From Oscillospiraceae bacterium (GTDB taxonomy: Bacteria > Bacillota > Clostridia > Oscillospirales > CAG-272): DNA of 52,039 nt. Within the stretch, counting starts at the first letter, position 1. Each line of letters opens with the position of its first letter. Made by a program: the position numbers and the translations under genes. Positions 1-52,039 of the stretch are shown one piece after another. The stretch is taken from assembly GCA_015063765.1 (NCBI GenBank), contig SVTN01000001.1, forward strand, positions 1-52,039, written 5' to 3'. The notes beneath the pieces were generated by a model. The model was not told the DNA's origin. It did not search any database and saw only the letters and a program-made list of their open reading frames with translations.

Positions 1-885
1 GCATTCCGTGGGAAGCGAAAGATCCTTTAAAATAGGAAGAAGACGGGCGCGGACGGCGGGCGCGCACATGGGAAGCATGCCGAGGGCAACGCATTCACCG
101 TGATAAAGCCCCGCTTCACGCGCGTCGTTCTTTTCGTCGTCAAAGCCTGCGAGCGTTTCGATGCCGTGCCCTACCGTGTGCCCGAAATTGAGAACGCGGC
201 GGAGCGAGCTTTCCTTTTCGTCCGCTTCGACGACCGCCTTTTTGATCTTGAGTGCGGCGAGGATGACCTCGTCAAGACGGGCACGCGCCTCGCCCTTTTC
301 AAAGAGGGCAAACAAGACTTCATCGTGCGTGCAGGACATCTTGAGTGCTTCGGTCAGTCCCGATGCGATCTGGCGCTCGGGAAGGGTTTTCAAAACGTCG
401 GGGTCGATCAAGACGGCTGTGGGGGGATAGAAGGCACCCACGCAATTCTTGATGCCGCCGAGATTGACGGCAACCTTTCCGCCAATGGAGGAATCCACCT
501 GGGAAAGAAGGGTAGTGGGAATGTTGTAAAAATCAATGCCGCGCATATAGGCGGAGGCGACGAAGCCCGCAAGGTCGCCGATCACGCCGCCGCCGACCGC
601 AACCACGCAGTCACGGCGGGTAAAGCCAGCCTCTAGCATCACACGGAGCAGCTTTTCAAAAACGGCAATGCTTTTGGTGCCTTCGCCCGAGGGAAGGGTG
701 ACGAGGGTGGGGGAAAGGGATGCCCTCGCGATCTCCTCGGCATACTCCGCGGGAACGCCCTCATCGGTCACGACAAGCACACGGCGGGAAAGATTTAAAA
801 GCGTGCTTGCATCCTTGATGGCACCGCGTGCGACGGTGATGGGATAACTGCCCTTGGATGTTTTTACGGTAAGCGTGCTTTGCAT
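1..885 (-). CDS. aroB: 3-dehydroquinate synthase, 3' end truncated by window edge
   Basis: Not in the ORF track because it runs off the left edge. My minus-strand translation from ATG at 885 reads MQSTLTVKTSKGSYPITV... It contains VAVGGGVIGDLAGFVASAYMRGIDF and SSIGGKVAVN, typical AroB motifs. GGAG lies 7-8 nt upstream. The 100..636 + ORF is its antisense shadow. Confidence 0.85.
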   Translation of the reverse strand, partial: MQSTLTVKTSKGSYPITVARGAIKDASTLLNLSRRVLVVTDEGVPAEYAEEIARASLSPTLVTLPSGEGTKSIAVFEKLLRVMLEAGFTRRDCVVAVGGGVIGDLAGFVASAYMRGIDFYNIPTTLLSQVDSSIGGKVAVNLGGIKNCVGAFYPPTAVLIDPDVLKTLPERQIASGLTEALKMSCTHDEVLFALFEKGEARARLDEVILAALKIKKAVVEADEKESSLRRVLNFGHTVGHGIETLAGFDDEKNDAREAGLYHGECVALGMLPMCAPAVRARLLPILKDLSLPTEC

Positions 886-922
886 GGCATGCTCCTTTTC
901 TTGACGGTGTTCCGTCGGGGTG

Positions 923-2029
923 TTATTTTAAAAGGGAAGAATCGGACTCGGTATAGGTGCCCGAAACCTTTAGCTTGTCGCAGAACTGACCGAGGGCGGC
1001 AAGCATAGCCTTGCCCTCGCCCGAATCGATATTGCCCTCTGCCTCGGCGTAGAAATAATATTTCCACATCAAGCCCTTCATCGGGCGGGAGCGAAGGGTT
1101 CGAAGGTTAAAGCCGAATTTACCGATGATGTCAAGCGCCTTGGCAAGCGAGCCTGCTTCATTGAGGACGGTGAAAACGAGAATGAAGCGACCTGCCGCTC
1201 CCGCATCCTTGGGAAGGGGATGGCGTGCACGGGTGAAGACGGCGAAGCGGGTGGTATTGCCCGCACTTTCGTTGATGGCGTGATCGGCAACCGAAAGTCC
1301 GTAAAGAGATGCGTTTTCCTCCGCACCGATGGCGGCGACGGTCGGGTCGCCCATCTCCTTGACGAGCTTTGCGGCAAGCGCGGTGTTTTCCATCGCGCGC
1401 GTTTCCCAGCCGTTTTTACGGATGTACTTCTCGCACTGCGAGAGCGCTTGGGGATGACTGACGACCGTTTTGATGCCCGCTACGTCAGCCCCCGGGAGAG
1501 TGAGCAGATTTTGGGTGACGGTGAGGTCATACATGCCCGACACCGAGAGCGAGCCGGAGAAGAGGAGGTCTGTGACCTGTGCGACCTCTCCCGCAAAGGA
1601 GTTTTCGATGGGCAGGACGGCGGCGTAGCACTCGCCGTTTTCTACCGCCTGATAAGCGGAAAGAAAGTCGGGATAGCCGATACGCTCACCCTCGGGAAAG
1701 ATGCGCCCTGCGGCGGTGTGCGCGAATGCGCCCTCGGTGCCGCTGTATGCGATACGGGTGCCCTCAAGCAAAAGGCTTTGGTAACTGCGGCAGACCGCCA
1801 TCAAGCCCTTTTGGAAGGTGACGTAATATTCCTTTAAGGATTCATCCTGAATGCAGGCGGCACCGCGTGCAATGACCGCCGCCTCACGTGCGGCGTCGAG
1901 AATGGGGAGCCCGTGCTCCTTTTTGTATGCCGCAACCTCACGCGCCGCGTACAGGCGCTCCTCGAAGAGCCTTGCCATTTCGCTGTCGACGCGATTGATG
2001 ATCTCTCTTGCTTTTTCCAAACGATCCAT
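923..2029 (-). CDS. pheA: bifunctional chorismate mutase / prephenate dehydratase
   Basis: 368 aa. N-terminal chorismate-mutase-like helix region, then a PDT domain (TRFAVF motif) and a C-terminal ACT-like region. AAGGAG SD precedes ATG 2029. Sits between an aminotransferase and aroB. Confidence 0.85.
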   Translation of the reverse strand: MDRLEKAREIINRVDSEMARLFEERLYAAREVAAYKKEHGLPILDAAREAAVIARGAACIQDESLKEYYVTFQKGLMAVCRSYQSLLLEGTRIAYSGTEGAFAHTAAGRIFPEGERIGYPDFLSAYQAVENGECYAAVLPIENSFAGEVAQVTDLLFSGSLSVSGMYDLTVTQNLLTLPGADVAGIKTVVSHPQALSQCEKYIRKNGWETRAMENTALAAKLVKEMGDPTVAAIGAEENASLYGLSVADHAINESAGNTTRFAVFTRARHPLPKDAGAAGRFILVFTVLNEAGSLAKALDIIGKFGFNLRTLRSRPMKGLMWKYYFYAEAEGNIDSGEGKAMLAALGQFCDKLKVSGTYTESDSSLLK

Positions 2030-2041
2030 GGAAATGCTCCT

Positions 2042-3229
2042 TTATAAACTGTATTCCTTAGCGAGTGCCGCGAAGGCGGGGAGGGAACGGCGAATTTGCT
2101 CGGTGGTGACACAGTAGGCGATGCGAACGTAGCCGGGGCAGGCAAAGTCGTCGCCCGGAACGAGCAGAAGCTCGTATTTCTTTGCGCGCTCGCAGAAGGC
2201 GTTGGCATCAGCCTCGGGGGATTTCATAAAGAGATAGAAGGCGCCGTCGGGCTTTTTGAGGGTAAAGCCGCTAGAAGACAGACCCTCGTAAAGCAGGTCG
2301 CGGTTCAGCTTGTAGGTCGCGAGATCCGAAACCATGCCGAGGCAGTGGGGAAGAAGCTTCTGGAAGAGGCTGGGGGCGCAAACGTAGCCGAGTGCGCGGC
2401 CTGCACCGCAAATGGCGGCGTATACAGCGTCATGCTCCTTCGCGGTGGGAGAAACGAGAACGTATCCGATGCGCTCACCGGGAAGGGAAAGCGACTTCGA
2501 GAAGGAATAGCAGACAAGGGTGTCGTCGTAATATTTTGTAACGTAGGGAACGGCGATGTCATCGTAGACCAGCTCGCGGTAGGGCTCGTCGGCAATGAGA
2601 TAGATCACGTGGCCGTATTTTTCTTCAGCCGCCGACAGGATCTCGGCAAGACGGATGATAGAAGCCTCCGAGATCACGGCGCCCGAGGGGTTGTTCGGAG
2701 AGTTGATGATCACGGCGGCGGTCTTCTCGGAAAGGGCATCCGCGAGTGCGTCAAAGTTGATCTCAAAATTCGTTTCGTCCGCGGGTACAATGCGGAGCGA
2801 CGCACCCGTTTGCTCGGTAAAGACGCGGTATTCGGGGAAGAAGGGAGCAAAGACCACGACCTCCTCCCCTGCGCCTGCTACAGCCGAAAGGCAGGCGGAA
2901 AGGGAAGCGGCGGCACCCACCGTCATATAAAGATCGGAAGGCTTTGCGCCGACATTATAGGTTTTGTTTAAGTATTCGGCAATGGAAGCGCGTACACCGA
3001 GGTCACCGGGCGCTGAGGTGTAGCCGTGCAAGGACACCGAGTCGCTTTCCTGTAGCATTTTGATCAGCGCCTCGCCTACCGCATCGGGGGCGGGAACGCT
3101 GGGATTTCCAAGGCTGAAATCGAAAACGTTTTCTGCGCCGATCTCCTTGCGGCGCGCGTTGCCGTATTCGAAGATCTCGCGGATGACGGAGCGTTTTTCA
3201 CCTAAGGCTTGCATTTTTTTGACGATCAT
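2042..3229 (-). CDS. PLP-dependent class I/II aminotransferase (aspartate/aromatic type)
   Basis: 395 aa with the SFSKSLSLPGERIGY PLP-lysine motif. AAGGAG SD. First gene of the aminotransferase-pheA-aroB operon. Confidence 0.85.
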   Translation of the reverse strand: MIVKKMQALGEKRSVIREIFEYGNARRKEIGAENVFDFSLGNPSVPAPDAVGEALIKMLQESDSVSLHGYTSAPGDLGVRASIAEYLNKTYNVGAKPSDLYMTVGAAASLSACLSAVAGAGEEVVVFAPFFPEYRVFTEQTGASLRIVPADETNFEINFDALADALSEKTAAVIINSPNNPSGAVISEASIIRLAEILSAAEEKYGHVIYLIADEPYRELVYDDIAVPYVTKYYDDTLVCYSFSKSLSLPGERIGYVLVSPTAKEHDAVYAAICGAGRALGYVCAPSLFQKLLPHCLGMVSDLATYKLNRDLLYEGLSSSGFTLKKPDGAFYLFMKSPEADANAFCERAKKYELLLVPGDDFACPGYVRIAYCVTTEQIRRSLPAFAALAKEYSL

Positions 3230-3247
3230 GGGGGATCTCCTTTCATG

Positions 3248-3262
3248 GTTAACATTGTTAAC
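3248..3262. promoter_or_regulatory. perfect 7-1-7 palindrome GTTAACA-N-TGTTAAC, candidate TetR operator
   Basis: The plus strand reads gttaacattgttaac. It lies between the -10 of the leftward promoter and the aminotransferase SD. A further GTTAAC half-site is at about 3413. Confidence 0.4.
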
Positions 3263-3276
3263 TTGTTACGAAAAGC

Positions 3277-3305
3277 ATTATACTACTTTTCAGGGTATTT
3301 GTCAA
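3277..3305 (-). promoter_or_regulatory. sigma-A promoter for the aminotransferase-pheA-aroB operon
   Basis: Minus strand TTGACA - 17 nt - TATAAT. Confidence 0.6.
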
Positions 3306-3334
3306 GGGTTTTTCCTGAAAAAGCCCGAAAAGAC

Positions 3335-3363
3335 TTGATTTTTTTGAAAAAAAGCAGTATAAT
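3335..3363 (+). promoter_or_regulatory. sigma-A promoter for the TetR gene
   Basis: TTGATT - 17 nt - TATAAT on the plus strand, back-to-back with the leftward promoter. Confidence 0.55.
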
Positions 3364-3437
3364 AGGGGTAAGAAAAGTATATTCGCACCGCTTCTTTTGC
3401 TTTTTTAGCGGTGTTAACCAAGAAAACGGAGAATACC

Positions 3438-4049
3438 ATGGCAAAGGAAAAAGAGATATTAGAGAGCTATGCTGACCTCATGGAGGGTGAGGAGCGGGTG
3501 CTTCCGCAGACCGAGCTTCGCGAGGAGCTTTTGCTTGCCGGCATTTCAGAGCTTGAGGCGAGAGGGCCGGGCGGCTTTTCTCTCCGCCGTGTGGCGGCGG
3601 CGTGCGGCGTGTCCTGTGCCGCGCCCTATAAACATTTTGCAAGCAAGGAAGCGTTTATTGCCGCTATTCTTTCTTACATTCATGAAAAATGGGATCTTTT
3701 GGAGTCCCACATTTGTACCGCGTTTCCAAAGCCGGGCACGGCGCGTCTCGCGGAGCTTTGTCTTGCGGATATTCGCTTTTGGCTTGGCAATCCCCATTTT
3801 CACACGGTGCATATGATGGAGAGAAAGTCGACGGGCGGCGCAACCCGTCTTGGCACGCGTGCGGAGGCCGAGCTTGCGGCGCTTTGTGCTGAGCGCGGTG
3901 CGGATCACGAAAGATGCGCGTATTTGCTCCGCTCTCTCGTCTACGGTGCCATCCTGATGCTAGAGGACGGAACGCTTGAAAACGGCGCTTCGACCTTCCG
4001 TATGCTACGCGCCGCCATTACCGATGCCATTCCCAAAGAAAAAGTATAG
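3438..4049 (+). CDS. TetR/AcrR family transcriptional regulator
   Basis: N-terminal HTH region (FSLRRVAAACGVSCAAPYKHFASKEAF). I prefer ATG 3438 (GGAG 8 nt upstream) over the track's GTG 3411. Confidence 0.8.
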   Translation: MAKEKEILESYADLMEGEERVLPQTELREELLLAGISELEARGPGGFSLRRVAAACGVSCAAPYKHFASKEAFIAAILSYIHEKWDLLESHICTAFPKPGTARLAELCLADIRFWLGNPHFHTVHMMERKSTGGATRLGTRAEAELAALCAERGADHERCAYLLRSLVYGAILMLEDGTLENGASTFRMLRAAITDAIPKEKV

Positions 4050-4161
4050 CACCAAACAGAGCGCACGGCATAAGATAGTAGTGTAAGGCGAAAGCCTTGC
4101 CGCTCCGTAGGAGTGAACGCCATCGGCGGCACTTTGCCGCTACAAATCTTGGAGGACTGCT

Positions 4162-4254
4162 ATGAACAACTGCCTTTGCCATCTCTTTGACGATAACTGC
4201 ACCTGGATCATCATTCTTGCACTCATCGTCGTATTCTGCTGCTGCTGCGGCTGA
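4162..4254 (+). CDS. 30-aa Cys-rich tiny membrane peptide (YjcZ-like tiny-TM class, inferred)
   Basis: Below the track's size cutoff. GGAGG lies 6 nt upstream of the ATG. Translation is MNNCLCHLFDDNCTWIIILALIVVFCCCCG*. A strong intrinsic terminator follows 16 nt after the stop. Confidence 0.55.
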   Translation: MNNCLCHLFDDNCTWIIILALIVVFCCCCG

Positions 4255-4269
4255 ACATAGGCTATGCGG

Positions 4270-4297
4270 AAAAAGGCTGTCGAAAGACAGCCTTTTT
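4270..4297 (+). terminator. rho-independent terminator
   Basis: GGCTGTC-GAAA-GACAGCC followed by TTTTT. Confidence 0.8.
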
Positions 4298-4388
4298 CAT
4301 TATTTTAAGCGAAAAACTTATAAAAGCCCTTGATTTTGTGTACGCTTTGTGATAAAATAGTGAGGATAAAAACTCCTCATGAAAGGAA

Positions 4389-5897
4389 ATGACAATGAGT
4401 ACAAAAAAACACAACGGCTTTGCTTCGAGCCTTGGCTTCGTGCTTGCCTCGGCAGGCTCGGCGGTCGGTCTCGGCAACATTTGGGGCTTCCCCTATAAAA
4501 CGGGCGCAAACGGCGGTGCCGCCTTCGTTCTCGTTTATATTTTGATGGCGCTTCTTCTCGGCATCGTGGGTATGACGGTGGAGATGTACGTCGGTAAGCG
4601 CGCGCAGGCAAACCCTGTGACCGCACTCAAAAAGATCAACCCGAAGCTTGGCTTTATCGGCTTGATCGCTGTCGTTGTCCCCTTCTTTATCATCTGCTAC
4701 TACTCGGTGCTTGGCGGATATACCCTGCGCGGTGTGATCTCCTCCTTCACGGATATCGGTAAGGATGCCGCGGCAGTTGGCGCGGGGCTTGGTAGCTTTA
4801 TGGCAAGTCCTTGGCTTCCTGCCCTTTGCACCTTCATTTTCCTTGGTCTTGCCGTCGTGATCATCATGGGCGGTGTGCAGAAGGGCATTGAAAAGGCATC
4901 CAAGGTGCTGATGCCCCTGCTTTTCATCATTTTGCTTGGCGTGATGGTTTATTGCCTTTGCCTTGGTGAAGGTGTGCGTGACGGCTTGAACTTCTATATT
5001 CTCAAGGCGGACTTTAAGGCGCTCGGCTTCAAGGGTGTCGCCGCCGCGATGGGACAGGTCTTCTTCTCGATGTCGCTCGGTATGGGCATCATGATCTCCT
5101 ACGGCTCTTATACGGGCAAGGAGATCAACCTCTTTAAGTCTGCGGTACAGATCAGCATCATTGATACCGTGATCGCTCTTATGGCGGGCTTTGCTATTTT
5201 TCCTGCTGCCTTCCACTACATGGAGGTCGCGGGCTTGACTGAGGCAGATGTTGGACTTGGCGGCTTCGCCCTCATGTTCCAAACCCTCCCCCTCGTCTTC
5301 AACTCTCTCGGCGTCGTAGGTGCGATCATCGGGGCATTTTTCTTCCTTATGGTTGGGATCGCCGCCATTACCTCCGTCGTGTCGCTCGTTGAGGTCGTGA
5401 CGCAGTTTGTCATTCAGAAATTTAAGATCAGCCGCAAGCTGGCAGCTGTCGTTCCCATGACGCTTGCGATGGTCGTTTCGGTGTTTGTTTCGCTTTCTCT
5501 CGGCGGACATTTCTCCGTCTTCAAATTCGATCTTCTCACCTTCTTCGACGAGATCACCAACACCGTGCTCATGCCCGTTTGCGCGTTCGCTGTTTGCGTT
5601 GCGGCAGGCTACGGCATTAAGAAAAAGGAAATGGCAGAGAATATCGTTCCCTCGAAGCCCGGTGTCGGTACGGTCGTTTCCTATATGGCACGCTTTGTCA
5701 CGCCGCTTCTTATCCTTGTCGTTGCGGTGTTCGGTGTCGTCAGCAACGTTTCCCAGAATGTGAACTACTACTTCGTGATCGCAGGCGCAGTTCTCCTTTC
5801 GGCGATTGCCGCGATCGTTTACTTCGCTTGCCGTCTTGACCGCTCGAACACCGGCTGCAACGCCGATGAGCTTGCGTCGATCGCCGACGAAGACTGA
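4389..5897 (+). CDS. sodium-dependent transporter, NSS (SNF) family
   Basis: GSAVGLGNIWGFPYKTGANGG signature and a multi-TM profile. Promoter TTGATT-17-TAAAAT lies upstream. The start could be the second ATG at 4395. Confidence 0.9.
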   Translation: MTMSTKKHNGFASSLGFVLASAGSAVGLGNIWGFPYKTGANGGAAFVLVYILMALLLGIVGMTVEMYVGKRAQANPVTALKKINPKLGFIGLIAVVVPFFIICYYSVLGGYTLRGVISSFTDIGKDAAAVGAGLGSFMASPWLPALCTFIFLGLAVVIIMGGVQKGIEKASKVLMPLLFIILLGVMVYCLCLGEGVRDGLNFYILKADFKALGFKGVAAAMGQVFFSMSLGMGIMISYGSYTGKEINLFKSAVQISIIDTVIALMAGFAIFPAAFHYMEVAGLTEADVGLGGFALMFQTLPLVFNSLGVVGAIIGAFFFLMVGIAAITSVVSLVEVVTQFVIQKFKISRKLAAVVPMTLAMVVSVFVSLSLGGHFSVFKFDLLTFFDEITNTVLMPVCAFAVCVAAGYGIKKKEMAENIVPSKPGVGTVVSYMARFVTPLLILVVAVFGVVSNVSQNVNYYFVIAGAVLLSAIAAIVYFACRLDRSNTGCNADELASIADED

Positions 5898-5909
5898 TTT
5901 TTGACTTCC

Positions 5910-5943
5910 TTGGGTGTGTCTATATGGCACACCCAACCTTTTT
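5910..5943 (+). terminator. rho-independent terminator
   Basis: TTGGGTGTG ... CACACCCAA followed by CCTTTTT. It overlaps the track's 5924 start, which argues for a later start for the next gene. Confidence 0.7.
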
Positions 5944-5956
5944 GAGAGGAGCTACG

Positions 5957-7699
<1,743 letters not shown>

Positions 7700-7702
7700 T
7701 CA

Positions 7703-7739
7703 AAAAGCCGCACGGTTTTCCGTGCGGCTTTCGCTTTTT
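7703..7739. terminator. bidirectional terminator between convergent genes
   Basis: AAGCCGCACGG-TTTT-CCGTGCGGCTT flanked by A and T runs. Confidence 0.8.
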
Positions 7740-7740
7740 A

Positions 7741-9411
7741 TTAGAACAAACCTGTAATTTTTCCGTCCTCGTCGACGTCGATCTTTTCTGCCGAGGGAAC
7801 CTTGGGAAGACCCGGCATGGTCATGACGTCGCCCGTTAAGACAACGAGGAAGCCGGCGCCTGCCGATACCTTGACGTTCTTCACGTTGACGGTGAAGCCC
7901 TCGGGCGCACCGAGAAGCGTCATGTTGTCCGAGAAGGAATACTGTGTCTTTGCCATGCAGATGGGGAGCTTATCAAAGCCGAGTGCGGTGAGCTCTGCGA
8001 TCTGCTTCTTGGCGTTCGGGGCGACTGCAATGCCGTCACCGCCGTAGATCTTTTTGACGAGCGTTTCGATGCGCTCTTCGATGGAGCCCTCAAGCTCGTA
8101 AGCATAGGTGAAGTCGCCCTTTTCCTCTTCACAAAGGCGAACGACCTCGCGTGCAAGCTCGACACCGCCTGCACCCCCCTCTGCCCAGACGTTCGAGAGA
8201 ACGACGTTGACGCCGAGGGCACGGCACTTGGCGATGATCGCCTCGACCTCAGCATCGGTGTCGGTGGGGAAGCGGTTGACCGCAACGACGGCGGGAAGCT
8301 TATAAACGTTCTTGATGTTGGAAACGTGGCGCAACAGGTTGGGAAGGCCCTTTTCGAGTGCCTCAAGATTTTCGTTGCCAAGCTCGGTCTTTGCAAGTCC
8401 TCCGTGCATCTTGAGTGCGCGGATGGTGGCGACGATAACGACTGCAGAGGGGGTTAAACCTGCCATGCGGCACTTGATGTCGAGGAACTTCTCGGCACCG
8501 AGATCGGCACCGAAGCCTGCCTCGGTAATGGCGTAATCGCCAAGACGGAGTGCCATACGGGTGGCGGTGATGGAGTTACAGCCGTGGGCAATGTTTGCGA
8601 AGGGACCGCCGTGCACGAATGCAGGCGTGCCTTCGAGGGTCTGTACGAGGTTGGGCTTGAGGGCATCCTTTAAGAGTGCCGCCATAGCACCGACTGCCTT
8701 CAGATCGCCTGCCGTGACGGGCTTGCCGTCAAAGGTGTAGCCGACGATAATGCGCGAAAGGCGCTCTTTGAGGTCGGTTATGGAGGTGGCAAGGCAGAAG
8801 ATCGCCATGATTTCAGACGCTACCGTGATATCAAAGCCGTCTTCACGCGGAATGCCGTTGGTGGGGCCGCCAAGACCGTCGGTCACAAAGCGAAGCTGTC
8901 GGTCGTTCATGTCTACACATCTTTTCCAAGTGATGCGGCGCTGGTCAATGCCGAGCGCGTTGCCCTGGTGGATGTGGTTGTCAAGCATCGCGGCGAGCAG
9001 GTTATTTGCCGCGCCGATGGCGTGGAAGTCACCCGTAAAATGCAGGTTGATGTCCTCCATGGGGACGACCTGCGCATAGCCGCCGCCTGCCGCACCGCCC
9101 TTGATACCGAACACGGGACCGAGAGAGGGCTCGCGGAGCGCGACCATGACGTTTTTGCCGATCTTGCGCATACCGTCGGCAAGACCGATGGTGGTGGTCG
9201 TTTTGCCTTCACCTGCGGGGGTAGGCGTGATGGCGGTCACAAGCACGAGCTTGCCGTCACGGCGTCCCTCCTCCTTCAAAATGGCGGTGTCGACCTTTGC
9301 CTTGTATTTTCCGTACTGCTCAAGGTATTTGTCATCAATGCCTGCTGCCTTCGCAATTTCGGTGATCGGGCGAAGGACGGCACTTTGTGCGATTTCAATA
9401 TCGGTCTTCAT
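7741..9411 (-). CDS. fhs: formate--tetrahydrofolate ligase
   Basis: 556 aa with [15 protein letters not shown] and a full-length FTHFS-like sequence. Confidence 0.95.
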
Positions 9412-9447
9412 GATGCTCTCCTTTTATGATAATGTTGTAACAAAACT

Positions 9448-9476
9448 ATTCTACCAAAATGTTTTTGGTTTGTCAA
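9448..9476 (-). promoter_or_regulatory. sigma-A promoter for fhs
   Basis: Minus strand TTGACA - 17 nt - TAGAAT. Confidence 0.6.
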
Positions 9477-9492
9477 GGGATGAAGCAAACTA

Positions 9493-11577
9493 TCAATACC
9501 TGTTTTCCTTCAGCTCGTCAAGACTGCATTTTCTTCCGTCACAGCCTGCGCTTGCGATCACATTCTTTGCCACTTCGGGAACCGACTCCCAGCCGTGAAC
9601 GAATACGGTGTTTCGCTCGGTGCAATTGCGATCGTCGCAAAGATAGCCGTGGAAGGCTTCAAAGAGCTCTTCCTCTTTGTTTTGTCCGCGCGCGTTCAAA
9701 AGATAGGTGTTCTCCCAAAGCACGTTATGGTCGGGAGCGATGGTGCCATGGTGCTGGGTGTAGCAGTAATAAGAGCCGCTTCTGCGTGCCTGCATACGGG
9801 CGACGTATCTCGCGGGGAGAGTATCAAGCTCCTTGTCCTTTTCGTGTGCGCCCAGCGACTGCTCAACGATAACGTTATCCAAAGCATGCCAATTGGAGGA
9901 AGAGCCGTCAAAATAGATGCCGCACACGAGGTTGCCGTTGCCGTTGGCGGTGTTTTTGGTGTAGACCACACAGTTGCGCTTTACAAAATTGAACAATTCG
10001 GGATAGTCGTTGGGCGCGTTACCGCCGAGCACGTAGATGCCGCCGCCGTCACACATTTCGGTGCAGAAGGAGGCAACGTAATTGTCCGAGATCTCCACGT
10101 TGTCAATGTTGACACGCTCACCGCGCGGGACAGTGGTTGCATCCCAATGCCAACCCACCGAGAAGCCCGAGTAGGAGCAATTTGTAATTGTGTTGTGGGA
10201 AAGAAGGGCATCCTTGGTGGATGCCATGCAGATGGCGGGGGATGTATAGTATACGGTAGCCACCTCGTCGATGTCGTTGTTCTCAACCGTCACGCGCAGG
10301 TTGCCTGCCGTTTCGTCCCAACGGTTGGTGGGAGCGCCGACACGGATGGCAGAGGAGGGGATGCGGCGGAAGGTGCAGTCCTTGACGGTGAGATCCTCGA
10401 CCCTGCCACGCAGGGAAATGCCCTCGCATCCAAGGTCGCGGAAGGTGCAGTTCTTGACGGTGAGATGCTTGCAGTCATGTCCGTAGATGGCGGCGGCGTT
10501 CGGGTAATCGTGGAAGCGGCCGTCGCAGGAAGCCTGACCGCAGGTCGCGCCAAACTCGGAGAGCTTGTAGTCGTCGGTGCCTGTAAAGGTAAGTCCGTCA
10601 AAGGTCACGCCGTCGATCTTCTCCAACGAGAAAAGGCGCGCAAGACGGGGAATGGCAAAGCACGTCTGTGTGATATCCCCCTCGGTGTAGTAGGAGAGGA
10701 CGCCGCTTTTGCCGTCGCGGTAGTATTCGTTCTCGCTGTCGACAAAGGCAAGCGCGTTTTGGAGAAAATAATGGCGACCGCGGAAGGGGAAGCCGCCCGG
10801 GAATGCAAAGCGAGCGTATTCGTCCGGCTTCAAATAGACGGCAACATGTTCTTCGGGGGCAACGACACCCTCGTTTTTGAAAATGAACCAAGCGTCATCG
10901 GGGTTTTTGACCTCGTAGACAGCGGTGTCGTCAAGATCGATCGCCGTGATGTGGATGATGTTGTAATCCCACTCGGCAACGGTGTGAAGCTCAGCGTCGG
11001 TGACGGGAAGAATGCCATCCGTCTTGTCGCCGATGAGGGGAGCCAAAAGACGGCGGTCAAGATACATTTTGCATTCCGCCTTGACGTTTGCACCTTCACG
11101 CCCCTTGGCATCAAAGTCGCGTTCGAAGCGTTGACGGGTAGCCCCCTCCTCCACCTTGGGAGCGCCGCTTAAGGCGAGCGTTGCAAGGCGTCCGTTCGTG
11201 TAGAGATAACGGAAGCGTCGCGGCGTGCCGTCGGCGTTTAACAGGGTTGCTGTATGGATGGGAGCGCCGGTGGATGTAAAGGCTTTGGCGGGGATGTCTT
11301 CCAGCGAGGATACTGTCACACAGCCGTTCGCCTGCAGGGTGAGATGCGAGCCCGAAATAGGCATATCCTCTCCCGTCAGCGTCAGCGTTTCCCCGATGCG
11401 GTAATCGCCCTCGGCAATGTCAATGATGACGTGTGTAGGAAGGTTGGCTTCTCTTAAAAGCTCTTTTGCCTTTGAAAAGGCGCAGGGAAGGCAAGAGAAG
11501 GGCGCTTCCTTGGTGCCGTCGCCGCAGGATGCGGCATTTTGATCGAGATAAAGGATCTTTTCTGCGTTGTTTGCCAT
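9493..11577 (-). CDS. right-handed parallel beta-helix repeat protein (pectate-lyase-fold, function unknown)
   Basis: Repeated NxxI/V..N motifs (VKNCTFRDLGCEGISL, VKDCTFRRIPSSAIRV, VENNDI, SHNTITNCSYSGFSV). No signal peptide. I prefer ATG 11577 (AAGGAG SD) over the track's 11613. Confidence 0.75.
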   Translation of the reverse strand: MANNAEKILYLDQNAASCGDGTKEAPFSCLPCAFSKAKELLREANLPTHVIIDIAEGDYRIGETLTLTGEDMPISGSHLTLQANGCVTVSSLEDIPAKAFTSTGAPIHTATLLNADGTPRRFRYLYTNGRLATLALSGAPKVEEGATRQRFERDFDAKGREGANVKAECKMYLDRRLLAPLIGDKTDGILPVTDAELHTVAEWDYNIIHITAIDLDDTAVYEVKNPDDAWFIFKNEGVVAPEEHVAVYLKPDEYARFAFPGGFPFRGRHYFLQNALAFVDSENEYYRDGKSGVLSYYTEGDITQTCFAIPRLARLFSLEKIDGVTFDGLTFTGTDDYKLSEFGATCGQASCDGRFHDYPNAAAIYGHDCKHLTVKNCTFRDLGCEGISLRGRVEDLTVKDCTFRRIPSSAIRVGAPTNRWDETAGNLRVTVENNDIDEVATVYYTSPAICMASTKDALLSHNTITNCSYSGFSVGWHWDATTVPRGERVNIDNVEISDNYVASFCTEMCDGGGIYVLGGNAPNDYPELFNFVKRNCVVYTKNTANGNGNLVCGIYFDGSSSNWHALDNVIVEQSLGAHEKDKELDTLPARYVARMQARRSGSYYCYTQHHGTIAPDHNVLWENTYLLNARGQNKEEELFEAFHGYLCDDRNCTERNTVFVHGWESVPEVAKNVIASAGCDGRKCSLDELKENRY

Positions 11578-11673
11578 GATGCTTCTCCTTATCGCTAAGT
11601 TTTCTGTTTTCATTGTACCTAAAAATTTGGGGTATGTATTTGCACAAACGTAAACATTTTTTGATATTTCGTA

Positions 11674-11702
11674 TTGACGGCATCCGCCCGAAGTGATATA
11701 AT
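11674..11702 (+). promoter_or_regulatory. sigma-A promoter for the Crp/Fnr gene
   Basis: TTGACG - 17 nt - TATAAT. Confidence 0.6.
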
Positions 11703-11734
11703 GTAGAAAAGTGCAAAAAAGAGGGGGAAAAAGA

Positions 11735-12400
11735 GTGAAACAGGGGCAAGATCTTCGCGTAGCGCAGGGGCATAAGCTTTTTTCGGAGCTGTCAGAGTCT
11801 GACTTTTCGCGTGCACTTGGGTTGTTTTCTGCGCGGGTCGCGACTTATAAAAAGGGTGAGATCCTGCGCGCCATGGGCATGCCCTTTTCTACCTTCGGCT
11901 TAGTTCTTTCGGGGACGGTACAGGTCTTTTCCCTTGATATGGACGGCGAGCCGCAGATGATGGCAAACGTGGGTGCGGGGGAGAGCTTCGGCGAATCGCT
12001 TGCCTATTTAAAGACCGAAGAAAGTCCCGTCAACGTCATCGCCGCCACCGATGCCGCGGTGCTTTGGTTGGATATTGCCACTCTGCGCGCAAGGACCGCG
12101 GAGGGAGATGCTTTCGCACTTGCCATCAGCGAGCGTTTTTCTTCGGTCCTTGCCCTGCGTGCGCTTTTTCAAAACGACCGCATTCAGATCTTAAGCAAGC
12201 CGAAGATCCGCGACCGCCTCGTCACCTTTCTTTCGCAATGCGAGCGTCGATCCGGAAGCCGTACCTTCATCATTCCCTTTGACAGAGCCTCGCTTGCCGT
12301 TTATCTCGGCGTCAATCGCACCGCCCTCTCCCGAGAGCTTGCCAAAATGAAAAATGAGGGCATCATTGACTTCTTCCGCAGCTCCTTCCGCCTCTTGTAA
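11735..12400 (+). CDS. Crp/Fnr family transcriptional regulator
   Basis: cNMP-binding-like beta-roll (GESFGE) plus a C-terminal HTH (RASLAVYLGVNRTALSRELAKMKNEGII). GTG 11735 has a GAGGGGG SD. Confidence 0.8.
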   Translation: MKQGQDLRVAQGHKLFSELSESDFSRALGLFSARVATYKKGEILRAMGMPFSTFGLVLSGTVQVFSLDMDGEPQMMANVGAGESFGESLAYLKTEESPVNVIAATDAAVLWLDIATLRARTAEGDAFALAISERFSSVLALRALFQNDRIQILSKPKIRDRLVTFLSQCERRSGSRTFIIPFDRASLAVYLGVNRTALSRELAKMKNEGIIDFFRSSFRLL

Positions 12401-12479
12401 TTTGGTTGCAATTGCAACATACTTTTTCCTTTCTATCGGGTACAATAAGGGTGTAAAAAGAAGAAAGGAAAATAAACCC

Positions 12480-13460
12480 ATGAAAAAACTACTCGCACTC
12501 ACCCTTGTTCTCATTTTTGTGCTCATCCCGCTTGCGGGCTGTGCCAAGGATACGACCGCTGTCCGTCTCGGCGGCATGACGGGCCCCACCTCCATCGGTA
12601 TGGCAAAGCTGCTTGCCGACGACAAGGCGGGTACAGCCAAAAACGATTATGAATTTACTTTAGTCGGAAGCGGCGCTGACATGAAGGCAAAGCTTCTTTC
12701 GGGCGACGTAGACATCGCCGCCATCCCCGCAAACCTTGCGGCAACCCTCTACAACGCAACCAAGGGCGAGATCCAGGTGATCGCCGTCAACACGCTTGGC
12801 GTTGTTAGCCTGCTGGAAACGGGCAACACCGTGAACAGCCTTGCCGATCTTAAGGGCAAGACGGTCTATGCCCCCGCATCCGCGAAGGGTGCCATTCCCG
12901 AGATCGTCTTTTCCTATCTGCTCTCGACGGCAAACTTGACGCTTGGCGAAGATGTTACCGTTGAGTGGCTGCCGACCGCTGCAGGCGGTGCAAATCCCCT
13001 TGCTCCCAAGCTCAAGACGGGCGAGATCGTTCTTTCCCCCGAGCCTGCCGCATCCGCACTTCTCTCGAATGTTGAGGGGGCGCGCCGTGCCATCGTGCTG
13101 GATGACGCATGGGATGCCCTGGATAACGGCTGTGAGTACGTGACGGGTGTCACCGTCGTGCGCCGCGCCTTTGCCGAAGAGCATCCGCAGGTGGTCAAGC
13201 GCTTCCTTGATGAATACGAGGATTCCATTGAGTACGCGAACGAGAATGCCGCCGATACCGCTGCAAAGGTGGTGGAGTTTGGCATCCTTGACTTGAAGGC
13301 TGCACTCATCGAAAAGGCGATCCCGAGCTGCCATATCGATTTTGAGGATGGCAACGACATGAAGGCGGAACTAAAGGCGTATTACGAGCTTCTCGTTTCC
13401 GTCAACGCCGCCGCATTTGGTGGCAAAGCTCCCGACGACGGCTTCTATTATGTAAAATAA
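12480..13460 (+). CDS. ABC transporter substrate-binding lipoprotein (NMT1/THI5-like, NitT/TauT family)
   Basis: MKKLLALTLVLIFVLIPLAGC signal peptide with lipobox. Followed by the cognate permease and ATPase. Confidence 0.85.
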   Translation: MKKLLALTLVLIFVLIPLAGCAKDTTAVRLGGMTGPTSIGMAKLLADDKAGTAKNDYEFTLVGSGADMKAKLLSGDVDIAAIPANLAATLYNATKGEIQVIAVNTLGVVSLLETGNTVNSLADLKGKTVYAPASAKGAIPEIVFSYLLSTANLTLGEDVTVEWLPTAAGGANPLAPKLKTGEIVLSPEPAASALLSNVEGARRAIVLDDAWDALDNGCEYVTGVTVVRRAFAEEHPQVVKRFLDEYEDSIEYANENAADTAAKVVEFGILDLKAALIEKAIPSCHIDFEDGNDMKAELKAYYELLVSVNAAAFGGKAPDDGFYYVK

Positions 13461-13492
13461 AGTTTACAATTTGAAAAAAGGAGGGCGACAGT

Positions 13493-14254
13493 ATGCGTGC
13501 GCTTTTACGGAAATCTTCCGTGCAAAAGACGTTGGCGGTTCTGATCGCCCTTCTTGTTTGGCAAATTGGGGCGATGATACTTAACGAGGAGCTCATTCTT
13601 CCCACCCCCGTTCGGGTGCTTGTAAGGCTCTTCACCGTCTGGCAGTTAGAGGGTGTTTTTACCGCGATTTGGTATAGCCTTCTTCGCATTGCGCTTGGCT
13701 TTTTTCTCGCCTTGCTGCTTGGCACAGTTCTTGCTGTGATCGCGGGGAGATTTCCCTTTGTGGAAACACTCCTTTTTCCCTATATGGCGGTGGTCAAGGC
13801 GGTTCCCGTTGTTTCCTTCATCGTGCTTGCCTATGTTTGGATGTCCTCCCGCACCATTGCCGTTTTTATCTCCTTCCTCATTGTGCTTCCCACCGTGTAT
13901 ACGGGGCTCCTTTCGGGCATCAAGGCACGGGACGCGAAGTTAGAGGAAATGGCGGACGTGTTCGGGGTTTCGGCAAAGGATCGCTTTCTTTACCTGCGCC
14001 TTCCGAACCTTGCCCCCTACATCACGTCTGCGGTTTCGCTCGGCGCGGGGCTTGCATGGAAATCGGGGGTTGCCGCCGAGATCATCGCGGTGACTTCAAA
14101 ATCCATCGGCGGAATGCTGTATAGCGCAAGCCTTGAGATGCGCAACGTAGACCTCTTTGCCATGACGGCGCTTCTCGTGCTTCTCAGCATCCTTTTTGAA
14201 AAGCTGCTCGTTCTTCTTCTAAAGCTTGTTTTTCGGAGGCTTTGGCACAAATGA
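13493..14254 (+). CDS. ABC transporter permease (NitT/TauT family)
   Basis: 253 aa, multi-TM, BPD-type permease. GGAGGG SD. Confidence 0.9.
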   Translation: MRALLRKSSVQKTLAVLIALLVWQIGAMILNEELILPTPVRVLVRLFTVWQLEGVFTAIWYSLLRIALGFFLALLLGTVLAVIAGRFPFVETLLFPYMAVVKAVPVVSFIVLAYVWMSSRTIAVFISFLIVLPTVYTGLLSGIKARDAKLEEMADVFGVSAKDRFLYLRLPNLAPYITSAVSLGAGLAWKSGVAAEIIAVTSKSIGGMLYSASLEMRNVDLFAMTALLVLLSILFEKLLVLLLKLVFRRLWHK

Positions 14255-14829
14255 CGGTTTTAAATTTATGTAAAAGCTACGGCGAAAAAGCCGTTTTAAA
14301 CAATTTCTCCGCGCATTTTGATGCGGGCGAGATCTCGGCTTTGATGGGACCCTCGGGGTGCGGTAAAACAACGCTTTTCCGTATTCTCCTCGGCATAGAA
14401 AAAGCAGATGCAGGCGAAATTCGTCACGACGGTGCGAAGACGGTTGCCGTTTTCCAAGAGGATAGGCTCTCCGAGCCGCTCTCTGCCATCAAGAACGTCT
14501 GTCTTGGACGGAGGGATGCCACGCCCGACGAAGCAAAAGCCCTTCTTTCGGCGCTCGGTCTTGCAGAGGATGCCGAAAAGTCCGTAAAAGAGCTTTCGGG
14601 CGGTATGCGCCGCCGCGTTTCGATCGCCAGAGCCTTGATTGCCGATGCGGACACCGTGCTCCTCGACGAGCCCTTCTCGGCGCTTGACGAGGATACCAAG
14701 GCATCCGTGATGCGCTTTACGCGGAAGGCACTCGAAGGAAAAACGGTTGTGCTCATCACCCACGATATCGAGGAAGCCCGCGCCTTCGCGAAAAACAGAG
14801 TTTATCCCTTCCTTTCGCATCAAGGGTAA
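14251..14829 (+). CDS. ABC transporter ATP-binding protein (short, about 192 aa)
   Basis: Walker A GPSGCGKTT, signature LSGGMRRR and Walker B VLLDEPFSALD. ATGA overlap with the permease stop. Confidence 0.9.
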   Translation: MTVLNLCKSYGEKAVLNNFSAHFDAGEISALMGPSGCGKTTLFRILLGIEKADAGEIRHDGAKTVAVFQEDRLSEPLSAIKNVCLGRRDATPDEAKALLSALGLAEDAEKSVKELSGGMRRRVSIARALIADADTVLLDEPFSALDEDTKASVMRFTRKALEGKTVVLITHDIEEARAFAKNRVYPFLSHQG

Positions 14830-14831
14830 AT

Positions 14832-14862
14832 GAAAAACAACTCCCCGCAGGGAGTTGTTTTA
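14832..14862. terminator. bidirectional terminator
   Basis: AAACAACTCC-loop-GGAGTTGTTT with flanking A and T runs, between convergent genes. Confidence 0.7.
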
Positions 14863-14869
14863 CTTCTGA

Positions 14870-15064
14870 TCACATCTCGGTATGCGCGCGGTTGGGAACC
14901 GCGGGGTCTTTTGTCGAACGAACCCCCAAGCCTGCAGCCTCTTCCGCCTCCGACGGTGTGTACGGGGTCGGACGGGTGGCTTTCCCCTTGTCATCGGTTA
15001 CCTTTGAATACGGCGTGCCTGCGGGCAACTTGTTTTTTGCCGATTTTTTCTTGCTTTTCTCCAT
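14870..15064 (-). CDS. 64-aa Lys-rich hydrophilic small protein, unknown function
   Basis: GGAGGTG SD 8 nt before ATG 15064. Translation is MEKSKKKSAKNKLPAGTPYSKVTDDKGKATRPTPYTPSEAEE... Terminator downstream. Coding status not proven. Confidence 0.45.
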   Translation of the reverse strand: MEKSKKKSAKNKLPAGTPYSKVTDDKGKATRPTPYTPSEAEEAAGLGVRSTKDPAVPNRAHTEM

Positions 15065-15129
15065 TAAAATCACCTCCGTATATAGTTTGTGCCTTATGAC
15101 GGCAAACATACGGGAAAGGAGTGCTTTTC

Positions 15130-16017
15130 ATGACGCTTTACGCACCTTGCTATTATCAAAAATTCGCCTGCATTGCAGGCGAGTGCCGGCATTCCTGCTG
15201 TGTTGGTTGGGAGATCGACGTGGATAAAAAGGCGCTGAAAAAATATAAACGCCTGAAAGACGAAGCCATCCTTGCGAGCATTGACCGTAATGGAGCGCCC
15301 CACTTTTGCTTGGGAGAGGATGAACGATGTCCGCATCTTGACGAAGAGGGGCTTTGCCGCATCATTTTAAAATACGGGGACGAAGGCTTGTGCGATATCT
15401 GCCGCGAGCATCCCCGCTTTTATCACGATACCGTCAAGGGGCGCGAGGTCGGCATCGGTATGTCCTGCGAGGAAGCCTGCCGCTTGATCTTAAGCGAGGA
15501 TTTCACCGTTGTTGAAATTGGAAAAGAAAAGGGAAGGGTGCGCCCATCTCGCTTTGATGCGCTTCCCGAACGCGAGAAGATCTATACCATTCTTTCGGAT
15601 CAAAAGCTTTCCTATCCCGAACGGCTTTCAAAGATCGCCGAGGAATACGGGATTGCTTTAAAAGCAGACACTTCCGTTTTTGCATCTCTTGAATACTTAA
15701 AGGAAGAAAATCGCGCACGGTTTGTTGATGCTATACCCTTTACACCCATAGCTTCCACCCCAAAGGAGATGGAAGAATATCTTTTGCGCGCGCTTGCTTA
15801 TTTTGTTTACCGTCATGTGACGGCGGCAAAAAGCGAGAGTGAAGCGCGCATGGCAGTCGGCTTCTCGCTTCTTTGCGAGCGTCTTCTTTGCTCCCTTGCG
15901 GTCAAAGAAAATGCGCTGACCTTTTCCGCTTTTGCGGAGCTTGCGCGTACCGCTTCGGAGGAATTGGAGTACTCCGTAGACAACACGGAACGGATAAAGT
16001 TTTCGTTTTTCATGTAA
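15130..16017 (+). CDS. FliB-like (flagellin lysine-N-methylase family) Cys-rich protein
   Basis: N-terminus YAPCYYQKFACIAGECRHSCCVGWEIDVD resembles what I recall of this family. AAAGGAG SD before ATG 15130. Confidence 0.6.
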   Translation: MTLYAPCYYQKFACIAGECRHSCCVGWEIDVDKKALKKYKRLKDEAILASIDRNGAPHFCLGEDERCPHLDEEGLCRIILKYGDEGLCDICREHPRFYHDTVKGREVGIGMSCEEACRLILSEDFTVVEIGKEKGRVRPSRFDALPEREKIYTILSDQKLSYPERLSKIAEEYGIALKADTSVFASLEYLKEENRARFVDAIPFTPIASTPKEMEEYLLRALAYFVYRHVTAAKSESEARMAVGFSLLCERLLCSLAVKENALTFSAFAELARTASEELEYSVDNTERIKFSFFM

Positions 16018-16050
16018 AAAAAGAACCGATCACATGATCGGTTCTTTTTA
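16016..16050. terminator. bidirectional terminator
   Basis: AAGAACCGATC-ACAT-GATCGGTTCTT with flanking A and T runs. Confidence 0.8.
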
Positions 16051-16053
16051 TTC

Positions 16054-17253
16054 TTAGAGTTCATTTTCGTGAAGAGGAATGCCACGTGCACGAAGCACCT
16101 CTTGCGCTTTCGTGACGTCAAAGGCGGGAATGTCGTCGGTCAGCGCCGCAACGACACCTGCCCCTTCTCCCATCACAGAGCAGCAGGGAATGACGCGAGA
16201 GATTTCAAGCATCGCGTCGTCTGCCGATTGGCATCTGCCCGCCACGATGAGGTTCTTGATCTTCCTTGAATAGAGGGTCGAGAGAGGGCATTCATAGATA
16301 GGTCCTCTTTCACGCCAGTTCGAGAAGAGTCCGAGCGAGTCGGGAAATTCGCGGTGGTTGTCTGCCTTGGTCAAGGTGCGCTCACCCGCAATACGGCGGG
16401 TCATGCGGAACTGCGGGATGGTGGCAATGGTGGTGGGAACGTGCGTTTCGTCCGTCTTGCGTGCTTCCAGCACGGCGGAAAGCATACGGTCACGCGAGCG
16501 CTCCATGTAGAGCGAGATCTCGCCGTCGTCAAGTCCCGAGTAACGGACGCGGGATGCCTTTTCGGGAGGAACGCTACCGGGAATAACGTCGATATCGCCC
16601 GTCATGTGGAGGTTCCAGCCGTCTTGCCCATAGGAGTAATACCATGCCGAAAGCACGTTGCCAAAGCCGCATTTTTCGGTGGGCGCACCTGCGCGGTCGG
16701 AGAGATCGGCGTCGCCCGAGGCGTCAACGTAGCTCTTCGCTTCAATGGCATATCTGCCCGATTTGCCTTCAACAACGGCGTAACGGATCTTTTCATCCTC
16801 TGTTACCGCCGATACGAGGCTGACACCGAAGAGGATCTCGACACCTTCCTTTAAAAGTGCCTTTTCTGCGGAGGTAGCGAACAGGGCGGGGTTGAAATTG
16901 ACCTCGTAGCGCGGAGAATGCTCGTCGCGCGTGCCTTCGCCGCGGACCCAGTTCTTCACGCCGAGCTTGCCGTCACAGTCGTATTCGATGGAGAGCTCCA
17001 AAAGCTCCTCGGCAATGCCGAAGGACACCTGATGCCCGTATCCGTCACAGATGGGAAGGTAGATGGTAACGAGCCCCGATGTGCCAAGGCCGCCGAGATA
17101 ATAGCTTTTTTCAACCAAAATGACCTTTTTTCCAAGACGCGCCGCAGAGAGTGCGGCGGCGATGCCGCCAAAGCCGCCGCCCACGACGAGAACGTCACAG
17201 GCGTGCGTGATCTTTGTCGAGAGGGTTTCCTTGATCTCTTTCATAACGGTCAC
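16054..17253 (-). CDS. FAD-dependent oxidoreductase (FAD_oxidored-type)
   Basis: DVLVVGGGFGGIAAALSAARLGKKVILVEK Rossmann motif. Last gene of the five-gene operon. Confidence 0.85.
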   Translation of the reverse strand: MTVMKEIKETLSTKITHACDVLVVGGGFGGIAAALSAARLGKKVILVEKSYYLGGLGTSGLVTIYLPICDGYGHQVSFGIAEELLELSIEYDCDGKLGVKNWVRGEGTRDEHSPRYEVNFNPALFATSAEKALLKEGVEILFGVSLVSAVTEDEKIRYAVVEGKSGRYAIEAKSYVDASGDADLSDRAGAPTEKCGFGNVLSAWYYSYGQDGWNLHMTGDIDVIPGSVPPEKASRVRYSGLDDGEISLYMERSRDRMLSAVLEARKTDETHVPTTIATIPQFRMTRRIAGERTLTKADNHREFPDSLGLFSNWRERGPIYECPLSTLYSRKIKNLIVAGRCQSADDAMLEISRVIPCCSVMGEGAGVVAALTDDIPAFDVTKAQEVLRARGIPLHENEL

Positions 17254-17254
17254 C

Positions 17255-18214
17255 TCACAGCGTTTCGGGGTAAAGGGCTTCTCTTGCCCGGTTCATTAAC
17301 TGGATGTTGTACTTGGCAAGGAGAAGGTTCTCCACTTTCGTATGCAACCAAGGGGCAACGAGGTATCCCGTAAGGTGTGCGGGCGAGATGACCTTTTTGC
17401 CGTGCACAAGCGTGCTTTCAATGTTAGAGCTGATGCCCTCGGCAAAGGAGGAGCAGGGCACCTGATCGTAGCCGTTCTTCTCCAAAAGCTCGTAAGCGGA
17501 AATCGCCTTATAGTGCCAATGGTCGCTTGGCCAATCCTTAAACATGTTGTAGTACCAGTTGGATTGAAGCACCGATTTCGGCATCTTCTCAATATAGGTA
17601 TCGGGGTTTTCCCAACAGCCGTCCGCCCAGACCCAAGGACGGGCACCGTATTTTTCCACTTCGCCGAAATAGAAATAAACGTCGTGCCACCAAAGATCCT
17701 TCGCGCGGATGTGCACGCACTCGCGGAAGCGCTGATTGCCGATGGTGTCCTCCTCATCCATTCCCAAGTGGAAAAGACGGGGATTTCCAAACACCTCGCA
17801 CACCTCGCGGATGACGTCGGCGCACGCCTCGTAATAATAACGGGTGGAGGTCATGCGGCGGTATTCCTTAAGCCATGTGTGATGGCAGGTGGAGAAGTTG
17901 AGCTTCGGGATGGGCTCAAGTCCGAGGGCGCGCATCTCGTCCAGTTTCTTTTTGAGGAAGTCCTTATCCCACGCATCGGGTGCGGAGATCTCGGGGCGAG
18001 ATTCGTACTTGATGCCGTCGCCCACGTCGATGAGAACGGCGTTGTATTTATGTGCGGCAAGGGTGCGGACGGTTTCGTCCCACGCCTCTACGTCAACGCC
18101 GATGTTTTCCGAATAACGCTTTGGCACATACCAGCCGCGCGCAGGGGTGTTTTCGTCGTCCCACATATGGTTGGACAGGTACATCATGTACCCAAACATC
18201 ATGTTATTTTTCAT
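17255..18214 (-). CDS. hypothetical TIM-barrel glycoside-hydrolase-like protein
   Basis: 319 aa. FHLGMDEE is reminiscent of the GH20 H-x-G-G-D-E catalytic motif. Separated by 1 nt from the downstream gene. Confidence 0.6.
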   Translation of the reverse strand: MKNNMMFGYMMYLSNHMWDDENTPARGWYVPKRYSENIGVDVEAWDETVRTLAAHKYNAVLIDVGDGIKYESRPEISAPDAWDKDFLKKKLDEMRALGLEPIPKLNFSTCHHTWLKEYRRMTSTRYYYEACADVIREVCEVFGNPRLFHLGMDEEDTIGNQRFRECVHIRAKDLWWHDVYFYFGEVEKYGARPWVWADGCWENPDTYIEKMPKSVLQSNWYYNMFKDWPSDHWHYKAISAYELLEKNGYDQVPCSSFAEGISSNIESTLVHGKKVISPAHLTGYLVAPWLHTKVENLLLAKYNIQLMNRAREALYPETL

Positions 18215-18255
18215 ATCAACCTCGTAAGGGATCCGCCGTGTGCGGCGGATGATTT

Positions 18256-19128
18256 TTACAAAAGCTCTGCGAGATATTTTTTCAGGTTGGCAAAGCCTGT
18301 CTTGATGCCCTCAATACAGTCCTCATATCCCTCATATTCGATGGAGAGATAGCCGTCGTAGCCGGCACGCTTGAGAATCGCAATGCATTGCTTGACGGGA
18401 ATGTCGCCCGTGCCGACCGCAACGCCGCGCAAATAGTTGCAGCCACGCGTCTGGGAGCAACCGCCGGGGATGGGACCTTGGGCAAAGCTGCGCTTGACAA
18501 AGTCCTTGGCGTGCGCGTGAAAGGCGTAGGGCGCAACACGGGAAACGGCGATTGCCGAATCCTCATCGACACACGCGAAGTTGCCCATGTCGACGAGAAG
18601 ACCAAAGTTGTCGTGCGCAACGGCGTTTACAAGGCGCTCGACACGGTCGGAGTCCTGCGCAAGATGACCGTGGTTCTCGGAGCAGGTGCGGATGCCCTTG
18701 GAAGCGGCATATTCGGTGATCTCGCGCGCGTTCTTTGCAAGGGTGGGGAGCATTGCGTCAAAGCTTCTGCCTGCGCCCTTTTTGGTAAGTCCCCAAGCGA
18801 CGTCGTGGCGCATGACGGAGGCGCCGAGCAGGGCGGCAATGTCTACCTGCCCCTTTAAGCGCTCGATCTCTGCCGCTTCCTTCTCGGGCGTGTCTTGAAA
18901 CAGATTTGCGCCGATGGTGTAAGCGTTGATGGTCATGCCGAGGCGTTCTGCCTCCTCACGAAGAAGAACGGCGTATTCCGCCTGTGTCGTGCCCTCGGGC
19001 GGCGTAAGATCGATAAACTCGATGGCTTCAAAGCCGATCTCCTTGGCGGCGGCAATGGCAGAAAGCTGTGTCAGCTTGCCTTGCTTGATGTACTGCTGGA
19101 AGGAATAGGAGGAAACGGACAGCTTCAT
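18256..19128 (-). CDS. sugar phosphate isomerase/epimerase (xylose-isomerase-like TIM barrel)
   Basis: SENHG, VDMGNF, HAKD and SIEYEG metal-ligand pattern. The ATG shares one nucleotide with the upstream TGA. Confidence 0.85.
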   Translation of the reverse strand: MKLSVSSYSFQQYIKQGKLTQLSAIAAAKEIGFEAIEFIDLTPPEGTTQAEYAVLLREEAERLGMTINAYTIGANLFQDTPEKEAAEIERLKGQVDIAALLGASVMRHDVAWGLTKKGAGRSFDAMLPTLAKNAREITEYAASKGIRTCSENHGHLAQDSDRVERLVNAVAHDNFGLLVDMGNFACVDEDSAIAVSRVAPYAFHAHAKDFVKRSFAQGPIPGGCSQTRGCNYLRGVAVGTGDIPVKQCIAILKRAGYDGYLSIEYEGYEDCIEGIKTGFANLKKYLAELL

Positions 19129-20198
19129 CACTTGATGATCACCTCATGACCGGTTCTGCCGGATTCGTAGATGGCATCGAGGATCTTCATGACCCAAATG
19201 CCGTCCTCGGCGGGAGCAATGCACTTGGTACCGTTCAGCGCGCAGTCGACAAAGTGCGACATCTCGCCCACGAACATTTCGTTGCCCGACTTTAAGTTTT
19301 CCATCGAGGGGGTGATGGTGGAGAGATAGCCGTTGACCGAGGTATAGAACTTGGGGGTGTTACCGAGCGCAACGCCGCCCTTGGTGCCATAGATATCCTT
19401 TCTCGTGACGCTCTCGCCGTTGAGGTCGTAGGAGCATTCGAGAAGGGTGACGGCGCCGTTGTCGTAGCGAATGAGTGCCGTACCGAAATCCTCAATGGTA
19501 TTGGGATCGGTGTCCTTGGCGTCGTCGGGCTTCCAAGCAACGTCATTCTTAAGGTCGGCGCGGCTGCCGAGCTTGTCGGAAACCATGGCAAAGACGCTGA
19601 CGGGCTTCGGGTTGCCCATGAGGAAACGGGTCTGGTCGATCACGTGCACGCCGAGGTCGATAACAGGACCGCCGCCCGAAAGCTCACGGTTGCCGAACCA
19701 GCCGCCGGGGTTGCCGTGCTGACGGAGATAGGTTGCCTTGGAGTAGTAGATGTCGCCCATCATGCCTGCGTCGATAAAGTCACGGACAAGGGCGTTTTCG
19801 TTGCCGAAGCGGAGCACAAAGCCGACCATGAGAAGCTTGCCTGCCTTGTCTGCTTCAGCCTTCATCTCCTCAGCTTCCTGCGTGTTGTATGCCATCGGCT
19901 TTTCGCAAAGAACGTGAAGTCCTGCACGGAGAGCTGCAATAGAGCACTTTGCGTGGTTGACGTTCCAGACGCAAACGTCTGCAGCGTCAAGGTTGCCCTT
20001 TTCCTTTTCGAGCATTTCTTCCACCGAGGTGTAGCGATGTTCCTCGGAAATACCGAAGATGTCACAGGTCTTCTTCATTCTTTCGGGATTGATGTCGCAA
20101 GCGGCAACGATCTCTGCTGCTTCGACCTTTTTATATGCGCTAAGGTGGGTGTTTGCGATGTTACCGCAGCCGATCATGGCAATTCTAAGCTTTTTCAT
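19128..20198 (-). CDS. Gfo/Idh/MocA family NAD(P)-dependent oxidoreductase
   Basis: MKKLRIAMIGCGNIANTH Rossmann N-terminus, an EKP motif, and a C-terminal alpha/beta domain. Confidence 0.9.
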   Translation of the reverse strand: MKKLRIAMIGCGNIANTHLSAYKKVEAAEIVAACDINPERMKKTCDIFGISEEHRYTSVEEMLEKEKGNLDAADVCVWNVNHAKCSIAALRAGLHVLCEKPMAYNTQEAEEMKAEADKAGKLLMVGFVLRFGNENALVRDFIDAGMMGDIYYSKATYLRQHGNPGGWFGNRELSGGGPVIDLGVHVIDQTRFLMGNPKPVSVFAMVSDKLGSRADLKNDVAWKPDDAKDTDPNTIEDFGTALIRYDNGAVTLLECSYDLNGESVTRKDIYGTKGGVALGNTPKFYTSVNGYLSTITPSMENLKSGNEMFVGEMSHFVDCALNGTKCIAPAEDGIWVMKILDAIYESGRTGHEVIIK

Positions 20199-20239
20199 GG
20201 AGTTGTCCTCTCTTTATATATTTTTATTGGAAAACGAAA

Positions 20240-21097
20240 TTAGTTGGCATTCATAACGGACATGAGGTGATCAAATGCCGTGCCGATATCCTTTTCGGGG
20301 CTGTCGCCGCACTCGCGCTCAATGGTGAGGAAGCCGCGGTAGCCGATGTCCTCCAGCGCCTTCAAGTAGGCGGGGAAAGGAACGGAGCCCGTGCCGAGGG
20401 GCACCTCTTCGAAATACTTGATGCCCTGTGCCTCCTCCGGGACGGGATGCACGACGGAGTAAATGTATTCAGGGTTGCCCTTTACCAGGAGATTGCCGTC
20501 CTTGGCGTGGGTGTGTACGATGTAATCCTTCAGATTGTAAACAGCCCCGACGGGATCGTCGCCCGTTACCATGCAAAGGTTGGCAGGGTCGAGGTTGACG
20601 GCAACGCCGCGAGAGCCGAGGGAGTCGAGAAAGCCCTTTAAGGTCAGCGAGGTTTCGGGTCCCGTTTCAATGGCAAAGTGTGCATCCAGGGAGTCAGCAT
20701 ACTCGGCAAGCTCATGACAAGCCTCTTGCATGATCTTGTAACGGGGGTGCGAGGGATCCTCGGGCACGACACCGATATGGGTAGTGACGATGTCGGTTTC
20801 CATCTCCTTCGCAAGCTCCATGATGCGCTTGGATTTCTCGATGAGAGCGGGGTTCTTGTCTGCGTCGCCGAAGCCGTGACCGAGGTCACCGCAGATGGCG
20901 GAGAAGCAAAGCCCCTGATCCTTGACGAAGGAGAGCAGCTCGCGGCGCGCCTCCTTTGTGAAGTTCTCGGGCGCGTGCTCGCCCGTGGTGCAGTACATTT
21001 GAAGTCCTTTTGCACCCATTTTGGCGGCAGTACGGATGGCGTCGTGCGTTTCCATACGGAAGGATTCCACGATCACGCCGATGGGAAAACGGAACAT
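20240..21097 (-). CDS. sugar phosphate isomerase/epimerase (xylose-isomerase-like TIM barrel)
   Basis: AIETG, NLDPANL, HAKD and TIEREC pattern. I prefer ATG 21097 (AAAGGAG SD) over the track's 21202. Confidence 0.85.
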   Translation of the reverse strand: MFRFPIGVIVESFRMETHDAIRTAAKMGAKGLQMYCTTGEHAPENFTKEARRELLSFVKDQGLCFSAICGDLGHGFGDADKNPALIEKSKRIMELAKEMETDIVTTHIGVVPEDPSHPRYKIMQEACHELAEYADSLDAHFAIETGPETSLTLKGFLDSLGSRGVAVNLDPANLCMVTGDDPVGAVYNLKDYIVHTHAKDGNLLVKGNPEYIYSVVHPVPEEAQGIKYFEEVPLGTGSVPFPAYLKALEDIGYRGFLTIERECGDSPEKDIGTAFDHLMSVMNAN

Positions 21098-21153
21098 ATC
21101 TTTTTCTCCTTTGGTGATTTTGCGGTATTGATGAAAGAAAATGCGCAGGATCG

Positions 21154-21201
21154 CTTGACTTCCTTTCGAGTATATTCTATAATAATTTTGAGAAGCGGTC
21201 A
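21154..21201. promoter_or_regulatory. overlapping divergent sigma-A promoters (AraC gene rightward, sugar operon leftward)
   Basis: Plus strand: TTGACT(21154)-17-TATAAT(21177-21182). Minus strand: TTGACC(21196-21201)-17-TAGAAT(21173-21178). The two -10 boxes overlap. Confidence 0.55.
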
Positions 21202-21240
21202 AGGGGTAATCTTGCGCTTTATTATAACAATATTGCTAAA

Positions 21241-22110
21241 ATGGGTGGTTTTATGAAAAACGAACCGCAAAACATTCCCGCGGACGTCTTTGTCGATAAG
21301 GGCGGGAAAGCGAGGAAGGTGTACGAGCGGCATGATATGAGCCGCTTGCCCATCATCTTACATAAGGACACCGTTATCGGACGCTCCTCAACCTCCAATT
21401 GGCATGAAAATGTCGAAATTCTCTTGTTTCTTGACGGTGAGGGCACGGTGTATCTTGAAAATGCGCCGCTGGATTTTTCGCCGGGCGATATCTGCGTCAT
21501 TGACTCGGGGGAGCTACACCGCGTAGAAAGCGGAGCGAGCGGGAAATGCACCTACTACTGCCTGATCATTGACGGAGAGTTCTGTGAAAGACAAGGGCTC
21601 GCGCATGAGGACGTGCGCTTTGTCAAGCGCATCCGCGACGGAAAGCTCGCCGAAGAATATAACAAAATTGCGGAAGCCTTCAAAGAGCGCGACGATTATC
21701 GCGTGCCTGCCTTAAAGGGTGCGGTGCTTTCCTTTATGGTGCATCTTTTAAGGGAGCATACCAAGGAAGGAAAGCCGAGTGCTGAGCGCGAAAACGAGGC
21801 TGTCCGCACCGTCATCCGTCATATCCGCACCCATTATGCCGAGCCGCTTGAGGTGGATGCGCTCGCCGCCTTGGCAGGGCTCAGTAAGTTTCACTTTTTA
21901 AGAGAGTTCAAGCGCGTGACGGGGCAAACGGTCGTGACCTACATCAACAATCTGCGCATTGAGCGCGCGGTCAGAATGCTCGACGCAGGCAATACCACCG
22001 TTTCCGCCGTTGCCGCCGCCTGCGGCTTTGCGAGCCACGCCTATTTTTCCAAAACCTTTTACCGCCTGCGCGGGGTGCATCCCTCGGCACTTTTGAAGAA
22101 AAAACAGTAA
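21241..22110 (+). CDS. AraC family transcriptional regulator (cupin sensor + HTH)
   Basis: N-terminal cupin-like region and a C-terminal double HTH (LAGLSKFHFLREFKRVTGQT ... ACGFASHAYFSKTFYRLRG). The start may be ATG 21253. Confidence 0.85.
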   Translation: MGGFMKNEPQNIPADVFVDKGGKARKVYERHDMSRLPIILHKDTVIGRSSTSNWHENVEILLFLDGEGTVYLENAPLDFSPGDICVIDSGELHRVESGASGKCTYYCLIIDGEFCERQGLAHEDVRFVKRIRDGKLAEEYNKIAEAFKERDDYRVPALKGAVLSFMVHLLREHTKEGKPSAERENEAVRTVIRHIRTHYAEPLEVDALAALAGLSKFHFLREFKRVTGQTVVTYINNLRIERAVRMLDAGNTTVSAVAAACGFASHAYFSKTFYRLRGVHPSALLKKKQ

Positions 22111-22150
22111 GAAAGGCGCTCTCCTTCGGGAGAGTATCGGTTGAATTCGT

Positions 22151-24442
22151 ATGAATATGAACACAGGCTGGAAAATGTATGCTCTTGAAGATGAAGCCGT
22201 TGCAAAGGAGAGCTTTTCTCCAAAAAACGTCGCCGCCTTCGAGGGAAGGGAGGTGTATGAGAATATCACCGTGCCCGTATGCTTTGAGGAGATCCTGCGC
22301 GACAAGGGAGTTCTCGGAGATCCGTATTTTTCGACGAACTGCTGGGAGTACGCCAAATTCGAAACACACCACCAGTGGTATTTTAAAAAATTCGACTGCC
22401 CCTTTGATAAGCCCGTATTGCGCTTCGAGGGCATCGATACCATAGCGGAGATCTACGTCAACGGGATCCTTGTCGGGAAGACCGACAATATGTATACCCC
22501 CTTCTCTTTTTCCCTGCAAGGGATCGCAAGAGAGAAGGATAACGATCTCGTCGTGCATATTTTACCGTGCATCCTTGAGGCACTAAAAAACGATATGACG
22601 GGAGTGAGTGCCGTCAGCTTCAAGCTTCCCGGGACACAACTGCGTAAGTCGATCGCGTCGATGGGATGGGATATTTTGCTCCGCTCTCCCATGGGCGGCA
22701 TTTGGCAGGATGTGTGCCTTGTGAATGATGACACATGCATCACCGATCTATACGTGCATTCCGAGCTGACCCCGTCCGGCGCCGCTGTATATGTCGAGTA
22801 TGAAACAAATGTTCTTGGAGAGGATTACGAGCTTGTCATTGAGGGCGGATGCCGTGATTCCGTTTTTACGGAGCGCGTGCCGCTTTTACGAACCGACGGT
22901 AAAGCATATTTCTTTTTGCGCTATCCTTATCTTTGGAACATTCGCGGCTACGGCGAGCAAAATCTCTATACCGTCAAGGCAAAGCTGCTTTGCAACGGTG
23001 TTGTGATTCACGAAAAAACGGTGCGACACGGTATTCGTAAGGTGGAATTGCGGCGCACGTCGCTGATCGAAGAAAACGGTTGCTTTGAGTTCCATATCAA
23101 CGGAAAAAAGGTTTTCTTGCTTGGCACAAACTATGTGCCGATCGAGGCGCTCAAGCACATCGACAAGGAAAGAATGCGAAAAACGCTTGCAATGACGGTA
23201 GACACGAATTGCAACGCTATCCGTATCTGGGGCGGCGGTGTTTACGAGTGTGACGAGTTTTACGAGTTTTGTGATGAAAACGGCATCTTTGTTTGGCACG
23301 ATTTTATGATGGCGTGTGCCATTTATTCGCAGAGCGAAGCGTATGCCGAAAACCTCACGCGCGAGGTTACGTATCAAGTGAAGCGCTTGCGCAACCACCC
23401 CTCCCTTTGCCTGTGGGCGGGCGACAACGAGTGTGATAACCTATACACCTTGAAGCAAGACGAAAACGGGAATCCGCTGGACCCCAACAAGCTGAATACC
23501 TTAACACGTATTGTGGTGCCGCGCGCTCTCTTTGCTTTGGACACCACCCGTCCGTATCTGCCTTGCTCCCCGTATATGGATGAGACAGGGTATCTTAACA
23601 AAAAGCGGCTTGCCGAGGAGCACCTTTGGGGACCGCGAGATTATTTTCGTAGCGATTTTTACAGTAAGGCAGAGTGCTATTTTGCTTCCGAAACAGGTTA
23701 TCACGGATGCTCTTCTCCCGCTTCGCTTCGCAAGTTCTTAAAGGCTCCGTGGCCGATATTCGATGAAGAGGGACGCCCCACCAAGGAATATCTCGCCCAC
23801 GCCGTTTCGGTCGTTGACGATTACAATTCTCCCTATGCTTACCGCATTCGCCTGATGAGCGATCAGGTGGAAACTCTTTTTGGCAAAAGCTTTGATAATA
23901 TCACGGATTTTGCCAAGGCAAGCCAGATCTCCCAAGCCGAGGCGGATAAATATTTTATCGAGCGATTCCGCATCCGACGCAACGAATACGGTGGCATTCT
24001 TTGGTGGAATATGATCGACGGATGGCCGCAGATCTCCGATGCCGTCGTGGATTATTCGATGGATAAGAAGCTTGCCTATTATTACATAAAGACAGCACAA
24101 GCTCCCGTATCCTTGATGATGGATGAAGACGGGAACGAGGTGTCACTCTATTTGGTCTGTGACGTTGCACAGACCGCCACCCTTTCCTATAACGTGATCG
24201 ATGCCTATACGGGAGAGGTGGCTTGTGTGGGTGAGCTTACGGGGAAGCCTTACGCGTCTGTGCTTGTCGCGAAATGGGCACGTCCCGAACAAAAGGCGTT
24301 CTATATCATTCGGTGGACGGATGAAAACGGGCAAACGCATCAAAACCATTTCCACACGGACATTAAGGGAATCGATTACGAAAAATACACGGCAGCCGCC
24401 GCGCGTTATGGACTGCTCGTTTGGGAAGGCTTTGACGAGTAA
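22151..24442 (+). CDS. glycoside hydrolase family 2 (beta-mannosidase / exo-glucosaminidase-like)
   Basis: 763 aa. VWHDFMMACAIY, WAGDNE (acid/base) and FASETGYHG (nucleophile) resemble GH2 beta-mannosidase motifs. No signal peptide. Confidence 0.8.
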   Translation: MNMNTGWKMYALEDEAVAKESFSPKNVAAFEGREVYENITVPVCFEEILRDKGVLGDPYFSTNCWEYAKFETHHQWYFKKFDCPFDKPVLRFEGIDTIAEIYVNGILVGKTDNMYTPFSFSLQGIAREKDNDLVVHILPCILEALKNDMTGVSAVSFKLPGTQLRKSIASMGWDILLRSPMGGIWQDVCLVNDDTCITDLYVHSELTPSGAAVYVEYETNVLGEDYELVIEGGCRDSVFTERVPLLRTDGKAYFFLRYPYLWNIRGYGEQNLYTVKAKLLCNGVVIHEKTVRHGIRKVELRRTSLIEENGCFEFHINGKKVFLLGTNYVPIEALKHIDKERMRKTLAMTVDTNCNAIRIWGGGVYECDEFYEFCDENGIFVWHDFMMACAIYSQSEAYAENLTREVTYQVKRLRNHPSLCLWAGDNECDNLYTLKQDENGNPLDPNKLNTLTRIVVPRALFALDTTRPYLPCSPYMDETGYLNKKRLAEEHLWGPRDYFRSDFYSKAECYFASETGYHGCSSPASLRKFLKAPWPIFDEEGRPTKEYLAHAVSVVDDYNSPYAYRIRLMSDQVETLFGKSFDNITDFAKASQISQAEADKYFIERFRIRRNEYGGILWWNMIDGWPQISDAVVDYSMDKKLAYYYIKTAQAPVSLMMDEDGNEVSLYLVCDVAQTATLSYNVIDAYTGEVACVGELTGKPYASVLVAKWARPEQKAFYIIRWTDENGQTHQNHFHTDIKGIDYEKYTAAAARYGLLVWEGFDE

Positions 24443-24453
24443 AGGAGAAAAAC

Positions 24454-25794
24454 ATGACACAGCTTATCTTTCGCTATGACACCGAGGATTACGTCAACGA
24501 ATACGCCGCCGAGGGAATTTTACGTGCGATTCGCCCTTTGGATGCCGCAGGCATCACGGGCTGCTTCGTCATTACGGGCAAGCTGATCCCCGCGCTTAGA
24601 AAATGGGGAAGAGGGGACGTTATTCAAGCGCTCGCACGGCATGAGATCGGTACACATTCGTTGGGACATTCCGCGCATCCCACCATCAACGAGTATACCG
24701 ATATTGCGGATTTTGACGTGGCGCTTTCCCGCTTTTTGCAAGAGGAAAATGCGTGCATCGCAATTTTAAAGGAAGCCTTTGGAGAAGAGATTGTCATAAA
24801 CGCCACGAGTGCCCCCGGAAATTCGGTGTCCTACGTCGCACAGTACGGCTATGCGGAGCTGGGCATCCGCGAATATCTTGGCGGATTTACACGGGATGAG
24901 GTGGGTAATCGCCCGATTTATTTCTGCAACGTCATCAACACCTCCACGAGCTTCTGCCTTGACACTCTTTATAAGCTCACAAGGGCTGAAATCGACGGCG
25001 TGATCGAGGAGCTTGCGGGAAAAGCGGTCGCCATTCTTTGCCATCATCCCGCGATGAATATGCTTCGTGAGTTTTGGGACAAGGTCAACTACGACGGCGT
25101 GAACACACCCGAAGAAGAATGGCGCGAAAGCGCGCGGCTGTCCGAAGCCGAAACGGTAACGTGGAGCGAAAATTACGCGTACTTCATCGAGAAGGTCAAA
25201 AACGATCCCCGTTTTGAGATCGTAACCTCGGAAAAAATCGAAGAAAGGCATTTCCCCGTGCGGGATCGCGTGATCGATAAAGCGGTGTTGAAGCAGGTGC
25301 GGGGACAGATCGAAGAGAGCTTTTTCCCCGTGACCGTTCCCGATTCTTATTCGCTTTGCGATCTCGTTTTCGCCTGTCGCGATCTTCTCCTCGGAAAAGA
25401 AAAGCATATTTGCGGTAAGACTTTCGGATTTCTCTCTGCCCCCGAATCGATCACAACACCCGTGACCTTAACACGCGAAGAGCTTACAACGGCGGCAAAA
25501 GAGATCCCCGACACGTTTTTGCCGACAGTCCTCCATGCGGGCGAAAAGCGGATCGGTGTCTCCGACTTTCTGCGTGCCGCCCTTGTGCTCCTCACCGAGA
25601 ATATCGACACGGTTACCGCAATTCCCGCACCGTGGCAAATAAACCTTGACGAATTTCCTATTCTCGAAAAGCTGAATTTGAAAGGTAGCTGGGTACACAC
25701 CAAGGATTTCGAAGACGCTTATATCTCTTCGCGCAGTCGCCTGCAAAGCTATACGATACGTCTTCCGAGGGGTACGAAGAGAATGATATTTTAA
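24454..25794 (+). CDS. hypothetical protein with CE4-like (polysaccharide deacetylase-like) N-terminal motifs
   Basis: RYDTEDY (Asp motif) and THSLGHSAHP (H-S-x-x-H) match the CE4 metal-triad pattern. 11-nt gap after GH2. Confidence 0.5.
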   Translation: MTQLIFRYDTEDYVNEYAAEGILRAIRPLDAAGITGCFVITGKLIPALRKWGRGDVIQALARHEIGTHSLGHSAHPTINEYTDIADFDVALSRFLQEENACIAILKEAFGEEIVINATSAPGNSVSYVAQYGYAELGIREYLGGFTRDEVGNRPIYFCNVINTSTSFCLDTLYKLTRAEIDGVIEELAGKAVAILCHHPAMNMLREFWDKVNYDGVNTPEEEWRESARLSEAETVTWSENYAYFIEKVKNDPRFEIVTSEKIEERHFPVRDRVIDKAVLKQVRGQIEESFFPVTVPDSYSLCDLVFACRDLLLGKEKHICGKTFGFLSAPESITTPVTLTREELTTAAKEIPDTFLPTVLHAGEKRIGVSDFLRAALVLLTENIDTVTAIPAPWQINLDEFPILEKLNLKGSWVHTKDFEDAYISSRSRLQSYTIRLPRGTKRMIF

Positions 25795-25806
25795 TTCTCT
25801 ATACCG

Positions 25807-25839
25807 AAAAAGCTCCGAGCACAATGCTCGGAGCTTTTT
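25807..25839. terminator. bidirectional terminator
   Basis: AAAAGCTCCGAGC-ACAAT-GCTCGGAGCTTTT. Confidence 0.8.
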
Positions 25840-25844
25840 GTAAT

Positions 25845-27488
25845 TCACTTTGCTGTTTTCATCGCTTTTAGGCGCTTCATCACGTCGTTGACACCGCGAC
25901 CGAAATAGTCGTGCAGCGTTTTATATTCCGCGTAAATGGCGCGGTAGCGCGCGACGTTCTCGGGGATGGGGCGGTAGACCTTGTCCGACACCTTAGCAAG
26001 AACGCCTGCCGCCGCCTTGACCGACGGAAATGCACCGCCTGCGACGGCACCGTGAATAGCGCTTCCGAGCGCGCCTGCCTGCTTGGTGCCCACAAGGCGC
26101 AGCTCTCGCTCGGTCACGTCGGCGTAGATCTGCATCAGCAGAGGATTTTTTTCGGCAATACCGCCGCCAACGAGAATGTTACCGACCGAAACGCCCGCCT
26201 CCTCAAAGGCATCGAGAATGCGGCGGGAGCTGAATGCCGTGCCCTCAATGAGTGCGCGGTAGATGTGCTCAGGCTTGGTCGTAAGCGTCATGCCGAGGAT
26301 CATGCCCGAGAGATTGGAGTCCACCAGGATGGAGCGATTTCCGTTCCACCAATCGAGTGCCAAAAGTCCGCTTTCACCGACGCGAAGCGCGGAGGCTTTT
26401 TCAGTCAAGAGTGCATGAATACCGACGCCCTTCTCCTTTGCCTCCTTGGCATAGGATGCGGGAACACAATTTTTGACGAACCAATCAAAATGATCGCCAA
26501 GGCACACCTGCCCCGCCTCGTACGCATAGCGACCCTTGATGTATCCGTGCTTGGCGATGCCGCAGATGCCGCCGACAGGGGCGACCTCGTCGCTCATCAC
26601 CATCTGTACGCCCGACGTGCCGAGAACAAAGAGCATTTCGTTACCGTCGACAATGCCTGCGGCGGGAACGGCGGCGTGCGCGTCAATGAGGGCGGCGGAA
26701 ACAGAGGTTCCCTGTGGAACACCAAGCTTCTTTGCCCATTCCTCCGTCACCCCCCCGATGCTCTCACCGGGATAGACGATCTCATCCGTCAGCTTTTCCT
26801 TGAAAACGCCGTCAAGAAGGGGATGCAGGGTTTTGAGCACGTCGTTCGGGGGGAAGCCGTCCTCCTCGGTGTACATCGCCTTGAAGCCTGCAATGCCGCA
26901 GCTCATGGTACGGTGTCCCGTCAGCGTCCAGGTCATAAAGTCGCCGCCCTCAATAAAGACGTCCGCCGCACGATACACCTCGGGGGCGTGATCGGCAATC
27001 TCGGCAAGCTTGGGAATGAGAAATTCGTTGGAGAACTTTCCGCCAAAGCGACGGAGCAGCTCGCTTCCCGCCATGAGCTCCGACAGCTTGTCGGCGTAGG
27101 GCGTCGCCGCATGGTGCTTCCAAAGCTTGGCGTAGGCGTGCTTGTTGTGCTTGAAGGCTTCGTCAAAGCAAAGGGGCGTACCGTCCGCCTTTGCGGGGAT
27201 GAGGGTGCAGGAAGTAAAATCAATGCCGATGCCGACGACGGCATCTCCCGAAACGCCCGCCGTTTTCAAAACGGTGGGAATGGCGTATTCCAGCGCCTCT
27301 AAATAGTCGCGGGGATGCTGTAAAGCAAAATCGGTGGGTAAGGCGGTACCGTCAAGGAATTTTTCCGACATGACCGCGTGGGGATATTCATAGACCGCTT
27401 CGGCACATTCTTCGCCATTTTCAAGATTTACAAGAAGGGCGCGTGCAGAGAGAGTACCGTAATCAATGCCGATGGAGTATTTAGACAT
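25845..27488 (-). CDS. araB: ribulokinase (FGGY family)
   Basis: MSKYSIGIDYGTLSARALLV ... IGIDFTSCTLIP is collinear with AraB as I recall it. AAAGGAG SD before ATG 27488; the track start at 27548 is too long. Confidence 0.85.
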   Translation of the reverse strand: MSKYSIGIDYGTLSARALLVNLENGEECAEAVYEYPHAVMSEKFLDGTALPTDFALQHPRDYLEALEYAIPTVLKTAGVSGDAVVGIGIDFTSCTLIPAKADGTPLCFDEAFKHNKHAYAKLWKHHAATPYADKLSELMAGSELLRRFGGKFSNEFLIPKLAEIADHAPEVYRAADVFIEGGDFMTWTLTGHRTMSCGIAGFKAMYTEEDGFPPNDVLKTLHPLLDGVFKEKLTDEIVYPGESIGGVTEEWAKKLGVPQGTSVSAALIDAHAAVPAAGIVDGNEMLFVLGTSGVQMVMSDEVAPVGGICGIAKHGYIKGRYAYEAGQVCLGDHFDWFVKNCVPASYAKEAKEKGVGIHALLTEKASALRVGESGLLALDWWNGNRSILVDSNLSGMILGMTLTTKPEHIYRALIEGTAFSSRRILDAFEEAGVSVGNILVGGGIAEKNPLLMQIYADVTERELRLVGTKQAGALGSAIHGAVAGGAFPSVKAAAGVLAKVSDKVYRPIPENVARYRAIYAEYKTLHDYFGRGVNDVMKRLKAMKTAK

Positions 27489-27519
27489 GCTTGGCTCCTT
27501 TGGATGGTTTTTCAACTGC

Positions 27520-27548
27520 ATTATAGCATAAGTGCGAAGGTTTGTCAA
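27520..27548 (-). promoter_or_regulatory. sigma-A promoter for araB
   Basis: Minus strand TTGACA - 17 nt - TATAAT. Confidence 0.6.
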
Positions 27549-27552
27549 TGAA

Positions 27553-27585
27553 AGAAAAAAGGAAGCTCCGCAAAGAGCTTCCTTT
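27553..27585 (-). terminator. rho-independent terminator of the 487-aa gene
   Basis: AGGAAGCTC-loop-GAGCTTCCT followed by a T-run on the minus strand. Confidence 0.7.
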
Positions 27586-27595
27586 GAACATGTTT

Positions 27596-29059
27596 TTAAA
27601 ATAGTTTCGTTTTTTTGGGTCGATATGCACTGCAGGACAATGAATTAAGCATAGTATCCATATTGCATTTGTTGTGGTTTTCACAATTGAGGCATTTTTC
27701 TCGCGCCTGTTCTTGACGGCGCCATTCCATTCGTTCTTCTTCAAGTCGTTTGCTGATATCCGCCATTCGTCTTTCATCTTCCTTTTTCTTCTCTTCCTGT
27801 TCCTTTTTCCACTTTTCTGTTTGCATTTTTCCTTCTTCGATGGTGCGCTGCAAACTCTCTGTGTACGCGGCTTCCTCTGCAGCGTGTTTGGCGGCGTATT
27901 CCGCTTCAATCTGTTCGTTTCTTTTCTTTCTCTTTTGCAGCCTATCATTTAGAGCGTGCAGAGCTTCTTCTGTGTTCCCACATGTAATCGTTCGCTCGCG
28001 CATAAAAAAGATATCTCTATAATCGGGTTCAATATTTTTAGGCAGAGCAAGTTCCTCGCGTAGCGTTTCGTAATTTTGGACAACGGTGTCACGCTTTTCT
28101 ATGTATGGCTTCAGCACCATGGCAAGCTCTTCCTCAAGCATCGCCGCGGCGGCTTTTGCTTCTTTCCGCAGTTTTTTGCATGCCGCTGCTTTAGCGTCCT
28201 TTATTTCTTGCACTTTTTCCTTGTGCTCTTTTATCGCTTTCTCATATGCGCTTAAAAGAAGGGGATATTCGTTTTGATTAAAGCGTACATTTTCTTTGTT
28301 GATCTTCCTTACGGGAGAAATTTGCCAAATGTCTTTCGTGAGGGTTGCTTTTAAGGCGGGAAAGCCTTCCCTTTTGAGGACGAAAAGGGTGATGAGAGAG
28401 GAGAGAAGCAATAGAGCACTTATCACGAAACCAAATGCAGAGGGCTCTTCATCCTTAAGAAGGACATTAAGCATCTCTCTTCTTACATAGTTAGCGGTTG
28501 AATGCTCATAGATAGCCCCTTGCGCTTTGTCAAAAGCTCCTTCCGTATCAAGCGCAACGACTTCAGTCCAGTGGAGAGATACCCCCGCTTTTTTAAATTC
28601 CTTGCGGACGGGCTCCCAGTCCGCTTCGGTCATTTTGCTAAAGTCGTTTTTGGAGATCAATATGTCGCACCACGCGACGTATGCTTCTCCATAATCTTCC
28701 CGTAGCGATTCGATGCGTGCGCTTTTCACCTGTGAGGAAATGCATATCACAAGGAAAAGGATGCTCAAAAGCAGAGCAACCGCAAACTGAAGTCCTGCCT
28801 TGGTTGCAGATGGAAAGAGAGGCTTTTTCTCCCTCTTCGCAGGTGGCGTTGGCATTTTTTCATCGAGGGACTTTAGTTGGTCATCATATTCTTTTTCTTT
28901 TTTGTAAAGTTTTTTGTTTTCGTTTGACGTTAGTGTGCGCCGCTTCTCGTCTTGTTCCTTGCAGAGCGTACGAATAGCTTCCTTTGCGGCGAAGCATTCT
29001 CTATAACGCGATTCCAATTCGTCCAGCTTTGCTACGTATTCTTCAACTTCTTTTGTCAT
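27596..29059 (-). CDS. hypothetical coiled-coil membrane protein with Cys-rich C-terminal tail
   Basis: 487 aa. Charged heptad-like N- and C-terminal regions. Two hydrophobic segments (LQFAVALLLSILFLVICI, FGFVISALLLLSSLITLFVL). C-terminus CLNCENHNKCN...SCS. I recognise no family. Confidence 0.7.
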   Translation of the reverse strand: MTKEVEEYVAKLDELESRYRECFAAKEAIRTLCKEQDEKRRTLTSNENKKLYKKEKEYDDQLKSLDEKMPTPPAKREKKPLFPSATKAGLQFAVALLLSILFLVICISSQVKSARIESLREDYGEAYVAWCDILISKNDFSKMTEADWEPVRKEFKKAGVSLHWTEVVALDTEGAFDKAQGAIYEHSTANYVRREMLNVLLKDEEPSAFGFVISALLLLSSLITLFVLKREGFPALKATLTKDIWQISPVRKINKENVRFNQNEYPLLLSAYEKAIKEHKEKVQEIKDAKAAACKKLRKEAKAAAAMLEEELAMVLKPYIEKRDTVVQNYETLREELALPKNIEPDYRDIFFMRERTITCGNTEEALHALNDRLQKRKKRNEQIEAEYAAKHAAEEAAYTESLQRTIEEGKMQTEKWKKEQEEKKKEDERRMADISKRLEEERMEWRRQEQAREKCLNCENHNKCNMDTMLNSLSCSAYRPKKTKLF

Positions 29060-29120
29060 TTCTGCCTCCTAAAGGTAAATTTGTTTTGTACAAATAAAAC
29101 GCTTGGATATTGATTATTAT

Positions 29121-29160
29121 ACTCAGGTTTTGAGTGTTTGTCAATACTCAATTTATGAGT
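29121..29160. promoter_or_regulatory. two ACTCA-N5-TGAGT palindromes, candidate XRE operators
   Basis: actcaggttttgagt (29121-29135) and actcaatttatgagt (29146-29160), in the divergent intergenic region between the 487-aa gene and the XRE gene. Confidence 0.45.
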
Positions 29161-29208
29161 GTGCTAAACTTTTTACATACTATAAATTGTGTTTGTAAGG
29201 AGTTTAAA

Positions 29209-29412
29209 ATGAATTACCGAACAAGAATGAGAAATCTGCGGCAAGACAGAGATTTTACTCAAAAAGAGATAGGAAGGCTTATTAACAAATCGCAGCAGGG
29301 GTATAGTCATATTGAAGATGGGAGAGCAGAATTAAAAATAGACGATCTCATTACGCTTTGCAAATTTTACGGTGTCAGCGCCGATTATTTTATAGGATTG
29401 ACGGATAAATAA
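29209..29412 (+). CDS. XRE family helix-turn-helix transcriptional regulator (67 aa)
   Basis: LRQDRDFTQKEIGRLINKSQQGYSHIEDGRAELKIDDLITLCKFYGVSADYFIGL is a canonical HTH_3. TAAGGAG SD precedes ATG 29209. Confidence 0.8.
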   Translation: MNYRTRMRNLRQDRDFTQKEIGRLINKSQQGYSHIEDGRAELKIDDLITLCKFYGVSADYFIGLTDK

Positions 29413-29596
29413 AAAGTCATTCCAGAGTGAAACGTCTACTTGTGCGGAGCGCAACTTCATTGACGCGAAGCATCACTTCATTTACGGAAAAGCTGTAATT
29501 CCATTTGTGTCCGCAAGCGGACAATGATGTTGACCTTTGGTCAAATGATGTTGCGCGCGATTCACGCAAATGAAGATGTTTCCTTCGGACACAAAT

Positions 29597-29628
29597 AAAA
29601 AATCCAAGCCAATCGGCTTGGATTTTTT
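29597..29628. terminator. bidirectional hairpin terminator flanking repeat copy A
   Basis: AAAAAATCCAAGCC-AATC-GGCTTGGATTTTTT. Confidence 0.7.
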
Positions 29629-29629
29629 G

Positions 29630-29778
29630 GAGCTGCTACCCAGAGGCTGCCCTACGGGCAAGAAATCGAACCGGATTCGGCGAAGCCGTGTCGAGAAGTC
29701 AGCAACAAACAGAGCACAACCTGACAAAAGTGGGATGCAAGGCAAAACTTCGCCGAGCGCAGCTCGAATCGGGTAACA
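29630..29778 (-). repeat. 149-bp repeat unit, copy A (ends mimic the tRNA-Thr 3' end)
   Basis: Identical to 30094-30242 at every position compared. The minus-strand 3' end TCTGGGTAGCAGCTC equals the tRNA-Thr T-stem and acceptor 3' strands. Confidence 0.85.
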
Positions 29779-29781
29779 CAA

Positions 29782-29808
29782 AGCCAAGCATAACCTGAAT
29801 TCAATCCG
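29782..29808. repeat. 27-bp inverted repeat, left arm
   Basis: agccaagcataacctgaattcaatccg. Its reverse complement occurs at 30030-30056 with one mismatch. Confidence 0.85.
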
Positions 29809-30029
29809 TTTTAAGGGGCGGATTTCGTGATATGCTTCGCTTTCAATTCTTGTGATATGCTATATAACTGCGAATTTCAAGCATCGCCTCTCGCAAAATC
29901 CGCACCCTTAAAATTCTTCGAACTTAAAAGCACGAAAAATGGAGTGATTTTTTTGTGATGCGAGCGAAGGAAAGTAAGGACTTTTCAAGCGAGAAGCGCG
30001 AAAAAAGCGCCGATTTTTCGGCTTTTAAG

Positions 30030-30056
30030 CGGATTGAATTTAGGTTATGCTTGGCT
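30030..30056. repeat. 27-bp inverted repeat, right arm
   Basis: cggattgaatttaggttatgcttggct. Pairs with 29782-29808 and encloses a 221-bp AT-rich segment. Confidence 0.85.
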
Positions 30057-30090
30057 AAAACAAAGAAGCACTCCCGAAGGAGTGCTTCTG
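30057..30090 (-). terminator. hairpin + U-run following repeat copy B (same sequence as the tRNA terminator)
   Basis: AGAAGCACTCC-CGAA-GGAGTGCTTCT. On the minus strand it is followed by TTGTTTT. Confidence 0.65.
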
Positions 30091-30093
30091 CCC

Positions 30094-30242
30094 GAGCTGC
30101 TACCCAGAGGCTGCCCTACGGGCAAGAAATCGAACCGGATTCGGCGAAGCCGTGTCGAGAAGTCAGCAACAAACAGAGCACAACCTGACAAAAGTGGGAT
30201 GCAAGGCAAAACTTCGCCGAGCGCAGCTCGAATCGGGTAACA
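30094..30242 (-). repeat. 149-bp repeat unit, copy B
   Basis: Identical to copy A. Flanked on both sides by the AGAAGCACTCC/GGAGTGCTTCT hairpin. Confidence 0.85.
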
Positions 30243-30246
30243 GCTC

Positions 30247-30281
30247 CAAAAACAAAGAAGCACTCCCGAAGGAGTGCTTCT
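30247..30281 (-). terminator. rho-independent terminator of tRNA-Thr
   Basis: AGAAGCACTCC-TTCG-GGAGTGCTTCT followed by TTGTTTTT on the minus strand, 2 nt after the CCA end. Confidence 0.8.
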
Positions 30282-30283
30282 GT

Positions 30284-30359
30284 TGGAGCTGCTACCCAGA
30301 TTCGAACTGGGGACCTCATCCTTACCAAGGATGTGCTCTACCAACTGAGCCATAGCAGC
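30284..30359 (-). tRNA. tRNA-Thr(GGU): tRNA-Thr (anticodon GGU), CCA encoded
   Basis: Minus strand GCTGCTA TG GCTC AGTTGGTA GAGC A CATCC TTGGTAA GGATG AGGTC CCCAG TTCGAAT CTGGG TAGCAGC T CCA. Full cloverleaf, 76 nt. Confidence 0.95.
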
Positions 30360-30372
30360 GTCAACAGAAAGG

Positions 30373-30401
30373 ATTATAGCAGAGATTTTTTGTTTTGTCA
30401 A
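30373..30401 (-). promoter_or_regulatory. sigma-A promoter for tRNA-Thr
   Basis: Minus strand TTGACA - 17 nt - TATAAT, 13 nt upstream of the mature tRNA 5' end. Confidence 0.7.
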
Positions 30402-30444
30402 GCCTTTATATCAAAAAAAACAAAAATTTTTTCAAAAGTTTGCA

Positions 30445-31347
30445 TCACGGCGAAAAGACCGTCAGGGCAAGCCCCAAAAGCGAGAAGAGAAGGGCGTAGA
30501 CGGTACATAGCGCGAGAATGGCACCGTGCGAATATCCTCTTTCTGCAAGACGGTGATGCAAATGCGTGCGGTCGGCGCGGAAGGGATTTTTGCCGTGAAG
30601 CAGTCGCAGAGTGAAAACACGGAAGAGGTCAAACAACGGAAGGGCGAAGAGGAGCGGCGTGGCAAGCGAGAAGGTAGGTGTTTCTAAAGAAAAGACGGCA
30701 AGGGAATAGCCGAGAAAAAGCGCGCCCGTATCGCCGAGAAAGGAGCGTGTGATACGCTTTTTTAGGGGGAGATTGTAGGGCAAAAAGCCGATGATCGCAC
30801 CGAAAAGAATCAAAGCGGCGGGATTGCCGCCTGTAAGAAAAAGAGAAAGCAAGCTCACAGAAGCGAGCGTAGCACAAAGTCCGTCCGCACCGTCAATCAG
30901 ATTGAAGGCGTTGACGAGCAGCAAGACCCAAAGGAGAGAAAAAATGTTGTCAAACGGATGGGAAAGCGAGAAGCGAAGGCTGCCAAGCGTGAAGACCTCG
31001 GGAGCAAGACCGAAGGCGGCAGGGAGCGCACACACGGCAAGGAGGGCAGAAAGCTTGACAAGCGGCGAGAGGGGATACAGATCATCGGTCACTCCAAGTG
31101 CCGCAACAAGCGCGCCTCCCGTCAGCCACACCGACGAAGCGGTGCTTTGCGCTATAAAAAGCGAAAGAGGAAGTGCCGTCAAAAGCAAGGCAAGTCCGCC
31201 AAGTCTTGGGGTGGGGCGCGGATGCAAATGCCGTCCTCCGTCGGGATGGTCAACAGCACCGAGCAGTCGGGCGTAACGGATGGAAAGTGGGGCAAGAAGG
31301 GCGCTTAAGAGTGCCCCCGCAAGCAAAAGAAAAACCGAATACTGCAT
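30445..31347 (-). CDS. glycosyltransferase family 4, MraY/WecA-like polyprenyl-phosphate sugar-1-phosphate transferase
   Basis: Multi-TM, with the NAFNLIDGADGL and FLGDTGALFLGY motifs. GGAG SD precedes ATG 31347. Confidence 0.85.
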   Translation of the reverse strand: MQYSVFLLLAGALLSALLAPLSIRYARLLGAVDHPDGGRHLHPRPTPRLGGLALLLTALPLSLFIAQSTASSVWLTGGALVAALGVTDDLYPLSPLVKLSALLAVCALPAAFGLAPEVFTLGSLRFSLSHPFDNIFSLLWVLLLVNAFNLIDGADGLCATLASVSLLSLFLTGGNPAALILFGAIIGFLPYNLPLKKRITRSFLGDTGALFLGYSLAVFSLETPTFSLATPLLFALPLFDLFRVFTLRLLHGKNPFRADRTHLHHRLAERGYSHGAILALCTVYALLFSLLGLALTVFSP

Positions 31348-31462
31348 GCAAATCTCCTTCTTTATGTAAAGAAATGTTTGCAATATGCAGTATTCGGTTT
31401 TGACCTCCCTCGCTGAGGGAGGGGGAGCGCCGCTTGGCGGTGGAAGGAGTGCTTATGCTTTG

Positions 31463-32461
31463 TTATACCACAAAGCCGATCTTCTTCTTGACCTTGGAAA
31501 GCGTCTTTCTTGCGCAGTAGTTTGCTTCCTCCGCGCCCTTCTTCATGACCTCTTCGAGGTAAGCCTTATCTGCCATCAGACGGGCATATTCGCTTTGTAC
31601 GGGAGCAAGCGCGTCGGCGCATGCTTCGCCGCAGGCAAGCTTGAAGTCGCCGTAGCCGCGACCTGCAAATTCCTTTTCGATCTCGTCGTAGTCCTTGCCC
31701 GTAAAGCAACGGTAGATGGTCATGAGGTTGGAAACGCCCGGCTTCTCCTCGGGCGCATAGCGCACGACGGTATCCGAGTCGGTGACGGCGCTCTTAAACT
31801 TCTTCATGATGGCGTCCTTAGGGTCGAGAATGTACACGACGGCGTTTTGGTTGACGTCCGACTTCGACATCTTGGACTCGGGGTTTGCAAGCGACATGAT
31901 CTTCATGCCGGTGGGCGCAATGTATCCCTCGGGAACCACGAAGGTGGGGGAGTATGCTTGGTTGAAGCGTCCCGCGATATCTCTGGCAAGCTCAAGATGC
32001 TGCTTCTGGTCAACACCGACGGGAACGAGGTCGGTCTGATAAAGCAGAATATCCGATGCCATCAAAACGGGGTAGGTGAAAAGACCTGCGTTGATGTTGT
32101 CAGCGTGCTTGGCGCTCTTGTCCTTGAACTGCGTCATGCGCGAGAGCTCGCCGAACATGGTGTAGCAGTTAAGAAGCCAGGAAAGCTCGGCGTGCGCGGG
32201 CACGTGCGACTGCACGAAAAGGGTATTCTTTTCGGGGTCAAGACCGCAAGCGATGTAGAGTGCAAGCGTTTCATAGGTGCGGCGGCGCAGATCTGCGGGC
32301 ACCTGGCGCACCGTGATGGCGTGCAGGTCGACCACGCAATAAAAGCACTTATATTCCTCCGAAAAGGCGCTGAAGTTTTTGATCGCGCCGAGGTAGTTTC
32401 CAATCGTCAGGTTTCCCGAGGGCTGAACACCCGAGAAGACCACTTTTTTATCACCGAGCAT
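31463..32461 (-). CDS. trpS: tryptophan--tRNA ligase
   Basis: 332 aa. N-terminal GVQPSG..TIGNYLG (HIGH-type) and a KMSKS motif (SKMSKSD). Confidence 0.95.
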   Translation of the reverse strand: MLGDKKVVFSGVQPSGNLTIGNYLGAIKNFSAFSEEYKCFYCVVDLHAITVRQVPADLRRRTYETLALYIACGLDPEKNTLFVQSHVPAHAELSWLLNCYTMFGELSRMTQFKDKSAKHADNINAGLFTYPVLMASDILLYQTDLVPVGVDQKQHLELARDIAGRFNQAYSPTFVVPEGYIAPTGMKIMSLANPESKMSKSDVNQNAVVYILDPKDAIMKKFKSAVTDSDTVVRYAPEEKPGVSNLMTIYRCFTGKDYDEIEKEFAGRGYGDFKLACGEACADALAPVQSEYARLMADKAYLEEVMKKGAEEANYCARKTLSKVKKKIGFVV

Positions 32462-32540
32462 GGGTCGTCCTTTCTAGTATCCCTCGGCAACACGGGAATA
32501 TACCGCGCCGCCTCGGGCTGTTTTTCAAATTACTTAAATC

Positions 32541-32569
32541 ATTATAACCCATGCTTTCCCGTTTGTCAA
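32541..32569 (-). promoter_or_regulatory. sigma-A promoter for trpS
   Basis: Minus strand TTGACA - 17 nt - TATAAT. The leader to the ATG is about 80 nt. Confidence 0.65.
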
Positions 32570-32611
32570 TGAAAAAAAACGAGGATTTTACAAAAAAAAC
32601 GAAAAAATCCC

Positions 32612-32640
32612 TTTACTTTTTACTTTAAAAGTGCTACAAT
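32612..32640 (+). promoter_or_regulatory. promoter for nifJ (extended -10)
   Basis: TTTACT - 17 nt - TACAAT, with TGc immediately upstream of the -10. Confidence 0.5.
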
Positions 32641-32726
32641 AGTTTGGAGTGTGAAAAACTTAACGCTTTTCTTGCTCTTATATTCGGTTTCAAAAAATAA
32701 AAAAATAAATTTGGAGGAAACAAAAA

Positions 32727-35700
32727 ATGGAAAGAAAAAAGATTTCCATGGATGGTAACACCGCCGCGGCGCACGTGTCTTACGCGTTTACCGAGGTTGC
32801 TGCCATCTACCCCATCACGCCCTCGTCCAACATGGCTGAGGTCACAGACACTTGGTCTGCTTCCAACAAGAACATCTTTGGTGAGCCTGCGAAGAACATC
32901 TTTGGCACCAATGTAAAGGTTGTTGAGATGCAGTCTGAGGCAGGTGCTGCAGGTGCCGTTCACGGTTCTCTTGCTGCAGGAGCTCTGACCACCACCTACA
33001 CCGCTTCTCAGGGTCTTCTTCTGATGATCCCCAACATGTACAAGATCGCAGGTGAGCTTCTTCCTTGCGTCATCCACGTTTCCGCACGCTGCGTAGCTTC
33101 GCACGCGCTGAACATCTTTGGTGACCACTCCGACGTTTACGCTTGCCGTCAGACCGGTTTCGCAATGATGGCAGAGAGCAACGGTCAGGAGGTTATGGAC
33201 CTCGGCGCCGTTTCTCACCTCGCTACCATCAAGGGCCGCGTTCCCTTTATCAACTTCTTCGACGGCTTCCGTACCTCTCACGAGATCACCAAGGTTGCCG
33301 CTTGGGATTATAAGGATCTTGCAGAGATGGTTGACTGGGATGCCGTACAGGCCTTCCGTCAGAGATCTCTCAACCCCGAAACCAACCCCGTACTCCGCGG
33401 TTCCGCAGAGAACGGCGATATCTTCTTCCAGCACAGAGAAGCATGCAACTCCTACTACGATGCACTTCCCGCAATCGTTGAGGAATACATGGACAAGGTC
33501 AACGCAAAGCTCGGCACCGACTATAAGCTCTTCAACTACTACGGTGCTCCCGATGCTGACCGCGTGATCGTTGCTATGGGCTCTGTTTGCGACGTTGCTG
33601 AGGAGGTCGTTGACTACCTCATGGCACAGGGCGAGAAGGTCGGTCTTGTTAAGGTCCGTCTGTACAGACCCTTCGTTGCTGCAAAGCTTGCTGAAGCCAT
33701 CCCCGCTACCGCAAAGGTCATCTCCGTTCTTGACAGAACCAAGGAGCCCGGCTCTCTTGGCGAGCCCCTTTACCTCGACGTTATCGCTGCTCTTGACGAA
33801 GTCGGCAGAGACGGCGTGAAGGTTCTCGGCGGCAGATACGGTCTTGGCTCTAAGGATACCACGCCCGCGTCCATCTTCGCTGTTTATGAGAACATGGCTG
33901 GCGCAAAGAAGAACCACTTTACCATCGGTATCGTCGATGACGTGACCGGTCACTCTCTCGATGAGAAGGCAGCTCCCAACACCGCTCCCGTAGATATGAT
34001 CCAGTGCAAGTTCTGGGGTCTCGGCGGCGACGGTACTGTCGGTGCAAACAAGAACTCCATCAAGATCATCGGTGACCACACCGACAAGTTCATTCAGGCA
34101 TACTTCCAGTATGACTCCAAGAAGACCTCGGGTATCACCATCTCCCACCTGCGCTTCGGTGATTCGCCCATCAAGTCTTCCTACTATATCAACAAGGCAG
34201 ACTTTGTTGCTTGCCACAACCATGCATACCTCACCAAGTATGACATGATCTCCGACGTAAAGCCCGGCGGCAGATTCCTTCTCGACTGCCCTTGGACCGC
34301 TGAGGAGCTTGACGCACACCTTCCCGCATCCGTCAAGACCTATATCGCAAAGAACAACATTGAGTTCTACACCATCAACGCTACCAAGATCGCAATCGAT
34401 ATCGGTAACGCAAAGGTTAAGAACACCGTTCTTCAGTCCGCATTCTTCGCACTCGCAAAGATCCTTCCCATCGACGAAGCGATCGAGTATATGAAAAAGA
34501 TGGCTTACAAGTCCTATATCAAGAAGGGACAGGCGATCGTTGACCTCAACTATGCCGCAATCGATGCAGGTAAGGACGCTCTCGTTAAGGTAGACGTTCC
34601 CGCAGCTTGGGCAAACGCAGGCGAAACCGCTCCCGCAGCAAAGGCGACCGGCGAGCGCGCAGAGCTTGTTGACTTTGTCAATGAGGTTGTGAAGCCCGTT
34701 GTCGGCATGAGGGGTGACTCTCTCCCCGTTTCCGCATTCGAAAAGTATGTTGACGGTACCTTCCCGCAGGGTGCTGCCGCTTACGAGAAGCGCGGTGTTG
34801 CCGTATCCGTTCCTACCTGGATCCCCGAGAACTGTATCCAGTGTAACAACTGCGCCTTCGTATGTCCTCATGCAACCATCCGTCCCTTCGCTATGACCGA
34901 GGAGGAGGCTAAGGCTGCTCCCGCATCCACCAAGTTCTGCGAGAAGCCCGTTCTCAAGACCAACTACAAGTTCACCATGGCGATCTCGCCTATGGACTGT
35001 ATGGGTTGTACCCTTTGCGTCAAGGCTTGCCCTGTTTCCAACAACGCGCTGAAGAAGGCAAGCGAGCAGGTTGCTGCAGAGCATCCTGAGTACGATGCAA
35101 AGACTGCCGCTAAGGAAGCCGCTAAGATCGCAGCTCCCAAGCTCGCCATCAAGATGGTTCCTCAGGCAGGTGAAGTTGATCAGCAGGCAGCATTCGATTA
35201 TGCTGTTGCTAAGGTTTCCGAGAAGCCCGAGCTCATCAACGCTACCATCAAGGGCAGCCAGTTCAAGCAGCCTCTGCTTGAATTCTCCGGCTCTTGCGCA
35301 GGCTGTGCAGAAACCTCTTACGCACGTCTGATCACCCAGCTCTTCGGTGAGAGAATGTATATCTCCAACGCAACCGGATGCTCCTCGATCTGGGGTGGCT
35401 CCGCTCCTGCAACTCCTTACACCGTAAACGCTGCTTCCGGCCGCGGTCCCGCTTGGGCAAACTCCCTCTTCGAGGACAACGCTGAGCACGGTCTTGGTAT
35501 GTATCTCGGTCAGAAGACCATCCGCGAGAAGCTCATCGGCAAGGTTGAGGAAATGATGGCTTCCGACAAGGCATCTGATGAGTTCAAGGCTGCCGCACAG
35601 GCTTACCTTGACACCAAGGACAACGGTGCCGCAAACGAGAAGGCAACCAAGGCACTCGTTGCAGAGCTTGAAAAGGCTGCAAAAGAGGGCTGCCCTGTAG

Positions 35701-36392
35701 CTCCCGCGATCCTCGCTGAAAAGCAGTACCTCTCCAAGAAGTCCGTATGGATCTTCGGTGGTGACGGTTGGGCATACGACATCGGCTTCGGCGGTCTTGA
35801 CCACGTTATCGCTTCGGGTGAGGACGTCAACATCATGGTATTCGATACCGAGGTGTACTCCAACACGGGCGGTCAGGCTTCCAAGGCATCCAACGTCGGT
35901 CAGGTTGCTCAGTTCGCAGCAGCAGGTAAGGCAATCGGCAAGAAGGATCTTGCACAGATCGCTATGTCCTACGGCTACGTTTACGTTGCACAGATCGCTA
36001 TGGGCGCTGACATGAACCAGACCCTCAAGGCTCTGACTGAGGCTGAGGCTTACAACGGTCCTTCCATCGTTATCGGCTACGCACCCTGCGAAATGCACTC
36101 CATCAAGGGCGGCATGCAGAACTGCCAGGCTGAGATGAAGAAGGCAGTTGAGGCAGGCTACTGGCAGATGTTCCGCTTCAACCCCGCTAAGAAGGCAGCA
36201 GGCGAAAATCCCTTCACCCTCGACTCGAAGGCTCCTACCGCTTCTTATCAGGACTTCATCATGAGCGAAGCTCGCTATGCGCGTCTTGCACAGCAGTTCC
36301 CCGAAAGAGCTGAAGAGCTCTTCGCAAAGGCTGAGGCAAACGCAAAGGCGAAGTACGATCGCCTCGTGAAGCTGGGCGAATTCTACAAATAA
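32727..36392 (+). CDS. nifJ: pyruvate:ferredoxin (flavodoxin) oxidoreductase
   Basis: 1221 aa. Two 4Fe-4S ferredoxin motifs (CIQCNNCAFVCPH, CMGCTLCVKACP) and a TPP-binding GGDGWAYDIGFGGLDH. GGAGG SD. Strongly biased codon usage. Confidence 0.95.
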   Translation: MERKKISMDGNTAAAHVSYAFTEVAAIYPITPSSNMAEVTDTWSASNKNIFGEPAKNIFGTNVKVVEMQSEAGAAGAVHGSLAAGALTTTYTASQGLLLMIPNMYKIAGELLPCVIHVSARCVASHALNIFGDHSDVYACRQTGFAMMAESNGQEVMDLGAVSHLATIKGRVPFINFFDGFRTSHEITKVAAWDYKDLAEMVDWDAVQAFRQRSLNPETNPVLRGSAENGDIFFQHREACNSYYDALPAIVEEYMDKVNAKLGTDYKLFNYYGAPDADRVIVAMGSVCDVAEEVVDYLMAQGEKVGLVKVRLYRPFVAAKLAEAIPATAKVISVLDRTKEPGSLGEPLYLDVIAALDEVGRDGVKVLGGRYGLGSKDTTPASIFAVYENMAGAKKNHFTIGIVDDVTGHSLDEKAAPNTAPVDMIQCKFWGLGGDGTVGANKNSIKIIGDHTDKFIQAYFQYDSKKTSGITISHLRFGDSPIKSSYYINKADFVACHNHAYLTKYDMISDVKPGGRFLLDCPWTAEELDAHLPASVKTYIAKNNIEFYTINATKIAIDIGNAKVKNTVLQSAFFALAKILPIDEAIEYMKKMAYKSYIKKGQAIVDLNYAAIDAGKDALVKVDVPAAWANAGETAPAAKATGERAELVDFVNEVVKPVVGMRGDSLPVSAFEKYVDGTFPQGAAAYEKRGVAVSVPTWIPENCIQCNNCAFVCPHATIRPFAMTEEEAKAAPASTKFCEKPVLKTNYKFTMAISPMDCMGCTLCVKACPVSNNALKKASEQVAAEHPEYDAKTAAKEAAKIAAPKLAIKMVPQAGEVDQQAAFDYAVAKVSEKPELINATIKGSQFKQPLLEFSGSCAGCAETSYARLITQLFGERMYISNATGCSSIWGGSAPATPYTVNAASGRGPAWANSLFEDNAEHGLGMYLGQKTIREKLIGKVEEMMASDKASDEFKAAAQAYLDTKDNGAANEKATKALVAELEKAAKEGCPVAPAILAEKQYLSKKSVWIFGGDGWAYDIGFGGLDHVIASGEDVNIMVFDTEVYSNTGGQASKASNVGQVAQFAAAGKAIGKKDLAQIAMSYGYVYVAQIAMGADMNQTLKALTEAEAYNGPSIVIGYAPCEMHSIKGGMQNCQAEMKKAVEAGYWQMFRFNPAKKAAGENPFTLDSKAPTASYQDFIMSEARYARLAQQFPERAEELFAKAEANAKAKYDRLVKLGEFYK

Positions 36393-36412
36393 TCGCGTCA
36401 AGCGTACCCATG

Positions 36413-36450
36413 GGTACCCCCGTTGCTAACGCAACGGGGGTACCTTTTTT
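36413..36450 (+). terminator. rho-independent terminator of nifJ
   Basis: GGTACCCCCGTTGC-TAAC-GCAACGGGGGTACC followed by TTTTTT. Confidence 0.9.
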
Positions 36451-36596
36451 CTGTTTTTTAATAAAGGAGAGAAAAGTCTTCACCTCACAAAATGACAAAA
36501 AAAGTTCAAACAAAATACCATTTTTTGAAGAGGCGTTATAGGGTATAATACTAATGTAGAATATTTCACTTTAAACAAAAACACAAGGAGAAGCAT

Positions 36597-39500
36597 ATGA
36601 AAAAGCAGGTTATCGGTTTTGTTTTGTTGCTTTCGATGATCATCACCGCATTCCCCTTTGCCATGCCCGCCGTCGCGGCGGCGGAGACTCCCGTTGCGGA
36701 GGAGGAGAATTACGTTGATCTCGACACCCTTTACGTAAAGGATGGACTGGTGTCGCATTTTTCCGCGTTTGGAGAAAACGCCTCCACCGTTGATCTTTCG
36801 GCGGGCACGTGGACGGATCTTGTGGCAGGAAAGACGGCAAGCTTCGGTAATAAGTCGGTGTGGTCCGTCAATACCAACGGTTCGGTCGGTTTCGTGACCT
36901 TTCGCGGTGCCCTTGTAGATGGAAAAGCAGATTTTGATACGAAGTCGTATGACAATTATACGACGGCAGCAACACGCCTGAATTTTGGGCTTTCTCTGCT
37001 TCCTGCCTCGGATTTCACCGTGGAATACATGGCAATGTACAAGCCGCTTTACGTTTATGATGCGGATAGTACGGATCATATTGCAAAAGAAGCAGACGGT
37101 ACTCGCATGGAGTCTTTTAACCAGGAGAACTTCTCGGTCGGCTTGCACGTATCTTATCCGATCGACCAGATGGGTTGGTTCACTTCCTACGTTACATATC
37201 TTGATTCCGACAAGCATTATTGGTCGCCTGTGGGAAGTTCGTATGCCGACCGTTCTTCCGGTATTGTCGGGCGCGGTACGGTGCATTGGCGCTTTTTTTG
37301 CCCCACGTGGACACATGGCGGTAACGGATGGCAGACGGTCGGTGGCTTGGGTCACGTTCCGGGCGCGGGTCTGAACAAGACAAGTGACGCTTTCCAAACC
37401 AACAACGTCATCCGTACCTACGGCATTTATCTTGACGAAACCTTGACGGTTGCCGATGACGGTACGCGTACGACAACGGCGTTGTTCGGTCTGTATCGTA
37501 ATGCACAAAAGTATGGTGATAACTCGAACAAGCTGAACTCTACCGCAAATGCGGATTCCGCATGCGGTTATCGCGATATTGACGCGTCGTATCCCGACAA
37601 CAACTTTAATTTCTGGCTCTCCTCGACCCGTGCTACCGATTTCTTCGGCGTGCGTATTTACGACAGAGTTTTGACCGATGCCGAACGAAAGCAGAACCAT
37701 GCAGTTGACATCCTGAACTACTATAAAGTCAAGATTTCCGAGGCTTATGCGGCAGATCAAACGGTCCTTAACCGTATCCTTGACCTTGTGGCAGACGAGG
37801 AGCTTCTTACCGATCCTCTTGCGTACGTTGCAAAGGCGGGTGAGGTGCAAGCCAAGGTGGAAAAATGCTATCCGAGCTTCAATACGCTTGACGAGCTTTA
37901 CGTCAAGGATGGCTTGGAAGCGCTCTATACCGCGTTCGTTGGTGACGGCGCTTTCGTCACCGCAAACGGAAGCGATCTTATTTGGCAAAACCGTCTTTAC
38001 GGCAGCATGGACGCTACCTTTAAAAATACGGGCTGGACCTATAACGCCGAGCGCGGCGGTGTCGGCTACGACCTCATTTACGGACAGATCTCGGCAGAGG
38101 GCGTTTTCTCTTCCTCGTATGCGGGAAACACGTATTCGAACGAAAACAGACTTCAGCTTAGCCTTGATGTTTTGCCGACGGAAGATTTTACGGTAGAGTA
38201 CGTTGCACGCTATACGCTGCAGTATGTCTACGACGCGCGTGTGGACGGGTTGGTATACGCTGTAGATTCGGGCGTTGACGCGAAGCCGAAAAATGATATC
38301 TATACGCCTGTGGATGCCATCGGTTTCCTTTGCTCTTACACGACGTACCGCGGAAACACGCTTGATGGAATTGCCGGAAAAATGCGTTGGAGAACGGTAG
38401 ATGCGGCTGGTTGGAAGACTTGGAGTGCCGATTACGGTATGTCGGGCAATGATCTCAACAACCGTTCCGACGGCAACATCGGCGTTTATGCGATTACGCG
38501 TGACGAAACTGCTACCGAAGCCGCTGTGACGGCACAATACGTGCACTATCTCAATCAAGCCTCCTGCCATGTGATGGATGCGAGCACAGAGATCACGAGC
38601 GGTACCGGCAGATATTTTAATAAGGATGACGATACCGATTTCTACCTTTCCGATAAGCTCGGTACGACCTTTTATGCACTTCGCGTCTATAACCGAGTTC
38701 TTTCTGCGGAGGAACAAAGACAGAACCGTGCGGTAGACCTCTTGCGCTACTATGATATCACCCTTCCCGAAGCGGTGTGGACGGATGAAGATCTGCTTTC
38801 GGCGCTTTACGCATCTGTTGCAACGCAGGGCTTTGCATACGACGCGCTCGATTATGCGGCAAACAAGGCAAAGCTGCAAGCTATCGTGAGCACGGCGATA
38901 ACCCGAGATACGCTGGTCGACAAATTTGCAAGTCCTGAGAATTTGACTGCGCTTTTCACAGCTTATGTTCCCGAAACGGTTGATCTTGCAAATCGCAAAT
39001 GGACCGATCTTGTCGCAGGAAAGACGGCAACCTTCTCCTATGGCGGTACAAACTATTGGCGCGTGAACGCTGATGGGTCGGTAGGTTACACCTCCTTCCG
39101 CGGCGCTTTGTCTGACGGTGTCGTTGCTACTGCATCCACCGATAACTATCAGCAAGCCAACAACCGTTTGCAATTCGGTTTGTCTTTGCTGCCTGAGAGC
39201 GATTTCTCGGTAGAGTATTTTGCAAAATACAAGCCCCTTTATGTGTACGATGCAAACGAAGCCGATAAGATCGCACGAGATGAAAGCGGCAACATGCGTG
39301 AGTCGTACCTTGAAGAGGTGCCCGTATCTCTCCATGTAACCTATCCCATTGACCAGCTCGGCTGGTTCACCTCTATTGTATCGCTTTTAGACACCACAAA
39401 GCACTATTGGAGTCCCACCACCGGCACCGCATATGCAGACAGAACGCACGTTTTGCAGCGCGGAAGTGTGCATTGGTTCTTTGATTGTCCCCAATGGAGT

Positions 39501-42500
39501 GGCGGTAACAATACGTGGTATGTGGACAACGGGGGACACTCGCCGAAGGGTGGTCTAAACCTTCCCGAGGATGCATTCCAGCACAACAATGAGATCAATA
39601 CCTACGGTATTTATCTTGATGAGACCTTGACCGTCGCCGCGGACGAAACAAGAACAACGACGGCGCTTTTCAGCCTTTACAGAAATGCCGCCCTTTATAA
39701 CAGCAGTTCTCATTCCACGAGCGGCACCAAGGGCGCGAGCTATTATGATATCGATACTGCGCTGACGAGCAAGCATAATTTCTGGCTCTCCTCGACCCGC
39801 GCTACCGATTTCTTTACTGTCCGTATCTATGATAAAGCTCTCACCGACGCAGAAAAGAAGCACAATTACGCAGTTGACTTGCTTCTTTATTACGGCGTTA
39901 CTCTGACAGATGAAATGTGGGAGAACGACGCGTTTATGTCGATCCTGCGTGCGTGTGTTCTGGAAGAAAAAGCCGTCACCGATGCTCTGGAAAGAGCCGC
40001 GATCGGTGCGAAGCTCCAGAAAACGGCAGATGCGATCCTTTCCGATCTTTCCAAGGTGAAAGAGATGACCTCGCTCTATGCAAAGAGCGAAAGCCTTAAG
40101 GCACTCTTTACCACCGAAGCTGTGAGCTCGGTTTCGGTAACGGGTGGCTGTTGGCGCGATTATGTCGGTGGCAACACCGCAACGCTCGGCAACGCCGCAA
40201 AGGGCTATTGGAAGATCCGTGAGGACGGCGCTGTCGGCTACGATGTTATCTACGGCGAGATCGACGGAAACGGCTACGGCAATTACACGAGCGAGTCTGC
40301 ATTCAACAACTATTCGGATTACGGAACCCGTCTTGAGTTTGGCATTGATCTTTTGCCGAAGGATGATTTTACCGTCGAATATCTTGCCGAATACCGTCCT
40401 GTTTATGCGGCGGATGTCAACGGTACTCCCTCGGTGGAAGCTTATGAATACGGCGCAACCTTGCCCGGAAGTCAGCAATACGGCGGCAATGCGATAGCTC
40501 CGATCGACCAGCTCGGCTATTTCCATTCCTGGACGACGCAGCGTGACGGTAAATTCTCAAGCACAAGCATTCGCGGCGGTATATATTGGTGCTACGGCGA
40601 TCTGACGAATGCTTCTGCCGGGGAGGGGTGGTCTGCGTATTGGTGGACGCAAGGCTTGTACAAAGCAAATGATATTTTCGAAACCCGTAACAGCATTCGT
40701 GCTTATGCCGTTTCACGCGATGAAACGAAGGATGCATCGGAGCTTGTGACGGCAAAATATACGCTCATTCGCGACCTTGCGACCTTTGCTACCGGCACAA
40801 TGAACAAGGATACGTTTGCGGCAAACAAGAATAATACGAATGCTTATACGCTTGATTTTGCAAATGACGATACGGGCTACTTCTATCTCTCTGAGCGTAT
40901 GTCCACTGACTTCTACACTGTTCGTGTCTACGATGTGGCGCTCACCGAGGAGGATTACGCGCGCAACCGCTTTGTGGATCTTCTGTATTTCTATGATGTG
41001 GAAATTCCCTCGTATCTTACCAAAGAGGAGCTTCTTTTGCAGCTTGCTGCCGAGGCCAAGGATATTGGCTTCGGTGCGGATCCGCTCTCTTACGAAGGAG
41101 GGCGTGCAACGCTTCTTGGTGTGATCCAAGAGCTTGAGGAGATCTCCGCGGAAAATACTCTTTACGTCCGGGAAGGTCTTCAGGCACTCTACACCGCTTT
41201 TGTAGGTGACGGCGATCTTCTTAGTGCATCCGATTCCGGCATGGTATGGCAAAACCGTATTCTCGGTGAAAAGGATGCTACCTTTGAGATGGCAGGCTGG
41301 AGCTATGGCAACGCAATGGGCGGTGTCGGATACGACGTGATCTACGGCACGGTCGATACGGCAAAGGGTACCTTCTCTGCCTCCGGTGCGCAAAACAACT
41401 ATGATCGCGGCAATCGCTTGAATCTCGGTCTTGATCTTTTGCCCACGGAAGACTTTACCCTTGAATACGTGGCGAATTACCGTCCCGTTCTTTCCTATGA
41501 CAGCGCAACGGGCGGGCTTGTTGATGCATATGCAACCGGCATATCCATTACCATGCCGACCGGGACGACGGAGCCGGTGGATACCGTTGGCTTCCTTTCT
41601 TCGTATACGACACAGCACGGCGGAAACTTCTATGTAACGAGCGGCGTTAACGTGCTTGGACTCTTACGTTGGCGCAGTATAGATAAGGCAGGCTATAAAA
41701 CGTGGGAAGCCAACGGTTATGACTGGGGCGGGAATCTTGTGACCGCAAACCGTGCGTCACGTACCATAGAAACGTATGCCATCACACGTGACGAAACCAC
41801 GACGGCAGATGCCGTCACGGCGACCTATACTCATCGCTTAAACGGCGCATCGGTGTGCAGTGCAAATTACAGCTCTGTGAATACCACCGGCGCGAACAGG
41901 TATTACAGCTTTGAGGATGATACCGAGTTCTACCTCTCCTATAAGCTCGGCACCACCTTCTATGCCGTTCGCGTCTATGACCGTGTCTTAAGCGAGGCGG
42001 AGCAGAAGCAGAACCGTATGGCAGATATTTTGAACTATTACGGTGTTGCTATCCCCGACAGCTTCCTTGAAAACCAAGCACGGTATGATTACGTTCTGTC
42101 GCTTTGCGAAACACTTGATTTTGAAGAGGATGCCGCGCGCTACGCGGAGATCAAGAGCACGCTTCAAACCGCAGTCATCGGCAACGATAAGCAGGTGACG
42201 GTCACCGTCGGTGACCGCTCCACCACCGAGATCGTCTACGGCGACAGCTATCTGTTGCCGAAGTCGGTAGAGGGCACCAATCTTTTTGCTTGGCATAAGC
42301 TTGACGCCGAGGGCAACAAGATTGCAAGCTACGAGCCGGGTGCTGTGGTACAGCTTACCGAAAGTGAAACGACCTTCCGCGCGCTCGTTTTGAGCGCTCC
42401 CGAAACGGTGTACGGTGTCAGCATAAAGGTAATGCCCGAGGACGGCTTCGGTATGCGCTTCACCTCGACTGTGGATAAGTCTGAAATGAAGGCGATCATC

Positions 42501-44228
42501 GACGAGTACGGGGGGGAGAACATTCAGCTTTCCATCCTCATCACGCCCAAGGCTTACGTTGACAGAGCAGGCGGCTTCACGCGTGAGAAGCTTCGAAATT
42601 ACGTGGTTAGCAACAGTGAGAGCTCTGCGAATGCTTACATTGAAATTCAGTCGTACGGCTTCTACAAGGTGGACGAGGACGTTTGCACGATTGCGGGCAC
42701 CATTTATAAGTTCTCGGATATCACCATCGCAAAGAATCCCGCATTTGCCGCCATCGGATGTATTGACGTAGATACCGACGGCGACGGCACCTATGATAAG
42801 ACGGTGTACGGCAGCTTTGCAAGCTCTACCGCACGCTCGCCGAAGAAGACGGTGGAGAGCGTTCGTTATATGGGGCTCGAAATGACCAACACACAGAAGG
42901 AATGGGTGGATGATTTCTTGAAAAATTACACCGATAGAACCTATGGGCAAGAGGGCGACAAGACGGTAGAAGAGCAGAGAGGGGAAATTCAGGATGCCTT
43001 TGATGCGGCAATGAATACCACCGTCGATTATACGGTTCATTCCTTTGCCGAAAACGAGGTCGACGAGAAATATGCGCACATTCAGGCAATCAGCTTTGAC
43101 GGGCTTGATGTCGGAGGCAAGAAGACGCGCATCTTTGCTTATGTCGGACTTCCCGAGGGGGCTTCTCCCGAAAACCCCGTGCCTGCGATGGTGCTCGTGC
43201 ACGGCGGCGGCGGTCACGCTTATATGGAGTGGGTGCGCCTTTGGAACGAACGCGGCTATGCCGCCATCGCAATGGAAAACGTAGGGCATTTCCCGGTAAC
43301 GCCCGGTGCGGGTGTTACCGATAGCAATGCAGTCACGGCGCGGGAATTTCCGCAGTATATCCTTGATGTCATTGATGAAGAGGAATACGTGATCGCACCC
43401 GACCGTGTGATGAAGAACTCTTATGCCGAAATCGACGAGCATTGGCAGTATCACGGTCTTTCCGCCGTTATTCTTTCTCATAATGTCCTTCGTCAGAATG
43501 CATCTGTAGATGCTTCTCGCATCGGTACGATCGGCGTTTCGTGGGGTGGAACGATGGTCTCGCAGGTTATCGGCTATGATACTCGCTTTGCCTTTGCAAT
43601 TCCCGTTTACGGTACGGCGTATATCTCCGAGCCCGAGCGTCCCTTTATCGGTAGCAATTACGTAGACGATCTTTGGGCGGCAGAGCGCAATCTTGACAAC
43701 TTCAAGAATCCTATCATGTGGCTCGCATGGGCAGACGATAACAACTTTGTTATGAGCTCTTATACGAAGTCCTATTTGCACTCGCGCAAGAATAATCCAA
43801 AGACGACGCTCGTTGTGCTCGCTGACTGGCGGCACAGCCACAACCAGACGTGGAATAAGGAGCATGGCTACGCCTTTGCCGATTCGATCTGCTTCCCTGA
43901 GGCATCGGATTATGCAAGCTTCATTTGGGAGCCGTCGGGTCAGAATGCCTTGAGTCAGGTGCTTCTTCCCGAGGGTGCAACGGATGTTTCGGTACGCTTC
44001 CACTATTTGACCGAGCCGATGGTTTACAAAACCTATAACAAGTATTTTGAAAGCAGCTGGCTGGCAGAAAGCTGGAAGACGGACAACAAAACGCTCACGA
44101 TCGATCCGCTGACGGGTAAGATCACGGGAACCGTGCCCAAGGGGGTACGCTCCTATTACATCAGCGTTCTTTATACCGTGAACGGTAAGGCGCTGGAGGT
44201 CAGCTCGAGCTTCGTTTATATCCGTTAA
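36597..44228 (+). CDS. 2543-aa secreted multi-domain protein: five LamG/concanavalin-like modules plus a C-terminal alpha/beta-hydrolase (acetyl-xylan-esterase-like) domain
   Basis: Signal peptide MKKQVIGFVLLLSMIITAFPFAMPAVAAAE. Five roughly 340-380-aa modules each end in a motif like DFF.VRIYDR.L...E..QN..VD.L.YY. The C-terminal region has VLVHGGGG and GVSWGG (G-x-S-x-G). Confidence 0.85.
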   Translation: MKKQVIGFVLLLSMIITAFPFAMPAVAAAETPVAEEENYVDLDTLYVKDGLVSHFSAFGENASTVDLSAGTWTDLVAGKTASFGNKSVWSVNTNGSVGFVTFRGALVDGKADFDTKSYDNYTTAATRLNFGLSLLPASDFTVEYMAMYKPLYVYDADSTDHIAKEADGTRMESFNQENFSVGLHVSYPIDQMGWFTSYVTYLDSDKHYWSPVGSSYADRSSGIVGRGTVHWRFFCPTWTHGGNGWQTVGGLGHVPGAGLNKTSDAFQTNNVIRTYGIYLDETLTVADDGTRTTTALFGLYRNAQKYGDNSNKLNSTANADSACGYRDIDASYPDNNFNFWLSSTRATDFFGVRIYDRVLTDAERKQNHAVDILNYYKVKISEAYAADQTVLNRILDLVADEELLTDPLAYVAKAGEVQAKVEKCYPSFNTLDELYVKDGLEALYTAFVGDGAFVTANGSDLIWQNRLYGSMDATFKNTGWTYNAERGGVGYDLIYGQISAEGVFSSSYAGNTYSNENRLQLSLDVLPTEDFTVEYVARYTLQYVYDARVDGLVYAVDSGVDAKPKNDIYTPVDAIGFLCSYTTYRGNTLDGIAGKMRWRTVDAAGWKTWSADYGMSGNDLNNRSDGNIGVYAITRDETATEAAVTAQYVHYLNQASCHVMDASTEITSGTGRYFNKDDDTDFYLSDKLGTTFYALRVYNRVLSAEEQRQNRAVDLLRYYDITLPEAVWTDEDLLSALYASVATQGFAYDALDYAANKAKLQAIVSTAITRDTLVDKFASPENLTALFTAYVPETVDLANRKWTDLVAGKTATFSYGGTNYWRVNADGSVGYTSFRGALSDGVVATASTDNYQQANNRLQFGLSLLPESDFSVEYFAKYKPLYVYDANEADKIARDESGNMRESYLEEVPVSLHVTYPIDQLGWFTSIVSLLDTTKHYWSPTTGTAYADRTHVLQRGSVHWFFDCPQWSGGNNTWYVDNGGHSPKGGLNLPEDAFQHNNEINTYGIYLDETLTVAADETRTTTALFSLYRNAALYNSSSHSTSGTKGASYYDIDTALTSKHNFWLSSTRATDFFTVRIYDKALTDAEKKHNYAVDLLLYYGVTLTDEMWENDAFMSILRACVLEEKAVTDALERAAIGAKLQKTADAILSDLSKVKEMTSLYAKSESLKALFTTEAVSSVSVTGGCWRDYVGGNTATLGNAAKGYWKIREDGAVGYDVIYGEIDGNGYGNYTSESAFNNYSDYGTRLEFGIDLLPKDDFTVEYLAEYRPVYAADVNGTPSVEAYEYGATLPGSQQYGGNAIAPIDQLGYFHSWTTQRDGKFSSTSIRGGIYWCYGDLTNASAGEGWSAYWWTQGLYKANDIFETRNSIRAYAVSRDETKDASELVTAKYTLIRDLATFATGTMNKDTFAANKNNTNAYTLDFANDDTGYFYLSERMSTDFYTVRVYDVALTEEDYARNRFVDLLYFYDVEIPSYLTKEELLLQLAAEAKDIGFGADPLSYEGGRATLLGVIQELEEISAENTLYVREGLQALYTAFVGDGDLLSASDSGMVWQNRILGEKDATFEMAGWSYGNAMGGVGYDVIYGTVDTAKGTFSASGAQNNYDRGNRLNLGLDLLPTEDFTLEYVANYRPVLSYDSATGGLVDAYATGISITMPTGTTEPVDTVGFLSSYTTQHGGNFYVTSGVNVLGLLRWRSIDKAGYKTWEANGYDWGGNLVTANRASRTIETYAITRDETTTADAVTATYTHRLNGASVCSANYSSVNTTGANRYYSFEDDTEFYLSYKLGTTFYAVRVYDRVLSEAEQKQNRMADILNYYGVAIPDSFLENQARYDYVLSLCETLDFEEDAARYAEIKSTLQTAVIGNDKQVTVTVGDRSTTEIVYGDSYLLPKSVEGTNLFAWHKLDAEGNKIASYEPGAVVQLTESETTFRALVLSAPETVYGVSIKVMPEDGFGMRFTSTVDKSEMKAIIDEYGGENIQLSILITPKAYVDRAGGFTREKLRNYVVSNSESSANAYIEIQSYGFYKVDEDVCTIAGTIYKFSDITIAKNPAFAAIGCIDVDTDGDGTYDKTVYGSFASSTARSPKKTVESVRYMGLEMTNTQKEWVDDFLKNYTDRTYGQEGDKTVEEQRGEIQDAFDAAMNTTVDYTVHSFAENEVDEKYAHIQAISFDGLDVGGKKTRIFAYVGLPEGASPENPVPAMVLVHGGGGHAYMEWVRLWNERGYAAIAMENVGHFPVTPGAGVTDSNAVTAREFPQYILDVIDEEEYVIAPDRVMKNSYAEIDEHWQYHGLSAVILSHNVLRQNASVDASRIGTIGVSWGGTMVSQVIGYDTRFAFAIPVYGTAYISEPERPFIGSNYVDDLWAAERNLDNFKNPIMWLAWADDNNFVMSSYTKSYLHSRKNNPKTTLVVLADWRHSHNQTWNKEHGYAFADSICFPEASDYASFIWEPSGQNALSQVLLPEGATDVSVRFHYLTEPMVYKTYNKYFESSWLAESWKTDNKTLTIDPLTGKITGTVPKGVRSYYISVLYTVNGKALEVSSSFVYIR
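36717..42190 (+). repeat. five tandem intragenic protein-module repeats (approximate boundaries 36717, 37881, 38906, 40056, 41146, 42190)
   Basis: Modules 1 and 3 resemble each other closely (type A), as do modules 2 and 5 (type B). Module 4 is intermediate. Similarity between modules 1 and 3 is visible at the DNA level around the WLSSTRATDFF motif. Confidence 0.7.
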
Positions 44229-44236
44229 AACTAAAA

Positions 44237-44267
44237 GAAAAGGCGGCATCACGGATGCCGCCTTTTT
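44237..44267 (+). terminator. rho-independent terminator of the giant gene
   Basis: AAAGGCGGCATC-ACG-GATGCCGCCTTT followed by TT. Confidence 0.8.
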
Positions 44268-44273
44268 GAAAGG

Positions 44274-44304
44274 AAAACGGTCTTCGCTTGAAGACCGTTT
44301 TTTT
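44274..44304 (-). terminator. terminator hairpin for folC
   Basis: ACGGTCTTC-GCTT-GAAGACCGT with T-runs on both strands. Confidence 0.65.
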
Positions 44305-45565
44305 ACTTTATTGCTTTTTTTACGCTGTCATAGAGGTAAAGAGAACCCAAACAAACAACGGGGCGTGCTTGCTCCTTTGCGGAAATCATCGCTTTTTGTA
44401 AAGCGTTCTTTACGGTTGTGCAGGCTGTGGCAGGAATGCCTGTTTCGCAAAGCACGGCGGCATACGCCTTGGCGTCCAAGGCGCGTGCACTTTTCGGAGT
44501 GACGGTAAACGCGGTATGCGTGAGAGGGGCGAGCTTGGCGGCGATGGCTTTATAATCCTTGTCGCGGAGAATGCCGCTGACGAGAATGATGCCGTTTTTA
44601 AAGTAGGCGCGGATGCTTTCCGCAGCGGCGTCGATTCCTTCGGGATTGTGCGCGCCGTCAAAGAAAATGGGCGGATCGCTTGAGAGCTTTTCAAATCGCC
44701 CCTCCCAAGCAACGCAGGCGAGCCCGCGGCGGATGGCGTCCTCGTTCAAGAGAGGCAACCGATCCTTTAAAAGAGAGATCGCCGTGAGGGCGGTGGCGGC
44801 GTTTTTTAACTGATACATGCCGAGCAAGGGGAGTGTGATCCCACGCATGCCGTCAAAGGAAAAACGGGTCCCGTCCGGCGTGGATTGCTCCTTTTCGAGA
44901 AGGTCGTATCTTGTTTTGTAAAGAGGGGCGTGAAGCTTGTCTGCTTCTTTCCTGATGACTTCTTCTGCCTCTCCCTCCTTACCGCCGTACAGGACGGGGG
45001 CGTTTTCCTTGATGATGCCTGCCTTCACATACGCAATGTCGGCGAGGGTGTTTCCGAGAAAGGCGGTGTGGTCAATAGAGATGCCTGTGATCACCGAGAG
45101 CAGGGGCTTTTCTATCACGTTCGTTGCATCAAGCCGTCCCCCCATGCAGACCTCAACGACGGCGACGTCGACCCTCGCTTCCTTCAAAGCAAGAAAGGCG
45201 ATCACCGTCAGAAGCTCAAACTCGGTGGGGGCGTCGTCCATATCGCAGGCGGCTGCAAAGACCTTTTTTGCCACGCTTGTGAAGCGGCGCTTGGGGATGG
45301 GCAGGTTATTGATGCGGATACATTCGGTCGGAAGGGAAAGGTAGGGGGAAGAAAATTGCCCCGTTTTGTAGCCTGCGGCTGTGAGAATAGAGGCGAGCAT
45401 CAGCGAGGTCGAGCCCTTGCCGTTCGTCCCCGTTACGTGGATGACACGGAAGGCACGCTCGGGATGTCCAAGACGTGCGCAAAGCTCCTCTACACGCTCC
45501 GTTCCCGGCTTGCAGAAGATGTGTGTCGCTTCCTTTAAGCGGAGAGCGGCTTCCTTAAACGTCAT
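44303..45565 (-). CDS. folC: bifunctional folylpolyglutamate synthase / dihydrofolate synthase
   Basis: HVTGTNGKGST P-loop and a Mur-ligase fold. ATG 45565 overlaps the folT 3' end by 11 nt. Confidence 0.9.
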   Translation of the reverse strand: MTFKEAALRLKEATHIFCKPGTERVEELCARLGHPERAFRVIHVTGTNGKGSTSLMLASILTAAGYKTGQFSSPYLSLPTECIRINNLPIPKRRFTSVAKKVFAAACDMDDAPTEFELLTVIAFLALKEARVDVAVVEVCMGGRLDATNVIEKPLLSVITGISIDHTAFLGNTLADIAYVKAGIIKENAPVLYGGKEGEAEEVIRKEADKLHAPLYKTRYDLLEKEQSTPDGTRFSFDGMRGITLPLLGMYQLKNAATALTAISLLKDRLPLLNEDAIRRGLACVAWEGRFEKLSSDPPIFFDGAHNPEGIDAAAESIRAYFKNGIILVSGILRDKDYKAIAAKLAPLTHTAFTVTPKSARALDAKAYAAVLCETGIPATACTTVKNALQKAMISAKEQARPVVCLGSLYLYDSVKKAIK

Positions 45566-46127
45566 GCTTGTGCTCCCCTCTTTCCGTGTGCTGTCCGAGC
45601 AGCTTAGCAAGTGCTTCGCGCACAACGCTTTTTAAAAGGAGGAAGAGTAAGACCCCCTCGGCAGTACCCACGATCAGGTAATTGAGCGTGCGCCACAAGA
45701 GAAGCACGGGGTAGCTGACACCGTAGAAGGCGGCAAGTCCTGCCGTTTTCACGCCGACCGAGCCGATCAGATGCGCAATCAAGACGCTTAAGGTCAGACG
45801 CAGGGGAAGCGGAAATTTTTTCGTGAGCTGTGCGACAAGCCCCGAAAGAAGTCCGATGATAGCGGCACCCACCGTGATGATGGGGTTGATGGCGTAGCCG
45901 ACCAAAATACAGCCGAGAAGGTCTGCAACGACAGCGACCGCCGCGCCCGCCAGAGGGCCGAGCGTGATGCCTGCAAACAGGATCGGCAGGTTTTCAAAGC
46001 TGATACGGATCATTTCGCCCGCATTGAAGGCGAGAAACTTTCCAAAGACGATGGAAAGCGCAATGAAAAGACTCATGAGAAGCAAGATCCGTAAATGTAT
46101 TCTTGCTTTGCTTTGTTTTTGTACCAT
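45555..46127 (-). CDS. folT: folate-family ECF transporter S component
   Basis: 190 aa, about 6 TM. Located directly downstream of a THF riboswitch and upstream of folC. GGAGG SD precedes ATG 46127. Confidence 0.8.
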   Translation of the reverse strand: MVQKQSKARIHLRILLLMSLFIALSIVFGKFLAFNAGEMIRISFENLPILFAGITLGPLAGAAVAVVADLLGCILVGYAINPIITVGAAIIGLLSGLVAQLTKKFPLPLRLTLSVLIAHLIGSVGVKTAGLAAFYGVSYPVLLLWRTLNYLIVGTAEGVLLFLLLKSVVREALAKLLGQHTERGEHKHDV

Positions 46128-46205
46128 AAAATAAAACCTCCTTGTATCAGAATGAGCAGGATAAGACGACCTGTGCCCGATACAAGAAGGGTTTCTTCTT
46201 CTATT

Positions 46206-46302
46206 GTGCAGCGGGATGCGACGGTGCCACCGCGGAAAAACCTTCGTTCCCTGGGCAACTCCCCGTCCCAAGGACACTTGACGCGGCAACGTCTACTCTG
46301 TT
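46206..46302 (-). promoter_or_regulatory. THF (tetrahydrofolate) riboswitch aptamer
   Basis: Minus strand ACAGAGUAGACGUUGCCGCGUCAAGUGUCCUUGGGACGGGGAGUUGCCCAGGGAACGAAGGUUUUUCCGCGGUGGCACCGUCGCAUCCCGCUGCAC. It aligns block-for-block with the Eubacterium siraeum THF aptamer as I recall it (AGAGUAGA, CGCGU.AAGUGU, GGGA, ACGAAG, GCGGUG, GCAUCCGCU). Confidence 0.85.
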
Positions 46303-46312
46303 CTGTGGGTAT

Positions 46313-46341
46313 AGCATAGCATATTTTCTCCCTTTTTTCAA
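46313..46341 (-). promoter_or_regulatory. promoter for the riboswitch-folT-folC transcript
   Basis: Minus strand TTGAAA - 17 nt - TATGCT with an upstream TGc. The predicted start lies just before the aptamer. Confidence 0.5.
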
Positions 46342-46417
46342 GTATTTTTCCAAAAAAACTTTACTTTTTCGGAGAAAAATGGTACAATAGAAAAGAGATG
46401 ATGAAAGGGGAAGAAAA

Positions 46418-47122
46418 ATGCGGCTCGACAAGCTATTTTCGGACGTGGGACTTCTGTCAAGACGTGACTGCGCCCGTGCCGTTTCACGCGGTGAGATCTT
46501 AGTGAACGGCGTGCCTGCTATGCGTGCGGATATGAAGGTCGACGAAAAACAGGCAGAGATCCTCTACCGCGGCGAGCGTGTTCTTTTCTCCAAATTCGTC
46601 TATGTTATGATGAACAAGCCCGAGGGGTACATCAGTGCAACGACCGACGGAAAAGCCCCCGTTGTCACCGAGCTTCTCCCCGAAGACCTGCAGAGAAGAG
46701 GTCTTTTTCCCGCAGGGCGGCTTGACAAGGACACGACGGGCTTTATGCTTCTCACAGACGACGGGCAAACGGCGCACAGACTTCTTTCGCCGCGCCATCA
46801 CGTAGAGAAGATCTACGCCTTTTCCTTGGACACGCCGTTGCCTATGGGTGCGGAGGAGCGGTTTTTGGACGGCGTTCTGCTGGGCGACGAGCTTTGCAAG
46901 CCTGCCGCATTGACGCTTGATGGCACACGCCGGACGGGAAAGATCGTCTTGACCGAGGGAAAATATCATCAGATCAAGCGCATGATGCAACGGGAGGGAA
47001 GCACCGTGCTTTCCTTAAAGCGCATCTCCTTTGGCGGTATTCCGCTGGATGAGAGTCTGGCTCCCGGCGCTTGGCGGTATCTCACCGAAGAGGAAGCGGA
47101 AAAGCTGCTTTCGCAAAAATAA
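46418..47122 (+). CDS. pseudouridine synthase, RsuA/RluB family (S4 domain + catalytic domain)
   Basis: MRLDKLFSDVGLLSRRDCARAV (S4 domain) and GRLDKDTTGFMLLTDDG (catalytic Asp motif). Confidence 0.9.
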   Translation: MRLDKLFSDVGLLSRRDCARAVSRGEILVNGVPAMRADMKVDEKQAEILYRGERVLFSKFVYVMMNKPEGYISATTDGKAPVVTELLPEDLQRRGLFPAGRLDKDTTGFMLLTDDGQTAHRLLSPRHHVEKIYAFSLDTPLPMGAEERFLDGVLLGDELCKPAALTLDGTRRTGKIVLTEGKYHQIKRMMQREGSTVLSLKRISFGGIPLDESLAPGAWRYLTEEEAEKLLSQK

Positions 47123-47161
47123 AGTAAATACCCTACAGAAGGAATAATAAAGGATAGAACT

Positions 47162-49330
47162 ATGAATATTATTGCTAAGCTTGCAGAAGAACTGAAATTT
47201 TCGGAGGAGCATGTCACCCGCGCGGTGGAGATGTTAGACGAGGGAAATACCGTTCCCTTTATCGCCCGTTACCGTAAAGAGGTTACGGGAAGCATGGACG
47301 ACGATACCCTCCGCACGCTCGAGGACCGCTTGCGCTATCTGCGCAATCTGGACGAGCGCCGTGCCGAGATCATTTCGTCGATCGAGGGACAGGAGAAGAT
47401 GACGCCCGAGCTGCTTGCCGCCATCGAAAAGGCGGAAACGCAGGTAGCACTTGAGGACCTGTATCTCCCTTACCGCCCGAAGAGAAAGACGCGTGCGTCG
47501 GTCGCACGCGAGAGAGGCCTTGAGCCGCTCGCCGAGATCGTCACGAGCGAGCCCGAGAAGCTGGAAGAATCGCTTGAAGCACTTGCCGAGGCGTACGTCA
47601 ACGAAGAAAACGGTCTTCCCGACGTGACGGCGGTGCTTGCAGGTGTATCGGACATCATTGCCGAGGACATCTCGACGACTGCCGAATACCGTCAGATGCT
47701 CCGCACCTACCTTTCGGGGGACGGCACCATCAAGGCGGCGGCGGCAAAGGAGGAGGACTCCGTTTACGCCGATTATTACGAGTACAGCGAGCCCATCACC
47801 AAGATGCGCCCCCACCGTATTCTCGCCCTCAACCGCGGTGAGAAGGAGGGCTTCTTGAAGGTGGATCTTGCGGCGGACGAAACGGTTGCCGTCGGCAAGC
47901 TTTGCACCTCTGTCACCAAGAACCCCGCGTCGCCCGTTACCCCCTTCATTCATGCGGCGGCGGCTGACAGCTATTCCCGCTTGATCTTCCCCTCCTTGGA
48001 GCGCGAGATCCGTTCCGAGCTTTTTGATGCGGCGGCAGAGGGTGCTCTCAAGGTGTTTGGCGAAAACCTTAAGAATTTGCTTCTGATCGCGCCCGTCAAG
48101 GGCAAGACGGTGCTTGGCTTTGACCCCGGATACGCGCACGGCTGTAAGCTTGCCGTGGTGGATAAGACGGGTAAGTATCTCACCTCCACCGTTATTTATC
48201 CCACCAAGCCGCGTGAGGATATCGCGCGCGCAAGCAAGACCCTTCTTGACCTCATTCGTAAATACAAGGTTGACATTATCGCGATCGGAAACGGCACGGC
48301 ATCCCGAGAGAGCGAGAAATTCGTTGCCGATCTCATTCGCGAAAACAGCCTTCCCGTTGCCTACACCATCGTATCCGAGTCGGGTGCCTCGGTCTATTCG
48401 GCAACCAAGCTTGCCCAAGAGGAATTTCCCGATCTTGACGTCAACGAGAGAAGTGCCGTTTCCATCGCACGCCGTTTGCAGGACCCCCTTGCCGAGCTTG
48501 TCAAGGTCGATCCTATGGCGATCGGCGTCGGTCAGTATCAGCACGATATGAACCCGAAGCGCCTTGCTGAGACCCTCGGCGGCGTGGTGGAGGATTGCGT
48601 AAACTCGGTCGGCGTTGACCTCAACACCGCCTCCGCATCCCTTCTTTCTTACGTTTCGGGCATCAACAAGACCATCGCAAAGAATATCGTAGCATACCGT
48701 GAGGAGAACGGCGAGTTTAAGTCGCGTGCAAAGCTTCTCAAGGTGCCCAAGCTGGGTGCAAAGGCATACGAGCAGTGCGCGGGCTTTTTGCGCGTTGTGG
48801 GCGGTGAGGAGATCCTTGACAATACGGGCGTGCATCCCGAGTCCTACAGCGTTGCCAAGGCACTTCTTGCCCGCTTTGGCTACACCGAGGAGGACGTGCG
48901 CGGCGAGGGCATGAAGCTGCTTCGCTTCAAAGCAGAGCAGGCGGGCGTTTCCCGTCTTGCTGAGGAGCTTGGCTGCGGCGAGCCTACTTTGCTTGATATC
49001 ATCGGTGAGCTCGAGAAGCCCGGACGCGATATCCGCGACGATGCTCCCGCTCCCGTGCTTCGCACCGATGTGCTCGAGATGAAGGACCTTGTGCCCGATA
49101 TGGTGCTGAGGGGCACCGTTCGCAACGTGGTGGACTTCGGCTGCTTCGTGGATATCGGTGTGCATGAGGACGGTCTTCTGCATGTGTCCGAGATGTCCGA
49201 CCGCCGCTTTGTCAAGCACCCGCGTGAGCTGTTCTCGGTGGGCGACGTCATTGAGGTCAAGATCAAGGCGGTAGACATGCAGAGAAAGCGCATTTCTCTT
49301 ACGAGAAAAGGACTTTCCGAAGCAAAATAA
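47162..49330 (+). CDS. tex: Tex-like transcription accessory protein (YqgF/HhH/S1 domains)
   Basis: 722 aa. TVPFIARYRKE N-terminus and a C-terminal S1 domain (GTVRNVVDFGCFVDIG...GDVIEVKI). Confidence 0.9.
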   Translation: MNIIAKLAEELKFSEEHVTRAVEMLDEGNTVPFIARYRKEVTGSMDDDTLRTLEDRLRYLRNLDERRAEIISSIEGQEKMTPELLAAIEKAETQVALEDLYLPYRPKRKTRASVARERGLEPLAEIVTSEPEKLEESLEALAEAYVNEENGLPDVTAVLAGVSDIIAEDISTTAEYRQMLRTYLSGDGTIKAAAAKEEDSVYADYYEYSEPITKMRPHRILALNRGEKEGFLKVDLAADETVAVGKLCTSVTKNPASPVTPFIHAAAADSYSRLIFPSLEREIRSELFDAAAEGALKVFGENLKNLLLIAPVKGKTVLGFDPGYAHGCKLAVVDKTGKYLTSTVIYPTKPREDIARASKTLLDLIRKYKVDIIAIGNGTASRESEKFVADLIRENSLPVAYTIVSESGASVYSATKLAQEEFPDLDVNERSAVSIARRLQDPLAELVKVDPMAIGVGQYQHDMNPKRLAETLGGVVEDCVNSVGVDLNTASASLLSYVSGINKTIAKNIVAYREENGEFKSRAKLLKVPKLGAKAYEQCAGFLRVVGGEEILDNTGVHPESYSVAKALLARFGYTEEDVRGEGMKLLRFKAEQAGVSRLAEELGCGEPTLLDIIGELEKPGRDIRDDAPAPVLRTDVLEMKDLVPDMVLRGTVRNVVDFGCFVDIGVHEDGLLHVSEMSDRRFVKHPRELFSVGDVIEVKIKAVDMQRKRISLTRKGLSEAK

Positions 49331-49537
49331 TACGAAGGTGATTTGCTAAAATTCTAATTTATTAGAGTTTTAATCTGTCCACCTTCACCGCGAATTCACA
49401 ATAAAAAACGAATTTTGTGCATGTTTACTAAATGCGGATATGAAATTTTGGGGAAAAAACCACTTTTCATTTTGCGCTTTGTTTGGTATAATATATAAGG
49501 TAAAAAAATAGTCCTCGGACAAAAAAAGGAGTACACA

Positions 49538-50671
49538 ATGGCAGGTCTTTCTTTAAAGCACATTTACAAGAAGTATCCCGGCGGCGTTACCGCTGTATCC
49601 GACTTCAACCTTGAGATCAAGGATAAGGAATTTTTGATCTTCGTCGGCCCTTCGGGATGCGGTAAGTCCACCACCCTTCGTATGATTGCAGGTCTTGAGG
49701 AGATCACCGAGGGTGAGCTCTTCATTGGCGATACGCTCGTCAACGACGTAGCACCTAAGGACCGCGATATCGCGATGGTGTTCCAGAACTACGCTCTTTA
49801 TCCTCACATGACCGTGTTTGAGAACATGGCATTCGGTCTTAAGCTCCGCAAGGTCTCCAAGGAGGAGATCAAGCGCCGCGTTGAGGAGGCTGCAAAGATC
49901 CTCGACATCAACCACCTTCTCGACCGTAAGCCGAAGGCTCTTTCGGGTGGTCAGAAGCAGCGTGTTGCGCTTGGCCGTGCAATCGTCCGTTCTCCTAAGG
50001 TCTTCCTTCTCGACGAGCCTCTTTCCAACCTTGACGCTAAGCTCCGTGCTTCGATGAGAACCGAGCTTACCAAGCTTCACAAGAGAGTCGGTACCACCTT
50101 TATCTACGTTACGCATGACCAGACTGAGGCAATGACGATGGCAACCCGTATCGTCGTTATGAAGGACGGTCTGATCCAGCAGGTAGATACCCCTCAGAAC
50201 CTTTACGATTTCCCCTGCAATCTTTTCGTTGCAGGCTTTATCGGAAGCCCTCAGATGAACTTCATCACCTCGAAGCTCGTAAAGAAGGGCGAGGATCTTT
50301 ACCTCGAGTTCGGTGCTACCTCCGTAAAGCTTCCTGCAGAGAAGGCTTCCAACCCCGCACTTCTTGAGTATATCGATCAGGAAGTTGTTATGGGTATCCG
50401 TCCCGAGCACATCCACGATGACCCCATGCACGTTGCTAACATGCCTGACAGCCTGATGGATGCAGACGTTGAAGTGACCGAGCTTATGGGTGCAGAGATC
50501 TATCTCTACCTCGGCTTTGAGGGTCAGGAGGATGCTACCAACGGCAAGACCATCATTGCCCGCGTTTCCTCTCGCTCGCAGTCCCGCGCAGGCGACAAGA
50601 TCAAGGTTGCCATCGACGCTGAGAGAATCCACATCTTTGATAAGGATACCGAGCGCTGCATCGTTCACTAA
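49538..50671 (+). CDS. sugar ABC transporter ATP-binding protein (MsmK/MalK/UgpC type)
   Basis: [32 protein letters not shown] and a C-terminal TOBE-like domain. Stand-alone, with its own promoter (TGgTATAAT) and terminator. Confidence 0.9.
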
Positions 50672-50681
50672 TTCTAATTTA

Positions 50682-50712
50682 GGGCTTTCGCAAAAGCGCG
50701 AAAGCCCTTTTT
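50682..50712 (+). terminator. rho-independent terminator
   Basis: GGGCTTTCGC-loop-GCGAAAGCCC followed by TTTTT. Confidence 0.85.
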
Positions 50713-50739
50713 AAAACTTAGCCCAAGGGGGAGTCGTCT

Positions 50740-51462
50740 GTGCCGAAATATCGAATTGCAGAGCTGTTGATTGAGATTAAGGCGCGCTATGAGCTCACGC
50801 CAAACGCTTGCCGCGACTATCTCGTCGAAACCGACGAAGCACCCGATTTCAGCGTTTGTGCCGATGAAGAGGAGATTGCCGAAATTCACGCAAGCACCGA
50901 GAACTGTTCTTTGGGATATGCTGAATTTCACGCCATCTTCCGTCACGTCGTGGACGGGGCGGCAGAGCGCGGCGTGACCCTTTTCCATGCCGCGGTGGTA
51001 GAGGTGGACGGCTGTGCTTATGCCTTTTCCGCACCGAGCGGTACGGGCAAGAGTACCCACATTCGTTTGTGGAGAAAGTGCTTCGGCAAGCGCGTGGATA
51101 TCATCAACGGCGACAAGCCCTTCGTGCGCTTGAAGGATGACGTCTTGACGGTTTACGGCAGTCCCTTCTGCGGCAAAGAGGGCTGGCAGAGAAATGCAAG
51201 TGCTCCCTTAAAGGGGGTTTGCTTCCTGTCCCGTGCGGAAGAAAACAGCATTACCCGTATTACCGACGAAAAAGAAGCGATGATGCGTATTTTTACTCAG
51301 GTTTTGAAAACGCCCACCGAAAAGGGCATTGTTGAAACGCTCCGCTTCGCCGATGCGTTGATTAAAAATGTACCGATCTATGCGCTTGAATGCAACATTT
51401 CCCCCGAGGCGGCGGCGCTTTCCTTCCGTACTATGACAGGACTTGATCTATCCTTGAATTGA
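50740..51462 (+). CDS. HPr-kinase-like P-loop protein (HprK C-terminal-domain-related)
   Basis: LFHAAVVEVDGCAYAFSAPSGTGKSTH resembles the HprK-type G-x-S-G-x-GKS loop. GTG start with a GGGGGAG SD. Confidence 0.6.
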   Translation: MPKYRIAELLIEIKARYELTPNACRDYLVETDEAPDFSVCADEEEIAEIHASTENCSLGYAEFHAIFRHVVDGAAERGVTLFHAAVVEVDGCAYAFSAPSGTGKSTHIRLWRKCFGKRVDIINGDKPFVRLKDDVLTVYGSPFCGKEGWQRNASAPLKGVCFLSRAEENSITRITDEKEAMMRIFTQVLKTPTEKGIVETLRFADALIKNVPIYALECNISPEAAALSFRTMTGLDLSLN

Positions 51463-51477
51463 AAAGAATGAGGTAAC

Positions 51478-51744
51478 ATGATGAAATTAAAAAACGGTTA
51501 TATTCTTCGTGAAGTAGCGGGAAGCACTGTGGTTGTTCCGCTCGACCCGAACAGCACCTTTGGAAGCATGCTCCGCCTCAACGGTACGGGCAAATTTCTT
51601 TGGGAAAAGCTTGCCGCAGACGTGTCGCGCGACGCGCTTGTTGCCGCTTTGGTGGAGGAGTATGAGATCGACGCGCAAACGGCAGGTCGCGATACCGACG
51701 CCTTTTTGAATTCGCTTCGCGGCTACGGTGCATTGGAAGAATAA
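51478..51744 (+). CDS. PqqD family protein (RiPP recognition element-like chaperone)
   Basis: 88 aa. NGYILREVAGSTVVVPLD...MLRLNGTGKFLWEKL...LVAALVEEYEID...DTDAFLNSL is typical of PqqD. Confidence 0.75.
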   Translation: MMKLKNGYILREVAGSTVVVPLDPNSTFGSMLRLNGTGKFLWEKLAADVSRDALVAALVEEYEIDAQTAGRDTDAFLNSLRGYGALEE

Positions 51745-51758
51745 TATAAGCTAAAATA

Positions 51759-51806
51759 GAAGCGGTGCACGCGCCCTTTTGGGGAAACGCGTGCACCGCT
51801 TTTTTA
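51759..51806. terminator. terminator between convergent genes
   Basis: AGCGGTGCACGCG-loop-CGCGTGCACCGCT followed by TTTTTT. Confidence 0.8.
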
Positions 51807-51811
51807 TTGCT

Positions 51812-52009
51812 TTAGTTCAAGGGGAGATCGTGTGCCCAATTCAGATCCGGCATTGCAGGGTCGCTACCGTCATCGGGGGGAAGCAGAGCACCGTCGTTGC
51901 CGTTTCCTCCGACAAACGGAGGATCGTCGGTGTTATCGTCCGGCGCACATGCTACGAGCAGAGAGAGCATCAAAAGCAGTGCGAGGACAAGGACGAGCAA
52001 TTTTTTCAT
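51812..52009 (-). CDS. small acidic Pro/Asp-rich lipoprotein
   Basis: MKKLLVLVLALLLMLSLLVAC signal peptide with lipobox, then a low-complexity D/P/G-rich tail. Confidence 0.6.
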   Translation of the reverse strand: MKKLLVLVLALLLMLSLLVACAPDDNTDDPPFVGGNGNDGALLPPDDGSDPAMPDLNWAHDLPLN

Positions 52010-52039
52010 AAGCACCTCGTAAATAATGCTCGTCCTTGT

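Follow-up and report, generated by a model that had tools for sequence, protein, structure and literature searches.

A strain-variable direct repeat behind tRNA-Thr(GGU) in an uncultured gut Clostridia member and its probable reading as a tRNA-trailer repeat array

Integrase-mediated insertion is classically recognised by direct repeats of a tRNA 3' end, and a tRNA gene that is followed by perfect copies of a longer sequence raises the question of whether such an insertion, a mobile element or a gene of its own is being observed. The locus discussed here lies in a stretch of 52,039 nucleotides (the window, which denotes the whole DNA analysed) from an uncultured gut member of the Clostridia that is Oscillospirales-like and whose TrpRS is 87% identical to that of the nearest species representative. 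Two copies of a 149-bp sequence stand behind a tRNA-Thr gene, and the original prediction, made from the DNA letters, offered stacked att scars of tRNA-targeting elements, a foldback or MITE-like element, and a structured RNA gene in two copies as candidate explanations. The feature is real, non-random, local and strain-variable, and evidence for a function or a mobility of its own has not been found. With a probability of roughly 55%, we consider the 149-bp repeat to be part of a tRNA-trailer repeat array that gains and loses units through homologous recombination.

Anatomy of the tRNA-Thr trailer

The tRNA-Thr(GGU) gene is the single tRNA of the window according to both ARAGORN and Rfam, and on the minus strand it is followed, in this order, by the terminator T1, unit B, the terminator copy T1', a foldback element, unit A and the terminator T2. 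The features of the locus are as follows.

30373..30401, minus strand: promoter of tRNA-Thr(GGU), with TTGACA, a 17-nt spacer, TATAAT and a TG upstream (12/12 consensus match)
30284..30359, minus strand: tRNA-Thr(GGU) gene, found by ARAGORN and Rfam (RF00005, 71.6 bits)
30256..30281, minus strand: terminator T1 of the tRNA, with an 11-bp GC-rich stem, a UUCG loop and a U-tract; its tail TTGTTTTT reaches to ~30249
30094..30247, minus strand: unit B, complete, 154 nt (GGAGCTG...GCAGCTC), 185 bits against its own covariance model
30057..30089, minus strand: T1', an exact copy of the tRNA terminator hairpin (30064-30089) plus the tail TTGTTTT
29782..30056, no strand assigned: MITE-like foldback element, 275 bp, with 33-nt inverted termini (29782-29814 and 30024-30056) that are 91% complementary; fold z = -8.9
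29630..29778, minus strand: unit A, 149 nt, 100% identical to unit B and without its first 5-6 nt (GGAGC)
29597..29628, no strand assigned: terminator T2, with a 14-bp stem and T-runs on both strands, hence bidirectional
29209..29412, plus strand: XRE-family helix-turn-helix gene, 67 aa; context, outside the repeat
27596..29059, minus strand: 487-aa ORFan, coiled-coil-rich and with two hydrophobic segments, divergent from the XRE gene; cargo of a strain-specific islet

The perfect direct repeat has been confirmed, as the sequences at 29630-29778 and 30094-30242, the latter being the perfect-repeat part of unit B, are 100% identical at an offset of 464 bp. These copies represent the overlap of a 464-bp tandem duplication of 1.3 periods, in which the remainder of the period consists of a second copy of the tRNA terminator and of the 275-bp foldback, the latter serving as single-copy spacer. 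Tandem Repeats Finder has not reported the array, because it contains just 1.3 copies. An assembly artefact is excluded by an independent JGI contig (L091), in which T2, unit A, the foldback, T1' and the start of unit B are all 100% identical, and the arrangement of the window is thus real.

As had been proposed, the 3' end of tRNA-Thr is either the source or the model of both unit ends. The 15 nt that precede the CA of the tRNA (window 30286-30300) read TCTGGGTAGCAGCTC, and this core is repeated at each unit end; the 15-mer GAGCTGCTACCCAGA is accordingly found exactly three times, at 29630, 30094 and 30286. The direct 15-nt match reaches a score of 30 against a shuffle maximum of 22, the inverted 26-nt match comprises 24 identities and one gap (score 35), and neither has been attained by shuffled sequences (0/500 in each case). 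In unit B, the 5' 26 nt (30223-30248) form the inverted copy and the 3' 15 nt (30094-30108) the direct copy, which lacks CCA. At the 3' end of unit A the identity to the tRNA extends over 17 nt (29628-29644) and includes the CA of CCA, so that the shared length of 15 nt originally given holds for copy B and is exceeded at copy A. The last copy of the core ends exactly at the tRNA CCA and is followed by the unrelated T2, which gives this edge of the array an attR-like look.

Terminator-like hairpins with T-runs are found on the minus strand at 30281-30256, 30089-30064 and 29628-29597. In agreement with the original prediction, copy B is followed by the tRNA's own hairpin and copy A by a different one; the latter, T2, ends both the array and the convergent XRE gene. 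T1' and the preceding 15-mer together repeat the tRNA 3' end and its trailer directly over 52 nt, with 94% identity. The segments that are bracketed by the tRNA 3'-end cores measure 177 and 449 bp.

The unit also closes on itself as anticipated, through a terminal helix of 12-14 bp (MFE -65.2 kcal/mol, z = -3.5) whose imperfect inverted termini can be extended to arms of ~38 nt, and the internal helix CGGCGAAG/CTTCGCCG is likewise present. A small hairpin described within the unit does exist, albeit as TGCCC-GTA-GGGCA with a loop of 3 nt and not with the 4-nt loop GTAG that had been assigned to it. Conservation is much higher in the palindromic arms than in the interior, a pattern that would also suit a functional hairpin at the RNA or DNA level. 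Beyond the first 26 nt of the unit, one 12-mer (AGGTTGTGCTCT) resembles a reverse-complemented D-arm (14/1000 shuffles). The idea that the complete 5' half is an inverted pseudo-tRNA-Thr has been set aside as conceivable at most, since its semi-global alignment is non-significant (592/2000).

Regarding the wider neighbourhood, a family-4 glycosyltransferase, TrpRS and pyruvate:ferredoxin oxidoreductase are encoded on the upstream side of the tRNA, and past T2 follow the XRE regulator, the divergent ORFan in a low-GC stretch and an FGGY sugar kinase. The XRE gene belongs to a strain-specific low-GC islet of ~2.1 kb that adjoins the array. The 487-aa protein has no match in Pfam, PHROG or PADLOC, and its single homologue among 5.8 billion proteins is one 97%-identical fragment. 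Exact lookup has returned no identical product on record for the FGGY kinase and the known JGI contig alone for the family-4 glycosyltransferase. Elsewhere in the window, a THF riboswitch has been found by Rfam at the gathering threshold.

Alleles and distribution of the unit

Sister contigs were chosen by an identical TrpRS, XRE or ORFan protein, and the number of units among sister strains of the same species has been found to be 0.5, 1, 1.5 or 2. The closest alleles (L092 and L090) match the window at 100% (779/779 and 276/276 nt) and carry one unit in the order tRNA, T1, unit, T2, XRE, ORFan, which equals the window minus exactly one 464-bp period. The window and this co-existing one-copy allele are therefore a single recombination event between repeats apart. 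In two further strains (L001 and L004), the unit's 5' 83-86 nt alone are present and abut a different FGGY promoter, the 3' half and its terminator being absent. Another allele (L003) combines one full unit, T1' and the first 6 nt of the foldback with a partial 5' half that shows the same type of junction as L001. Two tandem units with a period of 190 nt occur in L088, here beside unrelated housekeeping genes, and in L002 and L006 a 370-bp module (promoter, tRNA, T1, unit, T1') is inverted between the same flanking genes. A scaffold with an N gap (L093) contains the foldback, T1', the unit and the foldback again. In two assemblies the contigs end within the array, in keeping with its repetitive nature.

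The interval from the tRNA to the FGGY kinase gene exists in three haplotypes, one of which carries the low-GC islet with XRE gene and ORFan. The alleles mark the locus as a hot spot of recombination, with a unit number that is polymorphic within the species. A clean empty site, in which the tRNA would be followed by T2, is found in none of the seven alleles, the shortest of which still contains the unit's 5' half. Between the window and L088, the final 60 nt of the unit show no difference (100% identity), and the 5' half diverges by ~15-20%; the identical stretch could reflect selection there rather than conversion or recent transfer.

The unit has been detected at this locus in this species group only, as determined by blastn, nhmmer and a covariance model built from five variants. 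The searches for the unit covered the window, related loci, phages, plasmids and viral contigs. The unit is absent from the rest of the 52-kb window and from 80 TrpRS-anchored loci of related species (0.93 Mb), in which no structural homologue has been seen either. Distant-mode blastn with 29590-30290 gave no match in the phage and plasmid collections, and pattern scans of the viral contigs gave none for a 21-mer and a 25-mer of the unit's 3' half or for the foldback terminus. A degenerate 21-mer from the 5' half was met in eight viral contigs (L101-L108), which we attribute to chance, as all of these matches lie inside one high-GC phage structural gene and lack similarity beyond the pattern. 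The metagenome scan returned L088 alone and was non-exhaustive, given that it missed the pattern-bearing JGI contig L091. Every unit copy seen is located in a tRNA-Thr trailer, or at a contig end that is compatible with one.

The foldback has a single copy in the 52 kb of the window and one relative in ~1 Mb of related DNA, and neither other copies nor a target-site duplication have been found there. The relative is an 80%-identical half-copy in a sister species (L009:8055-8200), where it is situated upstream of the tRNA promoter and not downstream of the tRNA. In a related species, a partial copy of a tRNA-Lys 3' end (25/26 nt, 0/1000 shuffles) with a terminator of its own lies 138 nt downstream of tRNA-Lys. 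This copy hints at a recurrent process, e.g., site-specific integration, as opposed to a one-off duplication.

Recombination, integration scars and mobility

Based on the alleles, we infer homologous recombination as the mechanism that shapes the array. The building block would be a locus-specific module of ~190 nt, composed of the ~154-nt palindromic unit and a terminator, which runs from the inverted 26-nt copy of the tRNA 3' end through the direct 15-17-nt copy to the copy of the tRNA terminator. Because the tRNA and every module end alike, with the 15-mer and the terminator, the locus holds direct repeats of 52 and 149 nt, on which unequal crossing-over, replication slippage and gene conversion may act. 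The two perfect copies would have arisen when 464 bp of the 3' trailer of tRNA-Thr(GGU) were recently duplicated in tandem, with the 275-bp foldback placed inside the second period in the window strain. Recombination, slippage and conversion among the repeats would thus explain both the perfect identity of the copies and the series of alleles, and the array would grow, shrink and stay uniform within a strain.

An alternative explanation regards the 15-17-nt copies of the tRNA 3' end as att cores of at least one tyrosine-integrase element that targets the 3' end of tRNA-Thr, the tandem copies having arisen by accretion or later recombination and the ~177-nt segment between cores being a decayed, integrase-less remnant that was cis-mobilizable. 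Tandem accretion, attL/attR repeats and integrase-less, cis-mobilizable remnants are known from tRNA-targeting integrative elements of the ICESt1 type. The likeness to their attachment sites is considerable: three stacked direct copies of the tRNA 3' end bracket inserted, non-core DNA, the last of them carries the complete ...CCA and is followed by a different terminator, as would a displaced native end, and the locus is a hypervariable hot spot with its three haplotypes between tRNA and FGGY kinase. The partial tRNA-Lys copy behind tRNA-Lys in the related species fits this explanation too. Unlike such elements, however, the locus shows neither an integrase nor a parent element. The absence of integrase, transposase and RT genes from the window, as stated by the original prediction, holds for the ORFs scanned with Pfam and extends to the gene tables of the sister contigs, and the same scans and tables contain no excisionase or other mobile-element gene; for a 2543-aa ORF outside these scans, the sole Pfam match on record is a faint DLH. 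A parent element is missing from phages, plasmids, viral contigs and related loci, and an intact element or an empty site, for which the original prediction looked to sister strains, has been seen in none of them at the tRNA-Thr locus. Furthermore, the bracketed segments are short and copies of each other, and cores 1 and 2 precede the same terminator, which indicates tandem duplication and not independent insertions. An inverted 26-nt tRNA mimic is unexpected in an att site, and the low-GC islet sits outside the segments that are flanked by cores. Taken as the account of the whole feature, integration is in our estimation rather unlikely. Of the stacked scars originally suggested, one part may stand, as an att scar is a possible origin of the first duplication, a local duplication being the other. 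The perfect repeat itself is not explained by it, since the two copies are copies of each other and reflect a duplication/deletion polymorphism.

A different kind of mobility has been considered for the unit itself, which might be a non-autonomous element, either MITE-like or a folded single-strand DNA att site, whose inverted termini mimic the tRNA-Thr target and which is moved by a recombinase encoded elsewhere. The imperfect inverted termini with their extended arms, the variable copy number, the occurrence of tandem arrays and a single-strand fold that rebuilds an end duplex resembling the 3' end of the tRNA gene are all compatible with such an element. Against it, all copies reside at the tRNA-Thr trailer or a compatible contig end, dispersed copies and target-site duplications have not been found, and the context contains neither a single-stranded-DNA phage nor a recombinase. 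We regard this explanation as extremely unlikely. The foldback or MITE interpretation of the unit has failed, as no copy exists outside the locus in the window, in the 80 related-species loci or in the viral, phage and plasmid collections, and the true foldback is the 275-bp spacer, which the original prediction had not mentioned. This spacer resembles MITEs and REPIN-type foldbacks in its inverted termini, in its end-to-end fold and in the position of its half-relative at a different spot of the locus in the sister species. Unlike these elements, it is single in 52 kb and no target-site duplication has been identified for it, and the 149-nt unit is not dispersed.

A small RNA and the comparison with E. 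coli tyrT

The last alternative is a functional one. The unit might give rise to an RtT-like processed small RNA of ~155 nt that is freed from a precursor formed by read-through of the tRNA terminator; its 5' end would be antisense to the 3' end of tRNA-Thr, and its 3' end would mimic the latter and be trimmed by the tRNA 3'-processing machinery, with a role in the maturation of tRNA-Thr or as a decoy. Several properties agree with this proposal, namely the closed fold of the unit with its terminal helix, the retention of helices while the interior drifts, and the terminator at each unit. Moreover, a transcript that reads through T1 is predicted in silico to form a hairpin of ~37 bp, in which the 3' half of the tRNA pairs with the 5' end of the unit and which contains T1. 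Under the assumption of an RtT-like RNA, this duplex would be a plausible substrate of RNase III. A precedent of equivalent architecture exists in E. coli, where RtT RNA arises from the tyrT repeats according to PMC3318445 (citing Bosl and Kersten 1991).

The arrangement of transcription signals speaks against this proposal. In the promoter scan, the tRNA promoter is the sole promoter-like site on the minus strand upstream of the array, so that the unit is devoid of a promoter of its own, and a strong canonical terminator separates it from the tRNA. On the minus strand each of the two units lies between terminators, on the plus strand entry is blocked by T2, and RNA from the array would probably require transcription past the tRNA terminator. 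Judging from the sequence, such read-through should be slight, since it is this canonical terminator that stands between tRNA and unit. The evolutionary record of the unit points in the same direction. Compensatory changes are lacking across the five variants, which are close to each other and therefore of low power (RNAalifold covariation term +1.48, with 1/52 pairs compensatory). The three outer helices are invariant among them and hence uninformative for covariation, and the substitutions cluster in an interior of ~58 nt without conserved pairing. The strains L001 and L004 dispense with the 3' half and its terminator, copy B is missing the CCA, and the unit is confined to one species group.

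In terms of known families, the statement that the unit belongs to none has held up. At E<=10, Rfam reports the tRNA and noise-level matches of the miRNA type for 29300-30500, and at the gathering threshold it likewise assigns no family to the unit in the whole window; neither RF00391 nor another family is matched, although the positive control on E. coli worked. By ARAGORN, neither a tmRNA nor an additional tRNA is present in the window. Overall, the terminators, the missing promoter and family, the lack of covariation and the half-unit strains argue against a dedicated RNA gene, and the processed small RNA is in our view improbable. The original suggestion of an RNA gene in two copies has been given up for the same reasons: the tRNA promoter is the only one, a terminator precedes the unit, covariation is not observed in the five variants, and some strains hold half a unit. 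A more specific version, by which a gut Clostridia lineage has independently evolved the unit as a stable RNA of the RtT type that derives from tRNA-Thr read-through and sequesters or marks unterminated pre-tRNA-Thr or decoys tRNA 3'-end enzymes, appears quite improbable to us; if it were true, copy-number variation would tune the RNA dose. We prefer the tRNA-trailer repeat array and infer that it is neither an independent gene nor a transposable element and serves no dedicated function.

The comparison with E. coli places this array beside a well-defined counterpart. In the K-12 sequence, the tRNA-Tyr genes of tyrT/tyrV are followed by 178-bp units, all of them with the last 19 nt of the tRNA at their end, direct 15-mer copies of the tRNA 3' end are located at +160, +338 and +516 downstream of tyrT, and one unit of the region is annotated as the small RNA RttR (rttR). 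Both systems consist of tandem units that follow a tRNA gene immediately and on its own strand, the units of both close with an exact copy of the 3' terminus of that tRNA (19 nt in E. coli, 15-17 nt here), and in both the copy number is variable and the units are recombination substrates. Homology is nevertheless not detectable, as RF00391 yields four matches with 133-137 bits on K-12 and none here at E<=10, and the covariance model of the Clostridia unit does not match in the tyrT region. In contrast to tyrT, the tRNA and all units here have an intrinsic terminator behind them, each unit opens with an inverted tRNA 3'-end copy that turns it into a palindrome, a foldback element is inserted in the array, and a tpr-like ORF is lacking. 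The array is thus analogous to the 178-bp/RtT repeats of E. coli tyrT in its architecture, and not homologous to them.

If the ordinary explanation by recombination holds, the locus would provide a natural example of how a tRNA 3' end and its terminator seed a recombination-prone repeat array, with alleles of 0.5, 1, 1.5 and 2 units as well as tandem and inverted forms within one uncultured species. It would also advise caution in the assembly of MAGs, in which contigs break at the array, and in taking partial tRNA copies for att sites. Judged by analogy of architecture, the tyrT/RtT layout is not unique to enterobacteria and appears to have originated independently in Clostridia, with an added arm that is antisense to the tRNA. 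Should the unit prove to be expressed, the question of what tRNA-trailer RNAs of the RtT type do could be addressed in a second, unrelated system.

Spacer and tRNA-Thr module among related strains

Window 27520-27560; L001:7262-7340; L002:4896-5065: FGGY kinase promoter region (L001 and L002, sister-strain contigs)
Window 29782-30056: foldback of 275 bp with 33-nt inverted termini, fold z = -8.9
L009:8055-8200: half-length relative of this foldback in a sister species, 80% identical
L002:4527-4896, L006:4010-4291: inverted 370-bp module, counterpart of window 30057-30426

Among strains sharing identical TrpRS, the FGGY kinase promoter region has at least three unrelated versions, in which homology returns only from the -10 box onwards or from the ribosome-binding site. 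Therefore, the spacer between the tRNA and the kinase has been replaced wholesale between strains. The foldback relative in L009 is flanked by the glycosyltransferase gene on one side and the tRNA-Thr promoter on the other, and occupies the same locus as the foldback of the window but a different position within it.

As a separate observation, two sister-strain contigs (L002, L006) carry the entire 370-bp module in flipped orientation, with the same genes on either side. The module comprises the tRNA promoter, tRNA-Thr, its terminator T1, the palindromic repeat unit and T1', the second copy of the terminator. The terminal codons of the glycosyltransferase gene are altered in this inversion (296 versus 300 aa), and at its breakpoints no obvious long inverted repeats have been seen, only A/T-rich TTTGTTTT-type runs being present.

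The strain-specific islet and other features of the window

27529-29629: islet of low GC (0.43 versus ~0.53)
29413-29596: run of short hairpins, from the XRE stop codon to the bidirectional terminator T2
46207-46302, minus strand: THF riboswitch (RF01831), 80.9 bits
36597-44228, plus strand: very large ORF of 2543 aa

The islet encodes a 67-aa XRE/CapH-like regulator and a 487-aa membrane/coiled-coil ORFan, which are divergently transcribed and may form a regulator-plus-effector (defence-like) pair. For the ORFan, Pfam, PHROG and PADLOC give no match, and a single near-identical fragment is its only homologue among 5.8 billion proteins; the gene has a ribosome-binding site and a terminator as well as a perfect promoter. 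In the hairpin run, GTCCGC/GCGGAC, TTGACC/GGTCAA and TTGCG.../CGCAA are interspersed with a repeated AATGATGTTG-like motif, and the run might represent an array of operators, or else some other small structured part of the islet.

Downstream of the THF riboswitch follow genes for an ECF-transporter S-component and a Mur-ligase-family protein, the latter probably folylpolyglutamate synthase, which is an ordinary arrangement. For the 2543-aa ORF, the sister contig table holds only a faint dienelactone-hydrolase match.

Comparable tRNA trailers

L009:8427-8720: tRNA-Thr/tRNA-Lys operon and tRNA-Lys trailer, in a related species with 85% TrpRS identity
L109:380-1040: E. coli K-12 tyrV trailer

In the L009 operon, tRNA-Thr precedes tRNA-Lys, which is followed by a terminator, ~130 nt, a direct but partial copy (25/26 nt) of its own 3' end and a second terminator; a 10-mer of the T-loop region recurs, inverted, near the start of the trailer segment. 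The layout is analogous to that of the present unit, but sequence homology is absent.

In E. coli K-12, each RtT repeat unit resembles the 3' 35 nt of tRNA-Tyr (CTTCGA..AAGGTTCGA...AATCCTTCCCCCACCACCA), with the T-loop interrupted by a ~65-nt insertion. The 3' half of the present unit can be read in like manner, as CCGGTTCGAT, a 20-nt hairpin and then TCTGGGTAGCAGCTC; its upstream T-loop-like piece, taken alone, is without statistical significance.
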